A DNA stretch of 60,459 nt from Marmoricola sp. (GTDB lineage: Bacteria > Actinomycetota > Actinomycetes > Propionibacteriales > Nocardioidaceae). Where the stretch lies: NCBI GenBank assembly GCA_045806765.1, contig JBJMIO010000053.1, forward strand, positions 1 to 60,459, given 5' to 3'. Below the pieces are notes generated by a model. The model saw only the letters and a list, made by a program, of their open reading frames with translations, was not told the DNA's origin and searched no databases. The position numbers were made by a program, and so were the translations under genes. Positions 1 through 60,459 of the stretch are shown piece by piece; within the stretch, counting starts at the first letter, position 1, and the number at the start of each line of letters is the position of its first letter.

Positions 1-732
<732 letters not shown>

Positions 733-785
733 GTCTGCGTCCTGTCGCTCGAGGTCCTGCGCTTGTGCAAGCTCTGTTTCGCCAG

Positions 786-807
786 ACGTTAGGGAGGGGC
801 CCCGACA
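786..807 (-). promoter_or_regulatory. RecA-NDp/PafBC-type DNA-damage promoter of recA
   Basis: Minus strand reads TGTCGG-N10-TAACGT, matching the TGTCGG-N10-TANNNT consensus, 54 bp upstream of the recA ATG. Confidence 0.85.
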
Positions 808-875
808 CTCGTCGTCCGCGGCGGCGGACGCCTGTGGAGATCGGCTGCTCTTCCTTGCCTGTGGAAGAACCGTAG

Positions 876-891
876 CCGAACAGGTGTTCGA
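876..891. promoter_or_regulatory. LexA SOS box at the second recA promoter
   Basis: CCGAACAGGTGTTCGA fits the actinobacterial CGAAC-N4-GTTCG palindrome; on the minus strand it is followed by a -10-like TACGGT. Confidence 0.93.
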
Positions 892-900
892 TCGCAGCAT

Positions 901-2514
901 TCAGCTCCGGCGTGTCTCGAACAGCAGTGCAGCGAACGGGGCGCCCGCATGAGGGGAGGGAGTAGGCGCCCCGTCCGGGGAGGTCCGTACCCGGAGCAAA
1001 CCGGGGCGAAACCTCTCCGGGGAGCGCCGGACGTGGATCCGGTCGGAGTCGTGGTGCCACACGACGTACCGGCCCTCGTGGGCCACCGGGTGGTACCGCG
1101 CGTCGAGCACGCTCTCGGCCGTCGCGCCGTCGACGCCCTCGGAGGACAGGCTGGTGCCGTCGACCACCACCCAGGTCGGTGCCTGCGGGGAGTCCAGCAC
1201 CCGGGTGAAGTCGAGCAGCGAGTGGTCGCGAACCAGGACCGGGAGCGCCCACAGCTCGTCGTACGGGCTGCGCAGGTGGGTGTCCCAGAGGATGTTCGGC
1301 CGGCCGAAGGCGACCACGGCGGTGTCGCCCGGCTGGTCGTGGGCCTTGAGGTAGCGCACGACCAGGGCGTCCGACGGCGGACCCTGGACGGCCTGGGCCG
1401 CACCGACGGTCGCCGCGCCGGCACTGAGGACTGCAGCCACCAGGGCACCGCCGAGAACAGCGCGCAGCGCCAGCGGTCGCTGCGCCGCGGCCGCCGCCAG
1501 CAGCACCATGCCCGGTACCAGCACGATCAGGTAGTGCAGCCAGAACCCGCCGCCGCCCGCGATCACGACGACCTCCCAGGCGAGCACGACGAGTGCCGGC
1601 CAGCGCAGGTCCGGTACGCCGGTGCCACCGTGCCGGGTCCGGCGGGCCCGCGCGACCTGCAGGCCGAGGACGAGCAGCAGCAGCGGGCACAGGCTGGCGC
1701 TCACGCTGCGCAGCAACCGGTCCAGGCGTGCCGAGCTGGCCGCGCTCGAGGTGTCGTAGATGCTGCGGGCCGCGTCGAACCGGAAGGTCACCAGGGCGTT
1801 CCACAGGCCGTCCGGGCTGGTCCCCCGGGCCGCGGAGAGGAGCAGGAACGCGGTCAGGGTGAGGACCGCGGCACCCAGGAAGACCGCACCGATGCGCAGC
1901 GCTCGCGCGCGCTCGCCGGTGAGCGCCCGGGTGAGGAGGACGACCAGCGCGAGGAGGAAGACGTCGACCGCGTTCTGCTTGACCATCGCCGCCGAGGTCG
2001 CCGCCACCCCCGCCGCCGCGGCCCAGCGCAGGGCCGTGCGATCCTCGGTCGCCGAGCACGCCCGGATGCAGGCCAGGAACCCGGCCAGCAGCAGCGGCAC
2101 CGAGAGCAGCTCGCCGTCGACGGTCATCGTGCCGAAGTCCGGCGTGGTCAGGAAGGTCGCCGCGATCACCACCGGGGCCAGGACCGCGATCCGGTGCGCG
2201 GGACGCGCGAGGCCCAGCGTCGCGGCGCGCGAGATCGCACCGGCCAGGACGACGGCGACGACCACGCCCAGGATGCCGATCACCCGCAGCGCGACGGTGC
2301 CGCCCAGCGCGGCCGCGAGACCGTGCAGCAGGATCAGCAGCGGCGGACGGTCGACCCAGTAGCTGCCGTACAGCGAGGAGCCGTGGCCCCACTGGGACCC
2401 GACGATCATGTAGCCACCCTCGTCCGAGGCCGTGGCACGCCCGAGGAACGGCAGCCATCCGAGCACGGCGGCAGCCGCCGCGACCGGGACCGCGATCCGC
2501 AGGTACCTGCGCAT
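901..2514 (-). CDS. GT-C superfamily (ArnT/PMT-like) membrane glycosyltransferase
   Basis: Many hydrophobic helices; SDEGGY...LYGSYWVDRPP after the first helix; soluble C-terminal domain. Confidence 0.7.
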   Translation of the reverse strand: MRRYLRIAVPVAAAAAVLGWLPFLGRATASDEGGYMIVGSQWGHGSSLYGSYWVDRPPLLILLHGLAAALGGTVALRVIGILGVVVAVVLAGAISRAATLGLARPAHRIAVLAPVVIAATFLTTPDFGTMTVDGELLSVPLLLAGFLACIRACSATEDRTALRWAAAAGVAATSAAMVKQNAVDVFLLALVVLLTRALTGERARALRIGAVFLGAAVLTLTAFLLLSAARGTSPDGLWNALVTFRFDAARSIYDTSSAASSARLDRLLRSVSASLCPLLLLVLGLQVARARRTRHGGTGVPDLRWPALVVLAWEVVVIAGGGGFWLHYLIVLVPGMVLLAAAAAQRPLALRAVLGGALVAAVLSAGAATVGAAQAVQGPPSDALVVRYLKAHDQPGDTAVVAFGRPNILWDTHLRSPYDELWALPVLVRDHSLLDFTRVLDSPQAPTWVVVDGTSLSSEGVDGATAESVLDARYHPVAHEGRYVVWHHDSDRIHVRRSPERFRPGLLRVRTSPDGAPTPSPHAGAPFAALLFETRRS

Positions 2515-2536
2515 GGCTCCCAGGTTCGCCCGGGCA

Positions 2537-2563
2537 TCCTGAACCGGACCTGACTGAACCTGA
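2537..2563 (-). promoter_or_regulatory. Three direct TCAGG(T/A) repeats, possible OmpR/MprA-type site
   Basis: Minus-strand TCAGGT, TCAGGT, TCAGGA at 10 and 11 bp spacing just upstream of the GT-C start. Confidence 0.4.
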
Positions 2564-2584
2564 GTGCCCCTGGCCCCTGGACCC

Positions 2585-3865
2585 TCAGGCCGGCAGCACC
2601 GGGCCGCGCAGCAGGCGGGCGGCGTACAGGGCGGCGAGGAGGGCGACGAGCGCGAACAGCGAGGCGAACCCGGCGAGGGTGGAGAAGCCGTACTCCCCCA
2701 CGATCACCCCGGAGACGCCGCCGCCCAGCGCGGCAGCCAGGCTCATCACCAGGTCCGCGGTGCCCTGGACCTGGGTCAACGCTGCCAGCGGCGCCTGCTC
2801 GGCGACCAGGGTCGAGGCGGCGACGGTCGACATCGACCACCCGAGGCCGAGCAGGAACAGCCCGCCGAAGATCTGCTGCGACATCCCGTCCGGTGACATA
2901 GCGCAGAAGGCGAGGGCGCCGAGCAGCACGGCCGCGCCGAGCGCGAGCACCACCGGGGCGCCGAAGCGGTCGACGGCCAGGCCCATCAGCGGAGCGAACC
3001 CGAACATCCCGAGCACGTGCACGCTGATCACGACGCCGATGATCTTCAGCGCCGCCCCGCCGTGCTCCATGTGCAGCGGCGTCATCACCATCACCGAGAT
3101 CATCACCGCGTGCGCGGCTGCCAGCCCTGCCATCGCGGCCACGATGACCGGGCGCTCGGCCAGCACCTCGCGCAGCGACGGCACCGCGGCGACCGGGCCG
3201 GTCCCGGACGGCACGTGCAGCGAACGCGCGAGCAGCAGCGGGTCGGGACGCATCCGTACGCCGATCACGACCGCTGCCACGACCATCCCGACGGCGCCCA
3301 GCACGAACGGTCCGGTCAGCCGCGGGATGCCGAGTCCGTCGGCGAGGTCGGCCGCGGGGCCGGTCAGGTTCGGCCCGAGCACCGCACCGATCGTCGTGGC
3401 CCACACCACCACCGAGAGCGCGCGCCCGCGACCCTGCGGCGCGGCCAGGTCGGTGGCGGCGTACCGCGAGGCGTAGTTGGCCGAGGACGTCGAGCCGAGC
3501 AGCGTCGCGCCCAGGAGCAGCAGCGGCATCGACCGGGTCACACCGGCGAGCACCGAGACCGTCGCGCCGCAGGCGCCCAGCAGGTAGCCGACCACGAGCC
3601 CGACGCGTCGACCGCGCGCGGCCATCAGCCGGGCGAGCAGCCACGACGCGCCGGCGGCACCGAGCACCTGGGCGGTCTGCGCGGTCCCGGCGAGCTCGTC
3701 GGAGCCCGAGAGGTCCTTGGCCAGCAGCGATGCGGTCGCGATCCCGATGGTGATGCCCAGCGCGCCGAATGCCTGCGCGCCGACCAGGGTGCGCACGGTC
3801 CGGCGCTGCGCGGTCTCGCGGACGTCTCCCCCGGTCCCCTCCGGGGGCTCCCCCGGCACGGTCAT
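2585..3865 (-). CDS. MFS transporter
   Basis: About 12 TM helices; LMAARGRR and GLAVDRFG motif-A-like loops; ATG at 3865 overlaps the DUF3046 stop. Confidence 0.9.
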   Translation of the reverse strand: MTVPGEPPEGTGGDVRETAQRRTVRTLVGAQAFGALGITIGIATASLLAKDLSGSDELAGTAQTAQVLGAAGASWLLARLMAARGRRVGLVVGYLLGACGATVSVLAGVTRSMPLLLLGATLLGSTSSANYASRYAATDLAAPQGRGRALSVVVWATTIGAVLGPNLTGPAADLADGLGIPRLTGPFVLGAVGMVVAAVVIGVRMRPDPLLLARSLHVPSGTGPVAAVPSLREVLAERPVIVAAMAGLAAAHAVMISVMVMTPLHMEHGGAALKIIGVVISVHVLGMFGFAPLMGLAVDRFGAPVVLALGAAVLLGALAFCAMSPDGMSQQIFGGLFLLGLGWSMSTVAASTLVAEQAPLAALTQVQGTADLVMSLAAALGGGVSGVIVGEYGFSTLAGFASLFALVALLAALYAARLLRGPVLPA

Positions 3866-4059
3866 CAGCGGTCCTTGGCCGGCAGCTCGAGGACCGACCA
3901 CACCGCGCGCCAGACCTCCTTGGCCGGGACGCCGGCGTCCAGCGCCTCCTGCGCGGTGCGTCCGCCGAGGTCGGCGATCACGAACATCGAGGCCCAGGTG
4001 TGCGCGTACGCCGGACCGAGCGCCTGCTCCATCCGCGCCCAGAGCTCGGTGTGCCTCAT
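3865..4059 (-). CDS. DUF3046 family small protein
   Basis: MRHTELWARMEQALGPAYAHTWA...LGGRTAQEALDAGVPAKEVWRAV; this family is a usual recA neighbour in Actinobacteria. Confidence 0.88.
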   Translation of the reverse strand: MRHTELWARMEQALGPAYAHTWASMFVIADLGGRTAQEALDAGVPAKEVWRAVWSVLELPAKDR

Positions 4060-4586
4060 CGGCCGATGTCGTGCAGGTGGTGCACGACGTCGTGGAGGTA
4101 GTAGGAGGCCAGGGTCGCCACGGTGAAAACCGAGCCGTTGCTGCGCCGGCCGACGCGGTCCCACTGGTCCTCGCGCACCCCGGAGAGCAGCGCGGCCATC
4201 TCGGCGGCGGCCTCGACCAGCTCGACCGAGACCACGGCAGGGTCCTGCTCGGAGTACCGGGATTCGACGGCGGTGACGTCCTGGTCCCAGTTGGCGAACT
4301 GCGGGTCGTCCTGGTCCAGCATCAGCCGGACCCGCTCGGCGAAGAGCACGTGCACGTCGCGGACGTGGCAGGCGTACTCCAGGCGCGACCACGTGGCCGG
4401 GTCGGGGCGCTCGGTCGCCCCGGCACCGTCGAGCGCGCCGTACCAGCCCCGGGTGTTGTCGTGGACCAGCCCGGGCAGTGCGCCGACCTCGACGGCCGAC
4501 GGGTCGAACCCGCACTCGGGGCAGCGCTGCTCGAGGACCCAGGTCCAGTCCTTGGTGTCAGGTTCGATCGTCTCGCCGTTGCCCAC
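4056..4586 (-). CDS. DinB family protein
   Basis: PDTKDWTWVLEQRCPECG, WSRLEYACHVRD, HDVVHHLHD; GTG at 4586 chosen because a -10-like CAGACT lies 7 nt upstream. Confidence 0.85.
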   Translation of the reverse strand: MGNGETIEPDTKDWTWVLEQRCPECGFDPSAVEVGALPGLVHDNTRGWYGALDGAGATERPDPATWSRLEYACHVRDVHVLFAERVRLMLDQDDPQFANWDQDVTAVESRYSEQDPAVVSVELVEAAAEMAALLSGVREDQWDRVGRRSNGSVFTVATLASYYLHDVVHHLHDIGR

Positions 4587-4593
4587 GAGCGAC

Positions 4594-4615
4594 AGTCTGC
4601 CGCAGGTCACCGACG
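4594..4615 (-). promoter_or_regulatory. PafBC-like promoter of the dinB-DUF3046-MFS unit
   Basis: CGTCGG-N10-CAGACT-N7-GTG. Confidence 0.45.
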
Positions 4616-4638
4616 CCCCCGGTGGGATTATTCGCACC

Positions 4639-5121
4639 ATGGGCATCACCATCCGCGAGGCGACGGAGGCCGACCTGCCGTACGTCGCCGAGATCTATAC
4701 CTACGAGTCGCTCCACGCCTACTCGACCTTCGAGACCGAAGAGCGGCCCGCCGAGGTCTGGGCGCACAAGCTCGGGACCGGCGACCCGTTCCTCGTCGCC
4801 GTGGACGGCGGCCAGGTGCTCGGCTTCGCCTACGCCTCGCCCTTCCGCGACCGGCCCGCGTACCACCGCACCCGCGAGGTCTCGGTCTACCTGCACCGCG
4901 CGGCCCGCGGCGAGGGCCTCGGCGCCCGGCTGTACGACGCGCTGCTGCCGCGCCTGGTCGAGGCCGGCTTCCACACCGCGCTGGCGCTGATCGCGCTGCC
5001 GAACAAGGCCAGTGTCGCGCTGCACGAGAACGCCGGCTTCGAGCTCGCCGGCACGATGCGCGAGGTGGGCGACAAGATGGAGCGGATGATCGACGTCGGC
5101 ATCTACCAGAAGATGCTCTGA
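4639..5121 (+). CDS. GNAT N-acetyltransferase (Pat/YncA-like)
   Basis: MGITIREAT...STFE...GFAYASPFRDRPAY...ARGEGLG...NKASVALHENAGF. Confidence 0.92.
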   Translation: MGITIREATEADLPYVAEIYTYESLHAYSTFETEERPAEVWAHKLGTGDPFLVAVDGGQVLGFAYASPFRDRPAYHRTREVSVYLHRAARGEGLGARLYDALLPRLVEAGFHTALALIALPNKASVALHENAGFELAGTMREVGDKMERMIDVGIYQKML

Positions 5122-5131
5122 GCAGACGCTC

Positions 5132-6172
5132 TCAGGATCCCAGCGCGATCGGCACCCGGCGCACGCTGAGCGTCGAGGTGTACGACGTGCCGTTGGAGGC
5201 CGTCTTGGTCGTCGTGCCGCCGCCGACGACCAGCGTGCCCGAGCGCACCGTCGCCGGGACCTCGAAGCCGAGCAGGCCGTTGGTCGGCGACGGGTCGAGG
5301 TCGCGCGGGGGGTAGTGGCGGCCGGCCTTGTCGACGAAGGTGACCTCGCCGGGAGTCAGGATGAAGGAGCCCTGCCTGCCGGGGAAGGAGTAGTAGGTGT
5401 TGATCACCAGGAACTCCTTGCCCGGGTCCGAGGGCCGCTGGGAGCCGAGGAAGAACCGGGCCTGCGCGTAGTCGACGGTGACCTGCCGGACGAACTGCGA
5501 GGACGTCCCACCGAGCCCGTCGTCGAGCGGGATGCTGGTCTGCTCGGTGATCTGGAAGGTCCGCGCGAGGGTGACCTTCTTGGCGAACGCCGGACGCGCC
5601 AGCAGCTCGATCGTGTCCGAGCCGTGGGTGTGGTCGAGCAGGGAGACCGACTGGGTGAACCCGTCGGCCGAGACGACGAGGTCGACCGCCTCGGTCCCGG
5701 GCGGGACCACCACGACGAAGGTCTTGCCGCCGTCGGGCAGCGCCTGGCTCTCGCCGTCGAGCGAGATGCGCGGCCCGAGGCTCTGCCAGTGCGCGCAGGG
5801 CTGGTCCTCGCAGGTCCAGTCGCCGACGGTGAACGCGATCAGGTTGCTTCCCTCCGGCGCACGCCGGTCGCCCTCCCTGACCGTGACCGAGTCCACCTGC
5901 GAGGCCGCGGTGACCGCGATCCCCGCGCTCTTGAATCCGATCCCCACCGGGTCGTCGAGGACCTTCGGGGAGGCGGCCTTGACCAGCTCCACGTCACCGG
6001 GCACCAGGGTGTCGAAGTGCGAGACCACCACCTCGTGCGAGCGCGGCGGGTTCGTCGAGATGGCGGTACCGATCACCGCGCCCAGCGCGATCGTGGCAGC
6101 AGCGACCGCGCCCCAGACGACGGCCTCGCGCCGCCAGCCATCGAGCTGTGCGAACCACTCCGGCTGCTTCAC
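5132..6172 (-). CDS. Hypothetical membrane-anchored beta-rich exported protein
   Basis: N-terminal TM helix, then two beta-rich regions; the C-terminal one resembles DUF4352-like folds by eye. Confidence 0.7.
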   Translation of the reverse strand: MKQPEWFAQLDGWRREAVVWGAVAAATIALGAVIGTAISTNPPRSHEVVVSHFDTLVPGDVELVKAASPKVLDDPVGIGFKSAGIAVTAASQVDSVTVREGDRRAPEGSNLIAFTVGDWTCEDQPCAHWQSLGPRISLDGESQALPDGGKTFVVVVPPGTEAVDLVVSADGFTQSVSLLDHTHGSDTIELLARPAFAKKVTLARTFQITEQTSIPLDDGLGGTSSQFVRQVTVDYAQARFFLGSQRPSDPGKEFLVINTYYSFPGRQGSFILTPGEVTFVDKAGRHYPPRDLDPSPTNGLLGFEVPATVRSGTLVVGGGTTTKTASNGTSYTSTLSVRRVPIALGS

Positions 6173-6254
6173 GCAGGCGAGCGTAGTAGGTGGAAGGACC
6201 CCGCGGCCGGTGTCCGGCTGACCAGGTCGGACGCCGGCCGCGAGGAGATCGGGG

Positions 6255-7115
6255 TCAGCCGAACCGGCCGTGCACGTAGTCCGCCGTGCGGGGGTCGCGC
6301 GGATCGCCGAACATCGCCTCGGTGCTGCCGTGCTCGACGATGACGCCGGGGGCGCCGTTCTCGGCGAGGAAGAAGGCGCACTGCTGGGAGACCCGGGCGG
6401 CCTGCTGCATGTTGTGGGTCACGATCACGATGGTGACGTCGCGCGAGATCTCACCGATGGTCTCCTCCACCACCCGGGTCGAGCTCGGGTCGAGTGCGGA
6501 GCAGGGCTCGTCCATCAGCAGGACCCGCGGCCGCACGGCGAGCGAGCGGGCGATGCACAACCGCTGCTGCTGGCCACCGGACAGGGTCGAGCCGGGTGTC
6601 CGCAGCCGGTCCTTGACCTCGTTCCACAGGCCGGCGCGGACCAGGCTCTCCTCGACCAGGGCCTCCTTCTCGGCCTTCCCGATCCGGATGCCGGTGATGG
6701 TGAGCCCGGCGAGCACGTTCTCCTCGATCGACATCGCCGGGAACGGGTTGGGTTTCTGGAAGACCATCCCGATCTCGCGGCGCGCATCGGTCAGGCGTCG
6801 CTCCGGGTCGTAGATGTCCACCCCGTCCAGGCGCACCTCGCCGGCCAGTGCGGCCGACGGGACCAGCTCGTGCATCCGGTTGAGGATCCGCAGGAAGGTC
6901 GACTTCCCGCAGCCCGAGGGGCCGATCAGGGCGGTCACCCGGCCGGCCTCCATCGAGAGCGAGACCCGGTCGAGCACCTTGCGCTGGCCGAACCACGCCG
7001 AGACCCGGTCAGCCTCGAGCCCGGCCGGTCCGGAGCCGGCCACGTGCGGGTGCAGCGCGGTGTCCGGGTGCGCCTGGACGGCGCCGGGCGGGATGTCGAG
7101 CACTTCGGTGGTCAT
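6255..7115 (-). CDS. pstB: PstB-family ABC ATPase
   Basis: GPSGCGKST, MVFQKPNPFP, LSGGQQQRLCIAR, LLMDEPCSALD, VTHNM and the C-terminal TADYVHGRFG typical of PstB; all motifs intact. Confidence 0.93.
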   Translation of the reverse strand: MTTEVLDIPPGAVQAHPDTALHPHVAGSGPAGLEADRVSAWFGQRKVLDRVSLSMEAGRVTALIGPSGCGKSTFLRILNRMHELVPSAALAGEVRLDGVDIYDPERRLTDARREIGMVFQKPNPFPAMSIEENVLAGLTITGIRIGKAEKEALVEESLVRAGLWNEVKDRLRTPGSTLSGGQQQRLCIARSLAVRPRVLLMDEPCSALDPSSTRVVEETIGEISRDVTIVIVTHNMQQAARVSQQCAFFLAENGAPGVIVEHGSTEAMFGDPRDPRTADYVHGRFG

Positions 7116-7197
7116 GGATCCTCCTGCTGGTCAGCTCAGGGTGATGGTCTGGTCGGGTCTCGGTGGCCTGTCTCGGTGGCCTGTCCAGGCGGCCCGT

Positions 7198-8697
7198 CTA
7201 GGTGGACTTCAGCGTCACCTTGGCCGCAGCGGCGGGCGAGACGAGCGCCGATCCGCCGTACACGGCGTGCAGGACGTGCTTGCCCTTCCTCAGCTTCGGC
7301 AGGACCACCACGACCACGCCCTTGCGGGCCGCGGTCAGGGTGACCCTCTTGATCAGGCGGGTGCCGTCGTAGATCGAGATCACGCCGGTCGGACCGACCA
7401 CGCCGGTGGCGGTCACCTTCACGGTCAGCCGCGCCGCCTTCGTGTGGCTGATCGTCTTCGGCGAGACCGCGTTGACCGCGTGGCCGACGGCTCTGCCGAC
7501 GACGGTGCTGTGCGACACCGAGCTGCTCGTCTCCAGCGAGGACGAGCCGTTGTAGGTCACCACGAACGGCCGGGACCCGGGAGCGAGCTTGGTGCCGGGC
7601 ACCGTGAAGGTCGCCTTGCCTGCTGCGAGCGCCACCGTGGAGATGGTGGTGGTCCCGCTCGCCAGGGTCGCCGTCCCCGTCGCGGTGGTGCCCGCGGGGC
7701 CGGTCACCGTCGCGGTCACCTTGTACGCCGTGCCGTAGGTCGCCTTGGCGGGCACCACCGAGGTGACGCTCGAGCCGACCTTGGTGATCGTGATCGGGCT
7801 GGCGGTCGAGGCGCCTGAGTTGTAGGTGGTGTCACCGCTGTAGGACACCGTCAGGGAGTGGCTGCCGCCGCTCAGGGCAGCACCCGCCACGTGGATGGTC
7901 GCAGCGCCGGAGCTCAGCGGGACGGCCGCACCGATCGCGGTCGCGCCCTCCTTGAGGGTCACCGTGCCGGTCGGGGTCGCGCCGCCACCGGTGAGGGTGA
8001 CGGGGACGTCGAAGCCGGCTCCGTAGGCGGCCGTGGTCGGCACCGTGGCGGTGATGCCGGTGGCGTCGACCTTGCTTCCGAAGACCTGCCAGGTGGTTCC
8101 GGTGACCTGGATGTCGGCGACCGCGTAGTCGTCCGAGGCCGTCTCGCCGCCCGGCTTGGAGGTGCGCAACCGGATCTCGTAGACCCCGGAGTAGCCACTG
8201 GCCGCGTCGGTCTCGGGGTAGGCGGCGATGAAGTCGGAGAGCTTGGTGTCACCGGCGGTCCCCGGGTAGACCGGCAACGTGGCGCTGACCGATCCCGGCG
8301 GGGTCGCGGGGAACGCGACGGCTGCGGTGAGCAGGCCGCCCGACCAGGAGCCGACGTACGAGCCGGAGCTCGGGGTGTAGGCGTAGAGCGCCGCCCTGGT
8401 GTCGCCGGCGCGGATCACACCGGAGGCCTGCACGTAGGCCGCCAGCCCGGAGGCCGAGGTCGTGCTGCCGCCGAAGACCTGCTGGCCGGAGGCGTTGTAG
8501 AAGGACAGCGTGCCGACCGCGTGCGGGTCGGACTTCGCGAAGCCGGTCCCCGTGCCGGTCTGCCACGGGGGCACCGAGGGGTCGGCGGCGCTCGCGCCCT
8601 GGGCGAGGACCAGGCCGGTGGTGGCCGCGGTCGCCAGGACCAGCGCTGCGGCTACGACGCGGATGCGTCGGGGTCGGCCGGTTCTGAAGGTCGTCAC
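7198..8697 (-). CDS. Secreted protein: unnamed N-terminal domain plus three Big_3-like Ig repeats, the last Lys/Arg-rich
   Basis: GTG start at 8697; signal peptide ending GASA-A; repeats of type PTGTVTL...GSHSLTVSYSGD; 499 aa. Confidence 0.8.
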   Translation of the reverse strand: MTTFRTGRPRRIRVVAAALVLATAATTGLVLAQGASAADPSVPPWQTGTGTGFAKSDPHAVGTLSFYNASGQQVFGGSTTSASGLAAYVQASGVIRAGDTRAALYAYTPSSGSYVGSWSGGLLTAAVAFPATPPGSVSATLPVYPGTAGDTKLSDFIAAYPETDAASGYSGVYEIRLRTSKPGGETASDDYAVADIQVTGTTWQVFGSKVDATGITATVPTTAAYGAGFDVPVTLTGGGATPTGTVTLKEGATAIGAAVPLSSGAATIHVAGAALSGGSHSLTVSYSGDTTYNSGASTASPITITKVGSSVTSVVPAKATYGTAYKVTATVTGPAGTTATGTATLASGTTTISTVALAAGKATFTVPGTKLAPGSRPFVVTYNGSSSLETSSSVSHSTVVGRAVGHAVNAVSPKTISHTKAARLTVKVTATGVVGPTGVISIYDGTRLIKRVTLTAARKGVVVVVLPKLRKGKHVLHAVYGGSALVSPAAAAKVTLKST

Positions 8698-8723
8698 GGG
8701 TGTGCCTCTCGTCTGCGTGGAAG

Positions 8724-9380
8724 TCAGTGGCCGGAGCCGGCGGTGGTCTCGTGCGAGGTCGCGCTGCCGTCGGTGCAGCCGGCTGTGCCGGCCGGGCCGA
8801 CGACCTTCCAGCTGCCGCCGTCGACCTTGATCGAGACGCTGTCGTAGGTGGCGCCCTCGCCGGTCTGCGGCGAGGACAGGTAGAGCCGGAGCTGGACGAA
8901 CCCGTCCCACCGCGGCGGGAAGGCGGTCAGGAAGCTCTTCAGCGCGACGTCCTGCCCGGTTGCCTGCGCCATCGGGTGGGCGGTGCTGGTGTAGTCGGAT
9001 GCCGCCGTCAGCAGCTGGCCGCTCCACTCCTGGGAGTCCGTCCCCTGCCGGGGCTGGAAGGCGTAGAGCGTCGCGCTGCGACCGGCGCCGGCGAACGCAC
9101 CCGGTGCGGCGCTCGCGCCGACGGCGCGGACGACGAACGGGGCCGTCGAGGTCGAGCCCGAGGTGACGGGCCTGCCGTCGGCCCCGCACAGCGTGAGCGA
9201 CCCCGTGGAGCTGGCGTCCCGGTAGGGAACGGTGTCCTCGCCTCCGCTCCGCAGCACCCACACGAGGACCACCACGGCCAGCACCAGCACCGCGCCCGCG
9301 CCCAGCAGGACGGTGCGCCGGCGGCCGGTGGGCCGTGCGGCACCCGGCACTGCCCGGGGCTCGGTGATGGTCTGGCTCAT
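8724..9380 (-). CDS. N-terminally membrane-anchored protein with the same unnamed domain
   Basis: ATG at 9380 with a GAGGA RBS; RRR then a TM helix; soluble part aligns by eye with the N-terminal domain of 7198..8697. Confidence 0.8.
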   Translation of the reverse strand: MSQTITEPRAVPGAARPTGRRRTVLLGAGAVLVLAVVVLVWVLRSGGEDTVPYRDASSTGSLTLCGADGRPVTSGSTSTAPFVVRAVGASAAPGAFAGAGRSATLYAFQPRQGTDSQEWSGQLLTAASDYTSTAHPMAQATGQDVALKSFLTAFPPRWDGFVQLRLYLSSPQTGEGATYDSVSIKVDGGSWKVVGPAGTAGCTDGSATSHETTAGSGH

Positions 9381-9438
9381 GGTGTCCTCGCGTGGTCGGG
9401 TGCGGTCAGGAGTGGTCGGGTGCGGCGTACGGGCCGGG

Positions 9439-10629
9439 TCAGCCGCTGGTCGCGCTGCCGCGGTCGTCGTACGCCGGGGTGACACCGGCGTCGCTGAGCA
9501 GCGCCTTGCCGGGGGCCGTGTTCACGAACGGAGCCGGACCGCCGGCGTCGCTGAACAGCGTCTGCGCCCAGTTCAGGGTGCCGCCCGGCTGCCACGGACC
9601 GAGGTCGAGCGCCGAGTCGCGGAAGATGACGAAGTACGGGAACGTGACCGACCAGGCCGACGCGCCGTTCTGGAGCTTCAGACCCGTGGTGCTCAGCGCT
9701 GCGGGCGGGTTGGCCTGCGAGTAGACCTGGTCGGGGTTGCGGAAGTAGCCGCTGCCCAGCAGGTTGAAGCGGCCCAGCGGGAACGGGACGATCGCGTTCG
9801 GCTGGTCAGCGGCCGGGAGGCTCGTGATCGCGGTCGGGTCGTTCTGCTGGACCTGGGTGACGCTGGCCGCGACGGTGACCGTCGTGCCGCCGTTGCCCGC
9901 CTTGAGGCCGTTGAGGAAGATCGTGCGCATGCCCGCACCGGTCTGCGGGATCAGTGCCTTGATGGTCGCCGAGGGCGCCGGGCCGCTGTAGCCCGGGATC
10001 TGGCCCCAGGTGGTGTAGGTGCCGTTGTAGATGTTCGTCAGGTCCGTGGCCGACAGGTTCGAGGGCGCGTTGGTGGTCGTCGCGGTGGCGATGTAGTCGA
10101 CGTCGGTGGCGATCTGCACCGAGTGCAGCGGCGTGCCCAGGCCGCCGCTGGCCACCGACTGCTGGGCCTGCGCCTGCTGGGCGGCGGTCGGCAGGTTGGG
10201 GCTGCGCGCGAAGCTGACCCGGTTGGCCGAGCCGTCGGCCAGCAGGGCCGCCAGGCCGACGCCGCCGCCGTTCGGGCGCTGCACCGGCGAGGTGCCGGCG
10301 CGCAGGATGAAGGTCGGGTTCAGCGCGGTCGAGGTGTGGCCGTCAGCGCTCAGAGCCGGGTCGGTGCCGGACTTGCGGCCGTTGGCGTCACCGCTGGCGT
10401 CGAAGCTGAAGACGCGGTTGCGGTTGCCGGCTGCGTTGTACCCCGGGTTCGAGGTCGAACCGTCGGCGAGGAAGTTGAGGGCGCTCTGCATCACGTCGGA
10501 CCCGACACCCACGACGTCGTCGACGCGGGGTGCGCCGTCAGCGTTGGCGGGGAGCTGGGTGACGAGGAGTCCGCCGGCCAGCGCGGCTGCGATCAACGAG
10601 GCGCCTGCGGCGATCCGCCTGTGCGACAT
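9439..10629 (-). CDS. Secreted PstS-like binding-fold protein with no anchor
   Basis: Signal peptide ending PANA-D; VGVGSD, RPNGGGVG, SFARS, LTNIYNG..TTWGQI, LIPQTGAGMR map onto PstS motifs; no lipobox or C-terminal TM. Confidence 0.75.
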   Translation of the reverse strand: MSHRRIAAGASLIAAALAGGLLVTQLPANADGAPRVDDVVGVGSDVMQSALNFLADGSTSNPGYNAAGNRNRVFSFDASGDANGRKSGTDPALSADGHTSTALNPTFILRAGTSPVQRPNGGGVGLAALLADGSANRVSFARSPNLPTAAQQAQAQQSVASGGLGTPLHSVQIATDVDYIATATTTNAPSNLSATDLTNIYNGTYTTWGQIPGYSGPAPSATIKALIPQTGAGMRTIFLNGLKAGNGGTTVTVAASVTQVQQNDPTAITSLPAADQPNAIVPFPLGRFNLLGSGYFRNPDQVYSQANPPAALSTTGLKLQNGASAWSVTFPYFVIFRDSALDLGPWQPGGTLNWAQTLFSDAGGPAPFVNTAPGKALLSDAGVTPAYDDRGSATSG

Positions 10630-10749
10630 GGGTTCTGCCTTTCGGGTTGCGACTACTGCGTGGTCGGGGAACGGCGCGCGGGCGCGCGGTGGATGCGCAC
10701 CGGCGAGCGACGGCCCGAACCGCCCCATGCCTTGCTCGCACTGTGCACG

Positions 10750-10786
10750 AATCTCACCATTGTTGAGTAAACTTGTCAACTTAATC
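10750..10786 (-). promoter_or_regulatory. AT-rich internal promoter candidate
   Basis: Minus-strand TTGACA (10779-10774) with a weak -10 GAGATT 18 nt downstream, in the 200 bp gap inside the cluster. Confidence 0.5.
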
Positions 10787-10830
10787 GGAATGATCCGAGA
10801 ACGTGTCGTGGCCCACACCGACGGCGTCCC

Positions 10831-11766
10831 TCAGAACAGGTTCGGGAGCATCCGGGAGGCCAGTGAGGACACCGCCCAGAGCGACCCGAGAACCATCGGT
10901 GTCGCCACGATCCACGCCCCCAGCGGTGACCACCGGTGCCGCAGCCAGGCGCCGGCGAGCAGGGTCAGGACCAGCAGCTGGAGCGTCAGCGCGAGGAGGG
11001 CGAGCGTGCCGGAGCCCACGTGGGTGCTCATGGGCCTCTCGGTGGCGACCGTCGTCCCGACCGCTCCGCCCACCACGGCCTTGCCGGTCAGCGTCGCGTC
11101 GACGAACACCGCACGGGACGGGGACAACCGCGAGAACGGGCCCGACCCGACCGCGGTGACCAGGGTGAGACGACCATCGGTCGCCGCCGGGGCGGCCGGC
11201 ACGGGATCGCCCTTCCGGCGAGCCCCCTGGACCGCGTAGGTGAAGGTGCCCTGGGCCGTGGTGACGGTGATCGGGTCCCCGACGCGGAGCCGGTCGAGGT
11301 GGGCGAACGGTCCGCCGAAGGACAGGGCTCGACCCAGCACCAGGCTGGTGCCGTGCTGGCCGGGCAGCACCGAGCCGCGGTAGTGGCCGGGCCCGTGCTG
11401 CAGCTCGCTGGTGCCCGTGCCCTCCACGACGACCAGGCCCTTCACGCCGGCGCGCGGGATCGAGAGCACCGCGACCGGGGCCCCGGTCGCGATCGGCTCG
11501 CCGACCGGCGCGGTGCCGTCGGCCAGCTCGGTCCGGAAGCGCTGGTAGAGCGCGTGCTGGTCGTGGCTGGCCGAGAACCCGCTGAGCAGCGTGAGGTAGG
11601 CCAGCGACCAGCCGCCGAGGAGTGCCACGACGATCAGCACCCGCGACACCGCGAGCCGGACGTCGGCAGACGTACGCCGAGCCGGCGGGCGCTCGGCGGA
11701 CGCCGGCGCCGTGCGCACGACCGTCCGCGGTGGCTGCGGGGGTCGTTCCTCGAGCGTCGCGGTCAT
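10831..11766 (-). CDS. Sortase-fold membrane protein, catalytically degenerate (pseudo-sortase)
   Basis: Class D/E-like scaffold GPGHY.GSVLPG..GT..V.G...FGGPF.HLDRL.VGD.I; GHR is GRA and TLVTC is TLVTA; one N-terminal and two C-terminal TM helices. Confidence 0.85.
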   Translation of the reverse strand: MTATLEERPPQPPRTVVRTAPASAERPPARRTSADVRLAVSRVLIVVALLGGWSLAYLTLLSGFSASHDQHALYQRFRTELADGTAPVGEPIATGAPVAVLSIPRAGVKGLVVVEGTGTSELQHGPGHYRGSVLPGQHGTSLVLGRALSFGGPFAHLDRLRVGDPITVTTAQGTFTYAVQGARRKGDPVPAAPAATDGRLTLVTAVGSGPFSRLSPSRAVFVDATLTGKAVVGGAVGTTVATERPMSTHVGSGTLALLALTLQLLVLTLLAGAWLRHRWSPLGAWIVATPMVLGSLWAVSSLASRMLPNLF

Positions 11767-14495
11767 CGGGCGGCCCTCTTGCCCCGGGCCGTGCGTGCTC
11801 GGCCAGCCGCCTCGACGGCGATCGGCACGAGCACGTTGCTCCACCGCATCAGGAGCCCGGCCAGGCCGAGGGCGAGGGCGCCGAAGAGCACCAGCGGGAG
11901 GCCGAACGAGCCGAGCCGTGAGTGCATCCCGGGGGTCCTGAAGGCCGTCGCGATCGACGGTGTGAGGCTCGCTCCCGGCGGCGTCGCTGCGCTGGGAGTG
12001 GGCCCGTCGACCGAGGTCGGCAGCGATCCGCTGCCGCCGCCACCCGCGGGACTACCCCCGGGCACCGTGGTGCCGGCGTCGTCGGCCGGGTCGAGCGCGG
12101 GCACGAAGCCCTTCTGCGACCGGACTGCCGACGCGGCGCGCGCGGTGTAAGCGGCGAGGTCGCCCAGGCCGTCGGCCTTGGTCAGCGGCAGGTAGCCCGG
12201 CGGCAGCTGGCCGTTGAGCAGCCCCGGGTCCTGGCCGGCCCCGGCGGCGTAGGTGAGGAAGGAGGCCAGGCTCGCGGCGTCGGCCTTGGCCAGGCCCTTG
12301 GTCGGGACGTCGGCGAAGACCGGCATCGTTCCGGGGTAGGCCTTCGCGCCCGCGGTCGAGCGGTAGGCGTCGTAGTCGACCGTCCAGGTCTTCGCGTCCT
12401 TGTCGGCGGTGAGCTGAGCGGCCGCCGCCTTCAGCCCGGCGTCGTCCGGGGCGACGAAGGTCTTCCCGCTCGCCGGGCCGGACTGCAGCGCGGCGGCGTC
12501 GAGATTGTAGCGCGAGATGGTGCTCAGCGGGACGACACCGAGGACGAAGCGCGAACCCGGTTGCTGACGTCCCTGGATCTGGAGCTTGAGCGTGGAGGGG
12601 TCGTTGCGGTCGCCGTTGGGGCACTCGGTGTTCACGTTCGAGATCGCGTACTGCATGTTCAGCACCACGGCCGAGACGAATCCCACGGGGTTGGCGATCA
12701 GGGAGAGGTACGGGCTCGGGCTGCTGGAGTAGCACGGGTTGTTCCCGCCCTGGATGTACTCCTGGCTGGCGTCGTTGGTGTCGTTCAGCGGCCACGAGTA
12801 CGCCGGCAGCGCGATCCCCCTGTAGGCCGGGTTCACGACCATCCCCCACGGGTCGGTGGTGCCGTCGAGGAACTTGCGCGCGTCCGGGTCGGCGTTGAGG
12901 TAGCTGGTCAGCGCGTAGACCATGTCGGTGTCGGAGGACAACGAGAGCAACGTCGCGGCCGCCTCCTTCGCGGTGTACCTCGGCAGGCCCGGGTTCAGTG
13001 CCTGGAACTCCGGGTCCTGGGTGATGTTCACCGGGTTGCCCGCGATCGCAGGGTCCGAGCCCTTGCCGATCGAGTTCGCCGGGTAGGACTGGCTGAGCAG
13101 CTTGGCGAGCAGGCGTGGGTCGAGCCGGAGCTTCGTGTACGGCTGCCCGTCGGTCCCGTCGATGACGTAGCTGATCGCGAAGCCGGTCACCGCGACCGGC
13201 GCCTGCACCGTCGGCGTCTGGTAGGGCAGGTCGGGTGGACGGCTCGAGAACGCGGCATCGATGTTGCCGAGGCCGAGCAGGGTGCGCGCCGAGCTGTCGG
13301 CGGTCTGCACGTGCACGAACGGCGAGAGCGCCTTGTCGGTGCAGAACTTCGGGCGCCACTGCGCGGTCAGCTCGTTGAGCAGCATGGAGCCGTAGATCGC
13401 GGTGGGCTGCTTCTTCGACACCACCGAGCAGACGTTGGCCGAGACGGCGAAGGTGAGCGGCACGGTGATCCGGTTGCGCCAGTTCGAGGCCGACCACCAC
13501 AGCGCGCCCGAGGTGGCGAGGTTCGCCTGCGAGCCGGCCACGGCGACCTGACCCGGGGTGTAGCTGTCTGCGGCCTCGCAGCGCGAGGCAGCCTCGGCCG
13601 CCGTGTCCGCGTCCGGGCGGTCGGACTCGGGCAGCCGGCTCCCGTACGGGTCGCAGCTGATGCCCATGACGGGGACCGCGACCAGGGCGCACGGCACCGT
13701 CGCGCTGCAACCGAGGGTGGCGTTCTCGTCCTCGGTCCAGGCGCTGAACTGAGCACTCCCCTTGCCGTCGGTGCCGGTGATGCCGTACGTCGCGTTGCTG
13801 GGCAGCCCGGAGCTGTTGACGTTCGAGGACTCCGGCGCTTGGCCGGCGCAGCCCAGGTTGCCGCCGGGATAGGTCTTCCCGGACTCCGAGACCATCGGGA
13901 TCCACCGCTCGGCGGCGGCCTTCCGCGTGCAGCCCGAGAGCACCGAGGTCGAGGTCGGGCGGTCGACGTACTGGGCACGGTTGGCCGGCGTCTCGTAGGC
14001 GTCCGAGCGCCACGCCGGCTCGGCAGTGTTGAGGTTGGCGTTGAAGCGCTCCGCCCAGGTCTGGGTCCAGCAGGTCTCCGGGCTGATCCGCTTCGAGGCC
14101 GCAGCGCTCGTGGAGTCGACGCCGCGGCACTCCAGCAGCACGAACGGGTACTCCTCGTTGATGCCGGCCGCCGAGTTCACGTCGGCGGCCAGGCCGCCGG
14201 TGGGGTGGGCACCGCTCCAGGTGACGTCGAGCTCCTGGCGCCCCCGCAGGTTGGTCGTCGCGGAGACCGCCATCTTGATGTTGCGGGTGTCGACGGGGCT
14301 CGTCGACCCGTCGGCGGCGAACTCGGTGCGCTGGACGGTCCTGGTCTTCGCGACCGAGCTCGTCCCCGAGGCGAGCCGGGTCACGGTCGTGGCCCGTGGA
14401 TTCTCCGCCGCGGGAGCCGGTGACTGCATCACGAGGACACCGAGCGCGAGGCACACGACGCCGATCGCCGCGGCGATCCGCGCGACGCGGTTCAC
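11763..14495 (-). CDS. 910 aa exported protein: Cys-rich beta-sandwich region, degenerate PstS-like domain, Gly/Pro/Ser linker, C-terminal TM
   Basis: Signal peptide; 12 Cys in the mature chain; PstS-like segments APVAVTGFAISY, LRLDPRLLAKLL, YPGTMPVFA, FLTYAAGAGQ, GYLPL. Confidence 0.75.
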   Translation of the reverse strand: MNRVARIAAAIGVVCLALGVLVMQSPAPAAENPRATTVTRLASGTSSVAKTRTVQRTEFAADGSTSPVDTRNIKMAVSATTNLRGRQELDVTWSGAHPTGGLAADVNSAAGINEEYPFVLLECRGVDSTSAAASKRISPETCWTQTWAERFNANLNTAEPAWRSDAYETPANRAQYVDRPTSTSVLSGCTRKAAAERWIPMVSESGKTYPGGNLGCAGQAPESSNVNSSGLPSNATYGITGTDGKGSAQFSAWTEDENATLGCSATVPCALVAVPVMGISCDPYGSRLPESDRPDADTAAEAASRCEAADSYTPGQVAVAGSQANLATSGALWWSASNWRNRITVPLTFAVSANVCSVVSKKQPTAIYGSMLLNELTAQWRPKFCTDKALSPFVHVQTADSSARTLLGLGNIDAAFSSRPPDLPYQTPTVQAPVAVTGFAISYVIDGTDGQPYTKLRLDPRLLAKLLSQSYPANSIGKGSDPAIAGNPVNITQDPEFQALNPGLPRYTAKEAAATLLSLSSDTDMVYALTSYLNADPDARKFLDGTTDPWGMVVNPAYRGIALPAYSWPLNDTNDASQEYIQGGNNPCYSSSPSPYLSLIANPVGFVSAVVLNMQYAISNVNTECPNGDRNDPSTLKLQIQGRQQPGSRFVLGVVPLSTISRYNLDAAALQSGPASGKTFVAPDDAGLKAAAAQLTADKDAKTWTVDYDAYRSTAGAKAYPGTMPVFADVPTKGLAKADAASLASFLTYAAGAGQDPGLLNGQLPPGYLPLTKADGLGDLAAYTARAASAVRSQKGFVPALDPADDAGTTVPGGSPAGGGGSGSLPTSVDGPTPSAATPPGASLTPSIATAFRTPGMHSRLGSFGLPLVLFGALALGLAGLLMRWSNVLVPIAVEAAGRARTARGKRAAR

Positions 14496-16123
14496 GACAC
14501 TCCCCCGCGCCGTCGCACGACGAGCCCTCCGATGCCGGCCGGCACCGCGACGACGAGCAGGAGCAGGCCGACCAGGACGATGGTCAGCAGCGAGGACGGA
14601 CCGGAGTCGGCCTCGGCGGCCAAGGTCGTGGGCACGACCGCTCCGGCCTGGGCCGCGTCGCTGCCGTTGCCGGTCGTGGCGCCGAGCCCGAGGCTGGGGT
14701 CACCACCACCGGTGGCGACCGGTGGGGCGGTGCCACCTGCACCGGCACCGGGTCCCGTGCCCGCGTCGTCGCCCGAACCGCCGCCCGCGGCGGCATTGGC
14801 AGCATCCGAGGGATTGCTGCCGTTGTAGGCGCCCTGACCGGCCAGGCACGGGCCCGCACCGATCTTGTCGCACGCAGGCGGCTGCGGCGCGATCTGGGCG
14901 AGGTGGTTCACCTTGGGCTTGCCGGCGATGAACGTCGGGTTGTGGCAGGTGCTGACGTTGCGGTTGGTCAGGTTGACCCCCGGGTCGGCGGTCCTGAGCT
15001 TGGCGATCTGGCTGAAGCCGGCGGTGACCAGGTTGATCGGCAGCGAGGAGTAGCCGATCCGACCGATCTCCGACTGGCCCTGGCAGATCGAGTAGTAGAG
15101 GAAGTCGGCGATGGTCTGCCGCTTCGCCGTGGTCTCTCGCTTCTCGGCCGGCGACGTCCCGGTCGGGATGATCGCGTAGACGTAGGACGACAGCTCGTAG
15201 GTGCGCTTGTCCGGGTTGGTGTAGACGTTGTCGAGGTTCTGGGTCAGGTAGTCCGGTGAGCTCGGGTCGTTGTTGATGATCGCCCGGGTCAGCGCCACCG
15301 CGACGTTGTACTGGGTCGGCAGCGTGTAGTAACCGGCCTTGTTGAGCAGCTTGACCGCCGGGAAGTTCGAGAGCAGCGGGTAGGAGTACTCCTCCATCCC
15401 GATCGAGCCGTTCGCGCCCTTGTTCTTGATGAAGTTCATGACCCCGTCGGAGCCCGACTGCGCCTTCATCGGCCCGGAGTCCTTGCCGCAGTTCAGCGGG
15501 TAGTACTGCGTCTGCCCGGCGGCGCCGTTGCAGGCCCGCCAGATCGAGGGGTACATCTTGTCCATCCAGCGGGTGAACTGGTTGGTGACACCGGCGCCCT
15601 CGGAGTGCACGACCGGGATGATCGGGATCGAGGGCAGCGCGTGCCCGTTGTTGTCCTTGGTGATCGCGGCGTCGTTCCAGTTGGTGATCTGGTTGGTGAA
15701 GATCTTCGCGACCGTCTCACCCGAGAGCCGGATGTTGCGCACCATCTTCCCGGCGACCTCGACGTGGTAGGGCAGCGACGTACCGCCGGCGGCGATCGGG
15801 AGGTAGGCGTAGGGGCGGTCGGGCTTGCTCTCCACCGAGCCGTTGGGCTCCTTCTGGCCGAACGCGACGTCGGAGACGCCGAAGTCGTTGGTGTTGTTGG
15901 CGAAGTCCTTGCGACCCTGCGCGGCGCCGTTCGCAGTGAAGACGACCTGGAGTCCGGGGGCGACGTCGGCGACCCACTGGTTGATGGCGTTGGCGGCCCA
16001 GCTGGACCCGGAGCCGTTGATCAGGACGTGGCTCGACTTCGCCTCGGCGCCCGGCTGGAGGCCCAGCGCGACCAGCACGACCACCGCCGCGAGCACGATC
16101 TTCCTCGACGTACGGACCTTCAT
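14492..16123 (-). CDS. pstS: PstS-family solute-binding protein with C-terminal TM anchor and altered ligand motifs
   Basis: INGSGSSW, DFGVSD, LSGETVAKIFTNQITNWND, GSIGMEEYSY, GYSSLP; not a lipoprotein; Gly-rich linker, TM, RRR tail. Confidence 0.8.
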   Translation of the reverse strand: MKVRTSRKIVLAAVVVLVALGLQPGAEAKSSHVLINGSGSSWAANAINQWVADVAPGLQVVFTANGAAQGRKDFANNTNDFGVSDVAFGQKEPNGSVESKPDRPYAYLPIAAGGTSLPYHVEVAGKMVRNIRLSGETVAKIFTNQITNWNDAAITKDNNGHALPSIPIIPVVHSEGAGVTNQFTRWMDKMYPSIWRACNGAAGQTQYYPLNCGKDSGPMKAQSGSDGVMNFIKNKGANGSIGMEEYSYPLLSNFPAVKLLNKAGYYTLPTQYNVAVALTRAIINNDPSSPDYLTQNLDNVYTNPDKRTYELSSYVYAIIPTGTSPAEKRETTAKRQTIADFLYYSICQGQSEIGRIGYSSLPINLVTAGFSQIAKLRTADPGVNLTNRNVSTCHNPTFIAGKPKVNHLAQIAPQPPACDKIGAGPCLAGQGAYNGSNPSDAANAAAGGGSGDDAGTGPGAGAGGTAPPVATGGGDPSLGLGATTGNGSDAAQAGAVVPTTLAAEADSGPSSLLTIVLVGLLLLVVAVPAGIGGLVVRRRGGVS

Positions 16124-17229
16124 CAGGACTTCCTTCCACGGGCGACCAGGCGGGCGAGCAGGAACAGCGCGAGCACGATCGTGAGCAGCACGACCGCGGC
16201 GGCGTACCCGCGCACCTCGAACCGGGGCTCGCCCGAGCTCACGGCGGTGTAGATGTAGAGGGGCAGGGAGTTCATCGGGTTGTGGAACGGGTCCCAGTTC
16301 ACGTACGTCGAGGCGCCCGAGGTGAGCAGCACCGGGGAGGTCTCGCCGACCATCCGGGCGATGCCGAGGATCAGCGCGGTCGCCAGGCCGGGACGCGCGG
16401 TCGGCAGGACGACGCGCCAGATGGTCTCGAACCTGCCGGCGCCCAGCGCGTACGACGCCTCCCGCAGGCCGCCGGGCACCACGCGCAGGACGACGTCGCT
16501 GGCCCGGGCCATGATCGGCAACCCCATCACCGCCAGCGCCAGCGCGGCCGCGAAGCCGCTCTGCTGGAAGCCCGCGTTGACGATCAGGACGGTGTAGATG
16601 AACAGTCCGGCCACGATCGAGGGCAGCGCCGTCATGGCCTCCACCACCGTGCGCACCACACGCGCGCCGCGGCCCCCGATCTCCGCCATGTAGATCGCGG
16701 TGACGACACCGAGCGGCAACGCGATCGCGACCGCGATGGCGACCTCGATCAGCGTGCCGACGATCGCGGCGAGCGCCCCACCCGAGGTGTAGGCGTCGCT
16801 CGGGCGGACACCGGCCATGTCGTGGGTGAAGAAGTTCGCGTGCGCCAGTGCGGACATGCCCTTGCCGACGGTGACCACGACCGTGCTCGCCAGCGCCAGG
16901 GCGACGACGCTCGGAGCAGCGACGACCAGCGAGGTCATGAACCGGTCGACGACCACGACCCAGGGGCGGTAGATCGCGGTGATCCCGCAGTAGAAGAGCA
17001 GGAAGGCGACGTACCAGCAGACGAAGAAGCCGAGCGCGCCCGAGAACGGGAGGACCTGCTCGTAGAGGATCCAGGTGGTCGCCAACGCCCCGCCGACCGC
17101 GCCGAGGAGGGTCAGGTCGTCCTCGTTGGTGCGCGGCCGGGTACGGCGCAGCACCTCGGCGGGTGGTTCCTCGAGGGGAGCGTGCAGCTCCTCCAGCGGT
17201 TCCTCGAGGGGTTCGAGCACGGCGGTCAT
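16123..17229 (-). CDS. pstA: PstA-family ABC permease
   Basis: AIVGTL, ALPSIVAGLF, LREASYALGA (EAA loop), ARMVGETSP. Confidence 0.92.
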   Translation of the reverse strand: MTAVLEPLEEPLEELHAPLEEPPAEVLRRTRPRTNEDDLTLLGAVGGALATTWILYEQVLPFSGALGFFVCWYVAFLLFYCGITAIYRPWVVVVDRFMTSLVVAAPSVVALALASTVVVTVGKGMSALAHANFFTHDMAGVRPSDAYTSGGALAAIVGTLIEVAIAVAIALPLGVVTAIYMAEIGGRGARVVRTVVEAMTALPSIVAGLFIYTVLIVNAGFQQSGFAAALALAVMGLPIMARASDVVLRVVPGGLREASYALGAGRFETIWRVVLPTARPGLATALILGIARMVGETSPVLLTSGASTYVNWDPFHNPMNSLPLYIYTAVSSGEPRFEVRGYAAAVVLLTIVLALFLLARLVARGRKS

Positions 17230-17282
17230 TCGGGGTCCCCGTTCGCAGCGGAGCGAAGCGAGCACTCGGGTGGGGTGATCAC
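17226..17282 (-). repeat. MIRU-like intercistronic element encoding an 18 aa coupling mini-ORF
   Basis: GTG overlaps the pstC TGA (GTGA); VITPPECSLRSAANGDPE ends in TGA overlapping the pstA ATG (ATGA); net 53 bp; GGAGCGAAGCG on the + strand. Confidence 0.65.
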
Positions 17283-18304
17283 AGCTCGGTCCCCGCTCCG
17301 CTGCGGCCGCGGGCGACGATCGTCGCGGCAAGCGTGTTGACCAGCAGGGTCATCAGGAACAGCACGAAGCCCGCGGTGAGCAGGGCCGCGAGCTGGGAGG
17401 GCGAGGCCTCCTTGTACTGGCTGGCGATCAGGGCCGAGATCGTCGAGGTACCGGACTCGAGGATGTTGATCTTGATCTTGAAGGCCTGGGAGATGATCAG
17501 GAGCACCGAGATCGTCTCGCCCAGCGCACGGCCCAGAGCCAGCATGGTGCCGCCGATGATGCCGCTGCGGCCGAACGGGATCACGACCGTGCGGACCACC
17601 GACCAGCGGGTGGCGCCGAGCGCGAGCGCGGCCTCCTTCTCCCCGGCCGGCGCCTCGGAGAACACCTCGCGCATCACCGAGGTGGCCATCGGGAAGATCA
17701 TCATCGCCACCGCGATGGCCGCGATGAAGACCGAGCCCTCGTACGACGGGTAGCCCGGCGCCTGGTTCCAGATCGGGTAGTGCACGTCGGTGTGCACCTT
17801 GAAGAGCGGGATCCAGCCGAAGTAGGTGCTGATCCAGTGCGCGACGTGGGTGGCGTGCGGCTGGATGAAGAGCAGCACCCAGAGGCCGAAGACGATGCCG
17901 GGAACCGCTGCCATCAGGTCGATCAACCGGACCAGCACGGGCCGCAGGCGCGGCGGTGCCCAGTCGGTGATGAACAGCGCCGAGAGCAAGGAGAGCGGGA
18001 ACGCGATCGCCAGCGCGACGGCCGCGACCTCGACCGTGCCGACGAGCACCGAGGCGATCCCGATGACGTCCTGGCTCGGCAGCCACCGGTGCTCGGTGAA
18101 GAACGACCAGCCGTAGGCCTGGAACGTGGGCCTTGCCTGGAGGCCGAGGAAGATGCCGATCGAGGACACGATGCCGAGCACCAGCAGGCCCGTGCCGCGC
18201 ACGGACTGGGTGAACACGACGTCCTGGGTGGAGTGCCGCGCGGCGATCCGCCGGGGGGCGTCCTCGAGGTCGTCCACCTCTCGCAGCGTCGTCGCGGGTG
18301 ACAT
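17279..18304 (-). CDS. pstC: PstC-family ABC permease
   Basis: GWSFFT..W.P, DLMAAVPGIVFGLW, KEAALALGATRW (EAA loop), LGRALGETI. Confidence 0.92.
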   Translation of the reverse strand: MSPATTLREVDDLEDAPRRIAARHSTQDVVFTQSVRGTGLLVLGIVSSIGIFLGLQARPTFQAYGWSFFTEHRWLPSQDVIGIASVLVGTVEVAAVALAIAFPLSLLSALFITDWAPPRLRPVLVRLIDLMAAVPGIVFGLWVLLFIQPHATHVAHWISTYFGWIPLFKVHTDVHYPIWNQAPGYPSYEGSVFIAAIAVAMMIFPMATSVMREVFSEAPAGEKEAALALGATRWSVVRTVVIPFGRSGIIGGTMLALGRALGETISVLLIISQAFKIKINILESGTSTISALIASQYKEASPSQLAALLTAGFVLFLMTLLVNTLAATIVARGRSGAGTEL

Positions 18305-18380
18305 GCAGGGTCCTTGTGGTCAGCGCACCCCGCGTCGGTCACCGCAGGGTGCAGGAAGGACCAGCCCGAACTCGTCCGGG

Positions 18381-18430
18381 CTTAAACTATACACAAACGA
18401 TTGAGTTTGTTTTTTTGATGAACTTAATTT
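18381..18430 (-). promoter_or_regulatory. AT-rich promoter/operator region of the pst-like cluster
   Basis: -10 TATAGT (18391-18386), inverted repeat ACAAAC-N6-GTTTGT (18393-18410), a T tract, and ATTAAGTTCA. Confidence 0.55.
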
Positions 18431-18538
18431 GCTCGAGAGACGTGCGTCACGCCAGGTCGAGCGGGCCCGTTCCGCCATCCGAGTGCGGCCTTCCTGCCGA
18501 AAGAGTGGGGTCCTTCTCCCGGGTTCGGCTCCGAGCAC

Positions 18539-18562
18539 AACCTTTTGGGGTGCTCGCGCGTC
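18539..18562 (+). promoter_or_regulatory. ECF-type promoter, probably autoregulatory
   Basis: AACC-N16-CGTC directly upstream of the SigE-family gene. Confidence 0.5.
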
Positions 18563-18593
18563 CTCGGTTCGACGGAAGAGGATGGAGACCTCC

Positions 18594-19118
18594 ATGAACC
18601 CAGCACTGCATCCGGGAAGGCAGGTCGGAGCCGTGGGACCTGCCGAGGACGACGGTGGCTTCGAGGCCTTCGTGCGCGCCCGGCTCCAGCACCTGCTGCG
18701 GTTCGGGTACGTGCTGACCGGCAGCGAGCACGCCGCAGCCGACCTGGTGCAGGACGCCCTGGAGCGCAGCCTGCTGCGCTGGTCGCGGATCACCAGCGAC
18801 GACCCGGAGGGCTACGTGCGGCGCACCATGGTCAACCGGAGCATCTCGGTGTGGCGCAAGCTCGGTCGCGAGCGGGTCACCGACGAGGTCCCGGTCGGGA
18901 CGTACCGCGATCCCGAGCGCGACGAGGCGCTCCTCGCCGCCCTGCGCCGGCTGCCGGCGCGCCAGCGTGCCGTGATCGCGCTGCGCTACTACGAGGACCT
19001 CACCGAGGCACGGACCGCGCAGGTCCTCGGGTGCTCGATCGGCACCGTGAAGAGCCAGTCGAGCCTGGCGATGACCCGGCTGCGCACCCTTCTCGAGACC
19101 ACCCAGGAGGAGTCGTGA
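18594..19118 (+). CDS. SigE-family ECF sigma factor
   Basis: FEAFVRAR...AADLVQDAL..RW...YVRRTMVN...LPARQRAVIALRYYEDL...GTVKSQ; GGAG RBS before ATG 18594. Confidence 0.93.
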   Translation: MNPALHPGRQVGAVGPAEDDGGFEAFVRARLQHLLRFGYVLTGSEHAAADLVQDALERSLLRWSRITSDDPEGYVRRTMVNRSISVWRKLGRERVTDEVPVGTYRDPERDEALLAALRRLPARQRAVIALRYYEDLTEARTAQVLGCSIGTVKSQSSLAMTRLRTLLETTQEES

Positions 19119-20326
19119 ACGACTTCGAGGACCGGCTGCGCGCCGGGTTGCGCACCGCGCCGGCGACCAGGGAGACCGACCAGGTGCTCGCGGAGGTGAA
19201 GCGGGGCGCCGTACGGCGTCACCGCAGGCGGGCCGCCGCGCTGGCCGCGGCGACCGCTGTCGTCGTCGCCGGCGCGATCGCCTCGACCGTGGCCCTCACC
19301 GGTGGCAGGCAGGCGTCCCAAGGCCCGGACCCCGCGCCCGAACCGACCCTGCCGGCCCTACCGCGCGATGCCGCACGGGGCGTCATCGACGTCTCCGCAG
19401 CCGCGCCTGGCGCGGTGTACCGGCTGACGACCAACGTCGGCTGCGTCGCGTGCTCCACGGTCTGGCGGGAGACCAGGTCGGCGGGCGGCTGGCAGCGGCT
19501 GCACGACTTCGGCGCCGAGGCGTACGGCGGACGGCCCGACCCCATGTTCGGGCCGGTCGAGCGCGTCGTCATGGACCCCGACGGCGACGGCTGGGCCTGG
19601 GGACGCCTCCTGCTCGCCACCCACGACGGCGGCCGGACCTGGGACCGGGTCACGACCGGCCCGGGTCGCACCGTCTCGGACCGCGGCTACGAGGTCGTGC
19701 TGACCTCCCGCTACGCCTGGGCGCTGGACCGCTCGGACTCCGGGACCCGGCTGTGGCGCAGCGAGCTCGCCACGCAGGCGTGGACGCGCGTGGCCGCACC
19801 CGGTCTGAGCGGGGTCACGGGGATCACGACGACGGGTGACCAGGTCGTCCTCGAGACCTCCGACGAGGGGCTGGCGAACCCGCGGGTCGAGCGCAGCACG
19901 GACGGAACGAGCTGGACCAGCACCGCGGACCCGTGCTCGGGAGAACCGGACGTCCAGCCGGCCGGGTCCTCGCTCTTCCTGCTGTGCCCTAGCGGTGCCG
20001 CCACCGAGGCGACGCCCTCGAGGAGCGCGGCGGTCCGCGAGCTCACCGCCGGCACCTGGAGCCTCGCCGGGCAGTCGCACGGAGTGGTCACCGCAGTGAA
20101 GGGGATCGGGGACCGCCGGCTCCTGGTGGTGCACGAGGGCGGCCGCGCGAGCCTCTTCACCGCAGGCACCAGTACCGAGGTCGACCTGGGGTTGGAGCCC
20201 GGCGAGGAGATCGGCAGCGCGAGCTGGAACGGCGAGGACGTGCTCGTCTGCGTCTTCGGCGACCACGGGACCAACCGGCTGATCCGGTCCTCGGACGGCG
20301 GACGTGCGTGGTCGCCCTCGCCCTAG
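19115..20326 (+). CDS. Putative anti-sigma membrane protein with an exported BNR/beta-propeller-like domain
   Basis: GTGA overlap with the sigma stop; EDRLRAGL...RRHRRR then TM; THDGGRTW, STDGTSW, SSDGGRAW Asp-box repeats. Confidence 0.7.
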   Translation: MNDFEDRLRAGLRTAPATRETDQVLAEVKRGAVRRHRRRAAALAAATAVVVAGAIASTVALTGGRQASQGPDPAPEPTLPALPRDAARGVIDVSAAAPGAVYRLTTNVGCVACSTVWRETRSAGGWQRLHDFGAEAYGGRPDPMFGPVERVVMDPDGDGWAWGRLLLATHDGGRTWDRVTTGPGRTVSDRGYEVVLTSRYAWALDRSDSGTRLWRSELATQAWTRVAAPGLSGVTGITTTGDQVVLETSDEGLANPRVERSTDGTSWTSTADPCSGEPDVQPAGSSLFLLCPSGAATEATPSRSAAVRELTAGTWSLAGQSHGVVTAVKGIGDRRLLVVHEGGRASLFTAGTSTEVDLGLEPGEEIGSASWNGEDVLVCVFGDHGTNRLIRSSDGGRAWSPSP

Positions 20327-20358
20327 CCGGTCACGGGCACCGGGCGAGGCCGGGAACC

Positions 20359-20380
20359 TGTCCGTGCCGTGGGACATGAT
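20359..20380 (+). promoter_or_regulatory. PafBC-type promoter of lhr-nei (leaderless)
   Basis: TGTCCG-N10-CATGAT-N6-GTG. Confidence 0.65.
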
Positions 20381-20386
20381 GGGTCG

Positions 20387-24992
<4,606 letters not shown>

Positions 24993-25000
<8 letters not shown>

Positions 25001-25775
25001 GGGCGACACCGTCTGGCAGGCCGCACGCCGGCTGGATGCCCTGAGCGGCCAGGTCCTCACGGGCTCCGACTTCCGCATCCCGAGCCTGGCAGAAGTCGAC
25101 CTCAGCGGTCGTCGGGTGCTCGAGACCCTCAGCCGCGGCAAGCACCTGCTGATGCGGCTCCAGGACGGGATGACGCTGCACTCGCACCTGAAGATGGAGG
25201 GCGCCTGGGACGTGCAGCCGCTCGGTGGACCGCGGCGCCGTCCCGAGCACGAGATCCGCGCGGTGCTGAGGACCGAGAAGAACCTCGCCACCGGGTACGC
25301 CGTCCTGCTCGACCTGGTCCCCACCGACGCGGAGCACAGCCTGGTCGGTCACCTGGGCCCCGACCTGCTCGGCCCCGACTGGGACCCCGTGGAGGCCGTG
25401 CGCCGCCTGCAGAGCCTGCCGCACGTCCCGATCGGCCAGGCCCTGCTCGACCAGCGCAACCTCGCCGGGATCGGCAACGTCTACCGCGCCGAGCTCTGCT
25501 TCCTCACCGGCGTCGACCCGCACACCCGCGTGGACGCCGTGCGCAACCTGCCCAAGATGGTGGCCCTGGCCCAGCACCTGCTGGAGACCCACCGCGACCG
25601 GCACAGCCGGATCACGACCGGTGATCGTCGTCCCGGCCGCCGGCTGTGGGTCTACCGTCGCCGGGGCCCGTGCCTGCGCTGCGGTACTCCGATCCTCATC
25701 GACGAGCTCGGACCCGAGGGGCAGGAGCGCACGGTGTGGTGGTGCCCGTCGTGCCAGCCCCCGGTGCCGGGCTGA
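24993..25775 (+). CDS. nei: Fpg/Nei family DNA glycosylase
   Basis: MPEGD N-terminus, RGKHL, AGIGNVY (H2TH), CxxC...CPSC zinc finger. Confidence 0.95.
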
Positions 25776-25853
25776 GCGGCTCACTTTCCGGCTGAGCGGT
25801 CCGCCCCTCGGCGAGCCGTGGTCGCCGGCCCTCTTCCTCGGCACAATGGGCGG

Positions 25854-26789
25854 ATGGAAGCGGACGACCTCGCGTCTGCGGACGACCTGTGGTGGTCGTG
25901 GGCGGTGCTCGCGGCCCAGGGTCGTCTGCCCGAGGACGCCGCGGCCGAGCTGGACACCGACCAGCACGTGCTCAGCTACTCCTACGGCTCGTCCTGGGCG
26001 TGCATGCAGCGCATCGGGGGCGGTCGCGCCGTGCTGTGGGGTGTCTGCGCGGCATCGCCCAAGGACGCGATCAGCCAGCACCTCGACGTACTCGAGGGCG
26101 CTCCGGACTGGGCGAGCTCGGATGCGGTGTACCGCTCGATCCGCGAGGCGAAGCCCGGCTTCCTGGCCTGGTACTCCCGCGACGGCTGGGACACCAGCAC
26201 CACCGGCATGTTCGGCGGAGTCGTCGACCTGCTCACCCCGCTGCTGCGTGCCGACCCGCGTTCGGTCGAGGCCGCCCGTGCCGGTGAGACCGAGGACGAG
26301 CTGCTGCGCGGTGCCCACGGTGTCGCGCACGTCGCGGCCCAGGGCTCGATCCGCAAGCGCCTGCGCAGCCAGATCCACCGCCAGATGCGTGAGGCGCCCG
26401 AGCGCGACCGCGGTCTCCCCGAGCGCCCGACCCTGCTCGCGCGCTGGTTGCGCGTCAGCGAGCCCGGGATCAGCTTCGTGCACACCGTGACCGTCGACGA
26501 GGGCGAGCTGGTCGAGCTCGGCGACGCGCCCTGGCTGCCCGAGGCGCTGCAGGTCAGCCTGACCAACATCCTGCGCGAGCTGCACCGCAGCGAGGCCGGC
26601 GAGGAATCAGGAGCCTGGATCGCCGCGCAGGTGCGGGTCGCCGCCGGACGGATCACGCTGGCACGCGCCTTCGACAGCCTCCCGCCCTGGTACGCCGGCA
26701 AGGGACCGACCATGCGAGCCCTCAGCTGGGAGATGCAGCAGCGCAGCCCCGCGTGGCGACCGGCCTGGGCGTCCTTGCTCCCCGGGTAG
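25854..26789 (+). CDS. Hypothetical Trp-rich protein
   Basis: GC3-rich frame; -10-like CACAAT 6 nt before ATG 25854; no family recognised with confidence. Confidence 0.7.
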   Translation: MEADDLASADDLWWSWAVLAAQGRLPEDAAAELDTDQHVLSYSYGSSWACMQRIGGGRAVLWGVCAASPKDAISQHLDVLEGAPDWASSDAVYRSIREAKPGFLAWYSRDGWDTSTTGMFGGVVDLLTPLLRADPRSVEAARAGETEDELLRGAHGVAHVAAQGSIRKRLRSQIHRQMREAPERDRGLPERPTLLARWLRVSEPGISFVHTVTVDEGELVELGDAPWLPEALQVSLTNILRELHRSEAGEESGAWIAAQVRVAAGRITLARAFDSLPPWYAGKGPTMRALSWEMQQRSPAWRPAWASLLPG

Positions 26790-26802
26790 GTCTCGAGCGG
26801 CC

Positions 26803-26878
26803 GTCAACGACGTAGAACTCGGCGAAACGCACCCGATTTGCGGTGCCTCGCCGAGTTTCACCGGTTGACCGGTGAAAC
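26803..26878. terminator. Two overlapping hairpins between convergent genes
   Basis: GAACTCGGCGA/TCGCCGAGTTT and the perfect GTTTCACCGGT-TG-ACCGGTGAAAC. Confidence 0.5.
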
Positions 26879-26886
26879 CTGGGGCT

Positions 26887-27531
26887 CTAGAGCAAGCGGC
26901 GCTCGTTCGCCCAGCGGGTCAGCTCGTGGCGGCTGGAGAGCTGGAGCTTGCGCAGGACCGAGCCCATGTGGGTCTCGACGGTCTTGATCGAGATGAACAG
27001 CTCGCCGGCGACCTCCTTGTAGGAGTAGCCGCGGGCGATCAGGCGCATGACCTCGCGCTCGCGCTCGGTGAGGCGGTCGAGGTCCTCGTCGACCGCGGCG
27101 ACCTCGATGGTGCCGGCGAAGGCGTCGAGGACGAAGCCGGCCAGGCGCGGGGAGAAGACCGCGTCACCGGCGGCGACGCGGTCGATGGCGTCGACCAGCT
27201 CTTCGCCGGTGATGGTCTTGGTGACGTAGCCGCGGGCACCCGAGCGGATCGTGCCGATCACGTCCTCGGCGGCGTCCGAGACGCTGAGGGCGAGGAACTT
27301 GGTGTCGACCGCCTTGCCGTGCGTACGCCGGATCACCTCGGCGCCGCCACCACCGGGCAGGTGCACGTCGAGCAGGACGACCTCCGGCTGACCGGCGATC
27401 ACCGCGGCGACGGCCTCGTCGACGTCGGCGGCCTCGGCCAGGACCTCCACGGCGTCGCCGAGCTCGGCGCGCACGCCGGCGCGGAACATCGCGTGGTCGT
27501 CCACGATCACGATGCTGTGTCGGCTGCTCAT
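26887..27531 (-). CDS. NarL/LuxR-family response regulator
   Basis: IVIVDDH, LLDVHLP, GYVTK, LTEREREV...ELFISIKTVETH. Confidence 0.95.
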   Translation of the reverse strand: MSSRHSIVIVDDHAMFRAGVRAELGDAVEVLAEAADVDEAVAAVIAGQPEVVLLDVHLPGGGGAEVIRRTHGKAVDTKFLALSVSDAAEDVIGTIRSGARGYVTKTITGEELVDAIDRVAAGDAVFSPRLAGFVLDAFAGTIEVAAVDEDLDRLTEREREVMRLIARGYSYKEVAGELFISIKTVETHMGSVLRKLQLSSRHELTRWANERRLL

Positions 27532-28820
27532 CAGGCGCTCCCGGTGGGTTGGCTCAGTCGGACCTCGGTGCCGCTGCCCGGCGTGCTGCGCACCTCGGCA
27601 GAACCTCCGTGGCGACGCATCCGCTCCACGATGCTGTCACGGACGCCGTGGCGGTCCTCGGCGATCGCCTCGGGGTCGAAGCCGGCGCCGCGGTCGCGCA
27701 CGAAGATCTCGACGGCGTCGGCGCGTGCCTCGGCGTAGACGTCGACCTTGCCGGCACCGGAGTGCCGTGCCGCGTTCACGACGGCCTCGCGGGTGGCGAG
27801 CACGAGCGGGCGCAGGTCCTCGGTCACCGCCGGGTCACCGACGCAGACGACCTCGACCGGTACGCCGTACGCGTCGTCGACCTCGCCGGCCAGGGTGCGC
27901 AGGGCGATCCCCAGGGTGGTCGCGTCGGCGCCGGTGGTGTCGAAGAGCCAGGCACGCAGGTCGCGCTCCTGAGAGCGCGCCAGGCGGGAGACCGCGGACG
28001 GGTCGTTTGCCGACTTCTGGATCAGCGCCAGGGTCTGCAGCACCGAGTCGTGCAGGTGCGCAGCGACGTCCGCGCGCTCCTGGGAGCGGACCCGCTCCGC
28101 GCGCTCCTCGCTGAGGTCGGAGGTCAGCCGGATCAGCCACGGTCCGGCGACCACCGCCACCCCGAGAAGTCCGAGCGCGGTGGCGACGCCGACGTCGCGC
28201 ACCGTGCCCCAGCCGCCACCGCCGACCGAGATCAGGATGATCGCGGAGACCACCATCACCGCACCGACGAGCAGGCGCAGGTACGGCGCCGGGCCGCCCT
28301 CGCCGACGACGACGCGGACCAGGCTGATCCGTCCGGTCGAGTCGACCCAGCGCTCGCGCTGCGCCTCGTCGGCCTGGCGCCACAGCACCGCTATGCCGCC
28401 GACGGCCAGCACGATCGGGCCCAGGAACTGCCCGTGCCCGGTGACCAGGCCGAGCAGCAGCGCGAAGCCGACGCCGATCGCTCCGAGGGCGAGCAGCGGC
28501 CCGTAGTCGGCCAGTCGCAGGCGCCGGCGGGGACGCTTGCCCTGGCGCTCGGCCGCGGCGAGGCCGGGCGCGGTGTCGTCGAAGTGCCGCTGCACCGGCA
28601 GCACCATCCAGAGCCCGGCGTAGAAGACGACCCCGAAGCCGCCCATGACGGTGGCCGCGACGAACCCGATCCGGACCCAGGTCAGCGGCAGCCCGAGGTG
28701 GTCGGCCAGACCCGCGGCGACACCGCCGACCATGCCGTCCTCGGAGTTGCGGTAGGCCTTGCGCGGCGCAGGCAGGGTGAGCCCGTCGACGGGCACAGCT
28801 CGCGGCGCTCGGGACCTCAT
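27531..28820 (-). CDS. PspC-domain sensor histidine kinase
   Basis: GGVAAGLADHLG..WVRIGF (PspC); AAHLHDSVLQ H-box; EAVVNAARHS, VRDRGAGF, GSGT. Confidence 0.92.
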   Translation of the reverse strand: MRSRAPRAVPVDGLTLPAPRKAYRNSEDGMVGGVAAGLADHLGLPLTWVRIGFVAATVMGGFGVVFYAGLWMVLPVQRHFDDTAPGLAAAERQGKRPRRRLRLADYGPLLALGAIGVGFALLLGLVTGHGQFLGPIVLAVGGIAVLWRQADEAQRERWVDSTGRISLVRVVVGEGGPAPYLRLLVGAVMVVSAIILISVGGGGWGTVRDVGVATALGLLGVAVVAGPWLIRLTSDLSEERAERVRSQERADVAAHLHDSVLQTLALIQKSANDPSAVSRLARSQERDLRAWLFDTTGADATTLGIALRTLAGEVDDAYGVPVEVVCVGDPAVTEDLRPLVLATREAVVNAARHSGAGKVDVYAEARADAVEIFVRDRGAGFDPEAIAEDRHGVRDSIVERMRRHGGSAEVRSTPGSGTEVRLSQPTGSA

Positions 28821-28854
28821 GCCCCCATCGTGGCATCCGCGGAGCCCCGGGACA

Positions 28855-28894
28855 TCAGGTGCGACCCCGACCGGAGATTCAGGGTCCTCCCCGA
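28855..28894. promoter_or_regulatory. Two TCAGGG-N4-CCCTGA-like palindromes in the divergent psp promoter
   Basis: TCAGGT-GCGA-CCCCGA (28855) and TCAGGG-TCCT-CCCCGA (28879). Confidence 0.55.
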
Positions 28895-28930
28895 TGGTGG
28901 TGGCCCCCGGCAGCGACCACGATGGAGGAC

Positions 28931-30199
28931 ATGAACGAGACCTCCTTCGACCCGGGCAACGCACCGGGTCCCCAGCAGCAGGCGCCGCAGCAGCAGGCGC
29001 CGCAGCCGGCACACCAGGACCTGGACCGGTTGCGCCGCAGCGTCTCGGACCGCTACGTCGCCGGTGTCGCCGGTGGCCTGGGCCGGCACTTCAACATCGA
29101 CCCGACGATCGTGCGGGTCCTGCTCGCGGTGCTCACCCTGTTCGGCGGCGCCGGCGTGCTGATCTACGCCGTGTGCTGGGCCTTCGTCCCGGAGGAGGGC
29201 AGCAACCGCGCCGCGGTCAACATCGGCAGCGACGCCCGGAAGATCCTGCTGCTCGCGGCCGCCGCGATCGCGGTGCTGCTGGCGATGGGAGACGCGTTCA
29301 GCGGCTACCACGCGGGCTGGCCGATCGCGAGCATCGCGGTGATCGTCGGCGTCGTGCTGATCGCGCGGGACAAGCGCAACGAGCGGCGCCACCCGCAGCC
29401 GACGTACCCGACCGAGCAGCCGTACGCCGCGGCACCGGGTGCCGGCTACACGGACCCGTCCACGACGTACGCCCGTGCTCCCTACACCCAGGACCCGGCG
29501 TACGACACGACCGTCCAGGCAGCGGTCCCGCCCGTGCCGCCCGCTTGGGCGCCGCCGGTCGCGCAGGCTCCGCTGCTGCCGCCGCACCCCAAGCGCACCG
29601 GGGTGATCTGGTTCTGGCCGACGCTGGCCATGATCGCCATCGCGATGGGCCTGATCGGCATCTACGACGCCAACCACCACGTCGAGGCCGGCGTCTACCC
29701 GGCGGTCGCGGTCGCGATCACCGGCGCGATGCTGGTCCTCGGTTCCTTCGTCGGGCGCTCGGGCGGACTGATCCTGGTCGGCCTGATCTCCACCGCCGCG
29801 CTCGGCATGGCCACGGTCGTGGGCACCTTCCACGTCGACGGCCGCGACCTGGACGTGAAGCCGCGGCTGGCCGCGAACGTGCAGCCCGAGTACCACACCC
29901 ACCTGGGCCGGATCCGCCTCGACCTGACCTCGGTCAGCGATCCGCAGGCCCTCGCCGGTCGCACCCTGCACCTGCACCTGAACGCCGGCCAGGTCGTGGT
30001 GGTCGTGCCCCGCTCGCTCAACGTCGAGATCGACGCGCGCCTCGGCTTCGCCGGAGGCATCCGGGTGCCGGGCTACGACGACGGCGGTTACCAGGACGCG
30101 ATCAACCGGCACGTGTCCGCCAGCCCGGCCAACTCCTCACCCGACCTCGTCCTGGACCTCGACGTCCGGGTCGGCCAGATCACCGTGGAGCAGCGATGA
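28931..30199 (+). CDS. PspC-domain membrane protein with LiaF/toastrack-like C-terminus
   Basis: LRRSVSDRYVAGVAGGLGRHFNIDPTIVRV; TM helices; C-terminal GRIRLDLT...GQVVVVVP...GQITV. Confidence 0.88.
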   Translation: MNETSFDPGNAPGPQQQAPQQQAPQPAHQDLDRLRRSVSDRYVAGVAGGLGRHFNIDPTIVRVLLAVLTLFGGAGVLIYAVCWAFVPEEGSNRAAVNIGSDARKILLLAAAAIAVLLAMGDAFSGYHAGWPIASIAVIVGVVLIARDKRNERRHPQPTYPTEQPYAAAPGAGYTDPSTTYARAPYTQDPAYDTTVQAAVPPVPPAWAPPVAQAPLLPPHPKRTGVIWFWPTLAMIAIAMGLIGIYDANHHVEAGVYPAVAVAITGAMLVLGSFVGRSGGLILVGLISTAALGMATVVGTFHVDGRDLDVKPRLAANVQPEYHTHLGRIRLDLTSVSDPQALAGRTLHLHLNAGQVVVVVPRSLNVEIDARLGFAGGIRVPGYDDGGYQDAINRHVSASPANSSPDLVLDLDVRVGQITVEQR

Positions 30200-30642
30200 G
30201 CACGAACACCACCACCCCGAGCACCACCCCGAGCACCACCCCGAGCAACACCCCGAGCACCAGCGGCGCCACCACCACCGGGCCCCGCCCCGTGGGCGTG
30301 ATCCACCTGATCTTCGGCCTGATCTTCGCAGGGCTCGCCGCGTTGTGGCTGATCGGCAACGCCAACGACGCCGACTTCCCCGACCTCGCCAAGGGGGTCC
30401 CGGCGGTGCTGATCGGTGCCGGCCTGGTCGGCCTCGGGGCGAGCGCGGTCAACCACCGCCGCGCCCGGGCCCGGCTGCTGGCCCGCGAGGTCGCCGAGGT
30501 CGCTGAGGACGCGGCACCCGAGCCGCAGGAGCCCGCCACGCAGGAGCCGGCCACCGAGCAGACCGACGTCCTCGCCACCACCGACGGTGACGAGACCCCC
30601 GAGCACACCCTGGTCATCGAGAACGAGAAGGACGAGTCATGA
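30196..30642 (+). CDS. Small two-TM protein of the psp operon
   Basis: ATGA overlaps at both ends; TTPS repeats, LIFGLIF, acidic tail. Confidence 0.75.
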   Translation: MSTNTTTPSTTPSTTPSNTPSTSGATTTGPRPVGVIHLIFGLIFAGLAALWLIGNANDADFPDLAKGVPAVLIGAGLVGLGASAVNHRRARARLLAREVAEVAEDAAPEPQEPATQEPATEQTDVLATTDGDETPEHTLVIENEKDES

Positions 30643-30893
30643 GCACCCCGAGCGACATCCCCACCCCGCCGCCGTACACGCCGCCGTACACGCCGCCTTT
30701 CACCGCGCCCAAGCAGCTGACCCGGCTCACCGAGGGGAAGATGGTCGCCGGCGTCTGCGCCGGCCTGGGTCACTACCTCGGGATCGACCCGACCCTGGTC
30801 CGCGTCGCCGCCGTCGTCGGGCTCGTGATGGCCTTCCCGGCTGCGGTCATCGCCTACGTGGTGGCGTGGCTGATCGTGCCCGCAGCGGCCTAG
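30639..30893 (+). CDS. pspC: Stand-alone PspC protein
   Basis: LTR..EGKMVAGVCAGLGHYLGIDPTLVRV...YVVAWLIVP. Confidence 0.9.
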   Translation: MSTPSDIPTPPPYTPPYTPPFTAPKQLTRLTEGKMVAGVCAGLGHYLGIDPTLVRVAAVVGLVMAFPAAVIAYVVAWLIVPAAA

Positions 30894-30894
30894 G

Positions 30895-31632
30895 TCACCG
30901 GCTGAGGCTGCGCGTGATCACCTGGTTGGCGGCGCGCTGGAAGCCGCTGACCACGGCCTCGAGGGTCAGCTGACGCAGCCGGGCCATGGTCTGCTCGAAC
31001 TGGGCCTTGTCGGCCTCGCTCTTCGGGCTCTCCAGGTACGGCGCGAGGACCCGGTCCTTGAGCACCGCTGTCAGCTCGTCGGCGAGCTCCTCCATGTGCC
31101 GGTTGATCGCCTCACCGGCAGCGACCATCGAGTCGACCGGGATCGGCAGGTCGAGGACCTGCAGGCCGACCGAGAAGGCGGGCAGGATCTCGTAGCGGCC
31201 GTCCTCGGTCTCCTGGATCGACAGGGTCGCGGCCAGCCGGGTGATCGCCTCGTCGTCGAGGTGGCGCCCGGCGCGGGTCTCGAGCTGGCGGCGGGTGACG
31301 ACCTCGTGACCCCCGGTCTTCCAGCTGGTCAGCATCGCCTTCTGCACCGCGAGGTCCTCCACCGAGGCGTCGGCGGGGATCTTGGCGAGGTACTTCTCGA
31401 TCGCGGCGAGCGTGAAGCCGTGGTCCTGGAGCGCCCGGATCAGCTCGAGGCGGGCGCGGTGGTGCGCGGAGTAGTAGGCCATCCGGCCACGTCGGATCGG
31501 CGGCGGGAGCAGGCCGAGACCGGCGTAGTAGCGGGTCGTGCGCACGGTCATGCCGGTGATCGAGGCCAGCTCGTCGACGGTGAACTCCTCGTCGGAGTAG
31601 GCCTCGGAGTCCTGGTCGACCGATGTGCTCAC
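30895..31632 (-). CDS. MerR-family transcriptional regulator
   Basis: FTVDELASITGMTVRTTRYYAGLGLLPPP...RLELIRALQ.HGFTLAAI. Confidence 0.9.
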   Translation of the reverse strand: MSTSVDQDSEAYSDEEFTVDELASITGMTVRTTRYYAGLGLLPPPIRRGRMAYYSAHHRARLELIRALQDHGFTLAAIEKYLAKIPADASVEDLAVQKAMLTSWKTGGHEVVTRRQLETRAGRHLDDEAITRLAATLSIQETEDGRYEILPAFSVGLQVLDLPIPVDSMVAAGEAINRHMEELADELTAVLKDRVLAPYLESPKSEADKAQFEQTMARLRQLTLEAVVSGFQRAANQVITRSLSR

Positions 31633-31672
31633 GACTCCACCTCACTCCTCGACCGGGCGTCACGCCGTACTG

Positions 31673-31780
31673 GAACGGTGCGACTGTAACAGTTGAACTG
31701 GCAGGTTTGTGGCCACTGTCGTGGCAGGCGTCACACGGCTCTTGTATCGTGACAGTATTGCTGTAACAGTTGCCTTGTCA
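31673..31780. promoter_or_regulatory. Cluster of TGACAG-N5-CTGTCA-like operators
   Basis: TGACAG-TATTG-CTGTAA (31750), TAACAG-TTGCC-TTGTCA (31764), TAACAG-TTGAA-CTGGCA (31687), GAACGG-TGCGA-CTGTAA (31673). Confidence 0.65.
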
Positions 31781-31823
31781 CCATCCAGCCGAGAGCACAC
31801 CCGAGAAGGGACGCCCCGCCCCC

Positions 31824-32963
31824 ATGCGCGAGATCTTCACCGCTGAGCACGAGGACTTCCGTCAGACCGTCCGGACCTTCTTCGAGAAGGAGGTCGTCCC
31901 GCACCACGACGCGTGGGACCGGGCCGGCATCGTGCCGCGCGAGCTGTGGCTCAAGGCCGGCGAGCTGGGCCTGCTCTGCTTCGACGTCCCCGAGGAGTTC
32001 GGCGGCGCGGGCATCGACGACTTCCGGTTCAACGTGATCATGTCCGAGGAGCAGACCCGGGCGGGGTCGAACGGCCCCGGCTTCTCGGTGCACACCGACA
32101 TCATCGTCCCCTACCTCTCCGCGATCGCGAACGAGGAGCAGAAGGCGCGCTGGCTGCCCGGCTGCGTGAGCGGCGAGATCATCACCGCCATCGCGATGAC
32201 CGAGCCCGGCGCCGGCTCGGACCTGCAGGGCGTGCGCACCAGCGCTGTGGACAAGGGCGACCACTACATCCTCAACGGCTCGAAGACCTTCATCTCCAAC
32301 GGCATCAACGCCGACCTGGTCATCGTGGTCGCGCGCACGAACCCCGAGGCCGGCCACCTCGGCTTCAGCCTGCTGGTGGTCGAGCGCGGCATGGAGGGCT
32401 TCGAGCGCGGTCGCAACCTGGAGAAGATCGGCATGCACGCCCAGGACACCGCCGAGCTCTCCTTCACCGACGTCGTGGTCCCCAAGACCAACCTGCTCGG
32501 CGAAGAGGGCCAGGGCTTCATCTACCTGATGCAGAACCTCCCGCAGGAGCGCCTGATCATCGCGGCCCAGGCTGCCGCTGCGTGCCAGTACGTCGTCGAC
32601 CTGTGCCTGGACTACGCCAAGACCCGCGAGGCGTTCGGCAAGCCGATCGGCAAGTTCCAGAACACCCGCTTCAAGATCGCCGAGATGGCCACCGAGGCGC
32701 GGGTCACCCAGACCTTCGTGGACGACTGCCTGCGCAAGCACCTCGACGGCAAGCTCGACACCACCGACGCCTCGATGGCCAAGTGGTGGGCGACCGAGAC
32801 GCAGAACAAGCTCGTCAACCAGGGCGTCCAGCTGCACGGCGGGTACGGCTACATGATGGAGTACCCGATCGCCCGGGCCTACCTCGACAGCCGCATCTCC
32901 ACCATCTACGGCGGCACGACCGAGATCCAGAAGGAGATCATCGGCCGCTCGCTCGGCCTGTGA
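31824..32963 (+). CDS. fadE: Acyl-CoA dehydrogenase (long-chain-like)
   Basis: AMTEPGAGSD, NGSKTFISNG, QLHGGYGYMMEY, IYGGTTEI. Confidence 0.95.
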   Translation: MREIFTAEHEDFRQTVRTFFEKEVVPHHDAWDRAGIVPRELWLKAGELGLLCFDVPEEFGGAGIDDFRFNVIMSEEQTRAGSNGPGFSVHTDIIVPYLSAIANEEQKARWLPGCVSGEIITAIAMTEPGAGSDLQGVRTSAVDKGDHYILNGSKTFISNGINADLVIVVARTNPEAGHLGFSLLVVERGMEGFERGRNLEKIGMHAQDTAELSFTDVVVPKTNLLGEEGQGFIYLMQNLPQERLIIAAQAAAACQYVVDLCLDYAKTREAFGKPIGKFQNTRFKIAEMATEARVTQTFVDDCLRKHLDGKLDTTDASMAKWWATETQNKLVNQGVQLHGGYGYMMEYPIARAYLDSRISTIYGGTTEIQKEIIGRSLGL

Positions 32964-32984
32964 CTCCGCGAGCAGAGGGCAACC

Positions 32985-34172
32985 ATGGACTTCAACCTTC
33001 CTGACTCCGCGCTGGCCGTCCGTGACGGCGTCGCGGCGGTCGCAGCCAAGTACGACAACGCCTACTGGTCGCGCTGCGAGGAGGAGCACCGCTTCCCCGA
33101 CGAGGTCTTCCACGACCTCGGCCAGGGCGGCTGGCTCGGCCTGTGCATCCCCGAGGAGTACGGCGGGGGCGGGCAGGGCCTGCTCGAGCTCGCCGTCGCC
33201 AACGACACCCTGTGCGCCTCGGGCGGCACCCAGGGCACGTTCATCTACGTCACCACGCCGGGCTTCGGCGCGATGACGCTGGTGCGCCACGGGACGGACG
33301 AGCAGAAGCAGCGGATCCTACCGGGCCTGGCGGCGGGCGAGATCCAGTTCTCCTTCGCGCTCACCGAGCCGGACGCCGGTTCGAACGCCATCGAGATCAA
33401 GACCGCGGCGCGGCGCGACGGTGACGACTTCTTGATCAAGGGCCAGAAGGTCTGGATCTCCAACGTCGAGCGCGCGGACTGGATGGTCGCGGTGACCCGG
33501 ACGACCTCGGCCGCCGAGGCCGCGGAGAACGGCAACCGCACGCACGGGTTCACCCTCTTCCTCGTCGACGTGAAGGAAGCGCTCGCCGCGGGCACGCTCT
33601 CCTACACCCCGATCCCGAAGATGGGGTCGAACATCCTGAACTCCAGCCAGGTCTTCTTCGACGACGTCCGCGTCCCGGCCGAGAACGTGCTCGGCGAGGT
33701 CGACCAGGGCTTCGGCGTCCTGTGGGACGTGCTCAACCCCGAGCGCATCCTGGCCGCCGCCGGAGGTGTCGGCTCGGCCGACGCCGCGCTCGACGTGGCC
33801 GTCCAGTACGCCCGTGAGCGCGTGGTCTTCGGACGTCCGATCGGCTCCAACCAGGCGATCCAGTTCCCGCTCGCCCAGATCAAGGCCAAGACCGAGCTCG
33901 CCCGGCTGATGACCTACAAGGCGGCGTGGCTCTTCGACAACGGCCTGATGTGCGGCAACGAGGCCAACGTCGCCAAGCTGACCGGCGCGCAGGTGGCCTG
34001 GGAGGCGGCAGACCAGGCGTTCCAGACCCTGGGCGGGATGGCGTACTCCAAGGAGTACCCGATCGAGCGGATGTTCCGCGACGCCCGGATCGGCAAGAAC
34101 ATCCCGGTCTCCGAGCAGCTGGTGCTGGCCCACATCGGCACCTCGATGCTCGGCCTGCCGAAGAGCTACTGA
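32985..34172 (+). CDS. Acyl-CoA dehydrogenase family protein
   Basis: ALTEPDAGS, GQKVWISN, FGRPIGSNQAIQ, QTLGGMAY. Confidence 0.93.
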   Translation: MDFNLPDSALAVRDGVAAVAAKYDNAYWSRCEEEHRFPDEVFHDLGQGGWLGLCIPEEYGGGGQGLLELAVANDTLCASGGTQGTFIYVTTPGFGAMTLVRHGTDEQKQRILPGLAAGEIQFSFALTEPDAGSNAIEIKTAARRDGDDFLIKGQKVWISNVERADWMVAVTRTTSAAEAAENGNRTHGFTLFLVDVKEALAAGTLSYTPIPKMGSNILNSSQVFFDDVRVPAENVLGEVDQGFGVLWDVLNPERILAAAGGVGSADAALDVAVQYARERVVFGRPIGSNQAIQFPLAQIKAKTELARLMTYKAAWLFDNGLMCGNEANVAKLTGAQVAWEAADQAFQTLGGMAYSKEYPIERMFRDARIGKNIPVSEQLVLAHIGTSMLGLPKSY

Positions 34173-34177
34173 CACGA

Positions 34178-34242
34178 CCGTTCGTCGAGCTTGTCGAGAC
34201 GCGGTGAGTCACTCAGGGCATCTCGACAGGCTCGATGAACGG
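34178..34242. repeat. REP-type 25 bp inverted repeat pair
   Basis: CCGTTCGTCGAGCTTGTCGAGACGC / GCATCTCGACAGGCTCGATGAACGG, with an inner TGAGT-C-ACTCA palindrome. Confidence 0.8.
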
Positions 34243-34281
34243 GGGCAAGACTCGACCCGACGACACGACCCAGGAGCTGCC

Positions 34282-36162
34282 ATGACCGACGTCCTCACCG
34301 AGCGCGCCGAGATCGATGCCGAGATCGCCGGCCGGACGATCGCCAGCGCGTTCGCCGACACCGTCGCCGTCCAGGATGACAACCCGGCGTACTCCGACAA
34401 GGTCGGGCTCCCCGAGGGCAGCACCGAGTGGCGCACGGTGAGCTGGAACCAGCTGCGCGAGCAGGGCCTGAGCCTGGCCGCCGCGCTGGTCGAGGTGGGT
34501 GTCGCGCCGGGCGACCGGGTCGCGATCATGGCGACCAACCGCACCGAGCACGTGCTCGCCGACATCGCCGTCCAGCACGCCGGCGCGGTCGCGGTCTCGA
34601 TCTACAACACCCTCTCCCCCAGCCAGGTCGCCTACGTCGCCGGCCACTGCGCACCGACCGCGGTCATCCTCGAGAACGCCGACCACGTGGCGCGCTGGGA
34701 GCAGGCACTGAGCGAGGTCAAGCCGCTCCTGGTCGTGGTGATGGAGGACGACGCGGCCGGACCGGACCAGGCGGGCGGCGACGCGATCACCTGGAGCGAG
34801 CTCGTCGAGCGCGGCCGGGCCGCGCAGGCGACGTACGGCGAGGAGGTCGAGCGCCGCTGGAAGGCGATCGAGCCGACCGACCCGGTCACCTTCGTCTACA
34901 CCTCCGGCACCACCGGCAACCCGAAGGCCGTGGTGCTCACGCACCGCAACATCCTCTTCGAGGCCGCCAGCACCGACAAGACGGTCAACAGCGACGGCGA
35001 GCACATCGCCCTCTCCTACCTTCCCTACGCGCACGTCGCCGAGCGGGTGCTGGGCATCTACCTGCCGCAGGTCAACGGCGCGCACCTGTACCTGATCGCC
35101 GACCCCAAGCTGCTCGTCGCTGCGCTCGGCCAGGTCCGCCCGACGCGATTCTTCGGCGTCCCGCGGGTGTGGGAGAAGATCCAGACCGGCATCAACGGCC
35201 TGCTCGCGATGGAGACCGACGAGGCCAAGAAGCAGGCCGTCGCCGACGCCATGGCGATCGGCCTGGAGTACGTCGAGTCGCTGCAGTACGGCAGCTCCAC
35301 CAGCCCCGAGCTCCAGGCCCGGTACGACGCCGCGAACGCCGCTGTGCTGATGCCGATGAAGGCAGCGCTCGGACTCGACCGGGTGGAGTGGTCCGGGAGC
35401 GCCTCGGCGCCGATGCCGCTGGAGACCGCGCGCTTCTTCGCCGGTCTCGGCTTCTCGATCTACGACATCTACGGGATGAGCGAGACCAGCGGCGCGGTCA
35501 CCGCCTGCGGACCGAACGCCTTCCGGCTCGGCACCGTCGGCCGTGCCCAGCCGGGCATCGAGGTCCGCCTGGCCGAGGACGGCGAGGTGCTCGCGCGCGG
35601 GCCGGTCGCGATCGAGAGCTACTTCGAGAACCCGGAGGCGACCGCGGAGCTGCTCGACGCCGAGGGCTGGGTGCACACCGGCGACATCGGGGAGATGGAC
35701 GCGGACGGCTTCCTGAAGATCGTGGACCGCAAGAAGGAGCTCATCATCACCTCGCAGGGCAAGAACATCTCGCCCTCCAACATCGAGAACTACCTCAAGG
35801 AGAGCCCGCTGGTCGGGCACGCGCTCGCCTACGGCGAGGGCAGGCCGTACGTCGTCGCCATCCTCACCCTGGACCCCGACGTCGCACCGATCATCGCCGC
35901 CAAGCTCGGCATCGTGGGCCCCGACGGATCAGCACCCTCGCTGGCCGAGCTCGCCGAGAACCCCGCGATCCTCGGGATCGTCGGCCAGGCCGTCGAGACC
36001 GCCAACGAGCGGCTCTCGCGGCCCGAGCAGGTCAAGAAGTGGAAGCTGCTCCCGGTCGAGTGGACCGCCGAGTCGGCCGAGCTGACCCCGACGCTGAAGC
36101 TCAAGCGTCGCGTCGTCCACACCAACTACGCGGACCAGATCGCCGCCCTCTACGAAGGCTGA
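34282..36162 (+). CDS. fadD: Long-chain fatty acyl-CoA synthetase
   Basis: YTSGTTGNPK, YGMSET, HTGDIG, DRKKELII, ELTPTLKLKR; AGGAG RBS. Confidence 0.93.
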   Translation: MTDVLTERAEIDAEIAGRTIASAFADTVAVQDDNPAYSDKVGLPEGSTEWRTVSWNQLREQGLSLAAALVEVGVAPGDRVAIMATNRTEHVLADIAVQHAGAVAVSIYNTLSPSQVAYVAGHCAPTAVILENADHVARWEQALSEVKPLLVVVMEDDAAGPDQAGGDAITWSELVERGRAAQATYGEEVERRWKAIEPTDPVTFVYTSGTTGNPKAVVLTHRNILFEAASTDKTVNSDGEHIALSYLPYAHVAERVLGIYLPQVNGAHLYLIADPKLLVAALGQVRPTRFFGVPRVWEKIQTGINGLLAMETDEAKKQAVADAMAIGLEYVESLQYGSSTSPELQARYDAANAAVLMPMKAALGLDRVEWSGSASAPMPLETARFFAGLGFSIYDIYGMSETSGAVTACGPNAFRLGTVGRAQPGIEVRLAEDGEVLARGPVAIESYFENPEATAELLDAEGWVHTGDIGEMDADGFLKIVDRKKELIITSQGKNISPSNIENYLKESPLVGHALAYGEGRPYVVAILTLDPDVAPIIAAKLGIVGPDGSAPSLAELAENPAILGIVGQAVETANERLSRPEQVKKWKLLPVEWTAESAELTPTLKLKRRVVHTNYADQIAALYEG

Positions 36163-36167
36163 GTGCC

Positions 36168-37772
36168 ATGACCACCGTCATCGACCACCACCTGCGCCAC
36201 AACGAGATCCCGGCCGCGCGCCCCGAGTGGGTGACCGACGAGGTGATCGCCACCCTGACCGCCAGGGTCTTCCGCGACCCCTCCGGGACCGAGAGCGTCA
36301 CTGCGTACGCGCCCTACGACTCGATGCAGATCGCGACGATCCCGGCGAGCACCGCCGAGGACGTGCGGCTGGCGGTCGCCACCGCGCGGATCGCCCAGGA
36401 GGCCTGGCTCGAGCGCGACGTCCGCGAGCGCGCCCAGGTCATGCTCGCCTTCCACGACCAGTTCCTCGCCGAGCAGGACAAGCTCATCGACCTGATCCAG
36501 TGGGAGATGGGCAAGGCCCGGTTCACCGCGTGGCAGGAGATCCTCCAGGTCGCCAACATCACCCGGCACTACGCCCGGGTCGGCCACAAGTACCTGGCAC
36601 CGAAGTCGGTGCGCGGTGCCGTCCCCGGTCTGACCAAGGTCGCCGAGACGCGGGTCCCCAAGGGCGTCGTGGGGATCATCTCGCCGTGGAACTACCCGTT
36701 CTACCTCGGCGTCGGCGATGCCGTTCCCGCCCTGCTGGCCGGCAACGCGGTCGTCTCCAAGGCGGACTCGCAGACCGCCCTGACGCTGCTGCTGGCCCGC
36801 GACCTGATGGGACGCGCCGGGCTGCCGACCGACCTGTGGCAGATCGTGGTCGGGCGGGGCAACGTCGTCGGCACCGCGCTGATCGACGAGGTCGACTACA
36901 TCTGCTTCACCGGCTCGACCGCGACCGGACGCACGGTCGGTGAGCAGGCCGGGCGCCGGCTGATCGGCGCCTCGCTCGAGCTCGGTGGGAAGAACCCGCT
37001 GATCGTGCGCAAGGACGCCGACATCACCAAGGCCGCCGAGGGTTGCGTCGCCTCCTCCTTCGCCAACACCGGGCAGATGTGCATCCACACCGAGCGGGTC
37101 CTGGTGCACACCGAGGTCTACGACGCCTTCCGCACCGCCCTGGTCGACGCGACCCGCTCGCTGCGCCTGGGCCAGGTCTTCGACTACACCGTCGACATCG
37201 GCTCGCTCGCCTCTCCGGCCCAGCTCGCCACCGTGGCCGAGCACGTCGAGGAGGCCCGTGCCGCCGGCGCGAGGATCCTCACCGGCGGCCGCGCACGACC
37301 CGACCTCGGGCCGCTGATGTACGAGCCGACGATCCTGGAGGGCGTGACCGACGCGATGACGGTGTGCCACGAGGAGACCTTCGGGCCGGTGATCTCGCTC
37401 TACCCCTTCAGCTCCGACTCCGAGGCGATCGCGCTGGCCAACGAGGGCAGCTACGGGCTCTCGGCGAGCATCTGGTCCAAGGACGCCCACACCGCGCGGG
37501 CCATGGCGGCCCGGATCCGCTCGGGCTCGGTGAACATCAACGACGGGGCCGCTGCGGCAGCCGGCTCCATCGAGGCGCCGATGGGCGGCATGGGCGACAG
37601 CGGGCTGGGGCGCCGCCACGGCGCCGAGGGCATCCGGAAGTACACCGAGGCGCAGACGGTCGCCGAGCAGCGCGGGATGGCGCTCGGACCTCCGCCCTCG
37701 ATGACCCTGGACAAGTTCGTCGCCTTCACCAACACCCAGCTGAAGATGCTGCGCAGGCTCCGTGTCCGCTGA
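36168..37772 (+). CDS. Aldehyde dehydrogenase (SSADH-like)
   Basis: ISPWNYP, FTGST, ELGGKN, GQMC, EETFGP. Confidence 0.93.
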   Translation: MTTVIDHHLRHNEIPAARPEWVTDEVIATLTARVFRDPSGTESVTAYAPYDSMQIATIPASTAEDVRLAVATARIAQEAWLERDVRERAQVMLAFHDQFLAEQDKLIDLIQWEMGKARFTAWQEILQVANITRHYARVGHKYLAPKSVRGAVPGLTKVAETRVPKGVVGIISPWNYPFYLGVGDAVPALLAGNAVVSKADSQTALTLLLARDLMGRAGLPTDLWQIVVGRGNVVGTALIDEVDYICFTGSTATGRTVGEQAGRRLIGASLELGGKNPLIVRKDADITKAAEGCVASSFANTGQMCIHTERVLVHTEVYDAFRTALVDATRSLRLGQVFDYTVDIGSLASPAQLATVAEHVEEARAAGARILTGGRARPDLGPLMYEPTILEGVTDAMTVCHEETFGPVISLYPFSSDSEAIALANEGSYGLSASIWSKDAHTARAMAARIRSGSVNINDGAAAAAGSIEAPMGGMGDSGLGRRHGAEGIRKYTEAQTVAEQRGMALGPPPSMTLDKFVAFTNTQLKMLRRLRVR

Positions 37773-38577
37773 GCTCGACATCACCCGCCACCTCTCCGGA
37801 GCCGCCGGCGGAGTGGTCGCCTCGGCGAACGTGGTGATGCAGCTCGGGTGGGCCGGTGTCGGCCACGGCGTCGCGGAGAGCCGGGTCGACTCGGGCAACG
37901 TGCTGATCCACCCGTGGAAGCGGCTGCGCACCACGACCAGCTACATCACGGTCGCGCTGGTGGGCAGGGAGGAGGACCGGGCGGCGTACCGGACCGCGGT
38001 GAACCGCTCGCACGTCCTGGTGCGCTCGCAGCCCGGGAGCCCGGTGGAGTACAACGCCTTCGACCCGGCCCTGCAGCTCTGGGTCGCGGCGTGCCTCTAC
38101 GTCGGGATGCGCGACCAGCGCGAGCTGTTCCTCGGTCCGCTCGAGGGCGCGGAGGCCGACGCGTTCTACCACCACTGCGCCCGCCTCGGCACGACGCTGC
38201 AGGTGCGCGAGGAGGACTGGCCGGCCGACCGCGCGGCGTTCGAGCGGTACTGGTCCAACGGCCTGGCGGCGGTCCACTACGACCCGGCCGTGCGCGACCA
38301 CCTGATGCAGGTCGTCGAGCTGCGGATGCTGCCCTGGTTCCTGCGGATCGGCACCGCGCGGGTCAACCGGTTCTTCACCACCGCGCTGCTGCGTCCCGAG
38401 TTCCGCACCGCGATGGCACTGCCGTGGTCGGCGCGCGAGGAGCTCCTCTTCCGCCGGCTGGTGGTGCTGATGCGCCTGGTCACGCGCCTGACCCCGCGGT
38501 GGTTGCGCGTCCTGCCGATCCGGCTCCAGCTCGCCGAGGTGCGGCTGCGGATCCGGCGCGGCTGGCGGCTGGTCTGA
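37762..38577 (+). CDS. MpaB/DUF2236 oxygenase-family protein
   Basis: ANVVMQL...VGHGV.ES...KRLRTT...VNRSH...YNAFDPALQLWVAACLY...WPADRAAF. Confidence 0.85.
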   Translation: MSAELDITRHLSGAAGGVVASANVVMQLGWAGVGHGVAESRVDSGNVLIHPWKRLRTTTSYITVALVGREEDRAAYRTAVNRSHVLVRSQPGSPVEYNAFDPALQLWVAACLYVGMRDQRELFLGPLEGAEADAFYHHCARLGTTLQVREEDWPADRAAFERYWSNGLAAVHYDPAVRDHLMQVVELRMLPWFLRIGTARVNRFFTTALLRPEFRTAMALPWSAREELLFRRLVVLMRLVTRLTPRWLRVLPIRLQLAEVRLRIRRGWRLV

Positions 38578-38578
38578 G

Positions 38579-39541
38579 CTAGCGCGCGAGCGGCAGCTGC
38601 GGCAGCCGGTTGCGTCCGATCAGGGCGATCTCCGGGAAGTCGGTGATCAGCCCGTCGATGCCGGCCTCGAAGAGCAGCGCCGCCTCGCCGGCGGCGTCAC
38701 CGTGCCCGTGCGGCTCGGCGCCGATCCGCAGGTTCGCCGGCAGGTGCTGGTTCTCCGCGCGGTGGGTCCAGACGAGGACCTCCAGGCCGCGCTTGTGGGC
38801 CTTCGCCACCAGCTTGGACGGCTGGGTGACCCGGCCGGTCACGTCGCGCGGCAGGACCGCCTTGCGGCGTACCCCGACAGCGCTGACCACGTCGGCGAGA
38901 CGGGTGAGGTCCTTGGGCGCCGGCGTCTTGTCGAACAGGCGCACCTTGCGCGGGGCGACGAGGTCGGCCAGTGCCTCCTCCTCGAAGCTGAGGAAGGTCA
39001 GGTCGGGCGCGCCGGCGTACTCGCTGACCAGCTCGGGCAGCCAGTGCCCGCCGTGCTCGCGCAGGTGCCGCGGCGACTTCAGCTCCACGTGCACCCCCAC
39101 CCGGCCGCCGGTCCGCGCGGCCTCGGCGTCGCGCAGCGCGAGCACCTCGGCCAGCGTCGGCACCGGGTAGGACCCGTCGTGGCTCGCGCTCGCGGACCGC
39201 TTGCGCCCCCAGCGCTCGCGGGCACGGAGCTGCTTGAGCTCGGCCAGGGTCAGGTCGTGCACGAACCAGTCGGTGAGGACCTCACCCTCGACCTCGAGCG
39301 TGCGGCGCAGGTGGGCCAGCTCGGGGTGCTCGGCCACGTCGGTGGTGCGGGACAGGCCGATGTCGTGGCGGCAGACCAGGACACCGTCCTTGGTGGCGAC
39401 GACGTCGAGCTCGACCGAGTCCGCGCCGAGGCGGTAGCCCAGCTCGTAGGAGGCCAGCGTGTGCTCGGGACGGTGACCGCAGGCCCCACGGTGCGCGATG
39501 ACCTGCGGGACCCCGGTGGAGCGGAACGAGCGCGTTGCCAT
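38579..39541 (-). CDS. glpQ: Glycerophosphodiester phosphodiesterase
   Basis: IAHRGA..RPEHTLASY, ELDVVATKDG.LVCRHD, VELK, GIDGLITDFP. Confidence 0.9.
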   Translation of the reverse strand: MATRSFRSTGVPQVIAHRGACGHRPEHTLASYELGYRLGADSVELDVVATKDGVLVCRHDIGLSRTTDVAEHPELAHLRRTLEVEGEVLTDWFVHDLTLAELKQLRARERWGRKRSASASHDGSYPVPTLAEVLALRDAEAARTGGRVGVHVELKSPRHLREHGGHWLPELVSEYAGAPDLTFLSFEEEALADLVAPRKVRLFDKTPAPKDLTRLADVVSAVGVRRKAVLPRDVTGRVTQPSKLVAKAHKRGLEVLVWTHRAENQHLPANLRIGAEPHGHGDAAGEAALLFEAGIDGLITDFPEIALIGRNRLPQLPLAR

Positions 39542-39612
39542 GCCCCCAGGGTCACGAGCGCGGGTGACCGGGAGGTGTCGGTCCGGTTGACCGACCGTTT
39601 ACGGTGCATGGC

Positions 39613-40161
39613 ATGTCGTCAGGAACCCACACCCTCGGCACGCTGACCACCGTCCCGGTCCTGGAGAACCTCGACCTCGTCGCCGCCCCCGTCGCCGCCC
39701 TGCTGCGCGGCTGGGCGCCCGCCGCCGAGGTCGGCGTGGTGGCGATCGACCCCGAGCACGCGGACACCTCCGGCACCGTCGAGGTGTACGGCGTGCCCTG
39801 GGAGGCCGGCGCCAACTGCGTCGTCATCATGGGCAAGCGCGAGGGCGAGGAGCGGATCGCGGCCTGCGTCGTGCGCGGGGACACCAAGGCGGACGTGAAC
39901 AACCGCGTCAAGCGGCTGCTCGACGTGCGCAAGTGCTCGTTCCTGGCCCACGAGCGCGCGGTCGAGGAGACCGGCATGGAGCACGGCGGGATCACCCCGG
40001 TCGGCGTACCGGCGAGCTGGCGGCTGCTGGTCGACGCCCGCGTGCCCGCCACCGACCTGGTGCTCATCGGTTCCGGCATCCGGGGCTCGAAGCTGATCCT
40101 GCCCGGACGCCTGCTCGCCGAGCTCCCCGGCGCCGAGGTCGTCGAGGACCTCGCCGTCTGA
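39613..40161 (+). CDS. YbaK/EbsC family protein
   Basis: ANCVV..GKR, TGMEHGGITPVG, IGSG.R.SKL; -10 TACGGT 7 nt before ATG 39613. Confidence 0.88.
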   Translation: MSSGTHTLGTLTTVPVLENLDLVAAPVAALLRGWAPAAEVGVVAIDPEHADTSGTVEVYGVPWEAGANCVVIMGKREGEERIAACVVRGDTKADVNNRVKRLLDVRKCSFLAHERAVEETGMEHGGITPVGVPASWRLLVDARVPATDLVLIGSGIRGSKLILPGRLLAELPGAEVVEDLAV

Positions 40162-40183
40162 AGCGGACCCCGGTCCGCGAATC

Positions 40184-40228
40184 TCAGGGAAAACCCGGAG
40201 GCGGGCTGTCGGTGATCTCTGCTGGAAT
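40184..40228 (+). promoter_or_regulatory. MMPL promoter with a psp-type palindrome and a PafBC-like element
   Basis: TCAGGG-AAAA-CCCGGA (40184-40199) and TGTCGG-N10-TGGAAT (40207-40228), 6 nt before the ATG. Confidence 0.4.
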
Positions 40229-40234
40229 GCCGTC

Positions 40235-42418
40235 ATGCACCGACAGATCGCCGGCAAGCTGACCGGACCCGTGACCAAGTGGATCGTCGCCGCACTCGTC
40301 ATCGTGGCGACCGTCGGCCTCTCCGCGCTCGGCGCCAAGCTCAGCGACGTCAAGAACAACGAGGCGTCCTCGTGGCTGCCCGGTTCTGCCGAGGCGACCA
40401 AGGTGACCAACGCGCTGTCCAAGGACGTCGACCCCAACGACATCCCGACGCTGATCGTCTACCACCGGGCCTCGGGCCTGACGGCCGCGGACCTCCAGGC
40501 GATCGACGCGCAGGCCAAGCAGATCGAGGACCCGAAGAAGGTCCAGGGCCTCACCCGCACCGCCGGGTACGCCGTGCTCACCCCGCTGCGCGCCGACCAG
40601 CTCCGCACCGCCATGACCGCAGGCAAGGTCGCGAAGACCTACATCCCACCGCTGATCTCGCCCGACAAGCAGGTCGCCTACTCCTACCTGACCTTCAACT
40701 TCGGCAAGGACGGCTGGAACAAGATCCCGAAGCAGGCCGACAAGGTCCGCGACATCGCCAAGATCCCCGGCGTCGACGTCTACCTCGGAGGGTACGGCGG
40801 ACAGGCCTCCGACTTCGCCTCCTCCTTCCAGGGCTCGCACACCAGCCTGATCCTGATCACCTTCCTGGTGGTCATCGCGATCCTGCTCTTCACCTACCGC
40901 AGCCCGATCCTCTGGCTGCTTCCGATCATCAGCTCGGCGGTCGCCTTCCAGGCCGCCGGCGGCGTGGTCTACCTGCTGGCCAAGTACGCGAACCTGACCG
41001 TCAACGACCAGTCGCAGTACATCCTCGGCATCCTGGTCATCGGTGCCGGCACCGACTACGCGCTGCTGCTGACCGCGCGCTACCGCGAGGAGCTGCGCAC
41101 CCACGAGAACCGCCACGAGGCGATGGCGTTCGCGCTGCACCGCGCGGCGCCGGCGCTGATCGCCAGCGCGGCGACCGTGGTGATCGGCCTGCTCTGCCTG
41201 AGCCTGGCCGACCTCAACTCCACCGCCGGCCTCGGCCCGGTGCTCGCCGTCGGCGTGGGCGTCACCCTCGTGGTGATGCTGACCCTGCTGCCGGCCCTCC
41301 TGGTGATCTTCGGCCGCTGGATGTTCTGGCCCAAGCGCCCGACCTTCGGGTCGGCCGAGCCGACCAGCACCGGCATCTGGGCCCGGGTCGGGCGGCGCAT
41401 CACGATCCGCCCGCGCGCGGTGTGGGGCATCACGGCCGCGATCCTGCTGGTCGCCAGCCTCGGCCTGTTCAAGCTGAACGCGACCGGCCTGTCGACCGAG
41501 GACTCCTTCACCAAGAAGTTCGACTCGGTCACCGCCCAGAAGCTGCTCTTCGCCCACGACCTCGGCGACAAGTCGAACACCGTGCAGGTGGTCGCGAACA
41601 CCGCCACCATCCCTGCCGTCAAGGACGCCCTGAGCGCCGAGAAGGCGATCACCGGGGTCCAGGACGCCACCGTGAAGTCCCTCGGCGGCGGCCGGTCCTG
41701 GTTCGAGGCGAGCATCAACGAGGACGTCTCCTCACCGGCCGCGTTCGACATCGTGCGTACGGCGCGCTCCGAGGCGCACGGCGTGGACGGCGCGGACGCG
41801 CTCGTCGGTGGCGGTGCGGCGCTCTACCTCGACACCAAGATCGCCTCGGACCGCGACAACAAGGTGATCATCCCGGTGGTGCTCGTCGTGGTCTTCGTGA
41901 TCCTGGTGCTGCTGCTGCGTGCACTGCTCGCGCCGTTGCTGCTGATGGGCACCGTCGTGCTCTCCTTCGGGGCAGCGCTGGGCATCTCGGCGCTGATCTT
42001 CCGCTACGTCTTCGACTTCGCCGGCGCTGATCCCGGGTTCCCGCTCTTCGCCTTCGTCTTCCTGGTCGCCCTGGGCATCGACTACAACATCTTCTTGATG
42101 ACCCGGGTGCGCGAGGAGACCCAGGTGCACGGCACCCGGAGAGGCTCGCTGATCGCGCTGTCCTCGACCGGCGGCGTGATCACCTCGGCCGGCCTGGTGC
42201 TGGCCGCGACGTTCGCGGTGCTGGGCACCCTGCCGTTCGTGTTCCTCGCCGAGCTCGGCACCGCGGTGGCGCTCGGTGTCCTGCTCGACACGATGATCGT
42301 GCGCTCGGTGCTCGTCACCGCGCTCAACCTCGACCTCGGCGGCAAGATCTGGTGGCCGAGCAAGCTCGACACCACCTCGGCACCGCTCACCGCAGGATCA
42401 GCGGTCGAGACCGCCTAA
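40235..42418 (+). CDS. MMPL-family RND transporter
   Basis: GAGTDYALLL.ARYREEL and ALGIDYNIFL.TR.REE in two repeated halves. Confidence 0.93.
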   Translation: MHRQIAGKLTGPVTKWIVAALVIVATVGLSALGAKLSDVKNNEASSWLPGSAEATKVTNALSKDVDPNDIPTLIVYHRASGLTAADLQAIDAQAKQIEDPKKVQGLTRTAGYAVLTPLRADQLRTAMTAGKVAKTYIPPLISPDKQVAYSYLTFNFGKDGWNKIPKQADKVRDIAKIPGVDVYLGGYGGQASDFASSFQGSHTSLILITFLVVIAILLFTYRSPILWLLPIISSAVAFQAAGGVVYLLAKYANLTVNDQSQYILGILVIGAGTDYALLLTARYREELRTHENRHEAMAFALHRAAPALIASAATVVIGLLCLSLADLNSTAGLGPVLAVGVGVTLVVMLTLLPALLVIFGRWMFWPKRPTFGSAEPTSTGIWARVGRRITIRPRAVWGITAAILLVASLGLFKLNATGLSTEDSFTKKFDSVTAQKLLFAHDLGDKSNTVQVVANTATIPAVKDALSAEKAITGVQDATVKSLGGGRSWFEASINEDVSSPAAFDIVRTARSEAHGVDGADALVGGGAALYLDTKIASDRDNKVIIPVVLVVVFVILVLLLRALLAPLLLMGTVVLSFGAALGISALIFRYVFDFAGADPGFPLFAFVFLVALGIDYNIFLMTRVREETQVHGTRRGSLIALSSTGGVITSAGLVLAATFAVLGTLPFVFLAELGTAVALGVLLDTMIVRSVLVTALNLDLGGKIWWPSKLDTTSAPLTAGSAVETA

Positions 42419-42467
42419 GACCCAAAATCATTCGACGCCCGCCCGGGTAGTTCCTACCGTAGGGACG

Positions 42468-44204
42468 GTGCGCAGACTCCCCCTCGACCACCCCGGCCAG
42501 GCGGACGCGCGCAGCCCGGGGCACTTCCTGCGCTGGGTGCTGAAGGGCCAGTGGCACACGGTCGCGGCCGGGATGTTCTTCGGCATCGTGTGGATGTGCT
42601 GCTCGGCAGTCGTTCCCGCGATCATCGGTCGTGCGATCGACCGCGGCGTGACCGGCCGCGACCTCGGCGAGCTCTGGACGTGGGCGGCGATCCTGTTCGG
42701 CGTCGGCGTGGTGCAGTCGACCGCGGGGATCATGCGGCACCGCTTCGCGGTGACCAACTGGCTCACCGCCGCCTACCGCGTGGTCCAGCTGGTGGCCCGC
42801 CAGGCCACCCACCTCGGCGCGACGCTGTCCAAGCGGGTGGCCACCGGTGAGGTCGTCGCGATCGGCACCAACGACCTCTCCCACATCGGCAACGCGATGG
42901 ACGTGCTCGCCCGGGCCGCCGGCGCGCTGATCTCCTTCGTCTTCGTCGCGGTGATCCTGCTGCAGACCTCGGTCACCCTCGGACTCGTGGTGCTCATCGG
43001 CGTACCGCTGCTGCTGCTCCTGCTCGGCCCCCTGCTCAGCCCGCTGCAGAAGCGCAACCTCGAGCAGCGCGAGATGATGGGCCACCTCTCCAACATCGCC
43101 ACCGACATCGTCAGCGGCCTGCGGGTCCTGCGCGGCATCGGCGGCGAGCGGGCGTTCAGCGAGCGCTACGCCAAGGAGTCCCAGAAGGTACGCCTGGCCG
43201 GCAACGAGGTGGCCCGCCTCCAGTCGGTCCTCGACGCCCTCCAGGTCTTCCTGCCCGGCGTCTTCGTCGTCGTGGTCGTGTGGCTCGGCGCCCGGTTCGC
43301 GGTGCAGGGCCGGATCAGCCCCGGTGAGCTGGTCGCCTTCTACGGGTACGCCGCCTTCCTGGTCCTCCCGCTGCGCACCGCCACCGAGGCCGCGAACAAG
43401 TGGATCCGCGCCTACGTCTCGGCCCGGCGCATCGTGCGCGTCCTGGCGCTGGAGCCGGAGATCGACGAACCGGAGACCGCGGCGCTCGCGCCCGCGCCGA
43501 ACAGCGAGCTCCTCGACCCGTCCAGCGGTCTGCGGGTGCAGCCGGGTCGCCTGACCGCTCTGGTCTCCGAGCCGCCCGCGGACGCGGCCGCCCTGGTCGA
43601 CCGGCTCGGCCACTTCGTGGACAACGACGTGCGCTGGGGCGGCGTACCGCTCGCCTCGCTGCCGCGCGAGCTGGTGCGCCGGCGCATCGTGGTCTCCGAC
43701 ACCGGCGCGATCCTGTTCTCCGGCACCCTGTCCGAGCAGGTCGTCGGCGCGCACCCGGGCGCGGTCGCGGACGCACTGGACGCGGCCGCCGCGCAGGACG
43801 TGCTCGAGGCCCTGCCCTCCGGCCTGGACAGCGAGGTGACCGAGAAGGGCCGCTCGTTCTCAGGTGGTCAGCGCCAGCGCCTGGTGCTCGCGCGCGCTCT
43901 GGCCCGCGACCCGGAGGTGCTGCTGCTGGTCGAGCCGACCTCCGCGGTCGATGCCCACACCGAGGCGCGGATCGCGGACCGGCTGGTGCGGCTGCGGGCC
44001 GGCCGCACGACGGTCGTCACCACGTCGAGCCCGTTGCTGCTCGCGCGCGCCGACGTGGTCGTCTTCCTCCTCGACGGCGTGGTCAGCGCGCAGGGCACGC
44101 ATTCGGAGCTGCTGGCCGGCTGCCCGGCGTACCGGGCGCTGGTGACGCGCGAGGAGATCGAGGACGCGCTGTCCCAGGGAGCGGCGGAGGTGGTGAGCCG
44201 GTGA
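42468..44204 (+). CDS. ABC exporter subunit (TMD plus degenerate NBD)
   Basis: TMD; FSGGQRQR signature; Walker A absent; Walker B reads LLLVEPT. Confidence 0.88.
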   Translation: MRRLPLDHPGQADARSPGHFLRWVLKGQWHTVAAGMFFGIVWMCCSAVVPAIIGRAIDRGVTGRDLGELWTWAAILFGVGVVQSTAGIMRHRFAVTNWLTAAYRVVQLVARQATHLGATLSKRVATGEVVAIGTNDLSHIGNAMDVLARAAGALISFVFVAVILLQTSVTLGLVVLIGVPLLLLLLGPLLSPLQKRNLEQREMMGHLSNIATDIVSGLRVLRGIGGERAFSERYAKESQKVRLAGNEVARLQSVLDALQVFLPGVFVVVVVWLGARFAVQGRISPGELVAFYGYAAFLVLPLRTATEAANKWIRAYVSARRIVRVLALEPEIDEPETAALAPAPNSELLDPSSGLRVQPGRLTALVSEPPADAAALVDRLGHFVDNDVRWGGVPLASLPRELVRRRIVVSDTGAILFSGTLSEQVVGAHPGAVADALDAAAAQDVLEALPSGLDSEVTEKGRSFSGGQRQRLVLARALARDPEVLLLVEPTSAVDAHTEARIADRLVRLRAGRTTVVTTSSPLLLARADVVVFLLDGVVSAQGTHSELLAGCPAYRALVTREEIEDALSQGAAEVVSR

Positions 44205-45940
44205 ACGAGGCACTTCCCGTCGCCGACCAGGCCGCCGTGCGCGGCTACCTGCGCCAGCTCTTCCGCCGCCACCCGGCGGCGATCTCGTTCGCGCTCTCGC
44301 TGCACGTCCTCGCCGCGGTCGCCGGCCTGGCCGCGCCGCGGCTGCTCGGCTCGCTGGTCCAGGCCGTGCACGACGGCACGACGGTCGACCACGTCGACCA
44401 CGTCGCGATCGCCCTGGCCGGCTTCCTGCTGGCCCAGACGCTGCTGACCCGGTGGGCCCGCCTGCGCTCGCAGGTCTTCGGCGAGCAGGTGCTCGCCGAG
44501 CTGCGCGAGGACTTCGTCGAGGACACCCTGGACCTGCCGATCGGCGTGGTCGAGAGCGCCGGCAGCGGGGACCTGCTGACCCGGACCTCGCGCGACGTCG
44601 AGCAGCTCGGCTGGTCGGTGCGCTGGGCGATCCCGGAGTGGGTGATCGCGGTGGTCACCGCGGTCGTGACCCTCCTCGGCGCCCTGCTGGTCGGCTGGTG
44701 GGTGCTGCTGCCCTGCCTGCTCGGCGTGCCGCCGCTGGTGATCGCACTGCGCTGGTACCTGGCCCGCGCCAAGGACGGCTACCTGCGCGAGGGCGAGACC
44801 TACTCGGTCATCAACTCCTCCCTGACCGAGACCGTGGAGGGCGCCCGCACCGTCGAGGCGCTCGGCCTCCAGCAGGCCCGGATCGAGCGCATCGACGCCG
44901 ACATCGCCGACTCCTGGGCCGCCGAGCGCTACACCCTGGGCCTGCGCACGGTCTTCTTCCCCAGCGTCGAGACCGCCTACCTGATCCCGACGGTGGCCAC
45001 GCTCCTCCTCGGCGGCTGGCTCTACCTGCACGGGCACGCGAGCCTCGGCGATGTGACCGCCGCGACGCTGTACGTGCAAGCGCTCATCGACCCGGTCGAC
45101 CGGGTGATCTCGATCCTCGACGAGCTCCAGGTCGGCGGCGCCTCGCTCGCCCGGCTGCTCGGCGTCGCGCAGGTGCCCGAGGACCGGGTCGCCTCGGGGC
45201 GGGTGCCGGCGGACGAGAAGATCGAGGCCGCCGACGTCCGGTTCTCCTACGTCGAGGGGCGCGACGTGCTGCACGGCGTCGATCTCTCGGTCGGGATCGG
45301 CGAGCGGATCGCGGTGGTCGGGCCCTCGGGCGCCGGCAAGTCGACGCTCGGGCGGCTGCTGGCCGGCATCCACCCGCCGCGCACCGGCTCGGTGACCGTC
45401 GGCGACGTGGGCCTGGTCGAGCTGCCGCTCGGGGACCTGCGCGGTCACGTCGCGCTGGTCACCCAGGAGCACCACGTCTTCGTCGGCAGCATCCGCGAGA
45501 ACCTCGCGCTGGCCGTCGACGACCCAGCCACCGACGAGGCCCTGCTCGCCGCCCTCGACTCGGTCGACGCCGGCGACTGGGTGCGCGCCCTGCCGCAGGG
45601 GCTCGACGCCGTGGTCGGCTCCGGCGGCACCGAGCTGTCCCCCGCCCAGGCCCAGCAGGTCGCCCTGGCCCGGCTCGTGCTGGCCGACCCGCACACCCTG
45701 GTCCTCGACGAGGCCACCTCGCTGATCGACCCGCGGGCAGCACGCCACCTCGAGCGCTCCCTGGCAGCGGTGCTCGAGGGCCGCACAGTCATCGCGATCG
45801 CGCACCGGCTCTTCTCCGCCCACGACGCCGACCGGGTGGCCGTGGTCGAGGACGGCCGCATCACCGAGCTCGGTTCGCACCACGAGCTGGTCGGGTCCGG
45901 TGGCTCCTACGCCGACCTCTGGGCCTCCTGGCACCAGTAG
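44201..45940 (+). CDS. ABC exporter subunit (TMD plus NBD)
   Basis: GTGA overlap; GPSGAGKST, LVLDEAT, IAHR; signature degenerate (LSPAQ). Confidence 0.92.
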   Translation: MNEALPVADQAAVRGYLRQLFRRHPAAISFALSLHVLAAVAGLAAPRLLGSLVQAVHDGTTVDHVDHVAIALAGFLLAQTLLTRWARLRSQVFGEQVLAELREDFVEDTLDLPIGVVESAGSGDLLTRTSRDVEQLGWSVRWAIPEWVIAVVTAVVTLLGALLVGWWVLLPCLLGVPPLVIALRWYLARAKDGYLREGETYSVINSSLTETVEGARTVEALGLQQARIERIDADIADSWAAERYTLGLRTVFFPSVETAYLIPTVATLLLGGWLYLHGHASLGDVTAATLYVQALIDPVDRVISILDELQVGGASLARLLGVAQVPEDRVASGRVPADEKIEAADVRFSYVEGRDVLHGVDLSVGIGERIAVVGPSGAGKSTLGRLLAGIHPPRTGSVTVGDVGLVELPLGDLRGHVALVTQEHHVFVGSIRENLALAVDDPATDEALLAALDSVDAGDWVRALPQGLDAVVGSGGTELSPAQAQQVALARLVLADPHTLVLDEATSLIDPRAARHLERSLAAVLEGRTVIAIAHRLFSAHDADRVAVVEDGRITELGSHHELVGSGGSYADLWASWHQ

Positions 45941-46006
45941 CGACTCCTCCACAGAGCCCGCCCCGATGTCTTTACGCACCCGCCGACCCGGATTACCGTG
46001 CGGCAG

Positions 46007-46402
46007 ATGAGGCGCGCTCCCCACGAGAACGTCGCGACCGTGCTGGTCGCGCCGGCGGTGCTGCCCGACCTCGAGCTCGAGGCGATGGGCAACGACCTGC
46101 GCGTCTGGCCGGTGCGGACGGCGCCGATCGCCGCCGACGGGCCGCGGCAGGCTTTCCAGCTGCGCCGCCGGATGATCGAGTCCCACCACGGCGCCTGGGA
46201 CCTGGCCGCGGAGTGGACACCGGTGTGGATCAGCTTCGGCTCCTCCTGGTACGTCGGCGAGGAGCCGCTGCCCTGGTCGGCCCACGAGACGTTGTGGCGG
46301 ATGCTGGGCTCGTACGCCGACCACGTCCGGTACGCCAAGCGCCTGGGCGGCGTACCGAAACTGCTCCCGCCCACCGACCTGGCCAACGCGACCGGGTCCT
46401 AG
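46007..46402 (+). CDS. Hypothetical protein
   Basis: GC3-rich frame; -10 TACCGT 7 nt before ATG 46007. Confidence 0.65.
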   Translation: MRRAPHENVATVLVAPAVLPDLELEAMGNDLRVWPVRTAPIAADGPRQAFQLRRRMIESHHGAWDLAAEWTPVWISFGSSWYVGEEPLPWSAHETLWRMLGSYADHVRYAKRLGGVPKLLPPTDLANATGS

Positions 46403-46432
46403 ATCACACCAGGGACCCTGGCGCGCCAACCG

Positions 46433-46449
46433 TGACAGCATTACTGTCA
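46433..46449. promoter_or_regulatory. Perfect TGACAG-N5-CTGTCA operator over the LLM -10
   Basis: TGACAG-CATTA-CTGTCA overlaps TACTGT, which is 7 nt before ATG 46455. Confidence 0.65.
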
Positions 46450-46454
46450 TCGTC

Positions 46455-47495
46455 ATGAAGATCTCCACGATGCTCATGTACGACGGCAACCCGCGCAACG
46501 CGGCCGACCAGATCACCGCCTGGGAGAAGGCCGGCCTGGACACGGTCTGGGTCGCCGAGGCCTATGGCTTCGACTCCCCGACGCTGATGGGCTACCTGGC
46601 CGCCAGGACCGAGACGGTCGAGATCGGCTCGGCGATCATGAACATCTACTCGCGCACGCCCGGGGCCCTCCTGCAGACCGCGGCCGGCCTGGACAACGTC
46701 TCCGGCGGCCGCGCGATCCTCGGTCTCGGGGCGTCCGGCCCGCAGGTCATCGAGGGCTTCCACGGCGTGCCCTACTCCAAGCCGATCGCGCGGACCCGCG
46801 AGATCGTGGAGATCATCCGCGCTGGCATGAAGCGCGAGCCGCTCAGCGCCGACGGCGAGTTCAAGCTGCCGCTGACCAAGGAGCAGGGCGCGGTCACCGG
46901 CATGGGCAAGGCGCTGAAGCTGCTGACCAAGCCCGAGCGCGACTCCGTTCCGATCTACATCGCAGCGCTCGGCCCGAAGAACGTCGAGCTCGCCGCTGAG
47001 ATCGCCGACGGTCTGCTGCCGCACCTGTACTACCCGGAGAAGATCGGCCAGGTCATGGGCGAGCCGATCGCCGCAGGCACCGCGAAGCGCTCGGCCGACC
47101 TGGGACCGCTGAACGTCGTCGCCGGCGGCATGCTCGCGATCGGCGAGGGACCCGAGACCAAGGCGCTGCTCGACTTCGCGCGCCCGATCTTCGCCCTCTA
47201 CGTCGGCGGCATGGGCGCGAAGGGCAAGAACTTCTACAACGACCTCGCCTGCGCCTACGGGTACGAGAAGGAGGCGGCCGAGATCCAGGAGCTCTACCTC
47301 TCGGGCAAGAAGAAGGAGGCCGAGGCACTGGTCCCCACCGAGTGGCTCGAGGCCGCGAACTTCGTGGGCCCCGAGAGCTACGTCAAGGAGCGCGTCGCCG
47401 CGTTCGCCGAGTCCGGCGTCACCAGCCTCAACGTCACCCCGGTCGGCGAGGACCCGGCCGCCCTGATCGGCCAGCTCAAGGCGATCATCAGCTGA
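46455..47495 (+). CDS. LLM-class F420-dependent oxidoreductase
   Basis: VWVAEAYG.D, SGGRAILGLGASGPQVIEG.HG, PIYIAALGPKN..LAAEIADG; adjacent to fbiC. Confidence 0.9.
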   Translation: MKISTMLMYDGNPRNAADQITAWEKAGLDTVWVAEAYGFDSPTLMGYLAARTETVEIGSAIMNIYSRTPGALLQTAAGLDNVSGGRAILGLGASGPQVIEGFHGVPYSKPIARTREIVEIIRAGMKREPLSADGEFKLPLTKEQGAVTGMGKALKLLTKPERDSVPIYIAALGPKNVELAAEIADGLLPHLYYPEKIGQVMGEPIAAGTAKRSADLGPLNVVAGGMLAIGEGPETKALLDFARPIFALYVGGMGAKGKNFYNDLACAYGYEKEAAEIQELYLSGKKKEAEALVPTEWLEAANFVGPESYVKERVAAFAESGVTSLNVTPVGEDPAALIGQLKAIIS

Positions 47496-47498
47496 CCG

Positions 47499-47642
47499 CG
47501 ACCCGCCCGAGATGCCGCGCGAAACTCGCCGACCCGCCCGGGATGCCGCGCGCAAACCAGGCGAAGCGCCCGTACGGCCGATCTGCCCGGCGGCATTGCG
47601 GGCGGCTCGGCGGCGCCTGGCGCGGCATTGCGGGCGGCTCGG
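47499..47642. repeat. Composite REP-like array (2 direct plus 2 inverted units)
   Basis: CGACCCGCCCGRGATGCCGCGCG at 47499 and 47530; GCGGCATTGCGGGCGGCTCGG at 47590 and 47622, near reverse complements of the first pair. Confidence 0.75.
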
Positions 47643-47723
47643 GAATACTGTCGGCCGCCGTTCTCGTTGACCACTCTATGACTCTGCCCCCGCGCTCGCG
47701 ACCCGCTCGATAGCCTGTACGCG

Positions 47724-50285
47724 ATGACCGCCGCCGCCACCCCCCAGCAGGTTCGCCGTGCCCTGGCGCGCGCCGAGCGCAGCGCCGCCCTCGACCACGA
47801 GGAGGCCGTCGCGCTGCTCACTGCTCGCGGCGAGGACCTCGAGCGCCTGACCGCGGTGGCGGCCCGCGTCCGCGACGCCGGGCTGGAGGGGGCAGGTCGC
47901 CCCGGGGTGATCACCTACTCCCCCAAGGTCTTCATCCCGATCACCAAGCTGTGCCGCGACAAGTGCCACTACTGCACCTTCGTGGAGACCCCGGGCACCT
48001 TGCGCCGGGCCGGGCACGCGATGTTCCTCTCCCCCGACGACATCCTGGCGATCGCGCGCGACGGCGCGGCGATGGGGTGCACCGAGGCGCTGTTCACCCT
48101 CGGCGACCGCCCGGAGGACCGCTGGCCCGAGGCACGGGAGTGGCTCGACGAGCAGGGCTACGACTCGACGCTGGCCTACTGCCGCGCGATGGCGATCCGG
48201 GTGCTCGAGGAGACCGGGCTGCTGCCGCACCTGAACCCGGGCGTGATGTCGTGGGAGGAGATGAACCGGCTCAAGCCGGTCTCGCCCTCGATGGGGATGA
48301 TGCTCGAGACGACCTCGCGGCGGCTCTTCGAGACCCGGGGCGAGGCGCACTTCGGCTCACCGGACAAGGATCCCGAGATCCGGCTGCGGGTTCTCGAGGA
48401 CGCCGGCCGGCTCTCGGTCCCGTTCACCACCGGCCTGCTGATCGGGATCGGCGAGGACCTCGACGAGCGTGCCGAGTCGATCTTCGCGCTGCGTCGCGTC
48501 GCGCGTCAGTACGGCAACGTGCAGGAAGTCATCATCCAGAACTTCCGCGCCAAGCCGGACACGGCGATGCGTCACGCTGACGACCTCGGCCTGGAGGAGT
48601 ACGTCGCCGCCATCGCGGTGACCCGGATCCTGCTCGGCCCGAAGGTCCGCGTGCAGGCTCCGCCGAACCTGGTCGACCTGGGCGAGTGCCGAGCCCTGAT
48701 CGGCGCCGGCATCGACGACTGGGGTGGGGTCTCCCCGCTCACCCCCGACCACGTGAACCCCGAGCGTCCCTGGCCCTCGCTCGAGCGGCTGCGCGAGATC
48801 ACCGCGGCTGCCGGCTTCACGCTGCGCGCCCGGCTGACCGCGCACCCCGAGTTCGTGCGTGCCGGCGAGCCCTGGATCGACCCGCGGGTCTCTGGCCACG
48901 TCGCCGCCCTTGCCGGCCCGGACGGGCTCGTGTCCGTCGAGATCACCGATGGCACCCGACGCCCGGTCGGACTGCCGTGGCAGGAGCCCGACGGCGGATT
49001 CGCCTCCGTCGGTGGCACCGGTCGCACCGACCTGCACGAGGCCGTGGACACCGAGGGCCGCAGCGCCGACCGGCGCAGCGACTTCGCCAACGTCTACGGC
49101 GACTGGGAGGCCGTCGCCGAGCTGGCCGCCTCGACCGGCCGGCCGGGGCGACGCAGCGCGACGCCGGCGAGCGCGGACGGTCTGGCCGCCCTGCGCGCCG
49201 CCGAGACGGACCCGGGCAACCTGTCGGACGAGCACGCGCTGACGTTGATGACCGCCGAGGGCGACCTGCTCGCCGAGGTCGTCAAGCTGGCCGACGCGCT
49301 GCGCCGCGATGTGGTCGGCGACGAGGTCACCTACGTGGTGAACCGGAACATCAACTTCACCAACGTCTGCTACGTCGGCTGCCGGTTCTGCGCGTTCGCG
49401 CAGCGGCGTACCGATGACGACGCGTACTCGCTCTCCCTCGACCAGGTCGCCGACCGTGCCGAGGAGGCGTGGAACCTCGGCGCGACCGAGGTCTGCATGC
49501 AGGGCGGCATCGACCCCGAGCTGCCCGGCACGGCGTACTTCGACATCGCCGCGGCAGTCAAGAAGCGCGTCCCGGGCATGCACGTGCACGCCTTCTCCCC
49601 GATGGAGATCGTCAACGGCTCCTCGCGCACGGGACTCTCCTTCGAGGACTTCCTGATCAAGGCCCGCGAGTCCGGCCTCGACACCATCCCCGGCACGGCG
49701 GCCGAGATCCTCGACGACGAGGTCCGCTGGGTCCTGACCAAGGGCAAGCTGCCGACGAGCACCTGGATCGAGATCGTCTCCACCGCCCACAAGGTGGGCA
49801 TCCGGTCGAGCTCGACGATGATGTACGGCCACGTCGACAACCCGCGGCACTGGGTCGCGCACCTCAAGGTGCTCAGCGGGATGCAGCAGGCCAACATCGA
49901 GCAGGGCATCCCGGGGTTCACCGAGTTCGTGCCGCTGCCCTTCGTGCACCACTCCGCCCCGATCTACCTCGCCGGAGTCGCCCGCCCCCGCCCCACCCTG
50001 CGCGACAACCTCGCCGTGCACGCGATGGCCCGGATCCTGCTGCACGGCCGGATCGACAACATCCAGACCTCCTGGGTCAAGCTCGGCACCGAGGGCACCC
50101 AGGCGATGCTCAACGCCGGCGCCAACGACCTCGGCGGCACCCTGATGGAGGAGACGATCTCCCGGATGGCCGGCTCCGAGCACGGGTCCGCGAAGACCGT
50201 CGCCGAGCTCCTCGACATCGGCGCCGGCATCGGCCGCCCGGTCGTCGAGCGCACCACGACGTACGGGGTCCCGGCGAAACGTTGA
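47724..50285 (+). CDS. fbiC: Bifunctional FO synthase (CofG-CofH fusion)
   Basis: Two radical SAM CxxxCxxC motifs ([16 protein letters not shown]); 853 aa. Confidence 0.96.
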
Positions 50286-50418
50286 GCTCGGGGCTCTGGC
50301 CGGTTGAGTCAGGGCGTCTGGATCTCCGACGTACGCCGCTGGAGCCGAACGCACCGGAAACCCGCACCTCGACGGCCCAGGGCCCCGAATGGAACGGTCC
50401 AGAAGCCCGAGCTCAACG
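50280..50418. repeat. Long REP-like hairpin between convergent genes, possible terminator
   Basis: Outer arms CGTTGAGCTCGGG / CCCGAGCTCAACG with imperfect inner pairing. Confidence 0.65.
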
Positions 50419-50423
50419 GGTTC

Positions 50424-51857
50424 TCAGCTGCGGGTGGCGCGCTTGCGGCTGATGGCGTCGACGGCTGCGGCCAGGAGCAGGACCACGCCGGTGATGACCT
50501 GCTGCCACTGCGAGTCCAGGTTCGGCTTGAGCAGGAGGCCGTTCGGGATGATCACGATCACCACCGCGCCGATGACGGCGTCGCGGGGCTTGCCGCGTCC
50601 GCCGAAGAGCGACGTACCGCCGATGACCGCGGCCGCGACCGCGAAGAGCAGCGTGTTGCCGCCACCGAGGTCGAGCGAGGCCGAGGACTGGAACGAGGCG
50701 AGCATGATGCCGCCGAACGCACCGAACGCCGAGCACAGGATGAACGCGGTCACCTTCATGTGGACCACGTCGATGCCGGCGCGACGGGCCGCCTCGGCGT
50801 TGCCGCCGGTGGCGTAGAGGTGCCGGCCCCAGGTGGTCTTGGAGAGCAGCAGGGTGCACGCGATCATCAGCACGATCACGACGACGGCCGGGACCGGGAC
50901 GCCCTCGATCACGCGGTACGGGTTCAAGTTGCGGTTGCTGACGGCCAGGATCGTGATGACGACCGCGACCGCGGCCAGGATCCCGCCGCGGACCAGCACC
51001 AGGTCCACGGCGTCGTGCGCGAGCCCGGCGGCCTTGGCGCGCAGGGCACCGACCAGGGTGTAGGCGACGTACCCGGCGACGCACGCGATCACGAAGATCC
51101 AGCTCCACGTCACGCTCAGGTTGCCGTAGGCCAGGTTGTGCCACAGGTTGTAGTTGGAGGTGTTGATCGGCTGGCCCTTGAGCGCGAACTGGGTCACGCC
51201 CTGCCAAGCGAGGAACAGCGCCAGGGTCACCACGAAGCTCGGGATGCCGACCTTCGCGACCAGGAAGCCGTTCAGGACGCCGATCGCGGCACCGACGCAC
51301 ACGGCGGCGACCAGGCCGAGGAAGACGTGCTGGGTCAGGTTGGTGACGACCAGGACGAAGCCGATCGCGATGACGGCCGCGCCGGTCCAGGCCTTGAGCC
51401 ACGCGGCGAGCGCGACGGCCAGCGCCATCCCCACCACGATGCTCCAGTACAGGAGGTTCGGCAGGTGGCCGTGCATGTCGTGGTGGAAGATGCCGACCGC
51501 GGCGAACGCGGCGGCGGCACCGCCGGCGGTGCCTGCGGACAGGTCGATCTCGCCGAGGAGCAGCACGAAGACCAGACCGAGCCCGATCACCGCGATGTAG
51601 GCGCCCTGGCTCGGCAGGTTGCCGATGTTGTAGCGGGTCAGGAAGGCGTGACTGACCCGGGAGAAGATGATGCCGAGCACGAGCAGGCCGAGCACGGAGG
51701 GCAGCGCGCCCGGGTCACCGGTGCGCAGACGTCCGATCCACTCGCGGATCGCGACCGGGACGGTGCGCTCCTCGACGTCGAGGGAGAAGGAGCTCGCGCG
51801 CTCCGCGGTGGGCAGGTTGCCGGCGTCGACGTTGGTCTCGGGAGGCTGGCTGGTCAT
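50424..51857 (-). CDS. Monosaccharide ABC permease (XylH-like)
   Basis: GEIDLS, GIPSFVVTL, GRHLYATGGNAEAARRAGI, AAAVIGGTSL.GGRG. Confidence 0.92.
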   Translation of the reverse strand: MTSQPPETNVDAGNLPTAERASSFSLDVEERTVPVAIREWIGRLRTGDPGALPSVLGLLVLGIIFSRVSHAFLTRYNIGNLPSQGAYIAVIGLGLVFVLLLGEIDLSAGTAGGAAAAFAAVGIFHHDMHGHLPNLLYWSIVVGMALAVALAAWLKAWTGAAVIAIGFVLVVTNLTQHVFLGLVAAVCVGAAIGVLNGFLVAKVGIPSFVVTLALFLAWQGVTQFALKGQPINTSNYNLWHNLAYGNLSVTWSWIFVIACVAGYVAYTLVGALRAKAAGLAHDAVDLVLVRGGILAAVAVVITILAVSNRNLNPYRVIEGVPVPAVVVIVLMIACTLLLSKTTWGRHLYATGGNAEAARRAGIDVVHMKVTAFILCSAFGAFGGIMLASFQSSASLDLGGGNTLLFAVAAAVIGGTSLFGGRGKPRDAVIGAVVIVIIPNGLLLKPNLDSQWQQVITGVVLLLAAAVDAISRKRATRS

Positions 51858-51867
51858 CGTCGGCTCC

Positions 51868-52647
51868 TCAGATCGTCTCGTTCACGGTGGCCGGAGCCAG
51901 TCCGATGTCGCCGCTGCGACCTGCGGTGATCAGCTCCACGATCTGGGTCGTGCTGCTGTCCTTGGTCATCACCTCCGCGGCGACCTTGCCCAGGTAGAGG
52001 GCGACCACGCGGTCGGCGACCTCCATGACGTCGTTCATGTTGTGCGAGATCAGCACGACCGCGCGGCCCTGGTCGGCGAGCCGGCGTACGAGGTCGAGGA
52101 CCTGCCGGGTCTGCGCGACGCCGAGGGCGGCGGTCGGTTCGTCGAGGAAGACGACCTTGCTGTTCCACAGCACGGCCTTGGCGATCGCGACCGTCTGCCG
52201 CTGACCGCCGGAGAGGTTGGCGACCTTCTGGCGCACCGAGGAGACCGTCTTGACCGAGAGGCTCTCCAGCGTGGTGCGGGCCTGCTTCTCCATCTCGCCG
52301 TCGGCCAGGAACGCGCCGAGGCGACGGATCTCGCGGCCGAGGAACATGTTCTGGGTGATGTCGAGGTTGTCGGCCAGCGCGAGGTCCTGGTAGACGAACT
52401 CGATGCCGAGGCCCGTCGCGACCCGTGGATCGTTGAGCGTGACGGGCTGGCCCTCGAAGCGGACCTCGCCCGAGTCGATGCCGTAGATCCCCGCGACGCA
52501 CTTGACCAGCGTGGACTTGCCCGCGCCGTTGTCGCCGACCAGGGCGGTCACCTGCCCCGGATACACGTTGAGGTCCACGTCGTGGAGGACGTGGACCGGT
52601 CCGAAGCTCTTGTTCAGCTTGCTGATCTGGAGAATCGGGTCAGTCAC
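51868..52647 (-). CDS. Monosaccharide ABC ATPase
   Basis: GDNGAGKST, LSGGQRQ, FLDEPT, ISHN; GTG start at 52647. Confidence 0.93.
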   Translation of the reverse strand: MTDPILQISKLNKSFGPVHVLHDVDLNVYPGQVTALVGDNGAGKSTLVKCVAGIYGIDSGEVRFEGQPVTLNDPRVATGLGIEFVYQDLALADNLDITQNMFLGREIRRLGAFLADGEMEKQARTTLESLSVKTVSSVRQKVANLSGGQRQTVAIAKAVLWNSKVVFLDEPTAALGVAQTRQVLDLVRRLADQGRAVVLISHNMNDVMEVADRVVALYLGKVAAEVMTKDSSTTQIVELITAGRSGDIGLAPATVNETI

Positions 52648-52751
52648 GAGATCACCGTTCCGTCGCTGGGGTGAGGGTTCTGGTTCGGGCCCGGTCGGAC
52701 CTCGACCGTGGTCGGGCAGGATCACTGCCCGACCACGGTCGATGGGTCAGA

Positions 52752-53957
52752 TCAGGAGATGCCGAGCTTGGTGCAGGCATCCTCGATGTTCTTGCAGACC
52801 TCAGCCGCGGTCAATGCCCCGGAGCTGATGACGTCCTTGACGTTGGCCTGGGTGATGACCTGGGCCGGGAGCAGGAGCGCCTGGATCTTGTGGTTCGGCG
52901 CCTGCGGGTCGGCGAACGGAGCCAGCGTCAGGCCGGCCTGCGCCGGGTCCTTGCCCTGGATCAGGGCGATGGCCAGCTGGGCAGCCGCCTGCGCCTCGAT
53001 CTTGACGTCCTTGAAGATCGTCATGCTCTGCTTGCCGGTGATGATCGCCTGCAGGCCCTCGACGGTCGAGTCCTGGCCGGTGATCACGACGTGCCCGGCG
53101 AGACCGCTGGTCTGCAGCGGACCACCGATGACCGCGCCGGCGATGCCGTCGTTGGCGGCCACGACGCCGTCCACCTTGCCGCCGGCAGCGGTGAGCGCCT
53201 GACCGAACGGCTGCGGAGCGTTCTCGTTCTTCCAGCCGAGGACGGTCTTCTCACCCTCGATGGTGACCTTGCCGGAGGAGACCAGCGGGTCGAGAACCTC
53301 GTGCGCGCCCTTCTTGAACAGCACCGCGTTGTTGTCGACGTCCGTACCGCCGTTCATCATGATGATCTTCGGCTTGGAGACGTTCTGGGCGTCCAGGCAG
53401 TCCATCATGGTCTGCGCCTGGAGCTTGCCGACGTCCTCGTTGTCGAAGGAGACGTAGTACGGCGCGGTGCCGCCGAGGTTGACGCGGTCGTAGTCGATGA
53501 CCTTGACACCGGCCGCGGCCGCCGTCTTCTCGACACCGGCACCCGAGGCGGCGTCGATCGAGTCGATGATGAGGACCTTGACGCCCGAGCCGATCATGTT
53601 CTGGGCGATCGACTGGAACTTCGAGACCGAGCCCTGGGCGTTCTGGATGTCGGCGGTGATGCCGGCGGCGGTGAGCGCACTCTGCAGCAGCGGCTTGTCG
53701 TAGAGCGTGTACCGCGTCGACGAGGTGGTGTCGGGCAGGATCACGCCGACCTTGCCCGAGGCCTTGCCCGGGTCGGAGGCCGCCGGCGCCGAGGCACCGC
53801 TGGTCGGCGGCGAGTCGAGGCTGCACGCGGCGGAGACGGTCTTGCCGCCACCCCCGCTGCTGTTGTTGTTGTCCGAACTGCCACAGGCCGCAAGGGCGCT
53901 GACGCCGAACGTGAGCGCGGCACCGGCAAGTGCCACGCGGCGGATGGATGGTGTCAC
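52752..53957 (-). CDS. Monosaccharide-binding lipoprotein (XylF-like)
   Basis: Lipobox LAAC; VIDYDR, FDNEDVG, DNNA, ANDG, ITGQD; AGGAGG RBS before GTG 53957. Confidence 0.92.
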   Translation of the reverse strand: MTPSIRRVALAGAALTFGVSALAACGSSDNNNSSGGGGKTVSAACSLDSPPTSGASAPAASDPGKASGKVGVILPDTTSSTRYTLYDKPLLQSALTAAGITADIQNAQGSVSKFQSIAQNMIGSGVKVLIIDSIDAASGAGVEKTAAAAGVKVIDYDRVNLGGTAPYYVSFDNEDVGKLQAQTMMDCLDAQNVSKPKIIMMNGGTDVDNNAVLFKKGAHEVLDPLVSSGKVTIEGEKTVLGWKNENAPQPFGQALTAAGGKVDGVVAANDGIAGAVIGGPLQTSGLAGHVVITGQDSTVEGLQAIITGKQSMTIFKDVKIEAQAAAQLAIALIQGKDPAQAGLTLAPFADPQAPNHKIQALLLPAQVITQANVKDVISSGALTAAEVCKNIEDACTKLGIS

Positions 53958-54038
53958 GGGTTTCCTCCTGGAGGGGGTGAGGGCTTGGCGGTGAGCCGGG
54001 CGCCCGTACGGCACTTCCGAGTGTGCTGGGTCACACCT

Positions 54039-54113
54039 TTGTCGTCAATCCTTGAACACAAGTTTCTTGAATTTGTTATCAGAGCCTCTCTAGTGCGCAT
54101 CTCTTGACGACAA
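54039..54113. promoter_or_regulatory. Two candidate ROK operators in the divergent promoter
   Basis: TTGTCGTCAA-N3-TTGAACACAA (54039-54061) and TAGTGCGCAT-N3-TTGACGACAA (54091-54113); the second covers a TTGACG -35. Confidence 0.6.
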
Positions 54114-54139
54114 GAACGCACTTGCCGCACAGTTCATCC

Positions 54140-55309
54140 ATGTCTTCCGACGACGCCACCCGGACCGCCCCGGGATCTGCCGCGTCGTTGCGGATCGCCA
54201 ACCAGCGCCGTGTCCTCGCAGTCCTGCTCGACCGAGGCACCGAGCCCGCCACCCAGGCCGACATCACCCGCGAGACCGGCCTCGCGGCGGGAACGGTGTC
54301 CACGATCGTGCGCGAGCTGGCTTCCGGCGGGGTCGTCTCGACCGTCGCCGGCTCGGGCCGCCGCGGCACCACCGTCCGGCTCGCCCGCGGCGCCGGACTG
54401 GTCGCCGGGGTCGACTTCGGGCACAGCCACGTCGCGGTCGCGATCAGCGAGATGTCGGGCGAGGTCCTGGCCGAGGCGCGTCGTCCGCTGCCACCCGGGC
54501 ACCAGCACACCGAGGGTCTGGACACGGCCCGCTCGATGCTCGACGGACTGCTCGAGGGGCTCGGCGCGAGCTTCTCCGACGTCCGCAACATCGGGATGGG
54601 CCTGCCCGCCCCGCTCTCGAACAACATCGTGATGAGCTCGGCCATCCTGCCCGGCTGGGTCGGCGTGAGCGCCAGGGACGAGGCCTGCCGCGCGCTCGGG
54701 GTCGATGTGCTGATCGAGAACGACGCCAACCTCGGCGCGCTCGCCGAGCACCGCCACGGTCACGGCCGCGGGTACGCCAACGTGGTCTTCGTCAAGGTCT
54801 CCTCGGGTGTCGGCGCCGGACTGATCCTCGACAACCAGCTCTTCCGCGGCTCGGCCGGTACGTCGGGCGAGATCGGCCACCTCACCCTCGACGACCAGGG
54901 CCCGGTGTGCCGGTGCGGCAGCCGCGGGTGCCTGGAGGCCTACGCCTCGACCGGGACCGCGATGGCGATGATGGCCGACCACATGCCCGGCGCCCGGGTC
55001 GACGCGATCATCGAGGCCGCCCGCCAGGGCAACGTCTCGGCACTGCGCGTCTTCGAGGACGCCGGCCTGCACCTCGGCTGGGGACTGGCCACGGTGACCA
55101 ACCTGCTGAACCCCGACGTCATCCTCGTGGGGGGCGACATGTCGCACGCCGGGGAGCTGCTGCTGGAGTCGGCCCGGCTCGGCCTGCGCCGCCACGTCCT
55201 GGCCGGCACCGCCACCACGCCGGTGCTCGTGGCCGAGCTCGGCGACCGTGCCTCGATGATCGGTGCCCTGGTCCTGGCGATCGACGCCACCGACCTGCTC
55301 GCGGGCTGA
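54140..55309 (+). CDS. ROK-family transcriptional repressor
   Basis: N-terminal HTH; ENDAN, GVGAG, GEIGH, CRCGSRGCLE; TTGACG-N18-CACAGT-N6-ATG suggests a leaderless start. Confidence 0.93.
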   Translation: MSSDDATRTAPGSAASLRIANQRRVLAVLLDRGTEPATQADITRETGLAAGTVSTIVRELASGGVVSTVAGSGRRGTTVRLARGAGLVAGVDFGHSHVAVAISEMSGEVLAEARRPLPPGHQHTEGLDTARSMLDGLLEGLGASFSDVRNIGMGLPAPLSNNIVMSSAILPGWVGVSARDEACRALGVDVLIENDANLGALAEHRHGHGRGYANVVFVKVSSGVGAGLILDNQLFRGSAGTSGEIGHLTLDDQGPVCRCGSRGCLEAYASTGTAMAMMADHMPGARVDAIIEAARQGNVSALRVFEDAGLHLGWGLATVTNLLNPDVILVGGDMSHAGELLLESARLGLRRHVLAGTATTPVLVAELGDRASMIGALVLAIDATDLLAG

Positions 55310-55440
55310 GGCCGGGGCGGGGAGGTCCACGCTGCGGACGATGCCCGCAGGTGGCCTGGTTCACACTTCGCAGCGCCGAGAACCGAGTTCGCCGCACGTC
55401 CCCGGGGGTGCGCGTGCGGGCCGCCGGCCGCCTGACGGTT

Positions 55441-55485
55441 TCTTAGATTCGGCACGGGAAACCCTCAGAGACCTCACGTTACGAT
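55441..55485 (+). promoter_or_regulatory. 11 bp-spaced CTCAG-like repeats plus -10 TACGAT
   Basis: TCTTAG (55441), GCACGG (55452), CCTCAG (55463), TACGAT (55480). Confidence 0.3.
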
Positions 55486-55539
55486 GAACGCCGCCCTGCC
55501 CACCGGCAAGCGACCTCCCCCTGCGAAAGTTGTTCCTGG

Positions 55540-57498
55540 ATGACCGCACCTCCCGTGACGTCGACCGACGCGCCGCCCGAGGCCGCCGACGAGACGGCCC
55601 CGGAGTCGCCGTGGGCGACGCTCAAGTGGGGGCTGGTCGTCTCGGCGGTCGCGGCGGTGCTGTGCACCCTCGTGCTGGAGATGTCCCAGCTCATCGGAGC
55701 CTCGGCGCACTGGTGGGTGACCACGTTCATCGGCACCGCGTTCATCGTCGACTGCCTGATCGTCTGGCTGGTCCTGGTGGTGCTGATCGGGCTGACCAAC
55801 CGCGTCGTGCTGCCCATCGGCGTGGTGACCGCTTTCGTCTTCATCATCGCGGTGGCCAACTGGGTCAAGATCGGCATCCGGGCCGAGCCCGTCTACCCCA
55901 GCGACATCGACTTCATCTCCGAGCCCGGCTTCCTGTCCTCGATGGTCAAGCCGAGCTCGCTGATCCTGGCCCTCGTCGTGGTCGTGGTGATCATCGGCGT
56001 CTCCCTGCTCCTGGCGCGCAAGTACGAGCGCCCGCGCCGGCTCGTCGGCATCTGGCCCGAGCACCTGCCGTTGCGCAAGCAGCTGGTCGCCGTCGGCGTG
56101 CGCGCCCTGATCGTCACCACCGCGATCGCGCTGCTGCTCAACACCACCGACTTCAACGAGCACGGCAACATCTGGCGCAAGCTCTACAACCTCAGCGGTG
56201 ACCGCTGGCGCTACTGGAACCAGGAGACGAACTACCAGGCGCACGGCTTCCTCGGCGGCTTCCTCTACAACATGCCGACCACGGCGATGAAGGAACCCGA
56301 GGGCTACAGCCCCGAGACGATGGCGGCGCTGACGCAGAAGTACACCAGGGTTGCCGACCAGATCAACAGGACCCGGACCGGCTCGCTCGACCACACCAAC
56401 GTGGTCGTGGTGCTGAGCGAGTCGATGAGCGACCCCACCAACCTCAAGGGCTTCCAGCTCGCCCAGGACCCCATCCCGCGGATCCGGAACCTGATGTCGA
56501 GGACGACCTCGGGCACGATGATGACCCAGCTGTACGGCGGCGGCACGGCCAACATGGAGTTCGAGACGCTGACCGGCCAGAGCATCGGCCTGTTCACCCC
56601 GCAGCTGAGCTCGCCGTACCAGATGCTCGTCTCGAGCTTCTCCAAGTACCCCTCGGCCGTCGGCTGGTTCGCCGCCCACGGGCACGACCCGATCGCGGTA
56701 CACCCGTACATGACCGGGATGTACAAGCGGAACACCGTCTACAAGACGTTCGGCTTCACCAAGTTCGTGCACGACACGACGATGGCCGAGACCCACAAGA
56801 TCGACAACGGCCAGTACATCTCGGACGAGTCGGCCTTCGACGAGGTCGAGCGGCAGATCAACGACTCCGCCGAACCGCTGATGGTCAACCTGGTCACGAT
56901 GCAGAACCACATCCCGATGAACGACGCGTACCACGACCCGATCCACGCCGACGGTCTCAGCGGCAGCGAGGAGGACCGGGTCAGCAACTACGCGCGCGGC
57001 ATCAACCACACCGACCAGGCGCTCACCAAGTTCCTCGGCGACCTGCGCCGCTCGAAGGAGAAGACGGTCGTCATCTTCTACGGCGACCACCTGCCGGGCA
57101 TCTACGGCACCGACGTGCGCAACAAGAACACCGACCTCGCGATCCACGAGACGCCGTTCTTCCTGTGGAGCAACCGGGGCAAGCTCGCCTACGAGCCGCA
57201 GCCGGTGACGAGCCCGATCTACTTCCTGCCGATGCTCTACCAGCTGGCGAACGCCCCGATCCCGCCGTACTACGCGATGCTCCAGCAGCTGCGCACCCAG
57301 GTGGCGGCCATCGAGCAGGGACGGATCCTCACCCCCACCGGCGCCCAGGTCGAGCGCGACCAGCTCCCGCCCCGCGCGCAGCAGCTGCTGGACGACGCGC
57401 AGATGATCCAGTACGACTTCTCGATCGGGAAGCGCTACTCGGTCGACCAGATGTGGCCCGGCTCGCTCAAGGCGGACGACGTCACCACGCAGGAGTGA
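55540..57498 (+). CDS. LTA synthase family (sulfatase-fold) membrane protein
   Basis: N-terminal TM helices; VVLSES.SDP, GGGTANMEFE.LTG (catalytic Thr), TMQNH, YGDHLP. Confidence 0.9.
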   Translation: MTAPPVTSTDAPPEAADETAPESPWATLKWGLVVSAVAAVLCTLVLEMSQLIGASAHWWVTTFIGTAFIVDCLIVWLVLVVLIGLTNRVVLPIGVVTAFVFIIAVANWVKIGIRAEPVYPSDIDFISEPGFLSSMVKPSSLILALVVVVVIIGVSLLLARKYERPRRLVGIWPEHLPLRKQLVAVGVRALIVTTAIALLLNTTDFNEHGNIWRKLYNLSGDRWRYWNQETNYQAHGFLGGFLYNMPTTAMKEPEGYSPETMAALTQKYTRVADQINRTRTGSLDHTNVVVVLSESMSDPTNLKGFQLAQDPIPRIRNLMSRTTSGTMMTQLYGGGTANMEFETLTGQSIGLFTPQLSSPYQMLVSSFSKYPSAVGWFAAHGHDPIAVHPYMTGMYKRNTVYKTFGFTKFVHDTTMAETHKIDNGQYISDESAFDEVERQINDSAEPLMVNLVTMQNHIPMNDAYHDPIHADGLSGSEEDRVSNYARGINHTDQALTKFLGDLRRSKEKTVVIFYGDHLPGIYGTDVRNKNTDLAIHETPFFLWSNRGKLAYEPQPVTSPIYFLPMLYQLANAPIPPYYAMLQQLRTQVAAIEQGRILTPTGAQVERDQLPPRAQQLLDDAQMIQYDFSIGKRYSVDQMWPGSLKADDVTTQE

Positions 57499-57527
57499 TC
57501 AAGCACGCGCCAGGGAACCTGATCCTC

Positions 57528-57592
57528 GGTCGTTGAGCAGCGAGCCCGGCTGAGGGACGAAGCCGGGACCGAGCGTGCCGAAACGCGGTGAG
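57528..57592. repeat. REP-like hairpin between convergent genes
   Basis: Inner arms CCCGGCT/AGCCGGG; tail ACGCGGTGAG shared with the 34178 element. Confidence 0.55.
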
Positions 57593-57605
57593 GTGCGCAG
57601 GACCT

Positions 57606-58874
57606 CTACCTCAGCCGCACCGGCAATGCCTCGAGACCGTAGACGATCGACTTGGCGTGGTACTCCAGGTCGCCCTCGTCGATCGCGAGGTGCATGTCGG
57701 GGAACCGCTTCGCCAGGGCCGGGTACGCCGCCCGCAGCTCCATCCGGGCCAGCTCGGCGCCCACGCAACGGTGCAGGCCGTGCCCGAAGGCCAGGTGGTT
57801 CGAGGACTCCTTGACCGGGCACATCGCCTCACCGGGCGTCGAGCGCGGGTCGCGGCTGGCGGTGGGCAGGTGCACCAGCATCACCGAGCCCTTCTTGATG
57901 TGGTGCCCGCCCACCTCGACGTCGGACTTGGCGAACCGCGGGAACGCGATCTGCACGACGGCGAGCTGGCGCAGCAGCTCCTCGACGATGTCGTCGACGC
58001 TCTCGGGCTCCTCGGCGAGCTGCTTCCACAGCCGGCGGTCGCGCAGCAGCAGCACCGTGCCGAGCGCGAGCATCGAGGCGCTGGTCTCCATGCCGCCGTT
58101 GAAGGCGCCGTCGGCCAGGCCGCCGAGGTCGAAGTCGTTGATCTGATCGCCGCTGTCGCGGATGATCTGGCCGATGAGGCCGGGGCCGGGGTCGTTGCGC
58201 TGGCGGGCGGTCTCGGCGAGCAGGAACTCCCGCGAGGCGCCGATGGAGCCGATGGAGCCGGCCCCGCCCGCGGTCATGTCGAAGCGCGCGGCGCCGAGGC
58301 GGCGGAAGGTCTCCCGCTGCTCGTCGGGCAGACCGAGCAGGTCGCAGATGACCCGGAACGGCACCGGGAACGCGAAGGTCTGCACCAGGTCGACCACGCC
58401 GGCCCCGGCGGCCGCAGCCTCGGTCTCGTCGAGCTGGCGCTCGATGATGTCGGCGATGCCCGGCTTGAGGCGCTCGAGGCGGCGCATCGTGAACTCGGGG
58501 GTCAGCAGCTTGCGCTGACGGGTGTGCTCGGGCGGGTCGGTGAAGCCGAGACCGCCGATGTCGCCCTTCTCCACGTCCCCGCTGGTGCCCATGTAGGGAC
58601 GGATGTCGGTGGAGTGGTGGACGTTGCCCAGCACCTCGCGTGCCTCGTCGTACCCGGTGACCAGCCAGGCCTCGATGCCCATGAAGGAGGTCAGCTTCTG
58701 CACCGGGTCGGCGGTGCGGGTCGCCGTCAGCCGCTGCGTCGGGTCCAGGCCGTCACGGCTCAGCGGCCAGGTCACGCGGTCCGGCAACCGGCCGAGCTTG
58801 GTGAAGTCGACCCCGCCCGTGCGCGCGACGACCGCCTTCATCACGGCGGACTTCAGGGACTGCAGGATGCTCAT
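57606..58874 (-). CDS. Cytochrome P450
   Basis: DPPEHTRQR, GGMETS, EELLR, FGHGLHRCVG heme motif; GGAGG RBS before ATG 58874. Confidence 0.95.
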   Translation of the reverse strand: MSILQSLKSAVMKAVVARTGGVDFTKLGRLPDRVTWPLSRDGLDPTQRLTATRTADPVQKLTSFMGIEAWLVTGYDEAREVLGNVHHSTDIRPYMGTSGDVEKGDIGGLGFTDPPEHTRQRKLLTPEFTMRRLERLKPGIADIIERQLDETEAAAAGAGVVDLVQTFAFPVPFRVICDLLGLPDEQRETFRRLGAARFDMTAGGAGSIGSIGASREFLLAETARQRNDPGPGLIGQIIRDSGDQINDFDLGGLADGAFNGGMETSASMLALGTVLLLRDRRLWKQLAEEPESVDDIVEELLRQLAVVQIAFPRFAKSDVEVGGHHIKKGSVMLVHLPTASRDPRSTPGEAMCPVKESSNHLAFGHGLHRCVGAELARMELRAAYPALAKRFPDMHLAIDEGDLEYHAKSIVYGLEALPVRLR

Positions 58875-58962
58875 CGGACGGCGGGTCCTCCACGAGGCGG
58901 TAGGGGCACGCCGAGGATACCGAGCGGTAGCCGGGTCCCCGACCACCGGCCCGCGGCGCGGC

Positions 58963-60459
58963 TCAGTGGCTGCGCACGATCGGGCCGCAGGTGTAGCCGC
59001 CCCCGTAGTCGTGCCAGGTCCCGCCGCGCAGCTGGACGAAGCGCCAGCAGGTCGCGGGCTTCTTGCCGCCGACGTCCATCGCCGGGTGCAGGCCGTTGGC
59101 CGTCCAGGCGTGCACCGACCGCAGCGCGGCGTTCATCGAGGCACGGCTGAGGTGCCCGCCGAGCCGGACCATCTGCTGGACCGCCAACCGCGTCGCCGAC
59201 CAGGCGAAGAGCCCGAAGTAGGTCATCCGCGCGCCCGGGGAGACCTGCTGGAGCCAGCGCGCGTAGAGCTGCATCTCGGGACTGCGCGCGACGTCCTCGA
59301 GGGGCAGGAAGTCGATGTAGAGGATGGTGCCGTCCACGGCCGTGCCGGCCCCGGCGTAGGTCTGGTCGTAGATCGCCGAGTTGACCCACAGCTGCGGGTG
59401 GAAGTCGGACTGGGCCATGGCCTGGGCCAGGCTGACGGCCATGTTGGTGGCACCGAAGAACTGGACGAGCTGCACGCCCTTCTTCTTCATCGCCTGGGCG
59501 AACGGCGCGAAGTTGAACTCCGCGACGTCGAACTTCGCGGTGTAGGTGAACCTCCAGCCGAGCTTGGTCTGCGCCTTCACCGTGTCCTCCGCATTGGTGA
59601 CCGACGCGGCCTCGTTGACGTAGAGCATCGCCGCGTTCTGGGCTTGGTTGCGGTGGTGCTGGAGCCAGTAGACCGGTGGCGCGGAGCTGAACAGACCGTT
59701 GCCGGAGCTCTCGGTGGCGAAGCACGTCGTGCAGGAGGTGCGCGCCTCGTTGGCCTGCACGGCGCGGAGGTCGGGGATGCCGCAGCGCTGGGTCGTGGCG
59801 GCGCCGCCGCTGTCGAAGGCCGACATCGAGCCGACCCCCATGAACGCCTGCTCGCACGCCTTCTGCCACGCGGTGTTGTCCCCGCTCGCATCGGTCCGGC
59901 TGTCCAGCGGGAGGAGCGTCAGCGTGCGACCGCAGATCCTCGCGGTGGAGTTGAAGTACTGCACGTAGGCCTTGGCTGCGAGCTGGGCGGAGGAGAAGAT
60001 CCCTGGCACCGGTCCGCTGATGTCGGCGACGTTGGCAAGGGTGATGGTGGAGTCGGAGATCCCGGTCTGGTTGCGGAAGCCCGTGCAGGACCCGGCGCTC
60101 GACCCGGGACCCGGGGCGCCGGCGCGGCCCTTGTCTCCCCCACCTGTGCTGGTGTGCGTGCGGCCGGGGTCCGGCCCGAGGACCTGGGTCACGCCCGTGG
60201 ACGTGCTGGGAGCATCCGTGCTCACCTGCTGCCCGGTGCCCGGGTCGATCACCGAGCCGGTCGGCGGATCGACCGCAGGCGACCCGGGAGTCGCGCTCGT
60301 GGCGACCTGGCCCGCGGCCTCCCTGTTCGCGAGCGCGACGTCGCGGGCGTTCATCGCCGAGCCGCCGCAGGCGGTGAGCAGCAGGCAGGAAGCGGCGCCG
60401 AGGGTGGCGAGCTGCGCCCAGCGGGCGGCTCGAGCGGCCGGTCCGGCACGGCGACCCGC
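58963..60459 (-). CDS. Type-I periplasmic-fold (LIV-like) ABC solute-binding lipoprotein, start outside the window
   Basis: Frame stays open past the track start and includes lipobox LTACGG; long Pro/Thr/Gly linker; TGISDSTITL...DISGPVPG...ICGR.L. Confidence 0.85.
   Translation of the reverse strand, partial: AGRRAGPAARAARWAQLATLGAASCLLLTACGGSAMNARDVALANREAAGQVATSATPGSPAVDPPTGSVIDPGTGQQVSTDAPSTSTGVTQVLGPDPGRTHTSTGGGDKGRAGAPGPGSSAGSCTGFRNQTGISDSTITLANVADISGPVPGIFSSAQLAAKAYVQYFNSTARICGRTLTLLPLDSRTDASGDNTAWQKACEQAFMGVGSMSAFDSGGAATTQRCGIPDLRAVQANEARTSCTTCFATESSGNGLFSSAPPVYWLQHHRNQAQNAAMLYVNEAASVTNAEDTVKAQTKLGWRFTYTAKFDVAEFNFAPFAQAMKKKGVQLVQFFGATNMAVSLAQAMAQSDFHPQLWVNSAIYDQTYAGAGTAVDGTILYIDFLPLEDVARSPEMQLYARWLQQVSPGARMTYFGLFAWSATRLAVQQMVRLGGHLSRASMNAALRSVHAWTANGLHPAMDVGGKKPATCWRFVQLRGGTWHDYGGGYTCGPIVRSH

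What the first reader, a model, noticed from the sequence alone, without database searches (positions are those of the whole stretch)
6255..18304. Pst-like ABC transporter wrapped around a pseudo-sortase and surface proteins: candidate undescribed cell-surface system
Seen: nine co-oriented genes, in transcription order pstC, pstA, TM-anchored pstS, 910 aa PstS-fusion, dead sortase, secreted PstS-like protein, domain-X membrane protein, domain-X plus Ig protein, pstB. The first five are chained by stop/start overlaps, and pstB is 9 kb from its permeases, so the surface genes sit inside the transporter unit. No phoU and no clear PHO box. Established: canonical pstSCAB(-phoU) is compact with a lipoprotein PstS in Gram-positives. 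Inference: an intact ATPase/permease core has been repurposed, either to import a ligand other than orthophosphate or to energise or sense assembly of an extracellular complex of PstS-fold and Ig-fold subunits.
Basis: partly seen in the sequence, partly recalled or inferred. Interest (0 to 1): 0.9.

Follow-up and report, generated by a model that had tools for sequence, protein, structure and literature searches.

The report
Retuned phosphate importer with surface module
This is a real nine-gene cluster, conserved in many actinobacteria, that joins a phosphate-type importer to a catalytically dead sortase and several exported proteins; this copy has lost the phosphate-gripping residues of its binding proteins and its phosphate-starvation operator while keeping the pump, so it likely imports a different anion through a predicted surface relay that my literature searches did not find described.

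Summary
Observation confirmed, with small corrections. The nine genes belong to a family found in several Actinomycetota classes. The core pstC-pstA-pstS-910 aa protein-pseudo-sortase is present in 40 of 40 full-length loci. Carriers keep a separate pst system (this genome; 11 of 11 others tested). The scan reported the family twice before on other DNA.

New here:
(1) The family is ancestrally a phosphate-starvation module: intact pockets, and PHO boxes in about half the clusters.
(2) The window's clade has remodelled the pockets of PstS and of the secreted PstS-like protein, changed a channel serine, and shows no PHO box (0 of 12). ATPase motifs and channel arginines are intact.
(3) A second, separate clade shows the same set of changes.
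(4) 12 of 13 genomes with the window-type copy also hold a second, less altered family copy.
(5) Many relatives add WxL and WxLIP genes, recently shown in Enterococcus to build donor-strand pili; the window lacks both.

Best reading (0.40): a Pho-independent paralogue importing another oxyanion. Rivals: low-affinity phosphate uptake, or a ligand-free surface scaffold. Binding between subunits is untested.

The parts
17279..18304 (-). pstC-like permease (341 aa). Keeps GRALGET (E. coli R237/E241). The 'PS' serine (equivalent to E. coli S124) is Gly136.
   Evidence: TIGR02138 237 bits; alignment to 9k3x_B
16123..17229 (-). pstA-like permease (368 aa). Keeps the R220/E224 and S133 equivalents.
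   Evidence: TIGR00974 221 bits
14492..16123 (-). PstS (543 aa): signal peptide without lipobox, four-cysteine extension, C-terminal TM anchor. Pocket reads S-A-D-H-E-A-V at E. coli T10, S38, D56, R135, D137, S139, T141.
11763..14495 (-). 910 aa protein: Cys-rich N-terminal beta domain, complete PstS fold with a degenerate pocket (pseudo-receptor), C-terminal TM anchor.
   Evidence: AF2 pLDDT 94.1; Z 31.5, rmsd 2.8, 318 aligned to 7dm1_B; Foldseek
10831..11766 (-). Pseudo-sortase (311 aa), class E-like fold. Catalytic His is Arg146, Cys is Ala205. N- and C-terminal hydrophobic helices.
   Evidence: PF04203; alignment to 5go5/5go6; family columns
9439..10629 (-). Secreted PstS-like protein S2 (396 aa), no anchor. 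All four pocket hydroxyl positions are changed (V46, G122, A232, M234).
   Evidence: PF12849; PDB profile hits 1twy, 4q8r and DING proteins
8724..9380 (-). X1: domain X (beta-sandwich, no named family) with an N-terminal membrane anchor.
7198..8697 (-). X2: signal peptide, domain X and three Ig-like domains; no WxL domain.
6255..7115 (-). pstB-like ABC ATPase with intact Walker A/B, Q-loop, LSGGQ, D-loop and H-switch.
18386..18395 (-). Extended -10-like promoter element (TGTGTATAGT) in an AT-rich stretch (25% GC); identical in L011, L016 and L017; no PHO box.
   Evidence: function inferred
10751..10779 (-). Internal promoter-like site before S2 (TTGACA, 17 nt, TGAGAT); the TTAAGTTGAC part recurs in L011, L012, L016 and L017.
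   Evidence: the simple sigma-70 scan did not call it; function inferred

Best explanation
The cluster encodes an ABC importer with intact ATPase and channel motifs whose two binding proteins have lost their phosphate-gripping residues and whose promoters carry no PHO box, so it likely imports an oxyanion other than trace orthophosphate, through a predicted surface relay. Shown: the family descends from a phosphate-type importer distinct from canonical Pst; most members keep phosphate pockets and many have PHO boxes; the window's clade changed the PstS pocket, the S2 pocket and a channel serine together. Inferred mechanism for the family: S2, made from its own promoter, captures the anion away from the membrane. 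X/Ig stalks (tethered in many relatives through a WxL domain and a membrane-bound WxLIP chaperone) hold it in the wall. The 910 aa pseudo-receptor and the pseudo-sortase act as non-covalent membrane docking subunits. TM-anchored PstS delivers the anion to PstCAB. Inferred for this copy: after duplication freed it from phosphate scavenging, it was retuned to a protonated anion with fewer hydrogen-bond acceptors or an apolar group. Asp56 and both channel arginines are kept; phosphite-, methylphosphonate- or bicarbonate-like ligands are candidates, none tested.
For: PstB motifs invariant or nearly so in 62 of 62 rows; PstC R237/E241 in 67 of 67; PstA R220 in 69 of 70 (residues from PMC12976172 section 9). 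PstS pocket SADHEAV in the window and 7 relatives, against S/T-S-D-R-D-S-T in 11 of 11 canonical PstS (residue list from PMC10846223 section 7). S2 keeps all four hydroxyls in 44 of 56 complete rows; 9 of the 12 exceptions are the window clade, and 3 further clade members are also degenerate. PstC serine changed in 7 of 9 clade rows plus 3 of 3 more, against Ser in 84 of 85 other rows. The single exception belongs to a separate clade (PstS TSERDAA) whose S2 has also lost pocket hydroxyls and which shows no PHO box before the cluster genes in 2 of 2 loci. PHO box in 0 of 12 window-type clusters against 12 of 24 and 17 of 37 in the two pocket-rich classes. 12 of 13 window-type genomes hold a second family PstS that keeps S38 and S139; 10 of 10 single-copy Nocardioidaceae genomes have the intact TSERDST pocket. 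All nine frames are open with dN below dS. The R135/D137 pair switches as a pair (H/E in most of the clade, R/D in three nested members), so the cleft is still constrained.
Against: No ligand, transport, expression or binding data. About half of the pocket-intact clusters also show no PHO box, and each clade is one evolutionary event, so the absence rests on two events, not twelve. A phosphorus-source importer would be expected to stay under PhoP, which argues against phosphite or phosphonate. S2's T141-to-Met change could block any anion. The role of the PstC serine is inferred from pseudo-symmetry with PstA S133; the sections I read do not name it. L019 and L022 keep that serine. No catabolic enzyme gene was seen in the flanks I listed. 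The second copy in this genome has His at PstA R220, so it is not fully canonical either.
Confidence: 0.4

Rival explanations
1. Low-affinity, constitutive phosphate importer or sensor: same ligand, but binding proteins and channel are weakened so that it works when phosphate is plentiful, complementing the PHO-induced paralogue and canonical Pst.
For: Asp56, the T10-equivalent Ser and both channel arginines are kept. Loss of the PHO box and housekeeping-like promoters fit phosphate-replete expression. A single T10-to-S change goes with about 10-fold lower affinity in Synechococcus PstS (PMC10846223 section 7).
Against: Three hydroxyls and the arginine of an eight-residue site are changed to apolar or shorter residues, far more than known affinity tuning. 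The genome already has a Pit-like gene beside canonical pst (Pit identity recognised from the sequence, not scanned).
Confidence: 0.26
2. Ligand-free structural or signalling machine: the PstS-fold proteins are now pseudo-receptors that build an adhesive or matrix coat with the X/Ig proteins, and the ABC core reports or drives assembly through its conformational cycle.
For: The 910 aa protein is a pocket-degenerate PstS fold throughout the family, and the sortase is dead in 75 of 75 rows, so structural reuse already occurred twice. S2 lost all four hydroxyls. WxL/WxLIP homologues in relatives are pilus parts in Enterococcus. PstS and DING proteins form appendages in Pseudomonas (PMC2242829, PMC3949141; search listing only).
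Against: The channel phosphate site arginines and glutamates are retained and the channel serine changes together with the pockets, which suits a passing ligand. The window lacks WxL and WxLIP. Domain X matches no pilin fold.
Confidence: 0.22
3. Relaxed selection after duplication: a redundant copy slowly losing binding and regulation, with no new function.
For: Window-type copies nearly always sit beside another copy. They lack WxL and WxLIP in all but L019.
Against: No broken frame in the complete window-type clusters read. dN is below dS in all nine genes (dS is compressed by GC3 bias). The same substituted residues are fixed across genera, and the pattern arose in two clades.
Confidence: 0.08
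4. It is simply the organism's ordinary high-affinity Pst system with unrelated surface genes inserted.
For: PstC and PstA pass the NCBIfam equivalog cut-offs.
Against: A canonical lipoprotein pstSCAB with a perfect PHO box lies on contig C190. Family and canonical permeases split with SH-aLRT 100 (long-branch warning given). The surface genes are linked in 40 of 40 full loci.
Confidence: 0.02

Closest known systems
Canonical PstSCAB high-affinity phosphate importer (E. coli 9k3s/9k3x; actinobacterial lipoprotein type)
   Same: PstC/PstA/PstB orthologous folds and motifs, channel Arg/Glu pairs, PstS fold; PHO boxes and intact pockets in many family members.
   Different: Separate clade. PstS is C-terminally TM-anchored (83 of 83) with a four-Cys extension. 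Two extra PstS-fold proteins, a pseudo-sortase and X/Ig proteins. In this copy the pockets, a channel serine and the PHO box are changed or lost.
WxL/WxLIP (Csc, Elr) chaperone-guided pilus of Bacillota (bioRxiv 10.64898/2026.10.17.759780)
   Same: Relatives' clusters carry C-terminal WxL domains (PF13731 in 20 of 35) and TM-anchored WxLIP-like proteins (PF06030 in 28 of 36; PDB 9i25 E 8e-13).
   Different: The preprint reports the system confined to Bacillota and does not mention phosphate or PstS in its main text. The actinobacterial WxL proteins seen here are large X-Ig-WxL proteins; I saw no small major pilin. The sortase is dead. The window itself has neither WxL nor WxLIP.
Class E sortases (PDB 5go5/5go6)
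   Same: Sortase fold sequence match over about 100 residues, E 7e-14; GxGH motif invariant.
   Different: No catalytic Cys in 75 of 75; His replaced by Arg/Lys in 71 of 75; extra C-terminal TM region; neighbouring PstS and 910 aa proteins lack LPxTG (2 of 83 each).
DING proteins and PstS appendages of Pseudomonas
   Same: Secreted PstS-fold protein linked to phosphate limitation; S2 profile hits DING structures (2v3q, 3w9v).
   Different: Gram-negative setting; an eight-residue phosphate site is conserved in DING (PMC7922408 passages) but lost in this S2.
Isd haem relay of Staphylococcus aureus (recalled, not looked up)
   Same: Logic: a sortase gene and wall-displayed binding proteins inside an ABC importer locus, relaying ligand across the wall.
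   Different: Isd uses an active SrtB, covalent anchoring and NEAT domains; no sequence relation was tested.

Membership tests
Canonical PstSCAB | PstB ATPase motifs intact | tested here: met
   (62 of 62 rows)
Canonical PstSCAB | Channel phosphate site PstA R220, PstC R237/E241 | tested here: met
   residues
Canonical PstSCAB | PstS eight-residue phosphate pocket (T10, F11, S38, D56, R135, S139, G140, T141) | tested here: not met
   S38A, R135H, S139A, T141V in the window
Canonical PstSCAB | Lipoprotein PstS in monoderms | tested here: not met
   no lipobox; C-terminal TM
Canonical PstSCAB | PHO box upstream | tested here: not met
   best scores 3.0, -1.8 and 2.3 against threshold 11.2; canonical copy 29.4 (the canonical sites trained the matrix)
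Canonical PstSCAB | Phosphate transport and induction by starvation | not testable with these tools
   needs experiment
Active sortase (class E) | His-Cys-Arg triad | tested here: not met
   Cys 0 of 75, His 4 of 75, Arg 11 of 75
Active sortase (class E) | LPxTG/LAxTG substrates in the locus | tested here: not met
   none in the nine window proteins; 2 of 83 PstS, 2 of 83 910 aa, 4 of 36 X1 orthologues
WxL/WxLIP pilus (Elr/Csc) | WxL protein and WxLIP chaperone within 10 kb (the window's cluster) | tested here: not met
WxL/WxLIP pilus (Elr/Csc) | WxL protein and WxLIP chaperone within 10 kb (relatives' clusters) | tested here: inconclusive
   homology shown at E up to 0.1; gathering thresholds and the PF11797 domain, which the preprint requires, were not shown (PF11797 not among matches)
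WxL/WxLIP pilus (Elr/Csc) | Major pilin with free N-terminal donor strand | tested here: inconclusive
   a loose motif occurs in 78 of 116 X-domain N-termini, the strict Elr consensus in 7 of 116; AF2 uses this strand as X's own first strand
WxL/WxLIP pilus (Elr/Csc) | Fibre formation | not testable with these tools
   needs EM

The most novel reading that the evidence does not exclude
Actinobacteria have a wall-spanning nutrient-capture organelle: a chaperone-tethered WxL/X/Ig stalk or fibre carrying secreted binding proteins and plugged, through a dead sortase and a pseudo-receptor, directly into its own ABC importer. The organelle has been retuned at least twice, by the same pocket, channel and promoter changes, from phosphate to a new oxyanion. 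It would also extend donor-strand WxL assembly beyond Bacillota.
Probability: 0.25. Interest if true: 0.92.

Novelty: new variant of a known kind. Interest (0 to 1): 0.74.

Why it matters
Actinobacteria dominate many phosphorus-poor soils and waters. A second, patchily spread Pst-type system with its own surface apparatus (12 of 401 phylum genomes, 18 of 151 Nocardioidaceae) is annotated simply as 'pstSCAB' and would be miscounted as ordinary phosphate uptake. The same remodelling in two clades gives a short, testable list of residues for how an oxyanion importer changes specificity. The conserved dead sortase suggests a non-catalytic role for that fold. The WxL/WxLIP homologues challenge the recent statement that this pilus pathway is confined to Bacillota. 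Two cultured Nocardioides strains carry both the PHO-type and the remodelled cluster side by side, so the test is easy to set up.

Tried and rejected
Expression: no RNA holder was listed for 9400-18600, which says nothing either way.
Rfam: no match at gathering threshold in 1-30000.
Sigma-70 scan: 0 promoters and 3 terminator-like sites against 2.8 expected.
Domain X: no Foldseek match at E 0.001 or better; best VIA Z 5.5; Atlas hits only unnamed actinobacterial clusters. Its fold class is a beta-sandwich, family unassigned.
N-terminal half of the 910 aa protein: not folded alone; Atlas TM 0.36-0.38 to neocarzinostatin-family clusters is a weak lead. Its profile found no real PDB sequence match.
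First tree paired the wrong pstC with pstA for L014 and L018, and one search gave those loci PHO boxes that belong to an adjacent second cluster; corrected.
In one search the L018_2 score used the wrong head gene; its box (19.1) is, so class I is 13 of 24 after correction.
Regex pocket calls for S2 had errors; I use alignment columns.
G511 repeats G402 and is counted once.
The 346 aa gene downstream of pstB, the divergent ECF sigma and lhr were rejected as core parts: seen only near Marmoricola-like loci.
A conserved sorting signal before the TM anchors was not found.
Literature: searches listed no paper whose title or abstract start describes the cluster; passages of a Streptomyces phosphate-transport review (PMC7866108) do not mention sortase. 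Subscription papers and the preprint's supplements were not seen.
Full report
Observation. The nine genes are present on the minus strand in the order given. Family matches fit pstC, pstA, pstS, sortase, a second PBP, Ig domains and pstB. X1 and X2 share a 155 aa domain. Three of the four claimed overlaps are real. pstC and the likely pstA start (17229) are 49 nt apart, whereas relatives overlap directly. A promoter-like site precedes S2, so two transcription units are likely. The closest named relatives are Marmoricola MAGs at 66-67% identity in the 910 aa protein.

The genome has other Pst systems. Contig C190 carries a compact pstSCAB with a lipobox PstS, the only PstB over the TIGR00972 cut-off and a perfect PHO box. 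phoU is on C40. Overlapping contigs C28 and C32 hold a second copy of the surface-type cluster, with WxL-like and WxLIP-like genes and a PHO box before its S2. An orphan family-type pstB lies on C31.

The family. The 910 aa protein gave 191 confirmed stretches in GTDB, of which the best 80 were kept as 79 loci. In the 40 loci of at least 21 kb: pstC, pstA, pstS and the sortase occur in 40, pstB 37, S2 34, X1 31, X2 27, WxLIP-like 26, WxL-like 21. An even phylum sample found it in 12 of 401 genomes, a lower bound since two candidates per genome were scored. All 11 other carriers have a separate, higher-scoring pstC; 10 of those loci gave a PstS with a canonical pocket, and in one (L112) no PstS was found in the 6 kb taken. 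A PstC+PstA tree separates 82 family rows from 12 canonical rows with SH-aLRT 100. It is a quick LG+G4 tree with a long-branch warning; L112 and L113 were left out.

Anatomy. PstB motifs are invariant or nearly so in 62 of 62 rows, PstC R237/E241 in 67 of 67 and PstA R220 in 69 of 70. These are the channel residues named in PMC12976172 (sections 8 and 9 read). The sortase has no Cys at the catalytic column in 75 of 75 rows, and Arg or Lys for His in 71. PstS has a C-terminal TM segment in 83 of 83 and an LPxTG-like motif in 2; S2 has no C-terminal TM in 67 (hydropathy only). The 910 aa protein folds confidently (pLDDT 94.1, pTM 0.91). Its C-terminal half is a full PstS fold (Z 31.5, rmsd 2.8, 318 aligned) with a pocket that is degenerate across the family. 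Domain X is a beta-sandwich without a clear known relative. It also heads 27 X-plus-WxL proteins in relatives.

Ancestral state: phosphate. Taking the eight-residue site from PMC10846223 (section 7), basal members in several classes keep S/T-S-D/E-R-D-S-T/S, and their S2 keeps the GSDT, NGSG and GSGT motifs where my patterns found them. A matrix built from 11 canonical pstS promoters (threshold 11.2, the 99th percentile of 400 random windows; the GTTCA 11-nt repeat is recalled and agrees with the PMC2275107 listing) finds boxes in 12 of 24 R/D-type clusters (13 after correcting one head gene) and 17 of 37 H/E-type clusters. The surface module therefore belongs, in many genomes, to a PhoP-type regulon.

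This copy is derived. The window falls in a clade (9 rows, support 100; three more nested members; L012 belongs by pocket and gene order) with the order C-A-S-910-srt-S2-X1-X2-B in the complete clusters, except L019, which also has WxL and WxLIP. PstS reads SADHEAV, with intermediates SSDHEAT (L019) and SSDHEAV (L022) and a nested SADRDAV form. S2 has lost its four pocket hydroxyl positions in 12 of 12 seen, whereas 44 of 56 complete S2 rows keep all four. The PstC serine that mirrors PstA S133 (my inference from pseudo-symmetry) is Gly or Ala in 10 of 12, against Ser in 84 of 85 other rows. No PHO box is found in 0 of 12 head regions, that is in none. Housekeeping-like promoter elements are conserved instead in the Marmoricola-like members. 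A separate clade (TSERDAA; L088_1, L170, L171) shows the same set: PstS hydroxyl loss, PstC Ser to Ala, degenerate S2, and no box before the cluster genes and no WxL or WxLIP in 2 of 2 loci read. A third clade (D38/Q135) also shows no box, 0 of 8, but its S2 heads were mostly out of view. Window-type copies co-occur with a second family PstS that keeps S38 and S139 in 12 of 13 genomes; the exception is a MAG of unstated completeness. Single-copy Nocardioidaceae genomes have the intact pocket in 10 of 10. dN is below dS for all nine genes (dS is compressed by GC bias).

Against over-reading. Half of the pocket-intact clusters lack a detectable box. The clades are single events. This genome's second copy has His at PstA R220. 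No binding, expression or complex was shown.

Mechanism. Shown: a working-looking ABC pump, three PstS folds (one anchored, one anchored pseudo-receptor, one secreted), a dead sortase, X/Ig proteins, and joint change of pockets, channel serine and operator. Inferred: a capture-and-relay path from secreted S2 on X/Ig stalks to membrane-anchored PstS and PstCAB, with the pseudo-sortase and 910 aa protein as docking subunits. Joint change in binding protein and channel, repeated in two clades with the arginines kept, fits a changed ligand (0.40) somewhat better than weak phosphate uptake (0.26), a ligand-free scaffold or sensor (0.22) or decay (0.08).

Comparison. Relatives' WxL domains match PF13731 in 20 of 35 and their chaperone-like proteins PF06030 in 28 of 36, both at E up to 0.1, and E. 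faecium WxLIP structures at E 8e-13. A 2026 preprint (10.64898/2026.10.17.759780; abstract, passages and sections 8, 12 and 52 read; supplements not seen) shows that WxL/WxLIP operons build donor-strand pili. It calls them confined to Bacillota, with a small Actinomycetota chaperone satellite, and its main text has no occurrence of phosphate or PstS. The window lacks both genes, and I saw no small major pilin in relatives, so a tethered stalk is more likely than a pilus. PMC5817068 and PMC7922408 (passages) and PMC7866108 (passages) do not describe the cluster in what I read. Five searches listed no paper on it. Two earlier scan reports describe the same family on other genomes; I re-tested their core claims.

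Verdict. Real, conserved and apparently undescribed in print. It works like a Pst importer with a surface relay. It is not a canonical Pst, not an active sortase system and, in this copy, not a WxL pilus. Interest 0.74.

Noticed in passing
G000 contigs C28:1-14190 and C32:4246-6880 (L008, L009): Second copy of the cluster in the same genome, with WxL-like, WxLIP-like and three proteins sharing a different N-terminal domain; PHO box before S2; PstA has His in place of R220, as does the related L172.
   Followed up: partly
G000:C31:6270-7133 (L002): Orphan family-type pstB (74% to the window's) between a glyoxalase-like gene and a transglycosylase-like gene; closest to the Aeromicrobium/Nocardioides PHO-type clusters, possibly a remnant. 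Neighbour names are from sequence appearance.
   Followed up: no
window 17230-17282: About 50 nt insertion between pstC and pstA holding an 18-codon frame whose start overlaps the pstC stop and whose stop overlaps the pstA start, which would preserve translational coupling.
   Followed up: partly
window 5132-6172 (-): 346 aa membrane-anchored protein of no Pfam family directly after pstB; paralogue on C48; homologues near the cluster in L011, L013 and L016 only.
   Followed up: partly
window 18429-20326 (+): ECF sigma factor and an anti-sigma-like membrane protein divergent from pstC; a similar pair lies downstream of pstB in L013.
   Followed up: partly
L015, L024, L026, L030, L057, L058, L063, L071: Clade with swapped PstS pocket (Asp at S38, Ser or Ala at D56, Gln at R135) and Glu at PstA S133; many other H/E-type members have Asp there. 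A third pocket chemistry.
   Followed up: partly
L014:6143-22351 and L018:6041-22133: Cultured Nocardioides strains carry a window-type cluster directly followed by a PHO-box, intact-pocket cluster.
   Followed up: yes
L056, L059: Two or three tandem WxL proteins in one cluster.
   Followed up: no
L069:19413-20354 and L081:19351-20253 (-): Small WxL-like proteins with a His-rich linker and a C-terminal anchor (MPFTG motif in L081) on the opposite strand; possible base or terminator subunits.
   Followed up: no
L033, L040: Frameshifted pstS (L033) and pstB, pstA, pstS (L040); may be long-read assembly errors or decay.
   Followed up: no
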